Shown: positions 1 to 24,624 of the stretch, piece by piece | Layout: each line of letters starts with the position of its first letter | Position numbering within the stretch: position 1 is the first letter of the stretch | From: an uncultured virus (IMG/VR IMGVR_UViG_3300011475_000006) | Taxonomy: Duplodnaviria; Heunggongvirae; Uroviricota; Caudoviricetes | DNA: 24,624 bases | IMG/VR virus record: IMGVR_UViG_3300011475_000006 | Reading direction: 5' to 3' (one strand) | Translations under genes and position numbers: made by a program | Notes under the pieces: model-generated | Seen by the model: the letters and a program-made list of their open reading frames with translations, nothing else | What the model was told of the DNA's origin: nothing | Databases searched by the model: none

Positions 1-85
1 AGATGTCACTCACAGCTTCATTATTTGAAGCAACGACGTATTTTTCTCAAATAAATCTTGAAATGAGGATTTAAGCTCATGAAAT

Positions 86-346
86 ATGTATAACTACGAT
101 GACGTACAGAAAATCAAGGCCAATCTCGAGTGGATAGTGCATCAAGCCTCTGCACGGACTCATCTACACACTGAGCATGACCAAATAGTCATTTCTGATC
201 TAATGGAACTCATCCAGACATATGAAACGCTTCTGGACCTTGTAAGCCAATTTGGTGCTTCCGTCTTAAATTCGGAAATCATAGCGGGCCTATCAATCAC
301 AGAGGAATTCATTGCTAAAGTTAAGAGGAATGAGGGTGCGATGTGA
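86..346 (+). CDS. Hypothetical protein (cargo gene opposite to late transcription)
   Basis: 86-aa ORF converging on ivy with an intervening hairpin; no family recognised. Confidence 0.55.
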   Translation: MYNYDDVQKIKANLEWIVHQASARTHLHTEHDQIVISDLMELIQTYETLLDLVSQFGASVLNSEIIAGLSITEEFIAKVKRNEGAM

Positions 347-384
347 GCGACAAACACACTGTGAGACGATTGATTCGTGTATTG

Positions 385-418
385 AAGCTTCAAACTGGTG
401 GATTACAGTTTGAAGCTT
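385..418. terminator. 13-bp perfect inverted repeat between convergent genes, probable terminator
   Basis: AAGCTTCAAACTG-N8-CAGTTTGAAGCTT; no strong U-tract. Confidence 0.55.
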
Positions 419-425
419 GGGTTAT

Positions 426-839
426 TTAATTGCCGTACAGCCGATTGAAAAGCGCATTTTTCATCGCATCAGAATCAATCGGATCCAGGTTTAACCAAGT
501 CAATGTCTCACGATTCTTTTCTACATTGAAATCAGAAAACACACCATGGATATCACCGCTATCAGGTGAGTAAAGAACAGCAATATTCTGTTCTGGACAA
601 CTATGAGGTTTACACCCTGACAGGGCAATATACTTTTTCCCTGCAACCGTAACTTCGGTTGATGGCGTGCTTGTGCCACCACTTTTCACCCATGCAGGAA
701 GTTTGCTTTTACTAATAAGCTGGGAGTAGCTTTTAGAGGTACTTTTTGCACTGGCGAAGTCATAAAGATACTGCCCCTCGTCAGCAACAGCACTGAACGA
801 AACCAAAGCCATAGCAGCGAGAATCACTTTACCTTTCAT
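426..839 (-). CDS. ivy: Inhibitor of vertebrate (C-type) lysozyme, Ivy family, with signal peptide
   Basis: GCKPHSC loop matches the Ivy CKPHDC motif; Sec signal MKGKVILAAMALVSFSAVA; GAGGA SD before ATG at 839. Confidence 0.88.
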   Translation of the reverse strand: MKGKVILAAMALVSFSAVADEGQYLYDFASAKSTSKSYSQLISKSKLPAWVKSGGTSTPSTEVTVAGKKYIALSGCKPHSCPEQNIAVLYSPDSGDIHGVFSDFNVEKNRETLTWLNLDPIDSDAMKNALFNRLYGN

Positions 840-1086
840 ATTATTCCTCAATCCATAAAGACACCTCAACTCTATACCTTTGCAGTCGCTATGTCAGCCC
901 TATGGATAATCAGAGCATTTGAAGTTACTGCCCGGCCCAAATGATTAGGTAAGGATTATCTTAATCACTAGCGCTTATGCTTGTTGATTACTGCCTGACT
1001 GCCAGACTGTTCAGGACTCTGATGCGGAGAATGCCAACTCCAGGGAATCATCGATAAAAAGAGCAAGTGAAACTGAGACTCCTTTA

Positions 1087-1112
1087 GCTCTCCTTGCGAG
1101 GGCTTTTTTTTG
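1087..1112 (+). terminator. Rho-independent terminator (+ strand)
   Basis: GCTCTC-CTTGC-GAGGGC followed by T9. Confidence 0.7.
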
Positions 1113-1202
1113 GAATCACCCAACCTATCAGGTTGCGCTTAAAATTTTTGATAATGCTAGTGTCCAAGAGCGAGATAGTGACAGAACCTTACGGATGAGG
1201 CT

Positions 1203-1664
1203 CTATTTCAGACATTGCTCTTTGATATAGTCCTGCAAATATCCGACCTGCTTTGTCACTGTGACGATTCTTTCTCTGAGGGTGAAATAATCCCGTTCAG
1301 CGGAGTCAGTAAGTCTGGGGCAGGAAGCATCGCCCACGCCGCTGGCGCCGGCCGTTCCGTTCGCGGGACATCTGGCGTTGACGTGCAGCCCACACTTACC
1401 AGAGTTAACGCAACGCTGCAGATCTTCAAGCTGAGATTTCGCATCAGCTAATTCCTTCGTGTATTTGGCATCCAGTGCAGCGACATCTCGCTGACGGGTC
1501 TGCATGTCTTTGATGGTGGCGTTCGCCAGGCTGAGTTTCTCAGTGGCTTTATCGCGCTGGTCTTTATAAGCGATGGCGTTGTCGCGGTAGTGGTTAACCG
1601 CCCAGGCCATGAAACCCAGCAGACAGATAAAGACAGCGCAGATGATGGCTGTTAAACGGCTCAT
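1203..1664 (-). CDS. Rz: Rz-like inner-membrane spanin
   Basis: N-terminal TM ([20 protein letters not shown]), coiled coil [18 protein letters not shown]-terminal [13 protein letters not shown] overlap with the endolysin stop. Confidence 0.93.
1256..1444 (-). CDS. Rz1: Rz1-like outer-membrane lipoprotein spanin embedded in Rz
   Basis: Lipobox-like LVSVGC, Pro-rich mature region, fully nested in Rz in another frame. Confidence 0.88.
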
Positions 1665-2155
1665 TTCTGGCCCCACTCGCAAACTTCCCGCTCAATCTCA
1701 CGACGGGTGATCAGCCCCTTCCACTGTTTTCCACCGGCATACGTCCAACGCTGCAGTTCGTTGCATGCACCCGGAATATCACCGGCATTCAGTTTCTTCA
1801 GCAGCGTCGATCTGCTAAACGCTCCAGTTCCCACGTTGTAAGTGAAGGAGTAAAGCGCAGCCTGGGTAGGCTTAGGAATATTAACCTTAATTAGCGGGTC
1901 GATAGCATTTGCCACCTTACGCAGATCTGATTCCAGCAAGGCGTCACATTCCTTATCGGTGTATCGGTGACCGCGGCGAACGTCTGCACCTGTGTGACCG
2001 TCACATACAGTCCAGACGCCGACAACATCCTGATAAGCGTAATACCGACGTCCTTCAAGACCATCTGCATTGCCCAGCATGACAGCAGCAATAGAGATTG
2101 CACCGGTTCCGCCAACAATGGCGCCCACCAGCTTATTCCTAAGTGTCGGGTTCAT
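1661..2155 (-). CDS. SAR endolysin (T4-lysozyme/GH24 family, phage 21 R-like)
   Basis: Gly/Ala-rich N-terminal SAR segment, catalytic E-x8-D-x5-T ([16 protein letters not shown]), [10 protein letters not shown]-terminus; start MNPTL at 2155. Confidence 0.93.
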
Positions 2156-2357
2156 CTCGGCTCCTGCTGCGGCGGTTGTCTTCACGGATCTTGAAATAGA
2201 GGTTTGTCAGGTACGTCATCACTGCAATGATGATACCCACCAGCACGCCGATAGCGTTCCACTGCTCGGGACTGTAGGCATTCAGCATGCCGTTTAGGAT
2301 GCTACCGGCTGAAGCGCCGTATGCAGCACCGGTGGTTAGTTTGTCCATGCGATACAT
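2139..2357 (-). CDS. Class II pinholin with dual-start motif (phage 21 S-like)
   Basis: [18 protein letters not shown] start (Met1/Met4), two hydrophobic segments, basic C-terminal tail. Confidence 0.92.
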
Positions 2358-2396
2358 ACTCTCACCTCGCTTTGTGCGGGTGCTGAATTTGAGAAT

Positions 2397-2424
2397 AAAA
2401 AAAGCCCGCTCTTTTGAAGCGGGC
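2397..2424 (-). terminator. Rho-independent terminator directly upstream of the holin
   Basis: GCCCGCT-N7-AGCGGGC with T7 on the minus strand. Confidence 0.8.
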
Positions 2425-2575
2425 CAATGAGTTAACTATTTGTAAGGTAGGTGTGAGTGAAACCAATACCTCAGTAGTGAGACTGTATCGACTGATTCAC
2501 ATTAGTATCAGGAGAACCACCGGGCATTCAGTAACTTCTCACGACTTAAAGAGTAGCAGTAGTTTTCCAAGCCAT

Positions 2576-2745
2576 AAAAAAAGGCCTGCGTTTTATGGCA
2601 GGCTCTCAAGGAATTTTAATCTTTTATTGTTGTTGTCATGGTGCCGGGTGCCTCCCGGTGACCCTACCCCAGTCAGCAAGGCCGCGTGCATACCTGCAGA
2701 GCGCAGTTGACTGGAACGCCCTTTCGCTTAGAAAGGATTCACCAC
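2576..2745 (-). ncRNA. Candidate structured sRNA, copy 1 (scaffold + C/A-rich tail + terminator)
   Basis: Promoter upstream, closing stem GUGGUG/CACCAU, conserved CCGGG-AGGCA-CCCGG hairpin, terminator GCCTGC-N8-GCAGGC-C-T7. Confidence 0.65.
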
Positions 2746-2751
2746 ATGCAT

Positions 2752-2781
2752 AAATTACTCATGAAGCATTCACCCGGTCAA
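2752..2781 (-). promoter_or_regulatory. Putative sigma70 promoter for sRNA copy 1
   Basis: TTGACC-N18-TAATTT, with 6 nt to the G that begins the conserved scaffold. Confidence 0.55.
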
Positions 2782-2798
2782 TACTATTCAACATTCGC

Positions 2799-2973
2799 AA
2801 AAAAAAAGCCTGCTCGGACAAGCAGGCATAAATAGCTAAGTTGGCAATAACTGAGGGAGTGGTGCCGGGTGCCTCCCGGTGGAAATGATCACAGCATTCA
2901 TTCCCGCGCGCTGGTTAGACACTCTGGAGAAATGTCCTGCTGAACCGCCCCTCCGCTTAGGGGGATCCACCAC
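2799..2973 (-). ncRNA. Candidate structured sRNA, copy 2 (scaffold + CU-rich tail + terminator)
   Basis: 22-nt identity with copy 1 (2860-2881 vs 2639-2660), covarying stems, terminator GCCTGCT-N6-AGCAGGC-T9. Confidence 0.62.
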
Positions 2974-3063
2974 TAAAACGCTTTCAGAAACATCCATTCT
3001 GCAGGATGCTTAAGAAGCATATGTGCAGTATGAAGAATCTGCCACGTAATCAAATGAATATAT

Positions 3064-3255
3064 TCATTTGAATGGTACAGGAAGAGGGCCTTCAATCACC
3101 TCGGCCTCTCCGTTATCGCAGATGTCGTCACCCTGTGTCAGATGCCAAATACCATTAAAAATAAGTCCCGTCTCAAGGTCTTCAGTAACGCCATTGCTGT
3201 AGTAAGCAACCTGAATCCTGCCGTTGTGCTGAATCCAGTAGTAACCTTCTTGCAT
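3064..3255 (-). CDS. Small prophage hypothetical protein
   Basis: AAGGAG SD, 63 aa MQEGYYWIQHNG..., acidic and aromatic-rich; resembles ORFs commonly found between Q and lysis genes. Confidence 0.7.
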   Translation of the reverse strand: MQEGYYWIQHNGRIQVAYYSNGVTEDLETGLIFNGIWHLTQGDDICDNGEAEVIEGPLPVPFK

Positions 3256-3380
3256 GATCATCTCCTTAACATGATGAGATGAGTATATTGCTGAGTTGAG
3301 ATGAATGGCGTTAGATATACTCAGGATTTATTTCTGTCATGAGGATAGGACTTCCTCATCACTGTTGCCGAACTACTCAG

Positions 3381-3692
3381 TCAGATCTCATTCATCTCAG
3401 ATACTTCAAACTGAAAGACATAGGGATCAGAAAGAAGCTCAAATTGCTCATCGTCTGGATAGGTTACCGCTACGTGGTAATTTTCACCTGCGAAAGCCTT
3501 AATGGATGAGAGATCACGCCAATAAGTTGCCAGAAAGAAATGCTCCCATTCTCCCTGTCGTTCACGCCGTACGTATGCACCTTGGTTGCCATTAACACTT
3601 TTAGAGTGCTTAACTCCCGTTAATTCAAGATGCGCAGCAAACCCATCACCGTGTCGTACTGGTACGCAACCATGCCATGTTCTTACAATCAT
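3381..3692 (-). CDS. Antibiotic biosynthesis monooxygenase (ABM)-like dimeric alpha-beta barrel protein
   Basis: MIVRTWHG start, GNQGAYV and TYWRDLSSIKAFAG motifs; GGAGG SD. Confidence 0.75.
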   Translation of the reverse strand: MIVRTWHGCVPVRHGDGFAAHLELTGVKHSKSVNGNQGAYVRRERQGEWEHFFLATYWRDLSSIKAFAGENYHVAVTYPDDEQFELLSDPYVFQFEVSEMNEI

Positions 3693-3784
3693 ACCCCTCC
3701 ATTAAATGTCTGAAAGTGAATTTATATTCACATTATCATAATATTTAATCTCTTTGGGGGTTTTAAAATGCATTCTGACGTCAT

Positions 3785-3817
3785 AAAAAAGCCCCACGGG
3801 GTTAACCGCAGGGCTTT
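3785..3817 (-). terminator. tR'-like terminator
   Basis: AAAGCCC...GGGCTTT hairpin with T6 on the minus strand, about 55 nt after the pR' start. Confidence 0.8.
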
Positions 3818-3830
3818 AAACGAAGGCAAT

Positions 3831-3875
3831 AACCCATCGTTAGAGCAAAATTACCACAGATTCGGGAAAAGTAAA
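3831..3875 (-). promoter_or_regulatory. Late promoter pR' with sigma70-dependent pause element (qut)
   Basis: TTTACT-N16-TAATTT (with TGn extension), then AACGATGGGTT from 3841, matching the start of the lambda pR' transcript. Confidence 0.85.
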
Positions 3876-3897
3876 TAGTTCACGATAAATTCACGCC

Positions 3898-4731
3898 CTA
3901 TTTTGTAATCTGCTTAAGCTGCGTTTCAGCCCAGGCCTCTTCGATATCAAACTTGGTGATTAGCTGATCGTAAAATGGCTTAACAGATTTCTTCCATGTA
4001 TCGAGGCTGATTGCATCCGTTATCTGACACACCGCGGCGTAAGCCTCAGTTGAAGGAATTCGCTCAAACCCTCGCCCACTGCAGCGCTTGCAATCAGCAA
4101 GTACCGGAACGCCCTGCTGCTCTGTAAGAGCCTGATTCACAGCTTTCCCGCGGCCATGACAATCTTTACAGGCACAACTTACTACCTTCTTACCCTTACA
4201 CTGAGGGCATAGAACGCGCGCTACCTCCCTGACCTGTCTGCGCAACTCATACTCAGAAGGACGAATATGCTCGACGCCCATGTGCAAAGACATCTTCACG
4301 AACTTCTTATCTTTTGTCGGCGTGTGAGACTTCATGCTGAAAACCTCAGCGTCAATAAACCCTTCCCCATTGCAGCCATCGCACTGTTTCACGCTGGCTG
4401 CGCTGCGGGAATAGTCCTCGAACGCGAAGGTGGCCAGCTGATGCATCACCAGTGGTTTAAGCCCGGCGTCCAGTTTGCGCAGCGCAGCAACCCGATCGCA
4501 TTTGGTCAGCGCGTACTGGGCCAATAACTCGATCGCCCTCTCCCGGTCATTGTTGCTGATACCCATCTTCCCGAGAAAGGCGCTATAACCCAATGCTGCC
4601 CGTTCCTGCGTCATGCCCATAGCGGCCATGATATCCGTTCCGGTTAATGAGTCTGACGCCGTAGCGCGCGGAGAGTCACTAATCATTGTCGATTTGGCGA
4701 AGTGATATTTGAGGATATTATCAAGATTCAT
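3898..4731 (-). CDS. Q: Late antitermination protein Q (lambda Q family, extended zinc-finger region)
   Basis: [23 protein letters not shown] closely matches the lambda Q N-terminus; CxxC pairs; lies directly upstream of pR'. Confidence 0.93.
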
Positions 4732-5090
4732 GCGGTCTCCAGCTCGGTAATGGTGAGTTCTAATTTCCCGCCCTTAACGACAGGCATTTTCACAACGCGA
4801 TAGTCGACAACCTGGCAGTCATCCAGCCAGAACCCCGCCTTAGTTAAAGCGTCAAAAGCTGCCTTCTGCAGGTTATCCAGATCACGGCGCCGACGGTCAG
4901 GCATGTGACATTCAATTCGGATTTTGAGTGGTGCAGCCGTTCGGATATTAAGCCGGGCGCTTCGAATGACACTGGCGACCGCATAGCGATACGCGACGCC
5001 ATCAGCGCTAATGTGAGTGCGCCCGCGGTTATGCCGGTAATACCGGTTATTGCTCGGCGGCCAGGGCAAAGTGATTTGATATGTCTTCAT
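4728..5090 (-). CDS. rusA: Holliday junction resolvase RusA
   Basis: [23 protein letters not shown] and DDCQV motifs; 120 aa from MKTYQ. Confidence 0.96.
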
Positions 5091-5092
5091 GT

Positions 5093-5302
5093 TCACCCCC
5101 ATAACCGGTTTCGCCAGCGGCTATCCGGGCGCGCTGGTGTGTTAGATGTCGGAAGGAATGCACTGACAGTCCAGGTCACGTAATCCGGGTTAAGGCTGCG
5201 CTCAACCCGTACGCCGCGCGCCTTGTAACGCTTAACCAGTTCGTCGGCCTGTTCGGTACTGCAATCGGTGTGGTGGAACCAGGTATATTTCATGTCCATC
5301 AC
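5093..5302 (-). CDS. Conserved nin-region hypothetical protein
   Basis: Tightly packed between DUF1367 and rusA in the same orientation. Confidence 0.7.
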
Positions 5303-5901
5303 CCCGCAAAGCCAAGCAGCTGCGTGGCGAGGTTTTCGGCCTCGTCACGGCTGCGGAATGAACGGGACAGGACCCAGCGCCAAAGAACATCGAGCGCAGC
5401 TTTATAGAGCTGCTGAAACTCGAGTTCGTCCATGTTTGCGAATGAGATGCTTCGAGGATGCTTTTTGAGTGTTCCGTCAGGCAGCTGAATGGCATCAAAG
5501 TGCCCTGCCTCGACGATTACCCATGAGCGGTAAGCATCAAAGGATTTGCAAAGGCTAATGCCATTTGTGACCCGGCGGTATGCAACCTGCTCAAGGTACT
5601 GCTCAGCAGCATCAATCAGCGCCCCCTCATTACCGCCATAAGAAGCCAGGAACTTGGCGTAGCCGATGATCAGCTTCCGCTCGTTGCTAGAGATAGCCCC
5701 GCCGGTTGGTTCCCAGTATTCAAAACCGAGATTCAGAAGCGAGAAAAAGCGCCGGTGAAATGCCGGGTTTCGTACCCGCCTGAACTCGGCAACAAGAACA
5801 TCACCGAGCCGGGTTCTGGATTGCAGAATATCGCTGGTCTCGGGTGTGGCCGGGATCAGTATTCCTGAGTGGTGTTTGATAAGTTGTAATTCTAGCGCCA
5901 T
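5299..5901 (-). CDS. DUF1367 family nin-region protein
   Basis: RVRNPAFHRRFFSLLNLGFEYWEP and PRSISFANMDELEFQQLY motifs; GGAGAG SD. Confidence 0.8.
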   Translation of the reverse strand: MALELQLIKHHSGILIPATPETSDILQSRTRLGDVLVAEFRRVRNPAFHRRFFSLLNLGFEYWEPTGGAISSNERKLIIGYAKFLASYGGNEGALIDAAEQYLEQVAYRRVTNGISLCKSFDAYRSWVIVEAGHFDAIQLPDGTLKKHPRSISFANMDELEFQQLYKAALDVLWRWVLSRSFRSRDEAENLATQLLGFAG

Positions 5902-5940
5902 GGTTCTCTCCGTGGCGCATCAGGTATAGGGTGTTCAGGC

Positions 5941-6069
5941 CTATGCAAATATGATATCAGAGGGCGGGATAAGCCGATAGCCAAGACCTGTAGCAAACTG
6001 CATAAACCCATCCGGTGTCTAGGTTTGCTCGTCCTTGGGGAGTGTACGCAATAAAATCAGTTTATTGAT
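5941..6069 (-). pseudogene. Possible eroded 3' remnant of a small nin-region gene
   Basis: Minus frame reads INKLILLRTLPKDEQT*TPDGFMQFATGLGYRLIPPSDIIFA* with an in-frame TAG at 6019-6021, at the edge of the AT-rich insert. Confidence 0.3.
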
Positions 6070-6266
6070 GCTTATAGTTCGGATATCTTAACAAGATACT
6101 TAGTCATAAAAATCAAGATATTACCTAATATCTCTCTTATAGTCTTACTTGCATCATTTGTGAACCCAATGTAATCTAGTAGGATTATTCACCAAAAGAT
6201 TCTTAGGAACTTTTAAAACTTTACAAAATTACAACATATCTTATAGCTGAGATATGTGCGGTAGCT

Positions 6267-9200
6267 ATGTTTTATATTAATAGGGACTTAATAGTGAAAA
6301 GAAGAAATAAAATTTCTGTTAAAAACATTAATTTTGGTAAAACCCTAATACCTCCGTTGAGTAGAGCAAGTTTATCTTTTGTAAATCAAGAATCAATTCC
6401 AATCGCACTGACTAAGTTCTTACATTCCAAAAACTATACAAAGATCGAAAATGAACTACCTTTTCTAATAAGATCTAAAAAAGTTAAGGAGTCAATGAAT
6501 GCTTTTACATATGATTTTGAAACAATGGGTTTGAAATCCATCCATGTTGACTTGCCATTCAAAACGTTAATATCACTATACAAAAATATATACGAGAGTG
6601 AAGAAGATAGACTTAAGACCTATGTAAGGTTAAGAGATGAAATAGAAACTGCATTAGCGAATGGTTGTTATGACAAACTTAATGAATTGCTTGATCAAGT
6701 GAAAAATGAGTTGGGTGAGTCGTTGTGGTATGCACGGATAAAACTACTCTCCTTATATCTTAATGGTGAAGCAGGTGAGATGCAGGATTTTTGTACAACA
6801 TTAAAATCCAGAACATCTGATAGCATGTCATTATTCATAATCCACTACTTTATAATTTTAACACAATCAATTGATCCAAGAAGTGTTATTGAGGTTGTAT
6901 TAAACAAACAGTTGAAAGAACTGAGATCAGCCGGCTTAATCGATTATGCGAATCTGACACAAGAGTTTTTAGTTCCTGCGCATATGAAAGAAGTAAAACT
7001 CACACCTTATATGCTCGAATTGTTTCAGAAGGTCAATATAATTGATCAGTATAACTTAATAACTACAAGTCTCATGTCTTTCTTGATAGATGTAAGGAAA
7101 GAATTGGACGCTGATGATAAAACCATATTTAAAGGATTATTTAATGTTCTTCAACGCATCACTAATGACTATAAAATCAACAACTTCCTCAGTTCATCCG
7201 TTCTCGAAACCGAGAGCGAATTAAATATTCATATTGCAAAATCCACTTCATCTAAATATTGTGAAACACCACCCATCAACACTCTTAGAGGGGTCTTTAA
7301 TAAACCCATAAAAAATCTCATCGAAATATATGAACTTTCAAAACGTTCGACACAGTCCTTTGATGAGTTAAGAGCACACATTACACGTCTAAATGGTACT
7401 GAAGCTTGTTTTTGGTTAGAAAGTGAATTAATAAAAGCAGTTCCATATTATATTGCGGAAAGTAAAGCTAAAAATATAGAAATATTAAACTCCATTCTTA
7501 CAAGGAGTGTTGTTCCTGATGAACTGAATAAACTTGCGATTATGGTATCAGCAGACAACTCCTTCTATAAAACAGACGAAATTAATTCGCCCGATTTAAG
7601 TGACTTTTATATAGAACAGGCCAACACTCCCGAATTAAATTTAGGATTTACTAAAAAGTCAATTGAAAATAACATTCAACATTTTATACATGAACAGGAA
7701 CTTGATAAAGCAATAAACTTGGCAGCGAAGGTATTAGTTCATAAAGAAGAAACTTATTTAAGCCTTCCACTTAAGCTGTTGATAAAAAAAGTTGAATCTG
7801 AATTCAAACCAACTTTAGACTATCTTATAGTTAGTCATTTTTATAAAAAATACATATCTTCTAATAAATCCACCCTACATAATGAGTTATTTGAAGAATA
7901 CATCATTGCAAATAATGTAACCAAACCCTCGGAGTTATTTTTAAACAGTACAGCAACCTCGAAAAAATTATATTTTTTCTTCAAAGAAATATGTTCCCTT
8001 GAAACCATGGATTTCCTTTCTGATTTCCAAAATAGTGATGAACTGAGGGCGGAGCGACTTCGACTATTGGATTACCTTTATACAAATGGAACAATTTCTA
8101 AAGATGAATTCTATAAAGAAGCAGATGAAATTGTAAATCAATTTATACTTGACTCTTCAGCAAGTCATTTTCAGATTAGTAAAATCTATGTTGACGAGAT
8201 ATCGCTTAAGAAAAAATTAAATAAAGAGATCTCAACTCTTTTCGAGTCATATAAATATGCCGAGGATTCAAATGAGGATTTAGAGGTAGTGACTCTCGAT
8301 GGCGATGAGAGCGCACCAATCCAAGCCTTCGTTCGTGGGGCCAAAAGTGATATCCTTTTAAAATCAATTGGACTTATGTTAGAAGCATTTCTATATGATG
8401 AAAACCATGGTTTAGACACTAATTTGTCTACAGAAATAAGACATGGTTTCTTTTCAAATTATTTGAGATCTGATCTGGAGTCTCGTCGACTTATCTCTGA
8501 AATAGATGCCGATGGAAACTTTAAGAGCATGACCTATTGGGATGATATGTATATAAACATATTATCTCCAGCTTTCTTAAATGATATAACTGAAGAGTTC
8601 AAAGTTTTCACAAATGGATTCAACGAAGCCATTAGAGAAGCGCAGGCTTGGATGAAGGTTAGTAGCTCACATGAAGATAAAAATGCTTTATTCATCTATA
8701 ACGTATATGTAAATCAATATGACTATTTTAAATTATGGATGGAATACTGTGAGACTGCAGAAGAGTTTATGGATGAAGTATTTTCTATGCTTTGGGAGAT
8801 CACTGATGACATTTTGATACTTATGCGCGAGAAAATAAATGTCGATCTAAAAGGTAAAGTCCAGCAACTATTTTATGACCTATTGAACCGGTTAGATTTA
8901 ATAAAAGGCGGAGCGGTACTTACCGATTTAATGTCAAATATCATCGCTTCTCAGAATAAGACAAGTGAGATAATAAGTGAAATATCTGATTGGTTCAATA
9001 TAAACCAACACAGAGACTTTTCTCAGCAAACTCTTTCTCAGGTCATAAACGTCTCAATAAATTGCTTAGAAAAAATCAAAGGTAAAAACATCAATATAAA
9101 TAAAACTTTCAGCAATGAACTTAATAATTATATGATTGATGGATTCACTGTTAAAAAATTCATCTTGGCTTTGATTAATATTTTTGAGAACAGCATCAAG

Positions 9201-9500
9201 CACTCAGGACTGAATAATGAACTACAAATTGACATTAAAGTTTTCCTACTAGATTCGAATATTTGCATTGACATTGCAAATAACTTATCTGATCAGGTTG
9301 CTGTTAGTCTAACTATAGAAAAAATAGAGTCTTTAAACAACTTATTAATATCACCGTATTCATTGGAGTTAATGCGTGAAGAAGGTGGCACTGGATTAGC
9401 CAAAGCAAGCAACTATATGAAACAAGCAAATCGCGGATACAATTTAATTGTTTTTTGTGAACATCAAAAATTCATAACAAGGTTAATAAAAAATGACTGA
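6267..9500 (+). CDS. Large atypical histidine-kinase-like protein with a C-terminal GHKL/HATPase domain
   Basis: N-box LINIFENSIKHSG (N975), G2-box EEGGTGL (G1040), candidate phospho-His in STEIRHG (H726); long helical N-terminus with no obvious TM; AT-rich. Confidence 0.75.
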   Translation: MFYINRDLIVKRRNKISVKNINFGKTLIPPLSRASLSFVNQESIPIALTKFLHSKNYTKIENELPFLIRSKKVKESMNAFTYDFETMGLKSIHVDLPFKTLISLYKNIYESEEDRLKTYVRLRDEIETALANGCYDKLNELLDQVKNELGESLWYARIKLLSLYLNGEAGEMQDFCTTLKSRTSDSMSLFIIHYFIILTQSIDPRSVIEVVLNKQLKELRSAGLIDYANLTQEFLVPAHMKEVKLTPYMLELFQKVNIIDQYNLITTSLMSFLIDVRKELDADDKTIFKGLFNVLQRITNDYKINNFLSSSVLETESELNIHIAKSTSSKYCETPPINTLRGVFNKPIKNLIEIYELSKRSTQSFDELRAHITRLNGTEACFWLESELIKAVPYYIAESKAKNIEILNSILTRSVVPDELNKLAIMVSADNSFYKTDEINSPDLSDFYIEQANTPELNLGFTKKSIENNIQHFIHEQELDKAINLAAKVLVHKEETYLSLPLKLLIKKVESEFKPTLDYLIVSHFYKKYISSNKSTLHNELFEEYIIANNVTKPSELFLNSTATSKKLYFFFKEICSLETMDFLSDFQNSDELRAERLRLLDYLYTNGTISKDEFYKEADEIVNQFILDSSASHFQISKIYVDEISLKKKLNKEISTLFESYKYAEDSNEDLEVVTLDGDESAPIQAFVRGAKSDILLKSIGLMLEAFLYDENHGLDTNLSTEIRHGFFSNYLRSDLESRRLISEIDADGNFKSMTYWDDMYINILSPAFLNDITEEFKVFTNGFNEAIREAQAWMKVSSSHEDKNALFIYNVYVNQYDYFKLWMEYCETAEEFMDEVFSMLWEITDDILILMREKINVDLKGKVQQLFYDLLNRLDLIKGGAVLTDLMSNIIASQNKTSEIISEISDWFNINQHRDFSQQTLSQVINVSINCLEKIKGKNININKTFSNELNNYMIDGFTVKKFILALINIFENSIKHSGLNNELQIDIKVFLLDSNICIDIANNLSDQVAVSLTIEKIESLNNLLISPYSLELMREEGGTGLAKASNYMKQANRGYNLIVFCEHQKFITRLIKND

Positions 9501-9945
9501 TATACTAATTGTCGAAGACAATTCACATAAACGTGAAAAGGTTATCGATTATATCCTTGAGCTTCTGCCCGATGCAATCATAGACCAAGCATTTTCATTT
9601 AGCTCAGGTAGTAAATTAGCTGTCGATAATAATTATGACATTATAATTCTCGATATTAGCTTACCTACTTATGATAAAACTGAAAATGATACTGGCGGTA
9701 GGAATCGAGCATTTGGAGGGCACGAGATTGCAAGGAAGATTATACGAAGAAAACTTAATACAAAGATTATATTCATTACACAATTTGATTCATTTAGTGA
9801 TCAAGATCGCTCACACTCTATCGATTCCTTAGAGGAATTATTAAAAAATGATTGCGGTGATAATTTTGTAGGTCTCGTGCGGTATGACAGTTCTAAATAC
9901 TCGTGGAAAGAGAAATTGAGTGTTCTTTTGGATATTGAATCATGA
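9493..9945 (+). CDS. Stand-alone response regulator receiver (REC) protein
   Basis: ILIVED, DIIILDISLP (D54), IIFITQ; 8-bp overlap with the upstream gene. Confidence 0.88.
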   Translation: MTDILIVEDNSHKREKVIDYILELLPDAIIDQAFSFSSGSKLAVDNNYDIIILDISLPTYDKTENDTGGRNRAFGGHEIARKIIRRKLNTKIIFITQFDSFSDQDRSHSIDSLEELLKNDCGDNFVGLVRYDSSKYSWKEKLSVLLDIES

Positions 9946-11117
9946 GAGTTATTATAGTCGACGATGACGAAATTCGTAGTAATAACATAAAAGCATGGCT
10001 TATAGAGAAGAACATATCTTCTAGTGATGTTGTCACTATAGTATCCTGCACTAGCTCGGCCAGGACCTTGTTAAAGAACTTTTTTTATGACGTACTAATT
10101 TTAGATGTAGTTTTGCCTAAAAGGGATGGTGATAAATCTAAGTGGACAAATGGCATTGAACTTCTTAATTACATTAATACATCTTCGTTAGCAAAAAAAC
10201 CGAGTAAAATAATTGGCATTACGGCCTATAGTGATGATATTCAAAATTTTAAAAATGAGTTTGAGAGATATTGTTTTACAGTTGTTGAAGTAGTTCGAGA
10301 GAGCGAGGATTGGAAATTAAAATTCCTTAACGTTTTCAATTACCAATCATCATCTAAGCTAGCGAGTTTAGATGATGAGAAGCCTATCATAGCTATCACA
10401 GTACACGGAATAAGAACTTTTGGTAATTGGCAAGAAAAACTGAGATCGATGATACAAAGTCGAGTATCATACATTGATTTTCAAACTTATAAATATGGTT
10501 ACTTTGCAGGAGTCAATTTTTTTACACCCTTAGTTAGAAACATACAAATAAAAAGGCTGAAAGTAAGACTTTTAGATTTATTTAAGGCGAATCATGATAA
10601 ACAATTTGTTTTCTATGCGCATAGCTTTGGCACATACTTAGCAGTAAGAGCTATTGATGACATCATAAAAAGCGGAATTGAAGTTCCACAATTAACATTG
10701 GTACTTGCTGGTAGCGTGCTCCCTTCAAATTATAACCTCAATCACATTCTTGAACATAATAAAAAGAATGTCATTATAAATGATTGCGGCAACAATGATT
10801 ATGTTCTGTGGATTAGCGAAGCACTTGTGCCCTCAACAGGTATGGCTGGTAGAACAGGTTTTTATGGAGTGAATAATTCCAGACTCGTTAATAGATACCA
10901 CCAAGGAAATCATAGTCATTATTTTGAGAATGAAGGTTTCATGGAAAAATACTGGCTACCTATACTTTGGAAAGAAACCTTAATAGGAAATACTGATATA
11001 AGACCGTTTTCATTCATTGAGCATGGTATTTTAGAACAATTAGTGGTTTTTTCACGTAAGTTGAAGTTCGCGTATCCATTACTAGCCATTTTCATTTTAT
11101 ATTATTTATTGCTGTAA
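9942..11117 (+). CDS. REC domain fused to an alpha/beta-hydrolase with a C-terminal hydrophobic anchor
   Basis: VIIVDDD / DVLILDVVLP (D55) / IIGITAY receiver; VHGI oxyanion loop, AHSFG elbow (S228), candidate D286 and H324; tail FAYPLLAIFILYYLLL; ATGA overlap. Confidence 0.82.
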   Translation: MRVIIVDDDEIRSNNIKAWLIEKNISSSDVVTIVSCTSSARTLLKNFFYDVLILDVVLPKRDGDKSKWTNGIELLNYINTSSLAKKPSKIIGITAYSDDIQNFKNEFERYCFTVVEVVRESEDWKLKFLNVFNYQSSSKLASLDDEKPIIAITVHGIRTFGNWQEKLRSMIQSRVSYIDFQTYKYGYFAGVNFFTPLVRNIQIKRLKVRLLDLFKANHDKQFVFYAHSFGTYLAVRAIDDIIKSGIEVPQLTLVLAGSVLPSNYNLNHILEHNKKNVIINDCGNNDYVLWISEALVPSTGMAGRTGFYGVNNSRLVNRYHQGNHSHYFENEGFMEKYWLPILWKETLIGNTDIRPFSFIEHGILEQLVVFSRKLKFAYPLLAIFILYYLLL

Positions 11118-11186
11118 ATATCGCTATATCTTCTAGAAATATATTTGGCTTCCTATTAGTTAGTAATATTTTTTTTCGTTAAGCCC

Positions 11187-11220
11187 TTACCCTTCAGGTG
11201 ATAAATAACCTGAAGGGTAA
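11187..11220. terminator. 13-bp perfect inverted repeat between the convergent cassette and P
   Basis: TTACCCTTCAGGT-N8-ACCTGAAGGGTAA; no adjacent U-tract on either strand. Confidence 0.5.
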
Positions 11221-11359
11221 CAGTTCATTCTGACATAATAATGCCCTCCCCATGCATCTCAAAATAGTTCACACTCGCTCTTAGCCTTGGGTGCTTTATT
11301 TTTCCTCAATTCAACAATCTCGGGTGATTTCGTCGCTCCGCACTATCAGTCGGCTAAAA

Positions 11360-12040
11360 CTACCCGCCAGATTTCATTCGTCCATATTTCACTTTGAGCA
11401 GTTCAGCTGGCGTTGGCCCCTTCGGAGCCACTGTCGCGGCCAGCGCCCGTCGAACAGGTGGAATCGGCTTCCCAGCCACCACCCGCCTTTCCCACATATT
11501 CATAATCTCGCCAGCTTCACGCTCAAGCTCTTTGTGGCTCAGTTGGCCATCGGTTCCACGGCGACGCAACTCGAGGCAGATGTGGTAATAAACCGGCTTC
11601 GGCCAGGGATACTGCTCACTGCTCGGGTACCGGAATACCAGCTTACGCCACTTCCAGTATTCAGCCATGACGTCAGCAGTGGTGATCCCCAGCACGCAGC
11701 GCCCTTCCCTGCACCACTTGATGAACTGGCCTGGCGAAGGCAGAAATGGGCGCTCCTGGCGCCGTACCATGAGCATACCGGCTTCAACCTGCTCCAGAGT
11801 GGTGATCCCGTTTTCTTTGAAGGCCAGCACCCACTGGCGGCGGATCTCGTTAACATCTTCCTGACTGCGATTAACCAGGCTTGCCGGGAACGCAGCTGCC
11901 AGCTGTACGAATAGCCCGTTGATAATCTGCGCCACCTGCTGCGTTTGTTCGCGTTCGGTGTACTGCTCAGGCAGGTTGTGCGCCACACGGCGTGCCTGTT
12001 CCCGGTCAAAACTGCGAATGTTCTCTGCGAGGTTTTTCAT
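11360..12040 (-). CDS. P: Replication protein P (lambda P family helicase loader)
   Basis: EIRRQWVLAFKENGITTLEQV and RQERPFLPSPGQFIKWC motifs; ATGA overlap with O. Confidence 0.92.
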   Translation of the reverse strand: MKNLAENIRSFDREQARRVAHNLPEQYTEREQTQQVAQIINGLFVQLAAAFPASLVNRSQEDVNEIRRQWVLAFKENGITTLEQVEAGMLMVRRQERPFLPSPGQFIKWCREGRCVLGITTADVMAEYWKWRKLVFRYPSSEQYPWPKPVYYHICLELRRRGTDGQLSHKELEREAGEIMNMWERRVVAGKPIPPVRRALAATVAPKGPTPAELLKVKYGRMKSGG

Positions 12041-12954
12041 TCAAGCACCCCGTCAATCCAGTCGGTGTTATGCAGGTCAACGCCGCCCCGGTAAGGTTTT
12101 GCCGTTCCGGTTGCACGCAGCCGTTTGGTAGTGAGCTGATCCCACTGTTTGCGCAGACTTGACGGGCTCAGGATGTTGTCTCTCCAGAACTCGTCCCGGT
12201 TGGCCCACAGGAACAGGTCGCAGATTTCGTAGTGCGTGCGATTGTCCTGGACACGCATCAGCCTGATGGTGTTTGCCCATTCAGCCCAGTTGGGTTCGGA
12301 TAGCGAGGCGTTGACCGTAAGAAGCCTGTCGTAAATCCAGCGAGCGGCCTTGAGGTCATCAGCTGATCCCCATGATTTACCTGCAGGGGTGTATATCCCG
12401 GCGGCAGCTTCTGGATGGCGTGAGAGAAACTTTTGAGTTTTCTGGTTTCGGGATTCGTCAGAATTCCGAGACGAGGATCTTTTAATATTGTTCTTGTTAT
12501 AGTCTTGGGTGTCTACCGTTTCCGGGAAGGTTTTTCCCGTTTTCGGTAACACTTTTCCCGATTTCGGGAAGACTTTTCCCGTTTTCGGTTTGTCTAAAAT
12601 CCAGGCTGAAAGGTCAGTATTTATACCGACCGTTTTCATCACGCCCTGCTTCTGACTGAAGATAATTTTGCGTTCTGCGAGTGACTTGAGCGCATCAGAA
12701 ACGTGGGAATCACTCAGCGCTGTAAGCTCAGCAATAACCGTGTTTGTAACGCGGTCCTGTTTCTTGTTCCAGCCGTAGGTAAGCCAGATCACCGCTTCAA
12801 AACACTGCCACTCACGGCCTGACATTCTCAGACGAGGCTTGAGCTGTTGGATCTCGTTAGCGACCTTGGTATACCCATTCGACAGGTCGGCCATACGACC
12901 TCCCGGTTGTTCGGTTCTGTGGGGGAAATTGATAATTTCAGCTGTGTTTGACAT
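12037..12954 (-). CDS. O: Replication initiator O (lambda O family)
   Basis: ADLSNGYTKVAN, TYGWNKKQD and FWRDNILSPSSLRKQWDQL motifs; internal iterons; GGAG SD before MSNTAEII. Confidence 0.92.
   Translation of the reverse strand: MSNTAEIINFPHRTEQPGGRMADLSNGYTKVANEIQQLKPRLRMSGREWQCFEAVIWLTYGWNKKQDRVTNTVIAELTALSDSHVSDALKSLAERKIIFSQKQGVMKTVGINTDLSAWILDKPKTGKVFPKSGKVLPKTGKTFPETVDTQDYNKNNIKRSSSRNSDESRNQKTQKFLSRHPEAAAGIYTPAGKSWGSADDLKAARWIYDRLLTVNASLSEPNWAEWANTIRLMRVQDNRTHYEICDLFLWANRDEFWRDNILSPSSLRKQWDQLTTKRLRATGTAKPYRGGVDLHNTDWIDGVLE
12478..12588. repeat. Replication origin: 21-bp iterons plus AT-rich flank inside O
   Basis: Units start at 12516, 12537, 12558 and 12579 (partial), each with a CCG-N4-CGG core; AT-rich stretch at about 12478-12502. 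Confidence 0.88.
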
Positions 12955-13031
12955 ACTTAGCTCCGCAATTACACTCCGTTTTTGCACCTGAAAGCCGTTG
13001 GTGTTCGAGCACCGCGGCTTTCGCCTTTTTT
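12948..13031 (+). ncRNA. OOP-like antisense RNA unit (promoter + short hairpin RNA)
   Basis: TTGACA-N16-TACACT (12948-12975), then a GAAAGCCG...CGGCTTTC hairpin and T6; same position and orientation as lambda oop. Confidence 0.6.
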
Positions 13032-13038
13032 GAAGTTT

Positions 13039-13581
13039 TCACATTGCCCCCAGCATGGTTGTGACCATCGTCATCAGCGGACCTACTTGCTCCGGCATGA
13101 GGCGGAACAGCGACGCTATCCCCTCACTTACCTCTTTCAGTTTCTGATGCTCTGGAGCGTCCAGCAGGACAGCCTGCTTAGCCTCGGCACACTCTTTCAT
13201 CGCGGAGGCGATCAGCGACATTGTGTCGTTCTTCGGCGCCAGACGGTTACGGAACTCCAGCGGCAGGACGGCCATGATTGCCGGGGCCAGTTGGCGGACA
13301 TTCTCACGGTACTGCTCAGAGTCGAAACGGTTATCCAAGAAGCGAAACAGCTTCTGGCGCGCACGGCTGATATCCTCCGGGAAGCTGATGGCTGTTCCGC
13401 CCCGCTCCCGGTATTCGTAGATGATCAGCGCTGACACGACGTCCTGATTGTTCAGCGCCGACGACCACGCCCGGACTACTTCGCGGATCTTTTCGTGGTC
13501 TGGAGCCGCCTTAGGTTGAGCGCGGTTTATCATTTCTCCTGGGTGTATTCTGGTATTCTGTTGATACGCAAGTGAATGCAT
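13039..13581 (-). CDS. CII-position regulator, YdaT family
   Basis: Between cro and O; VRAWSS...RARQKLFRFLD...LAPAIMAVLPLEFR pattern. Confidence 0.8.
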   Translation of the reverse strand: MHSLAYQQNTRIHPGEMINRAQPKAAPDHEKIREVVRAWSSALNNQDVVSALIIYEYRERGGTAISFPEDISRARQKLFRFLDNRFDSEQYRENVRQLAPAIMAVLPLEFRNRLAPKNDTMSLIASAMKECAEAKQAVLLDAPEHQKLKEVSEGIASLFRLMPEQVGPLMTMVTTMLGAM

Positions 13582-13610
13582 TGATTTCCCTTTCGTGGTT
13601 AGGGCCGCCA

Positions 13611-13838
13611 TTAAGCGGCTGTATTATTCGCCCCAAGCAGCTGGGCGAGATCTGGACGGATATCTGCTGGTTTGAGCTTGCCGTTGGTTGCAGTGACAAT
13701 CTTCATTACGTAGCGGGCATCTATGCCGCCACCGTGCAACCAGCGCCAAACCGTCGGCTGCGCCACGCCGCACAGGTCTGCTAATTTCTTCTGGCTACCA
13801 GCGATATCAATGGCGCGCTGGATGGTTTTGTTCGTCAT
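13611..13838 (-). CDS. cro: Cro-like HTH regulator (YdaS family)
   Basis: GSQKKLADLCGVAQPTVWRW HTH and DIRPDL; divergent from cI. Confidence 0.9.
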   Translation of the reverse strand: MTNKTIQRAIDIAGSQKKLADLCGVAQPTVWRWLHGGGIDARYVMKIVTATNGKLKPADIRPDLAQLLGANNTAA

Positions 13839-13870
13839 ATTCCAATTCCCATTAGTATTGGTTCGAATTG

Positions 13871-13942
13871 ATAATAGCAATGCGTATCGATTAGAGCAAT
13901 AGCTAAACGTGTTTTGACCATCAATACGCAAGCGTATAAATT
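13871..13942. promoter_or_regulatory. OR region: three 16-bp operators, pR and pRM
   Basis: AATAGCAATGCGTATC (13873), AATAGCTAAACGTGTT (13898), AATACGCAAGCGTATA (13923), 25-bp period; pR TTGCTC-N17-TATTAT (-); pRM TTGACC-N17-TAAATT (+). Confidence 0.8.
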
Positions 13943-13949
13943 TAAACTC

Positions 13950-14654
13950 ATGAAAAAAGAAACTCTTGCAGAACGCCTGAATCAGGCAATGGAACTATCT
14001 GGCATGTCTCAGGGCGCTCTGGCTAAGGCGTCTGGTGTTGCTCAGCCCACCATCTGGAGGCTGACCAGTGGCAATGCCCGTGGCTCAACTAAAATCGTTG
14101 AGATCGCAAATGCGCTTGGCGTTCGCTCTGAGTGGCTTTCAACCGGAGTTGGCCCGATGCGTGATGATGGTCAAAAGCCCGCAATTTCACAGCCAAAAAC
14201 CGAGCTGGGACCTACTGACACATTCCGCATTGAAGCGCTAGACTTTTACGTAAGCGCTGGGCCAGGAGCCATCAACAGCGAGTTTGTAGAGGTACTACGC
14301 TCCGTGGAATATTCAGTCGAAGATGCTCGTCAGATGTTCAATGGCAGGAAGGCGGAGCAGATCAGAATCATCAATGTTCGCGGTGACAGCATGTCCGGGA
14401 CGATTGAGCCAGGCGACCTACTCTTCGTCGATATCAGCGTTCAGCACTTTGATGGCGATGGAATTTACGCCTTCATCTACGACGACACCTCACACGTTAA
14501 ACGCCTACAAAAGATGAAAGACAAGCTTCTGGTCATTTCAGACAACCAGACATACCGCCCATGGGATCCGATTGAAAAAGAAGAAATGAACAGGATACTT
14601 GTGTTCGGTAAAGTGATTGGCAGCATGCCTCAAACATACAGAAAACACGGTTAA
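13950..14654 (+). CDS. cI: CI-like repressor (XRE HTH + S24 peptidase)
   Basis: SQGALAKASGVAQPTIWRL HTH; VSAG cleavage site, GDSM catalytic Ser, VKRL catalytic Lys. Confidence 0.95.
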   Translation: MKKETLAERLNQAMELSGMSQGALAKASGVAQPTIWRLTSGNARGSTKIVEIANALGVRSEWLSTGVGPMRDDGQKPAISQPKTELGPTDTFRIEALDFYVSAGPGAINSEFVEVLRSVEYSVEDARQMFNGRKAEQIRIINVRGDSMSGTIEPGDLLFVDISVQHFDGDGIYAFIYDDTSHVKRLQKMKDKLLVISDNQTYRPWDPIEKEEMNRILVFGKVIGSMPQTYRKHG

Positions 14655-14691
14655 CATTTTTGCCTAACGGCTTTTCACAGCAAGGATTATC

Positions 14692-15177
14692 ATGAAAAAG
14701 TTAGTTATTGCAGCGACAGCTGCTGTGCTTCTCTCTGGGTGCATGTCCATTCCTAAACCAGTAAACCTCCCGCCGTTCCCGCAGGCCGAGTATGACAAGT
14801 TGAAGCTTGATGGCTCTGAGAAACTGACTGGTCAGGCCTTCCTCAAGACAATGGGTGGAGACGTAAAAGTAGCGGCCGGCAGCCAGGTGATCCTGATGCC
14901 AAAAACCTCTTATACCGATTTCCAGTTCACCACATGCATGGGGATGACCCGCTGCGACAAAGAAGATATGCGTGCCGCGAAGTATGAGAAGGTCACCATT
15001 GCTGATGCCCAGGGCAAGTTTGAGTTTGATAACATTGCCCCAGGCGAATATTACGTCCAGACCAGCGTGACCTGGATGCGTCCATCCACTTACGGGTTGG
15101 TGACTGAAGGCGGCGCGCTGATGTCAGCCGCATCAGTAAAAGCAGGCCAAAACAATACAGTGATGGTTACCAGGTAA
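14692..15177 (+). CDS. Lipoprotein with a carboxypeptidase-regulatory-like beta-sandwich
   Basis: Lipobox LSGC; ADAQGKFEFDNIAPGEYYV motif; AAGGA SD; directly downstream of cI. Confidence 0.8.
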   Translation: MKKLVIAATAAVLLSGCMSIPKPVNLPPFPQAEYDKLKLDGSEKLTGQAFLKTMGGDVKVAAGSQVILMPKTSYTDFQFTTCMGMTRCDKEDMRAAKYEKVTIADAQGKFEFDNIAPGEYYVQTSVTWMRPSTYGLVTEGGALMSAASVKAGQNNTVMVTR

Positions 15178-15191
15178 TCATCAAAGTTCAG

Positions 15192-15220
15192 AAAAACCCA
15201 GCCACAGTGCTGGGTTTTTT
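15192..15220 (+). terminator. Terminator closing the cI-lipoprotein unit (bidirectional-type)
   Basis: A5-CCCAGC-N6-GCTGGG-T6. Confidence 0.85.
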
Positions 15221-15309
15221 ATTGCCCGCATTAAGCCCCTCGTCCACCTAACACCATTCGCAACGAAAAAACCACACGAATCACAATCAATCGAAAAATC
15301 ATCAAAATA

Positions 15310-15396
15310 AATTCCTTTAGCTATCAACACGTTAATGCCTAATGCTATTAATTAATATCAATACGTATTGCTATGAATAATACCCATAGCTATCAT
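15310..15396 (+). promoter_or_regulatory. OL operators and pL promoter
   Basis: Operator-like 16-mers at 15310, 15334, 15360 and 15379 sharing the OR half-sites; TTGCTA-N17-TATCAT at 15368-15396. Confidence 0.78.
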
Positions 15397-15460
15397 GAAG
15401 CCATCGAAACGAAACATCGACAGCTGAGCGAGGTTAGCCAGCGGCGGACAGCAAGTCGCC

Positions 15461-15472
15461 TGCTTTTTAACA
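15461..15472 (+). promoter_or_regulatory. boxA-like antitermination element in the pL leader
   Basis: TGCTTTTTAACA, one mismatch to rrn boxA TGCTCTTTAACA, preceded by a hairpin. Confidence 0.55.
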
Positions 15473-15847
15473 ACATACAGATTTACAGCGTCAATGACCT
15501 GTTAAGACCCCTACACGAAAACGTACTGTATCACCGGGTTCGATCAGGTCGGTGAGAGAGTATCCCGCACGAGAGCGAGAACGGCGTGAGAACGGGCAAC
15601 ACTGGCAGGGAGTTGGCGCTACCAATACAGGTAATGTTTTGGGGTGTGGTGGCAGTGTCCTCAAGCGAGGTGCAACGCTAGCAGTGTGATAAGACCTGAA
15701 AATCGGTTGGGCAGAGTGTTGTTTGCCAATACAGAAGCAGGGCGCTCAGGAAGTAAGTGAGAGTGGCGACTCAATGCCACCCATCACACCACCTAAGCAT
15801 TTCAATGGGTCGAATGGCCTGCGATGAATAAACAAAGGGGTGAGGGT

Positions 15848-16009
15848 ATGGATAAAAGACTGGAAGAGTACCTGGCTGCTCTAGCAAAACAAGCAGGCGT
15901 CAGTTTTAGTGAGGCCTGCAAGATTGTAATACGACAAATCAACGATCATCATCGCAGTGATGAAAATCAAAATTCAGTGGTAGGTGGTAATTCATCTATC
16001 AAGAGCTAA
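15848..16009 (+). CDS. Small hypothetical protein (pL operon)
   Basis: GGTGAGGG upstream of ATG; 53 aa; 3' end overlaps the antisense ghoS-like gene by 18 bp. Confidence 0.4.
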   Translation: MDKRLEEYLAALAKQAGVSFSEACKIVIRQINDHHRSDENQNSVVGGNSSIKS

Positions 16010-16273
16010 ATACCAAGCTCTTCCTTCACTTTGAGTTACAAGGATATGAGGATCGATGTTTAACGATTTGGATATGCGCATCACCTCATCTCGAACCTGA
16101 TATAGGCCTAATGATTTAGAGGCTACATATTCCGCATCCGGGAGCTTGAACACCTGCCCATCATCGCCAGTAACCGTTCGATGATATCCGGAAGCAAGCA
16201 TGCTTTCATGAAGCTTGTTATAGGTTTCCCAATCAGCGCCACTTAGCTCAACCCTAACGGTGTAGTCCGTCAT
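15992..16273 (-). CDS. GhoS/DUF2622-like (Cas2-like fold) putative endoribonuclease
   Basis: YTVRVEL..AD...Y..LHE.M...GY.RTVTGDDG..F.LPDAEY pattern; AAGGA SD. Confidence 0.72.
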   Translation of the reverse strand: MTDYTVRVELSGADWETYNKLHESMLASGYHRTVTGDDGQVFKLPDAEYVASKSLGLYQVRDEVMRISKSLNIDPHILVTQSEGRAWYLALDR

Positions 16274-16287
16274 TGATATTCCTTATT

Positions 16288-16332
16288 TTTAACCGTGGAA
16301 GCTCAAGAATATCAGTTCCTTTAACCGTGGAA
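16288..16332. repeat. 13-bp direct repeat upstream of the ghoS-like gene
   Basis: TTTAACCGTGGAA at 16288 and 16320 (32-bp period). Confidence 0.85.
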
Positions 16333-16385
16333 AGTGAAGGAAATCACGCGCCGGGCGTGACTAAACATCCCGGCACCAATAACCG

Positions 16386-16411
16386 AAAAGCCGCCTAACA
16401 AGCGGCTTTTT
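16386..16411. terminator. Bidirectional-type Rho-independent terminator
   Basis: AAAAGCCGC-N8-GCGGCTTTTT. Confidence 0.8.
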
Positions 16412-16558
16412 ACATACCTCAGTCGCTTCAACGAGGCGGCTTAGTTATGACAACCGGCGGCCATCCACCGCTACAACAATGTGCATCAGGTATAAATGTT
16501 CCGCTAGCCGGCGTTAAGGCACAAAGCACACAAATTCTATAAATATTGGAGGTGAATA

Positions 16559-16870
16559 TTGCAACCACTACGTATATACGCATTAACGTTCGTAAATAAA
16601 GCTCTAACACTTTCAACTGATAACCGTGATGATTTTTGGCTGGAAATTCCCGGAGGTATTGGGTGGGTTAAATTCTCCAGGCTCCGGGAAGAAAAAGAAT
16701 TTACAAATGATGGAGCGTTGTTTGCAGCCACTGAACTGCGTTCGGTATCTGACCTAACCCCTTACCCACAAGTTCAAGCACGATGTGTTTTGTGGCGTCA
16801 GCGGGAAGCTCTTTTAAGCGCTGCAAATACACTTTCTTTTCTTCTGGGTCTGAAACATTCTGATTTATGA
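16559..16870 (+). CDS. Hypothetical protein overlapping the antisense gene
   Basis: Strong GGAGGTG SD 4 nt before TTG; 170-bp convergent overlap with 16701-17192. Confidence 0.4.
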   Translation: MQPLRIYALTFVNKALTLSTDNRDDFWLEIPGGIGWVKFSRLREEKEFTNDGALFAATELRSVSDLTPYPQVQARCVLWRQREALLSAANTLSFLLGLKHSDL

Positions 16871-17192
16871 AATCCCTTAAAGCAGTGAGCGATTCGTCAT
16901 GGAGTTTTACTGTCACCACTTTTAATGAGGAGGAGATACTTCCCTCTTCACTGAGCAAGTTAATAGCATCCTTAGTTACTGAAATCGTGTCTAGAGCAGG
17001 CTCTTTACCGCTTAGATACTCTTCTATTCCTCCCTTAATCATTCCCTCTTCTCTCAAATAAGCGATGTTTTGCAAAAGCGTTTTCTTATCAAGAGCAGCT
17101 AACTCCCTCGGTATGTACTCGATCGGGTCAGGATAGCTCTCTAAAGCGAGTTGAAGAATTTGAAGCTGAAGATTTCGGTTAAACGTGGCCAT
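16701..17192 (-). CDS. Hypothetical protein with a probable N-terminal winged-HTH
   Basis: LQLQILQLALESYP...LLQNIAYLREEGMIK...VTKDAINLL wHTH-like pattern; AAGGA SD; antisense to the pL operon. Confidence 0.7.
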   Translation of the reverse strand: MATFNRNLQLQILQLALESYPDPIEYIPRELAALDKKTLLQNIAYLREEGMIKGGIEEYLSGKEPALDTISVTKDAINLLSEEGSISSSLKVVTVKLHDESLTALRDFINQNVSDPEEKKVYLQRLKELPADATKHIVLELVGKGLGQIPNAVQWLQTTLHHL

Positions 17193-17281
17193 CCTTGTTT
17201 CCTTGTGCTGGCTGTGTGAGAACTTCCAGCATACCACCGAGCCTGAAGTGGTTAAAAGACAGGCATAACAAGGAGATCATT

Positions 17282-17398
17282 ATGATTGATTACGCTCGCA
17301 AACCAGGTCGGCAACAGGCCGTAAAACTGAACTTCTTCGAGGTGATTCTTCGCCGCCTGTGCTACCTACTGGCGCAAAAGGGGAATCCAGATGTGTAA
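17282..17398 (+). CDS. Small protein, possibly CIII-like
   Basis: AAGGAG SD; 38 aa; C-terminal RRLCYLLAQKGNP resembles lambda/P22 CIII KRLxDILNQPGVP; cIII-like position. Confidence 0.5.
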   Translation: MIDYARKPGRQQAVKLNFFEVILRRLCYLLAQKGNPDV

Positions 17399-17555
17399 CT
17401 CAACGGAATGCGGGTACTGCGGCAAGCCGGTTGAACCGGAGAAAGTAGTCAAAAGTACCCTTCTCTATCGCAACGGCTCACAGCTGGCGCGCAAAGAAAA
17501 AGAATACTGCTCTGAACGTTGTGCTTCTTACGACCAGATGGCACACGAGGCATAA
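17391..17555 (+). CDS. ydaE: YdaE-family zinc-binding protein (not in the ORF track)
   Basis: Translated by hand: MCNSTECGYCGKPVEPEKVVKSTLLYRNGSQLARKEKEYCSERCASYDQMAHEA (CxxC...CxxxC); upstream of recE as in Rac. Confidence 0.8.
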   Translation: MCNSTECGYCGKPVEPEKVVKSTLLYRNGSQLARKEKEYCSERCASYDQMAHEA

Positions 17556-17695
17556 CGTAAAAGCCGCGCAAGGCGGCCCGTACGTCCGGTGCTCCCGACC
17601 AAAGTTACACCGGAAAACTACTTTAAAAACCAAAGTTCACCCAATGGGCGCTTTCTCTGGCCCGGGGATCTTACATCTAAAAAAGAGGATCTCAC

Positions 17696-20600
17696 ATGGA
17701 ATTTTTCTATGTAGTTAAGGCTACGCAGAAATCTGGCAAAGAAGACGCAGTGATTTGGTTCACCGCGAAATCTGAAGCCCGTGCAAACCTGCAGCTCGAT
17801 GTTGAGCTGGAAGATGCCGGTATTGAAACCGGCCGCGGTAAGAATTACTCAAAACCGGTTCGCACCGATTTCCCTGTTTACAACGACCTGCCGGAAGAAA
17901 GCACCGTGGATTACACCTGGTGCAAACGCTACGCCCTCCAGGACGATGGACGCACCTGGCTGCCAAAGGCTGGTGCTGAGTTGACTGGACCAGTGGACAC
18001 CACTACCGCACCGGAAACGACCGTTAAAGTCGAAACTGCCGTCGACAATGTTCCGCTTGAAAACCGCACTCCAGCGGTCCGTTTTGCCGTCCACCTGACC
18101 AGCGACAAATACCAGTCACACATCTCTAAAGAGCAGCAACTGGCTGCCAGCGAAATGTCACTGGATGAAGGTAACACCTATCTCCAGAACCTGCTGCTGG
18201 CGAAAAACGACATCCCTGAAGTTGCCGAACTCAGCCTGAGCGCTGAGTGGAAACTAGTTCAGGCTATTAAGCAGGTCTTCGCGCCAGATGAAAAGCACGA
18301 AGCTGAAGTTATCGCTGCATTCATGGCTGACTGGGCGAGAGCTGATGCCGGCGACCGCAATCAGTTAGTTGAAGAGTGGAGAAGCGGAAAGCTTACTCTT
18401 CTCAAATCAGAAAGCACCAGCAAAACCGGCGTTACAACCGATCAGGATCCAGAACCTGATAACGGTATCCAGATTGACGAGAATGATGACGAAACCACTC
18501 GTTATCCAGTCGTTCGTATGCCCTTCCGCAAGCAGCTACTCGCCCAGTTCACCGCCGACGAACTGCGCCACCACTTAACCCGCGAAGAATACGAAGGTAT
18601 CAGCGCGCTGGAGATGGACACTGACAACAGCTATGTCCAGAACCTGCTGCTGGCGGCAGAAAACTGCGAAGAGGTTAAGGGTTACGACACCAAAGACCTG
18701 TGGCGCTATACCGACGCCATTCGCAAAGTGTTCAGCCAGGAAAAGCGTCACGAACTCGCTTTGGTTCTCCGATTCACCCGAATCTGGGCGGCAACTGATT
18801 ATATCGATCGCGGCATTCTCGTTCGCGAATGGGCAGCCGGTAATCGTATCAGTAATGTTCAGCGCACTGATTCTAGGACCAATGCAGACGGTGGCTATGT
18901 GACGGATCGCGGCGAAGGCGCGCACCACACTCTGGACTCTCTCGATCTTGAGATCGCCTGTGCCCTGCTGCCTATGGATTTCCATCACTTTGAAATCCCC
19001 TCAAGCGTTTTGCGTCGCGCCAAAGAAATCGTGGCGAAGAAAGAAGAACCATGGAAATCATGGAGCGCCATCCTGCGTAATCAGCCCGGCGTACTGGCGG
19101 TGAACCGTGCGGCAACCTTCAATCTGATCCGCATCGCGCCAGAAAACATCCACCACACGCCAGCGGCTCATCTTGAGTTCGTTAATAAAACCATGACGGC
19201 TGAGTTTAACTCTGCTGTGGAGTTACTACCGTTGTCTACTACTGCTGTTGAGACCGAAGTTGCAGCCGAACAGCCTAAGGTTGCAAATCTCGGCAGCGGC
19301 ATGTTCTCCATCGAATGCCTGATGAACGAAAACCAACCACAAACAGATGACCGTTCATCGGTTACAGAGGAGACCACCAGCGATGTGCAGATGGAAGAGA
19401 CTGACCCAGCGGAAGGAGAAAGTGTTGACGCGATTCCACCAAGCGAAAGTTCTGATGCAGCTGATCCGCAAACAGTTGCCCTGAACCCGGCTGAGGTGCT
19501 GGCTGCCGCAGCGCCGGAACTGGCGAACGCCACAGTGCCGGAATCGAACACCGAAGTGCCAGAAGAAACCGCCAGCACCCTGGAAGAGCAACCATCACAA
19601 CCGGTCCCTGAATACCCTGCCTTCTTCGAACCGGGCCGCTATGAAGGTCTGCCGAATGACGTGTATCACGCTGCAAACGGGATCAGCTCAACTCAGATAA
19701 AGGATGCCCGCGTCAGCCTGATGTACTTCAACGCGCGTCACGTGGCTAAAACCATCCCGCGCGTACCGTCCAAAGTGCTGGATATGGGTAACCTGGTGCA
19801 TGCGCTGGCGCTGCAGCCCGAGCTGCTTGATGCAGAGTTCAGCGTTGAGCCTGTCATCCCTGAAGGTGCATTCACCACTGCGGCCACCCTGCGCGAGTTC
19901 ATTGACACGCATAACGCCAGCTTGCCGGCGCTGCTGAGCGCTGACGATCTCAAAGCGCTGCTGGAAGAGCACAACGCCACCCTGCCCGCGCAAGTGCCGA
20001 TGGGCGGCAGTCTGGAAGAAACCGCGCAGAGCTATATGGCGCTGCCGGCTGAATTCCAGCGTATCGGCGCTGACCAGAAAAAGACCGCCACCGCAATGAA
20101 GGCCTGCATCAAAGAGTACAACGCCACCCTGCCCGCGCAGATGAAAACCAGCGGCAGCCGTGACGCGTTGCTAGAGCAGTTGGCAATCATCAACCCTGAC
20201 ATTGTGGCTCAGGAAGCACAAAAACCAGTACCACTGAAAGTGTCTGGTTCAAAAAACGACCTGATTCAGGCTGTGAAGTCTGTCAATCAGGAGGCTGTGT
20301 TCGCCGACGAACTGTTGGATGCCTGGCGCGACAACCCTGGCGAAAAGATTTTGGTTACCCGCCAGCAGTTGGCCACCGCGCGAGCAATTCAGTCTGCACT
20401 CCTAGCGCACCCGACCGCCGGCATGCTGCTGACACATCCAAGCCGCGCCGTTGAAGTGAGCTACTTCGGTTTTGACGACGAAACAGGTTTAGAAGTGCGT
20501 GTACGTCCGGACCTCGAGATTGAACTGGACGGCGTGCGAATCGGTGCTGACCTGAAAACCATCAGCATGTGGAATGTGAAGCAAGAAAGCCTGCGCGCCA

Positions 20601-20905
20601 GGCTGCATCGGGAAATCATAGAGCGGGACTACCACCTCAGTGCGGCTATGTATTGCGAGACCGCGGCGCTGGACCAGTTCTTCTGGATTTTCGTCAACAA
20701 AGACGAGAACTACCACTGGATCGCCATCATTGAGGCGTCAACCGAACTGCTGGAGCTGGGCATGCTCGAGTACCGCAAAACAATGCGCGCCATCGCAACT
20801 GGATTCGACACGGGCGAATGGCCAGCGCCGATCACTACCGATTACACAGATGAACTGAACGATTTCGACCTGCGCCGCCTCGAAGCGCTGCGCGCTCAGG
20901 CTTAA
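17696..20905 (+). CDS. recE: Exodeoxyribonuclease VIII (RecE family)
   Basis: C-terminal nuclease: YHAANGISST, VRVRPD, ADLKT, YHLSAAMY; long N-terminal region; followed by recT. Confidence 0.92.
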   Translation: MEFFYVVKATQKSGKEDAVIWFTAKSEARANLQLDVELEDAGIETGRGKNYSKPVRTDFPVYNDLPEESTVDYTWCKRYALQDDGRTWLPKAGAELTGPVDTTTAPETTVKVETAVDNVPLENRTPAVRFAVHLTSDKYQSHISKEQQLAASEMSLDEGNTYLQNLLLAKNDIPEVAELSLSAEWKLVQAIKQVFAPDEKHEAEVIAAFMADWARADAGDRNQLVEEWRSGKLTLLKSESTSKTGVTTDQDPEPDNGIQIDENDDETTRYPVVRMPFRKQLLAQFTADELRHHLTREEYEGISALEMDTDNSYVQNLLLAAENCEEVKGYDTKDLWRYTDAIRKVFSQEKRHELALVLRFTRIWAATDYIDRGILVREWAAGNRISNVQRTDSRTNADGGYVTDRGEGAHHTLDSLDLEIACALLPMDFHHFEIPSSVLRRAKEIVAKKEEPWKSWSAILRNQPGVLAVNRAATFNLIRIAPENIHHTPAAHLEFVNKTMTAEFNSAVELLPLSTTAVETEVAAEQPKVANLGSGMFSIECLMNENQPQTDDRSSVTEETTSDVQMEETDPAEGESVDAIPPSESSDAADPQTVALNPAEVLAAAAPELANATVPESNTEVPEETASTLEEQPSQPVPEYPAFFEPGRYEGLPNDVYHAANGISSTQIKDARVSLMYFNARHVAKTIPRVPSKVLDMGNLVHALALQPELLDAEFSVEPVIPEGAFTTAATLREFIDTHNASLPALLSADDLKALLEEHNATLPAQVPMGGSLEETAQSYMALPAEFQRIGADQKKTATAMKACIKEYNATLPAQMKTSGSRDALLEQLAIINPDIVAQEAQKPVPLKVSGSKNDLIQAVKSVNQEAVFADELLDAWRDNPGEKILVTRQQLATARAIQSALLAHPTAGMLLTHPSRAVEVSYFGFDDETGLEVRVRPDLEIELDGVRIGADLKTISMWNVKQESLRARLHREIIERDYHLSAAMYCETAALDQFFWIFVNKDENYHWIAIIEASTELLELGMLEYRKTMRAIATGFDTGEWPAPITTDYTDELNDFDLRRLEALRAQA

Positions 20906-20914
20906 GGGGGATTT

Positions 20915-22000
20915 ATGCATAACACAAACGTTACCGTTGCTGACCAGAACACCGTTATTAACTCCAACGTGGCTTTGTTCGATTCCCAGTATCTGAACGC
21001 CATCAGCACGTTCGCGCAGATTATGGCCCAAGGCACCGCTACTGTTCCTAAGCACCTGCAGGGCAATCAGGCCGACTGCATGGCTGTGGCGATGCAAGCG
21101 GCACAGTGGCAGATGAATCCCTTTGCCGTGGCGCAGAAGACGCACCTGATTAACGGTGTGCTCGGGTATGAAGCTCAGCTGGTTAATGCCGTCATTTCAC
21201 GAAGCGGCGTGCTGGCCAGCCGCTTTGAATATGAATGGTACGGGCCATGGGAAAAGGTGGTTGGAAAATTCCACATCCGTAAAGGCGACAAAGGCGAGTA
21301 CCGCGTCCCGGGCTGGACCCTGGCTGACGAAGCCGGGATCGGCATCATTATCCGCGCAACGCTTAAAGGTGAAGATCAGCCGAGGGAACTTGATTTACTG
21401 CTGGCTCAGGCCCGAACCCGAAACTCTACCCTTTGGGCTGACGACCCTCGCCAGCAGCTGGCGTACCTGGCCGTTAAACGCTGGGCGAGACTGTTCTGCC
21501 CGGATGTGATTCTGGGCGTTTACACCCCGGATGAACTGGATGATCGCCGTGAAGAACGAGAGGTAAACCCGGCACCGGCGCAGCACGTTAGTCTTGCAGA
21601 AATTTCAGGTGACAACGTCACTACGACTCAAACGGCTCAGGAATCAGCTCAAAACATCGATGCACTTGCTGATGATTTTCGTGACCGCATCGAGGCGGCT
21701 CAGGATGTGGATAGCGCTAAAGCTCTGCGCGCAGATATTGAAACCGTGAAAGCAACGCTGGGTTCTGCCCTGTTCACTGAGTTGAAAAACAAAGCCGTGA
21801 AGCGTTATTACCTGGTTGATGCAAGGAACAAAGTCGAAGCAGCCATCAATTCTTTGCCACCTTCAGATGAACCCGATGCAGCTGCGCGGTTTGCAGAGGT
21901 AGAGCGCGTTCTTGCATCGTCTAAACGCCATCTGGGCGACGAATTGCATGGTCAGTTCAGCATCACCCTGGCGGATATGAAACCGGAATACGTTGGCTAA
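20915..22000 (+). CDS. recT: RecT-family single-strand annealing recombinase
   Basis: DCMAVAMQAAQWQMNPFAVAQKT and LWADDPRQQLAYLAVKRWARL motifs. Confidence 0.88.
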   Translation: MHNTNVTVADQNTVINSNVALFDSQYLNAISTFAQIMAQGTATVPKHLQGNQADCMAVAMQAAQWQMNPFAVAQKTHLINGVLGYEAQLVNAVISRSGVLASRFEYEWYGPWEKVVGKFHIRKGDKGEYRVPGWTLADEAGIGIIIRATLKGEDQPRELDLLLAQARTRNSTLWADDPRQQLAYLAVKRWARLFCPDVILGVYTPDELDDRREEREVNPAPAQHVSLAEISGDNVTTTQTAQESAQNIDALADDFRDRIEAAQDVDSAKALRADIETVKATLGSALFTELKNKAVKRYYLVDARNKVEAAINSLPPSDEPDAAARFAEVERVLASSKRHLGDELHGQFSITLADMKPEYVG

Positions 22001-22034
22001 TGGAGGCGGGAGGGTCAGCCCTCCCGGAAAAGGA

Positions 22035-22868
22035 ATGCAAAATCAGAACTCTATAAAACATCCAGCAATTCGCTACCACGGTGGTAAGTTCCGTCTGGCT
22101 TCATGGATTATCCCACAGATGCCTCAGCACGTTTGCTACGTAGAACCTTTCGGCGGCGCAGCCGGCGTGCTGCTGCAAAAACCTCGAAGCTATGCAGAAG
22201 TCTATAACGATCTGGATGGCGAGGTAGTCAACCTGTTTCGCGTGCTGCGCGACGTCGAGATGAACCAACGTCTGCAGGAAGCGTGCATGCTAACACCTTA
22301 TTCTCGGGACGAATTTTGCGCAGCCCGAGATGCAACAGACGAGCCGATTGAACGGGCCAGGCGCATGATTGTACGCGCCAGCATGGGCTTCGGTTCAGCA
22401 GCCGGAATCGGTGGTAATTCCGGCTTCCGTAGTGACAGCAAAAGGAAATATGCGACAGCTGCACATCTTTGGGTCCGTTATCCGGAAAATTTGGCAGCTG
22501 TAGGTCAGCGCCTCCAGGGGGTCATTATCGAGAATAAAGATGCTCTGGCAGTAATGCACGCTCATGATGCTGAAACCACACTGCACTACATCGATCCACC
22601 TTATGTACTTGAAACCCGTGTACAGGGTAACCGTTATTACAGACATGAAATGACTATAGAGGAGCACGTGCATTTGCTCTCAGCGACAAGAGCGATGCTC
22701 GGAATGGTGATGATCAGTGGCTACGACACTGATCTGTATAACGACATGTTAAACGGGTGGGCAAAGCTTACAAAAGGAGCACTCATCAGCGCAAGGCGTG
22801 GCACAAAAGTTCGTACTGAATGCTTATGGATTAATCCACAGGCGCAACAAGCGGAGCGTGCAGTATGA
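22035..22868 (+). CDS. D12-class (Dam-like) N6-adenine DNA methyltransferase
   Basis: RYHGGK, motif I YVEPFGGAAGVL, YNDLD, motif IV DPPY; exact start uncertain. Confidence 0.92.
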   Translation: MQNQNSIKHPAIRYHGGKFRLASWIIPQMPQHVCYVEPFGGAAGVLLQKPRSYAEVYNDLDGEVVNLFRVLRDVEMNQRLQEACMLTPYSRDEFCAARDATDEPIERARRMIVRASMGFGSAAGIGGNSGFRSDSKRKYATAAHLWVRYPENLAAVGQRLQGVIIENKDALAVMHAHDAETTLHYIDPPYVLETRVQGNRYYRHEMTIEEHVHLLSATRAMLGMVMISGYDTDLYNDMLNGWAKLTKGALISARRGTKVRTECLWINPQAQQAERAV

Positions 22869-23107
22869 AACTGATTAATCGAGGAAGTAAGCAATCCCCT
22901 TTGGCTCGCCAGGCATGTGAAATCGCACTCGCAGCCCACCAGCAAAGATACGGTGATTATGGGCGCAGCAAGATGAAAGAGACCTATACGGTAAGAGTGG
23001 AAGGCGTGAAGGTCTGGGTTGAAGTGGTCAACTGCAAGGCAAGCTACGTGGCCACAGCAATGACCGGCATGCGCCGACTGCGTTCCCTGCCCGGCCAGGC
23101 AAACTGA
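22865..23107 (+). CDS. DUF4060-like phage protein
   Basis: YTVRVEGVKVWVEVVNCKASYVATAM pattern; ATGA overlap. Confidence 0.65.
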   Translation: MKLINRGSKQSPLARQACEIALAAHQQRYGDYGRSKMKETYTVRVEGVKVWVEVVNCKASYVATAMTGMRRLRSLPGQAN

Positions 23108-23171
23108 AACTGAAATATCAACGACTAAAGACCGGCATATTTATACTCATGCCGGTTACCTGAGGTGAACC

Positions 23172-23384
23172 ATGTCGCAGGTAATTTTTAACGAAGAATG
23201 GGTTGTTGGCGCCAGGCTCACAGAAAAAACAGGCCTGACCGAACGACAGATTGAGAAGTATCGCCAGGGCTGTTGGGTGGAAGGTGTCCATTTTAAACGT
23301 GTATCTCCTTCTGGAGAAAAAACCTTGCGTGGCACAACCTGGTATAACTATCCGAGAATTAATCAGTTAATAAGGGATGCGTAA
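23172..23384 (+). CDS. xis: Excisionase-like protein
   Basis: [27 protein letters not shown]...[16 protein letters not shown]; immediately upstream of int. Confidence 0.82.
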
Positions 23385-23385
23385 G

Positions 23386-24624
23386 ATGACAGCTTTGCCT
23401 ACCGGTGTCGAAATCAGAAACAATAAGATTTGTATCTGGTTTATGTACCGGGGAAAGCGTTGCCGCGAAATTCTAAAAGGTTGGATTAACACCCCGGCGA
23501 ACATCAAAAAAGCCGGGAATCTTCGGGCTGTGATCGTTAGCGAGATCAACCTTGGAGAGTTTGATTACCATCAGCGCTTTCCTTCATCTTCCAGAGCAAA
23601 AAAAACCGTAACCACTGTTTCAGTTCAAACCTTTTCAGAGCTGTGTGAACTGTGGACGAACATTAAAGAAACAGAAATTAGCGCGAATACGATGCGTAAG
23701 ACGCGCTCACAACTCGGTACGTTAATGCACATCATTAACGAAGACACGCCTGTTTCAACTATACGCCACAGCGACATTCTGAAATACAGGAAGGAACTGT
23801 TGAACGGTGAGACTCTTTACCTGGCAAATCCCAGATGCAACAAACAGGGACGCACTGTGCGTACCGTGAATAACTATATATCGCTACTTTGCTCCCTTCT
23901 TCGGTTTGCACACAAATCTGGCTTTATCAGTGGCAAACCCTTTGAAGGGGTCAAGAAACTACACAAAGGGAAAGTAAAACCGGATCCTTTAACGAAGCAG
24001 GAGTTTAGTTTGCTTGCGGCATCCGAACGTGGCCAAAGCCTCAATATGTGGACGTTCGCAGTTTATACTGGTGTCCGTCATGGAGAGCTTGCAGCTCTTG
24101 CCTGGGAAGATATCGACTGGGAAAAAGGTACGGCTCATATACAGCGCAACCTTAATGCGCTAGGAATGTTCGTCCCACCAAAAACCGATGCAGGTGATCG
24201 AGTTATCACGCTATTAGAGCCAGCACTAGAGGCCTTGAAGGCACAGCGTACGCTGACTTCGTTTCAGCCTAAAACCGAGATTGTGTTTCATCACCGAGAG
24301 TATGGTGCGATGGAATATCAGAACCTGCGGTTTGTTTTCATGCCCCGGATGCGCAAGGGCATACAGAAGGCCTACTACTCTTTATCGAGTATCGGCTCCA
24401 GATTTAACGCAGCTGTAAAACGTGCTGGTATTCGCCGCCGGAATCCGTACCATACGCGGCATACTTTTGCCTGCTGGCTTTTATCTGCCGGCGCTAACCC
24501 GTCTTTCATAGCCAGCCAGATGGGGCATGAAAACGCGCAAATGGTTTATGAAGTCTACGGTGCGTGGATTGAAGAAATGAATGGCGAACAGGTGCTGATG
24601 CTTAACGATAAGCTCGCACGCTGA
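23386..24624 (+). CDS. int: Tyrosine recombinase (phage integrase) with an N-terminal arm-binding domain
   Basis: TGVRHGE (Arg), PYHTRHT (HxxR), QMGH, VY catalytic Tyr; start at 23377 or 23386. Confidence 0.96.
   Translation: MTALPTGVEIRNNKICIWFMYRGKRCREILKGWINTPANIKKAGNLRAVIVSEINLGEFDYHQRFPSSSRAKKTVTTVSVQTFSELCELWTNIKETEISANTMRKTRSQLGTLMHIINEDTPVSTIRHSDILKYRKELLNGETLYLANPRCNKQGRTVRTVNNYISLLCSLLRFAHKSGFISGKPFEGVKKLHKGKVKPDPLTKQEFSLLAASERGQSLNMWTFAVYTGVRHGELAALAWEDIDWEKGTAHIQRNLNALGMFVPPKTDAGDRVITLLEPALEALKAQRTLTSFQPKTEIVFHHREYGAMEYQNLRFVFMPRMRKGIQKAYYSLSSIGSRFNAAVKRAGIRRRNPYHTRHTFACWLLSAGANPSFIASQMGHENAQMVYEVYGAWIEEMNGEQVLMLNDKLAR

Follow-up and report, generated by a model that had tools for sequence, protein, structure and literature searches.

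The window, that is, the whole 24,624-nt stretch of DNA from an uncultured tailed virus analysed here, carries on its minus strand a gene for RusA followed by a gene for a 277-aa Q antiterminator (3898-4731; Pfam PF03589 Antiterm, E 2.5e-44). Directly after Q, on the same strand as all features described below, lies a late-promoter-like region with a short terminated leader (3783-3875), in which the promoter, read by eye, consists of TTTACT (3875-3870), a 16-nt spacer and an extended -10 element TGgTAATTT (hexamer 3853-3848); this site is not listed by a consensus promoter scan. The hexamer AACGAT at 3841-3836 is followed by the terminator hairpin of the leader (3817-3788, U run to 3783), which has an energy of -27.4 kcal/mol (z -4.12; 0 of 200 shuffles as good), and we take AACGAT to be similar to the pause element of lambda PR'. 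Two small ORFs separate this region from the two STnc100 units that are the subject of this report, and the second ORF (65 aa, 3064-3261) is overlapped in its 3' part by an isrI-like match (3063-3160; RF01392) that scores 43.7 bits against a cut-off of 45. Downstream of the units are a third terminated non-coding module that has no STnc100 core (2397-2571, with a terminator at 2425-2403 in the terminator scan), a P21-type holin gene (2139-2357; Pfam PF04971), a lysozyme gene (1661-2185; Pfam PF00959), an Rz gene (1203-1682; Pfam PF03245) and, beyond Rz, an Ivy-like ORF.

The two units are thus flanked by the PF03589 and PF04971 matches, and their placement between Q and the holin, as given in the initial annotation, is correct. 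From this gene order, the units occupy the moron slot of the late-operon leader and are not the late promoter's own short transcript. Lambda 6S RNA and the StxS-type PR' transcripts are short terminated RNAs of the lysogen that start downstream of Q and are read through after Q acts; the window differs from these systems in that its PR'-like promoter and leader terminator lie about 800 nt upstream of unit A, with the STnc100 units separate from them. A unit-B-like copy followed by the third module is also found in phages HK639, Fraca and SaltyDalty, and HK639 has an annotated terminator at each of the corresponding places.

In a scan with the Rfam covariance models, both units match RF02076 (STnc100) over its full length (model positions 1-206 of 206), the upstream unit A at 2797-3002 with 76.4 bits and the downstream unit B at 2572-2778 with 52.3 bits, the gathering score of the family being 47 bits. 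The initial annotation had stated that the pair could be assigned to no Rfam family, which is wrong, and because cmscan returned a known family, RF02076, its claim of novelty falls. For the purposes of annotation, the features in the window are two STnc100 genes and nothing more exotic. STnc100 has been described as a prophage sRNA family expressed in EHEC and Salmonella and is reportedly related to the Hfq-bound PasD sRNAs. In EHEC EDL933, 11 annotated STnc100 copies are reported with RNA-seq reads, and STnc100_4 (annotated at 191 nt) is reported to give a Northern band matching the full-length RNA (PMC5331693); one copy located 75 nt downstream of stx2 has been reported from vesicles (PMC12370729).

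Every structural detail listed in the initial annotation is present in the sequence where it had been placed, and the two cores it delimited are exactly those matched by covariance model R1, at 2859-2973 in unit A (94.3 bits) and 2638-2745 in unit B (95.6 bits). The two cores are 108-115 nt long, within units of about 170-205 nt, and share a layout in which a closing helix, P1, encloses hairpins P2, P3 and P4, and the strand just 3' of P2 can pair with the P3 loop as a pseudoknot. The four helices are returned by unconstrained folding of each core. In unit A they are P1 (2973-2968 with 2864-2859), P2 (2964-2949), P3 (2905-2881) and P4 (2879-2865), and in unit B P1 (2745-2740 with 2643-2638), P2 (2736-2720), P3 (2683-2660) and P4 (2658-2644). 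The closing stem is GUGGUG/CACCAC in unit A and GUGGUG/CACCAU in unit B; P2 carries compensatory changes around a common loop (CCCCC-UAAGC-GG(A)GGG and CCUUUC-UAAGC-GAAAGG, respectively); P3 keeps its pairing in both copies with sequences that are unrelated; and P4 (CCGGG-AGGCA-CCCGG) is identical in the two.

The complementarity between the P3 loop and an upstream segment is likewise found in both copies, as CAGCA:UGCUG in unit A (2942-2938 with 2896-2892) and CCAGUCA:UGACUGG in unit B (2714-2708 with 2675-2669), and the unconstrained folds leave the proposed 5' strand of this pairing free in each core. Past P1 the units diverge into tails of 31 nt in unit A (2828-2858), beginning UCCCUCAG, and 34 nt in unit B (2604-2637), which reads AAC AAC AAC AAU AAA AGA and then UUCCUUGAGA. 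Each tail runs into an intrinsic terminator with a GCCUGC stem, detected by the terminator scan at 2799-2827 in unit A (stem 2827-2808 plus U run; 8 pairs, 5 of them G-C) and 2575-2603 in unit B (stem 2603-2584 plus U run). The fold energy of either core alone is unremarkable (z -1.56 and -1.86), so that the evidence for the structure comes from comparing relatives.

A covariance model of the core was built from 45 distinct cores, and all matches were aligned to it; the alignments of the nested helices are accordingly fitted to the structure model, and the sequences in each set are related to one another and not independent observations. The smaller set (50 matches, 44 distinct, from 33 sources) has 96.9% of its cells paired and changes on both sides in 13 of 24 pairs, with a covariation score of 0.378 against 0.144 for shuffles and 0.04-0.10 for slid controls. 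The larger set (106 matches, 102 distinct, from 93 sources) has 96.7% of its cells paired and changes on both sides in 17 of 24 pairs, with a score of 0.452 against 0.152 for shuffles and 0.05-0.08 for slid controls. None of 500 shuffles reached the observed score in either set, so the covariation predicted for this fold is borne out: all four nested helices covary, with variation in the larger set at 8 of 8 pairs of P3 and 5 of 6 pairs of P1. The larger set was gathered with an exact 19-mer over P4, which partly forces the invariance of P4 there; near-invariance of P4 is seen too among the cores gathered with the Rfam model, along with one compensatory variant, CCGAG...CUCGG. In P2 and P4 the loops as well as the stems are nearly invariant, which suggests a specific partner that binds the core; a mere stabilising role leaves this near-invariance of the loops unexplained. 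A reading of the invariant GGCAC as a sigma-54 site was set aside, because the spacing to any GC element, judged by eye on both strands, is a misfit to the sigma-54 consensus.

Because a pseudoknot is beyond the reach of a covariance model, it was assessed without an alignment. The 16 nt that follow P2 were matched with the P3 loop of the same unit, the highest-scoring uninterrupted duplex was taken, and its score was compared with a null in which loops were permuted among units. For 39 distinct units, the score with the unit's own loop was 14.08 vs 9.67 +/- 0.41 for permuted loops (0 of 2000 permutations as high), and for 95 distinct units it was 15.16 vs 10.14 +/- 0.26 (0 of 1000 as high). 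An uninterrupted run of 5 or more pairs is present in 87 of the 95 units and one of 6 or more in 75; the 5' strand mostly begins 3-5 nt after P2, and the duplexes comprise 77 different sequences. The permutation results together with the varied duplexes establish that the pseudoknot put forward in the initial annotation is real and general. The RF02076 consensus structure printed by cmscan has no pseudoknot and draws a small hairpin at the position of its 5' strand. No mention of an STnc100 pseudoknot was found in the searchable main text of papers; in the one such text that contains both "STnc100" and "pseudoknot", the latter term is applied to other RNAs, and the word is absent from the main text of the preprint of Zhu, Shabalina and Storz (bioRxiv 10.64898/2026.05.13.724894). 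The 15-mer of the P4 hairpin was printed in no paper found by text search.

RF02076 matches occur in 45 of the 101 genomes around the nearest genome, and all of these belong to its genus (45 of 61 within the genus, 0 of 40 outside it); in 38 of the 101 the match is above the cut-off. Many of the hits stand in tandem, in arrays that reach 5 units in about 4 kb (G056, G033 and G034), and some hits match only model positions from about 30 to 148, which corresponds to the core alone with neither leader nor tail. At least 126 stretches of species-representative genomes contain the exact 19-mer, which spans P4 and the first part of the 3' strand of P1, with Escherichia, Salmonella, Enterobacter, Klebsiella, Kosakonia, Citrobacter, Pantoea, Erwinia, Rahnella and other genera among the matches listed. 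A core-model match accompanies the 19-mer at 74 of the 80 loci listed, the other 6 being four actinobacterial records and two unrelated MAG contigs. The arrangement of two units is also present in an Enterobacter record (L075), and phage PHB10 has a unit-A-like copy. A true tRNA gene also sits in this intergenic slot in both HK639 and PHB10, and both phages have an isrI- or isrJ-like match below threshold there. The window is atypical of E. coli DNA: among 5426 complete genomes of that species only 3 match, and each does so over half of the query at 87% identity.

Unit B has a promoter-like site at 2752-2781, made up of TTGACC (2781-2776), an 18-nt spacer and TAATTT (2757-2752), with 6 nt to the first G of P1. 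This is the promoter described in the initial annotation; its -10 hexamer agrees with TATAAT at only 3 of 6 positions and is for that reason below the threshold of the consensus scan, which lists 0 promoter-like sites in 2300-3400. In unit A, a -10-like hexamer is missing at the usual spacing from P1, so the start of this unit is uncertain and a leader of at least 30 nt is possible; the Rfam model begins at 3002. In the 99 units whose upstream sequence is long enough, TAnnnT hexamers end 6, 7, 8 or 9 nt before P1 in 31, 10, 5 and 15 units, respectively (61 of 99 in total), and most other offsets from 0 to 39 have counts of 0-3, with a maximum of 8. Judged from these hexamers, the core is likely to be the very 5' end of the primary transcript in about 60% of units, which argues against reading it as a processing signal. 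The initial annotation had listed a ribozyme and a signal for the release of the tail among the possible roles of the fold, and nothing in the analysis shows either.

With a simple detector that misses some sites, 39 of 93 units have a terminator-like site whose start is no more than 125 nt downstream of the core, the median distance from P1 being 31 nt. Other units run into ORFs that bear Shine-Dalgarno sequences or straight into the next core, so the core is not tied to an sRNA tail, and serving as a scaffold for a seed may be one use among others. Near-identical cores can be followed by unrelated sequence: of 57 pairs of units with 80% or more identity in the variable core, 19 have tails that are no more alike than shuffled sequence, which agrees with the interchangeable tails of the initial annotation. 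On this sequence comparison the core is a module with a sharp 3' boundary and exchangeable downstream sequence. The converse case, the same tail on different cores, was considered and dropped, as 12 of 50 candidate pairs share mostly terminator-like sequence only. The relatives thus support a modular phage ncRNA family that combines a conserved, covarying, pseudoknotted fold with a variable tail and a terminator, as had been proposed. Contigs from RNA libraries (Logan) cover parts of the stretch in 4 of 4 libraries, and such contigs are not informative of transcription, ends or strand. They include a 216-nt contig on 2840-3055 and a 151-nt contig (run X13) that matches 2632-2746 over 115 nt and continues for 36 unmatched nt beyond 2746.

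Both units have sequence features compatible with Hfq binding, namely a U-rich 3' end and, in the unit B tail, six consecutive A-R-N triplets, a motif reported to bind Hfq (Tree et al.). The unit B tail is CA-rich (GACAACAACAAU), in a run that resembles the GcvB target consensus CACAACA. Against GcvB of the nearest genome it has a predicted duplex of -22.1 kcal/mol that includes the GU-rich R1 region, compared with -15.8 +/- 2.9 kcal/mol for shuffled tails (30 of 1000 as good). Against 1594 background windows of 206 nt the tail gives -10.2 +/- 3.1 kcal/mol; only 3 windows are as good, and the lowest value, -50.5 kcal/mol, is consistent with the antisense strand of the tail itself. High ranks against GcvB are shared by the tails of related copies of the unit B type. 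These duplex predictions are suggestive of pairing between the unit B tail and GcvB and provide a lead only, much of it an effect of composition. The unit A tail gives -13.2 kcal/mol against GcvB, with -14.5 +/- 2.5 kcal/mol for its shuffles (686 of 1000 as good). It does carry an anti-Shine-Dalgarno motif; as a family trait such a seed was discarded, CCUC, CUCC or UCCC being found within 14 nt past P1 in only 8 of 100 units.

The window units share with STnc100 (RF02076) the helices, the terminator and a prophage setting near Q and the lysis genes, and differ in that they stand in tandem and that the core in relatives also occurs without the leader and tail of the Rfam model. By description, they can also be likened to PasD1 and PasD2 of EPEC E2348/69, prophage sRNAs beside Q and the holin-lysozyme genes. 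These are reported to have been found by Hfq RIL-seq, to depend on Hfq for stability, to have many partners and to adjoin Q in >98% of cases, and their authors report structural homology with STnc100, a likely common ancestry and different seed regions (PMC8550237; bioRxiv 10.64898/2026.05.13.724894). As a group, PasA-PasD reportedly give Northern bands of 80-240 nt that match full-length RNAs (PMC8550237). PasD copies are described as lying far apart, unlike the tandem units of the window (bioRxiv 10.64898/2026.05.13.724894). The EHEC prophage anti-sRNAs AgvB and AsxR reportedly occupy this moron slot too, downstream of Q and PR', and AgvB is reported to carry a CA-rich mimic of a GcvB target (CACAACA) and to block GcvB (PMC4104026). 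The unit B tail is CA-rich like AgvB and is predicted to pair with GcvB R1. In contrast to the window units, AgvB and AsxR are described as RNAs of 51-60 nt with no structured core that belong to convergent sRNA pairs, AsxR being antisense to stx2AB (PMC4104026). RF02702 and RF02703 (AgvB and AsxR) have no match in 2200-4000 at E up to 1.

Taken together, we consider it probable that the window contains two adjacent moron sRNA genes of the STnc100 family, each composed of a 5' scaffold core, a tail that binds Hfq and base-pairs, and a terminator. The units would be extra moron transcription units that a lambdoid prophage carries in its late-operon leader, with Q on one side and the lysis genes on the other. 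Each would be transcribed on its own in the lysogen, with unit B starting at the first G of P1, and would stop at its own terminator, so that the holin would stay silent, shielded by three successive terminators; during lytic growth, Q-modified polymerase would pass all three. Like PasD, for which this is reported, the units may use the tail and the U-rich 3' end for Hfq binding and for pairing with host RNAs, and the core may give the RNA a stable 5' scaffold in which the 5' end is hidden within a helix and from which the tail is presented. A conserved partner probably also binds the core by way of the nearly invariant hairpins P2 and P4.

If the core were a sensor, either riboswitch-like or a protein-binding switch, it would decide the use of the downstream terminator or ORF, and the units would be cis-regulatory. 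Its compact multi-helix junction closed by P1, the pseudoknot and the nearly invariant nucleotides of the junction and loops would suit such a role, as would the terminator that follows at a median of 31 nt and, in some relatives, the position of the core ahead of ORFs as a 5' leader. A switch of this kind is very unlikely, as the core and the terminator behind it give no sign of being matched: among 39 units, the 5' half of the terminator pairs with its own core at a mean of -8.96 kcal/mol and with the cores of other units at a mean of -8.78 (equalled by 84 of 500 permutations), the pairing of the 3' half is equalled by 493 of 500 permutations, and the same GCCUGC-type terminator stands behind cores with different pseudoknots. 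In addition, no riboswitch family was matched in Rfam at E up to 1, and the reported action of PasD is through Hfq. A resemblance to tRNA would give the core a different purpose: it would direct RNase P or RNase Z to free the tail by processing, or else act as a decoy against tRNA-targeting enzymes or defences. P1 abuts P4 and the two could stack into a loop-capped helix of 11 bp with two more arms, and the tRNA genes of HK639 and PHB10 lie in this same slot between Q and the lysis genes. Against this, ARAGORN finds 0 tRNA genes in the window, the tRNA and tmRNA models of Rfam have no hit at E up to 1 in 2200-4000, the P4 loop has 5 nt, the CACCA of P1 is base-paired and provides no free 3' end, the -10-like hexamers place the start at P1 and thus leave no 5' leader to remove, and the Northern bands reported fit full-length RNAs (PMC8550237, PMC5331693). 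We regard tRNA mimicry as very unlikely.

The near-invariant stretches could instead be kept as DNA, as a patch for lambdoid recombination or a protein-binding site, with the RNA fold secondary. The 19-mer is exact across many Enterobacterales genera, similarity ends right after the core, as in the pairs of near-identical cores with unrelated tails, and a ChIP-exo figure is reported to include RpoD and RpoN binding at the STnc100 copies of LT2 (PMC10794520). Compensatory changes in P1, P2 and P3 and the variety of the pseudoknot duplexes show selection on the RNA, and a recombination patch would not preserve four helices and a tertiary pairing; a primary role as DNA is thus highly improbable, and a DNA role could coexist with the RNA role. 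The reading as two STnc100 sRNA genes is the one we prefer. It may be extended to a broader model that we hold only tentatively and think less probable than not as a whole, in which the core, of roughly 105 nt, is an autonomous, portable 5'-end module that prophages across Enterobacterales put on diverse moron transcripts (terminated sRNAs, mRNA leaders and bare tandem arrays), P2 and P4 recruit one conserved host or phage partner, and the unit B tail acts as a decoy for GcvB, in the manner of AgvB with its different architecture.

STnc100 is an abundant family, with 11 copies in EDL933, matches in 45 of 61 genomes of the window's apparent genus and a presence in many genera of Enterobacterales. 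The remaining interest of this locus lies in the pseudoknot, which was not found in print, and in the evidence for the core as an autonomous 5' module. If a partner of the core is found, it would explain why lambdoid prophages stack these units before their lysis genes and how prophages tune host sRNA networks such as that of GcvB.

Between unit B, one of the window's two tandem STnc100 (RF02076) units, and the holin gene lies a third non-coding module (2397-2571, minus strand), which has its own strong terminator at 2425-2403 and lacks the STnc100 core. Its only Rfam matches are to OmrA-B (22.5 bits) and the Trp leader (21.6 bits), both weak and terminator-like. Phages Fraca, SaltyDalty, and HK639 carry the third module and unit B as a conserved pair, and the annotation of HK639 places a terminator at the corresponding position. 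The region directly 3' of Q (3783-3875, minus strand) resembles a late promoter, with an extended -10 and the hexamer AACGAT 6 nt past it, and then contains a terminator hairpin (12 bp, z -4.12). Transcription from this putative late promoter would yield a short leader transcript, some 55-60 nt long and distinct from the STnc100 units.

True tRNA genes share the Q-to-lysis intergenic slot with STnc100 units in HK639 (locus L001, 2064-2135, 63.9 bits) and phage PHB10 (locus L002, 2182-2255, 59.9 bits), and the HK639 slot also holds an isrJ-like match (34.6 bits, below the cut-off of 37). In the window, a 65-aa ORF (3064-3261, minus strand) that matched no Pfam family contains, in its 3' part, an isrI-like Rfam match (3063-3160, minus strand; 43.7 bits vs a cut-off of 45). 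An ORF and an isrI-like match are paired in this way in PHB10 as well (38.5 bits), and what the isrI RNA family captures may partly be the end of a small phage mRNA. A possible moron cargo gene lies downstream of the lysis cassette: an ORF (426-869, minus strand) encoding an Ivy (inhibitor of vertebrate lysozyme) domain (PF08816, E 2.8e-19).

Among the relatives, the STnc100 core also occurs in dense arrays, with five core-model matches within 1170 bases of a Pantoea plasmid record of about 1.2 kb (L083) and four within 1693 bases in Superficieibacter (L111). Successive cores in the Pantoea array are separated by about 16 nt, a gap containing neither tail nor terminator. At five further loci (L012:1758-1864, L013, L017, L021, and L090), no terminator-like site was found 3' of the core, mostly by eye and, for L090, also with the terminator-site detector, and a Shine-Dalgarno sequence and ATG follow about 80-100 nt after it. 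Given this arrangement, the core at these five loci resembles an mRNA 5' leader.

Follow-up and report, generated by a model that had tools for sequence, protein, structure and literature searches.

A probable hydrolase-effector Detocs operon carried as cargo in a lambdoid prophage

A three-gene cassette within a lambdoid prophage is in all likelihood a Detocs operon with a hydrolase effector, held as accessory cargo and transcribed against the surrounding phage genes. The window analysed is the 24,624-nucleotide virus record IMGVR_UViG_3300011475_000006. By sequence comparison all three proteins encoded by the cassette are homologous to Detocs components. The original prediction described a phosphorelay-type anti-phage system and recognised no named system in it; that last point falls away, as the dtcA/dtcB/dtcC architecture was named Detocs (defensive two-component system) by Rousset et al. 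in 2023 (bioRxiv 10.1101/2023.01.24.525353) and all three genes match the PADLOC candidate PDC-M60. Because the architecture is already named and, according to the same preprint, a hydrolase variant defends E. coli, the cassette joins a known subtype.

Operon layout and prophage setting

The cargo lies on the + strand between the P and DUF1367 genes, which are both on the - strand (Table 1), in the reverse orientation described in the original prediction. The overlaps given there were confirmed by direct reading of the sequence: dtcA and dtcB share 8 bp (ATGACTGA), and dtcB and dtcC share 4 bp (ATGA). Both overlaps are of the translational-coupling type, and each of the three frames runs uninterrupted to the full length of its family. 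The cassette is also, as had been claimed, far more AT-rich than the phage backbone; GC is 0.30-0.35 in each 500-bp window from 6001 to 11000, against 0.53-0.55 at 4001-6000 and 0.49-0.58 at 11501-13500. Since three long overlapping ORFs occur here in 32% GC DNA, and hundreds of full-length homologues were found for them, a chance effect is ruled out. A consensus scan of the leader gave no + strand sigma-70-like site, so the operon promoter placed there is presumptive. The trailer contains a perfect 12-bp inverted repeat (11187-11198 / 11209-11220), which a terminator scan did not flag and which is not followed by a T run.

Table 1. Features of the cassette, its flanks and its proteins
Feature	Position	Strand	Remarks
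DUF1367 (NinB-like) gene	5299-5901	-	PF07105 E 7e-89; PHROG NinB/Orf
AT-rich leader and left cargo junction, presumed operon promoter region	6010..6266	+	G001 similarity stops at 6009
Gene 1, dtcA	6267..9500	+	1077 aa (ORF list)
Gene 2, dtcB	9493..9945	+	150 aa (ORF list)
Gene 3, dtcC	9942..11117	+	391 aa (ORF list)
Trailer and right cargo junction	11118..11372	.	G001 similarity restarts at 11373, 3' end of P
Lambda P replication gene	11360-12040	-	PF06992 E 2e-47
DtcA helical-repeat N-terminus	residues ~40-630		AF2 model
DtcA His726 region			AF2 model
DtcA catalytic ATP-binding domain	residues ~916-1077		AF2 model
DtcC receiver	residues 1-144
DtcC alpha/beta hydrolase	residues 146-345
DtcC C-terminal hydrophobic tail	residues ~374-391

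The surrounding lambdoid prophage carries Q, RusA, holin, lysozyme, Rz, O, CI, RecE/RecT and integrase. Similarity to the nearest compared genome (G001) breaks between 6009 and 11373, and within this prophage lineage the P/DUF1367 slot acts as a swap site: other cargo occupies it in three related records, namely G001, E. coli 210205630 and phage PHB10. The cargo in E. coli 210205630 is defence-like (HEPN, SEC-C, restriction endonuclease), and that of G001 and PHB10 consists of non-defence genes. Relatives of the operon occur on viral contigs and plasmids, and on two other viral contigs a hydrolase-type operon sits beside phage genes. The cassette would be a clean, intact hydrolase-type Detocs within an enterobacterial lambdoid prophage, and an intact Detocs in such a place implies that a temperate phage arms its own lysogen.

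Relation to Detocs

As a stand-in for the HMMs of the Detocs authors we took PADLOC PDC-M60. The PADLOC search proposed with the original prediction returned matches for all three proteins: DtcA with PDC-M60A (E 3e-43), DtcB with PDC-M60B over its full length (E 3e-35) and DtcC with PDC-M60C (E 2e-28) by its receiver only, residues 1-141. Among 401 class-level genomes, PDC-M60C was matched over its whole length in one, at an operon with products of 961 aa, 148 aa (a receiver) and 389 aa (a receiver joined to PNP_UDP_1). This sole full-length match lies in the canonical Detocs layout and shows PDC-M60C to be a receiver joined to a PNP nucleosidase, the canonical Detocs effector. The proteins of the cassette align to those of this PNP-type operon. 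For the two DtcA proteins hhalign gives a probability of 95.3 (E 2e-8; 376 aligned columns, ~19% identity), and their RIRHG/EIRHG, N-box and EEGxSG motifs, which are the H, N and G boxes, are in register; the DtcB proteins share 30% identity (E 3e-11); and for DtcC the receiver alone aligns (E 3e-6).

According to the preprint, 80% of Detocs operons have PNP effectors and the rest have endonuclease or transmembrane effectors (bioRxiv 10.1101/2023.01.24.525353). The closest parallel described there is the Detocs of Enterobacter cloacae JD6301, carrying an alpha/beta-hydrolase of transmembrane type, which gives E. coli efficient protection from diverse phages; its authors class the hydrolase effector as transmembrane, alongside cell-killing effectors. 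By the paper's description, which is what the likeness is drawn from, it shares with our cassette the three-gene order, a receiver-fused alpha/beta hydrolase with a hydrophobic C-terminal segment and an enterobacterial host; the cassette reported here is known from sequence and lies within a lambdoid prophage. The Vibrio alginolyticus UCD-32C system (PDC-M60) shares the homologous kinase, the buffer receiver, the effector receiver and the His-to-Asp logic; unlike the cassette, its effector is reported to be an ATP- and dATP-cleaving nucleosidase of the PNP family. In place of the nucleosidase the cassette has an unrelated Ser-Asp-His hydrolase with a predicted membrane tail, and its kinase is only distantly related to that of the PNP type. 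In the UCD-32C system, as reported, the substitutions H645A in DtcA and D58A in DtcC abolish defence (bioRxiv 10.1101/2023.01.24.525353).

The kinase and the lone receiver

The original prediction of a C-terminal GHKL ATPase and no transmembrane sensor in gene 1 agrees with the AF2 model of DtcA (pLDDT 81.9), in which the C-terminus is predicted to have a histidine-kinase catalytic fold. The best 50 rows of a VIA comparison are all histidine kinases, related GHKL kinases or relatives of the catalytic domain (best Z 15.6), and Foldseek matches the C-terminus to the ThkA CA domain (TMt 0.74). H726, N975, G1043 and K1046 are invariant in an alignment of 49 sequences. A hydropathy scan of DtcA gave no transmembrane segment (best 19-residue Kyte-Doolittle mean 1.3). 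A Pfam scan of DtcA gave no family, including HisKA and HATPase_c, and the family profile compared with the PDB matched only the KdpD N-box, with E 0.07; because this sequence-level signal is weak, the kinase assignment is built on predicted structure, motif conservation and Detocs homology. In the model the His726 region sits in ~270 residues of helices, far longer than a usual DHp domain. A TPR character of the N-terminus is hinted at by BamD (E 0.17) and by one relative whose source name is TPR protein.

DtcB is a lone receiver, as had been stated: Response_reg is its only Pfam domain (E 2e-7), and E8, D9, D54 and T96 are invariant among the 22 aligned sequences. We propose that this stand-alone receiver is a phosphate buffer. 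Of the two roles originally offered, relay or phosphate sink, the sink is the one that the preprint favours; the data given there come from the PNP type only, the type in which mutating the DtcB Asp was also found to be toxic (bioRxiv 10.1101/2023.01.24.525353). Pfam receiver matches in both DtcB and DtcC end at profile position 82-87 of 111, and the family alignments show no invariant lysine at the usual receiver position in either protein.

The effector and its probable substrate

DtcC has the three parts foreseen for gene 3, a receiver, a Ser-Asp-His alpha/beta hydrolase and a hydrophobic end. The receiver is recognised by Pfam (Response_reg, E 3e-8) and, in the AF2 model (pLDDT 86.2), by VIA (Z 16.7); residues 146-346 match lipase, carboxylesterase, thioesterase and phospholipase folds with Z 14.8-15.4. 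The motif YAHSFGT surrounds Ser228, and the predicted catalytic triad is Ser228-Asp286-His324. Each of the 68 distinct family members aligned retains D55, T94, H155, G156, S228, D286 and H324, and the residues originally suggested for mutation (H726, N975, D54, D55 and S228) all fall in invariant columns of their family alignments. The nearest named relatives of DtcC are 79% identical (Citrobacter, Klebsiella, Serratia) and 70% identical (Enterobacter). The tail is short, ~16-17 residues, with a best 17-mer at 374-390 (Kyte-Doolittle mean 1.86).

Its fold class and its tail lead us to guess that DtcC has a lipid substrate. It is also possible, although we think it rather unlikely, that this Detocs hydrolase cleaves a non-lipid ester or thioester, be it in an acylated protein, in a cell-wall precursor or in a small metabolite; the tail would then only localise or regulate the enzyme, and the outcome would be growth arrest, not membrane damage. 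Structural neighbours of equal Z include the carboxylesterase 1auo (15.2), the thioesterase TesA (15.0) and palmitoyl-protein thioesterase (14.8), and the Pfam signal for the hydrolase is weak (Lipase_3 at E 0.028, with relatives matching DUF900, Abhydrolase_8 and others); moreover, WD40- or TPR-fused versions of the domain would work without a tail. Against this, the best fold matches include lipases and phospholipases, one relative matches the model of the T6SS phospholipase Tle3 (4e-5), and the position of the tail is conserved: 27 of 32 family members have their most hydrophobic 17-mer within the last ~35 residues. The description of the effector as transmembrane and cell-killing in the Detocs preprint points the same way.

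A lipid-directed outcome had been compared in the original prediction with CapV, the patatin-family effector of CBASS, a lipid hydrolase that kills the infected cell after an upstream sensor fires. CapV, whose patatin fold holds a Ser-Asp dyad, is activated by a cyclic nucleotide, whereas phosphotransfer is proposed for DtcC. The parallel is one of proposed outcome and probably not of fold: a Pfam scan of the three proteins gave no patatin family at E <= 1, and the best DtcC folds are classical alpha/beta hydrolases, although absence from a fold list is not by itself an exclusion. Because DtcC is predicted to be a classical Ser-Asp-His alpha/beta hydrolase, CapV serves as an analogy of outcome only.

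Proposed mechanism

In the lipid-directed Detocs reading, DtcA would be a soluble kinase with its ~600-residue helical-repeat N-terminus as the presumed sensor. When another phage infects, DtcA would autophosphorylate on His726 and pass the phosphate to Asp55 of the DtcC receiver, activating the fused Ser228-Asp286-His324 hydrolase. The C-terminal tail would keep the hydrolase at the inner membrane, where it would most likely attack membrane lipids as an esterase or phospholipase, and the infected cell would be arrested or killed ahead of the release of phage progeny (abortive infection). Asp54 of DtcB would compete for phosphate and drain leaky signalling, so that the uninfected lysogen would be spared. 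The course originally predicted, from a cytoplasmic kinase through His-Asp transfer to a receiver-gated membrane hydrolase that kills or arrests the cell, essentially matches the Detocs working model as published. Anti-phage activity is carried over by analogy from a hydrolase-type Detocs, and dependence on the kinase His and receiver Asp from the PNP type only, both as described in the preprint; we infer that the substrate is a lipid, that the enzyme is anchored in the membrane, that this DtcB is a sink and that the lysogen expresses the operon, and we infer the phage trigger as well.

Homologous operons and alternative roles

The genome survey was a pattern scan that covered 185,579 species with a single genome apiece, and its counts are lower bounds. 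It gave 56 loci matching DtcC, 18 with the receiver included and 38 with the hydrolase alone; at least 18 loci hold the full-length operon, and homologues of DtcA and DtcB lie directly upstream in the same order in 18 of the 18 with a receiver-containing match. Downstream of DtcA relatives in metagenomes and viral contigs, all 21 third genes tested encode ~390 aa; 17 have an alpha/beta-hydrolase Pfam match at E <= 0.01, four have a receiver match only, and PNP was found in none of the 21.

The original prediction suggested looking for homologues in defence islands, and here the result is modest: among 130 neighbouring ORFs six match PADLOC models at E <= 1e-10, spread over five of the 17 loci (a count without a baseline), and some homologues are on viral contigs. 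The other 124 neighbours, and the non-defence cargo of the same slot in G001 and PHB10, would fit a two-component circuit that resembles Detocs but controls a membrane esterase for the physiology of the host or the prophage itself, for instance in envelope remodelling, lysis timing or prophage maintenance. We regard such a non-defensive role as very improbable: all three proteins are Detocs homologues, a hydrolase-type relative reportedly protects E. coli, the operon has a low GC content, is mobile and occurs sporadically, and, as first claimed, no DNA-binding output was found in the three proteins, nor any other regulatory output, with Pfam and NCBIfam.

Least probable of the readings weighed, with a very slight chance, is a decaying or silent passenger, inactive in the lysogen; the promoter scan was negative, a related Leclercia copy appears degraded and a Pseudomonas one has a split dtcA, but the cassette here has full-length open frames with translational-coupling overlaps and retains every invariant catalytic and phospho-transfer residue. 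A classical transcription-regulating two-component system was rejected, with no DNA-binding family in the three proteins by Pfam or NCBIfam (NCBIfam matches span the receiver part only, far below cut-offs) and an alpha/beta hydrolase fold in DtcC 146-345. The cassette shares with such systems (BaeSR is the comparison used in the preprint) the histidine-kinase catalytic fold, CheY-like receivers, an acidic pocket and a phospho-acceptor Asp; it differs in having no membrane sensor or DNA-binding output, an extra buffer receiver and an atypically long His region.

Wider implications

As hydrolase-type Detocs is already in print and in defence-finding tools, the cassette enlarges the list of defence systems only slightly. 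Our literature search found no description of the biochemistry or substrate of the hydrolase effector, or of the DtcA trigger, and the prophage copy would be convenient for work on all three in E. coli.

The hydrolase domain itself extends beyond Detocs. A much larger set of proteins of 880-1300 aa carries a DtcC-type hydrolase domain with the same invariant triad, N-terminal to WD40 or TPR arrays; as far as our search went, no description of these proteins was found. We tentatively suggest, as a possibility that we would not call likely, that the DtcC Ser-Asp-His hydrolase is a portable immune "warhead" whose gating takes more than one form. Within Detocs, it would be gated by phosphorylation of the fused receiver, with action at the membrane through the tail; the WD40 or TPR arrays beside the hydrolase could be direct sensors. 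If this is right, the prophage copy would give an enterobacterial entry point to a new membrane-directed abortive-infection chemistry and to sensing by the DtcA repeat domain, and temperate phages would trade such systems through the P/ninB slot.

The cassette is a homologue of Detocs

PADLOC places all three genes of the cassette in one candidate system, PDC-M60. DtcA (the putative kinase) matches PDC-M60A at E 3e-43, DtcB (the lone receiver) matches PDC-M60B at E 3e-35, and DtcC (receiver plus hydrolase) matches PDC-M60C at E 2e-28, the last over only the first 140 of 407 model positions, corresponding to the gene 3 receiver. We tied PDC-M60 to Detocs, a phage-defence two-component system, by running the PDC-M60C model against 401 class-level genomes; the full-length match, found in 1 of the 401, lies in an operon encoding a 961-aa protein, a 148-aa receiver, and a 389-aa protein that joins a receiver to PNP_UDP_1, the effector domain (PNP) of canonical DtcC. 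The DtcA family profile aligns with the 961-aa protein over 376 columns (probability 95.3, E 2e-8), with the His motif, N-box and EEGxSG motif in register; DtcB is 30% identical to the 148-aa receiver (E 3e-11), and DtcC aligns with the 389-aa protein over the receiver only (E 3e-6). From these alignments we conclude that the operon in the window is a homologue of canonical Detocs, with kinase, lone receiver and effector receiver homologous but the effector different, PNP there and an alpha/beta hydrolase here.

In the Detocs study (Rousset et al. 2023, bioRxiv 10.1101/2023.01.24.525353), DtcA is a sensor kinase with TPRs, DtcC joins a receiver to a PNP ATP nucleosidase, and the stand-alone receiver DtcB is proposed to buffer phosphate, since a DtcB Asp mutant is toxic in an effector-dependent way; the effector is PNP in 80% of Detocs operons and an endonuclease or transmembrane protein in the remainder. 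The original prediction of a phosphorelay anti-phage system, in which a kinase signals to a receiver-gated hydrolase, is thus supported by homology to Detocs components; the system was not recognised there as a named one, and the PDC-M60 matches and the homology to the PNP-type operon identify it as Detocs. It is already named and catalogued, and its hydrolase effector subtype is already tested in a relative, the operon of Enterobacter cloacae JD6301 (GenBank JDWH01000005.1). In the literature searched we found neither a mechanism study of a Detocs hydrolase effector nor the term 'Detocs_hydrolase'.

How the cassette would work is best accounted for by the Detocs model, carried over from its homologues. 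The repeat domain of DtcA would sense infection, leading to autophosphorylation on His726; the phosphate would pass to Asp55 of DtcC, releasing or activating the hydrolase, and stray phosphate would be drained by Asp54 of DtcB. DtcA would respond to a phage trigger, and the copy in the window would be active.

Operon layout and prophage context

The three ORFs overlap by 8 bp at the dtcA/dtcB junction (ATGACTGA) and by 4 bp at the dtcB/dtcC junction (ATGA), overlaps that, as read from the sequence, are typical of translational coupling. GC is 0.30-0.35 in all 500-bp windows of 6001-11000, against 0.53-0.55 on the left side and 0.49-0.58 on the right. The cassette sits in a lambdoid prophage in which the genes for replication, nin and lysis lie on the strand opposite to it: from left to right an Ivy-like gene, Rz, lysozyme, holin, Q, RusA and the DUF1367/NinB-like gene precede it, and P, O, a YdaT/CII-like gene and a Cro-like gene follow, beyond which CI, RecE, RecT, a Dam-type methylase and the integrase are on the + strand. 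With ORFs, GC and flanks verified, the earlier description of three overlapping AT-rich genes, inserted in reverse orientation between P and DUF1367, proves accurate in every point checked. A consensus scan located no promoter for the cassette, which would presumably be expressed in the lysogen.

Features of the cassette and its surroundings (window positions)
Feature	Position	Strand	Remarks
Ivy-family ORF	426-869	-	PF08816, E 3e-19
ORF in GC dip	3381-3692	-	103 aa
Q	3898-4731	-	
DUF1367/NinB-like gene	5299-5901	-	
dtcA	6267-9500	+	ORF, 1077 aa
dtcB	9493-9945	+	ORF, 150 aa
dtcC	9942-11117	+	ORF, 391 aa
DtcC receiver	9942-10370	+	
Inverted repeat	11187-11198 / 11209-11220		perfect, 12 bp, 10-nt loop
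P	11360-12040	-	
ORF after CI gene	14692-15177	+	161 aa; PHROG 14789, E 4e-69

Several smaller features accompany this arrangement. The perfect inverted repeat begins 70 bp past the dtcC stop, and it was not flagged by the terminator scan because no T run follows it. The Ivy-family ORF (inhibitor of vertebrate lysozyme), just past Rz of the lysis cassette, gives the phage a second accessory gene. Between Q and holin, GC falls to 0.41-0.43 at 3001-4000; this stretch, which holds the 103-aa ORF without PHROG or Pfam match, may be another cargo slot. The position just after the CI repressor gene is often occupied by lysogen-expressed genes, and here it holds a 161-aa ORF whose PHROG is of unknown function and which weakly matches carboxypeptidase-regulatory-like folds.

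DtcA and the receivers

The kinase assignment of DtcA rests on its predicted fold because sequence searches did not detect a kinase: Pfam returned no match, the HisKA and HATPase_c models being silent, NCBIfam gave KdpD alone at E 0.14, and a PDB profile search reached E 0.07. The AF2 model, built from a 49-sequence alignment (pLDDT 81.9), consists of helices only between about 40 and 630; a helical region with His726, unusually long in the model, comes next, and then an alpha/beta domain at 916-1077. The top 50 VIA fold matches are all histidine kinases, related GHKL kinases or catalytic-domain relatives (best KdpD, Z 15.6), and Foldseek finds the ThkA catalytic domain (TMt 0.74). This fold, together with a hydropathy scan that detected no hydrophobic segment, bears out the proposal of a GHKL ATPase lacking a transmembrane sensor. 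S721, R725, H726, N975, G1043 and K1046 are invariant across the 49 sequences. Precomputed annotation assigns DtcA relatives to PF27260, named Y4jQ in Atlas, and Atlas look-alikes of the DtcA N-terminus score at most 0.84, which we take as a lead only.

DtcB is a bare receiver, as first described: Pfam shows a receiver alone, and E8, D9, D54 and T96 are invariant in 22 sequences. The Pfam receiver matches of both DtcB and DtcC stop at profile position 82-87 of 111, and at the usual post-strand-5 position neither family has an invariant lysine; in the DtcC receiver this place is taken by a near-invariant Glu116, and helix 1 of DtcB carries an invariant Lys13.

DtcC, the effector

For DtcC, Pfam reports a receiver and a weak Lipase_3 match. 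The AF2 model from a 32-sequence family alignment (pLDDT 86.2) places a CheY-like receiver at residues 1-144 (VIA Z 16.7, rmsd 1.9, 119 residues aligned) and a compact alpha/beta hydrolase at residues 146-345, with a rumen lipase (Z 15.4), a carboxylesterase (15.2), the thioesterase TesA (15.0) and the Legionella phospholipase PlaB (14.8) as VIA neighbours; Foldseek agrees, with modest E-values. D55, T94, H155, G156, S228, D286 and H324 are invariant in 68/68 distinct family members. The most hydrophobic stretch is the last 17 residues (Kyte-Doolittle mean 1.86), and in 27 of 32 relatives the top hydrophobic 17-mer falls within the last ~35 residues. The predicted receiver, Ser-Asp-His hydrolase and hydrophobic end of gene 3 are therefore all recovered, and the 16-17-residue tail may truly insert into the membrane. 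The tail and the lipase/phospholipase-like fold suggest membrane lipids as the substrate of DtcC; in the model comparisons, esterase and thioesterase folds reach scores just as high.

Relatives and spread of the hydrolase type

Megablast of 6000-11300 found no match in complete E. coli genomes or deposited phages, and blastn at higher sensitivity found nothing in E. coli beyond a 147-bp match at 72% in 8/5426 genomes. With tblastn, DtcC had no match in 50,697 phage records; among plasmids it matched 25 records, with identity at most 38% in the ten listed. A large protein collection contains 294 DtcC homologues at E <= 1e-3, the closest (79% identity) in a cluster bearing the names Citrobacter freundii, Klebsiella sp. 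and Serratia, with Enterobacter asburiae, bugandensis and roggenkampii at 70%. A DtcC profile matched 0/401 family-level genomes at E <= 1e-40, in a search that scored only 4 candidates per genome, in which no positive control gave a signal and from which we draw no conclusion.

A locus pattern scan of one genome per species returned nothing with the single DtcC protein and at least 56 loci with the DtcC alignment. The match includes the receiver at 18 of the 56, in Beta- and Gammaproteobacteria and one Clostridia MAG, and DtcA and DtcB homologues lie directly upstream in 18/18. Two operons look damaged: in Leclercia adecarboxylata (L011, 6302-11034) dtcA is broken up into ORFs of 135-505 aa alongside a shortened dtcC, a degraded appearance, and in Pseudomonas sp. 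(L015, 6219-9562) dtcA falls into two ORFs, of 383 aa and 717 aa.

We also collected DtcA relatives through the LSxEIRH motif (30 metagenome loci and 5 viral-contig loci, the window's own record among the 5), in which a ~150-aa gene and then a ~390-aa gene follow. The third gene has an alpha/beta-hydrolase Pfam match (E <= 0.01) in 17/21 cases and a receiver only in 4/21, so that the hydrolase type forms a deep, self-contained clade. Swapping of the gene 3 effector while genes 1 and 2 are kept, as had been envisaged, is not seen among these close relatives: PNP occurs in 0/21 third genes, and the swap therefore lies between deep Detocs clades, not near relatives.

Two other viral contigs carry hydrolase-type Detocs beside phage genes (L095, 6462-11444; L094, 4521-9433), one operon set between a Q-like gene and the endolysin/terminase in a different lambdoid phage and the second beside integrase/transposase fragments and myovirus tail genes. 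The island signal is modest: around 17 homologous operons, PADLOC matches 6 of 130 neighbouring ORFs, across 5 loci, a count without a baseline.

The insertion slot and proteins sharing the hydrolase

Only two points go beyond the ordinary for this operon, the prophage slot and the proteins that share its hydrolase. The closest genome compared (G001) has flanks 88-91% identical to the window up to 6009 and from 11373 on, and between DUF1367 and P it carries a different 7.9-kb insert (L062, 1275-9221) with DUF1304, MFS, DUF4440, GNAT, BLUF-EAL, glyoxalase and DinI genes and no PADLOC match. In E. coli 210205630 (NZ_CP015912.1, 9604-16231) the slot, again bounded by DUF1367 and P, holds genes annotated as DinI-like, hypothetical, HEPN-domain, SEC-C-domain and restriction endonuclease; phage PHB10 (MK524177.1, 9604 onward) has metabolic and LysR genes after DUF1367, with no P gene within the stretch examined. 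The idea of a variable cargo site is thus borne out for this phage lineage, with cargo that is not always defensive.

At the other 38 of the 56 pattern-scan loci the match covers the hydrolase only, as the N-terminus of proteins of ~880-1300 aa (examples are L027, 9938-12916; L032, 1054-4188; L038, 9962-12967, within L017-L056). Among 20 such proteins scanned, 11 have C-terminal WD40 propellers, TPRs occur in 1 and Pfam finds nothing in 8, and the Ser/Asp/His triad is kept in 21/21 aligned sequences, the window's own included. Such a pairing of effector and repeat sensor could be the sign of another conflict system.
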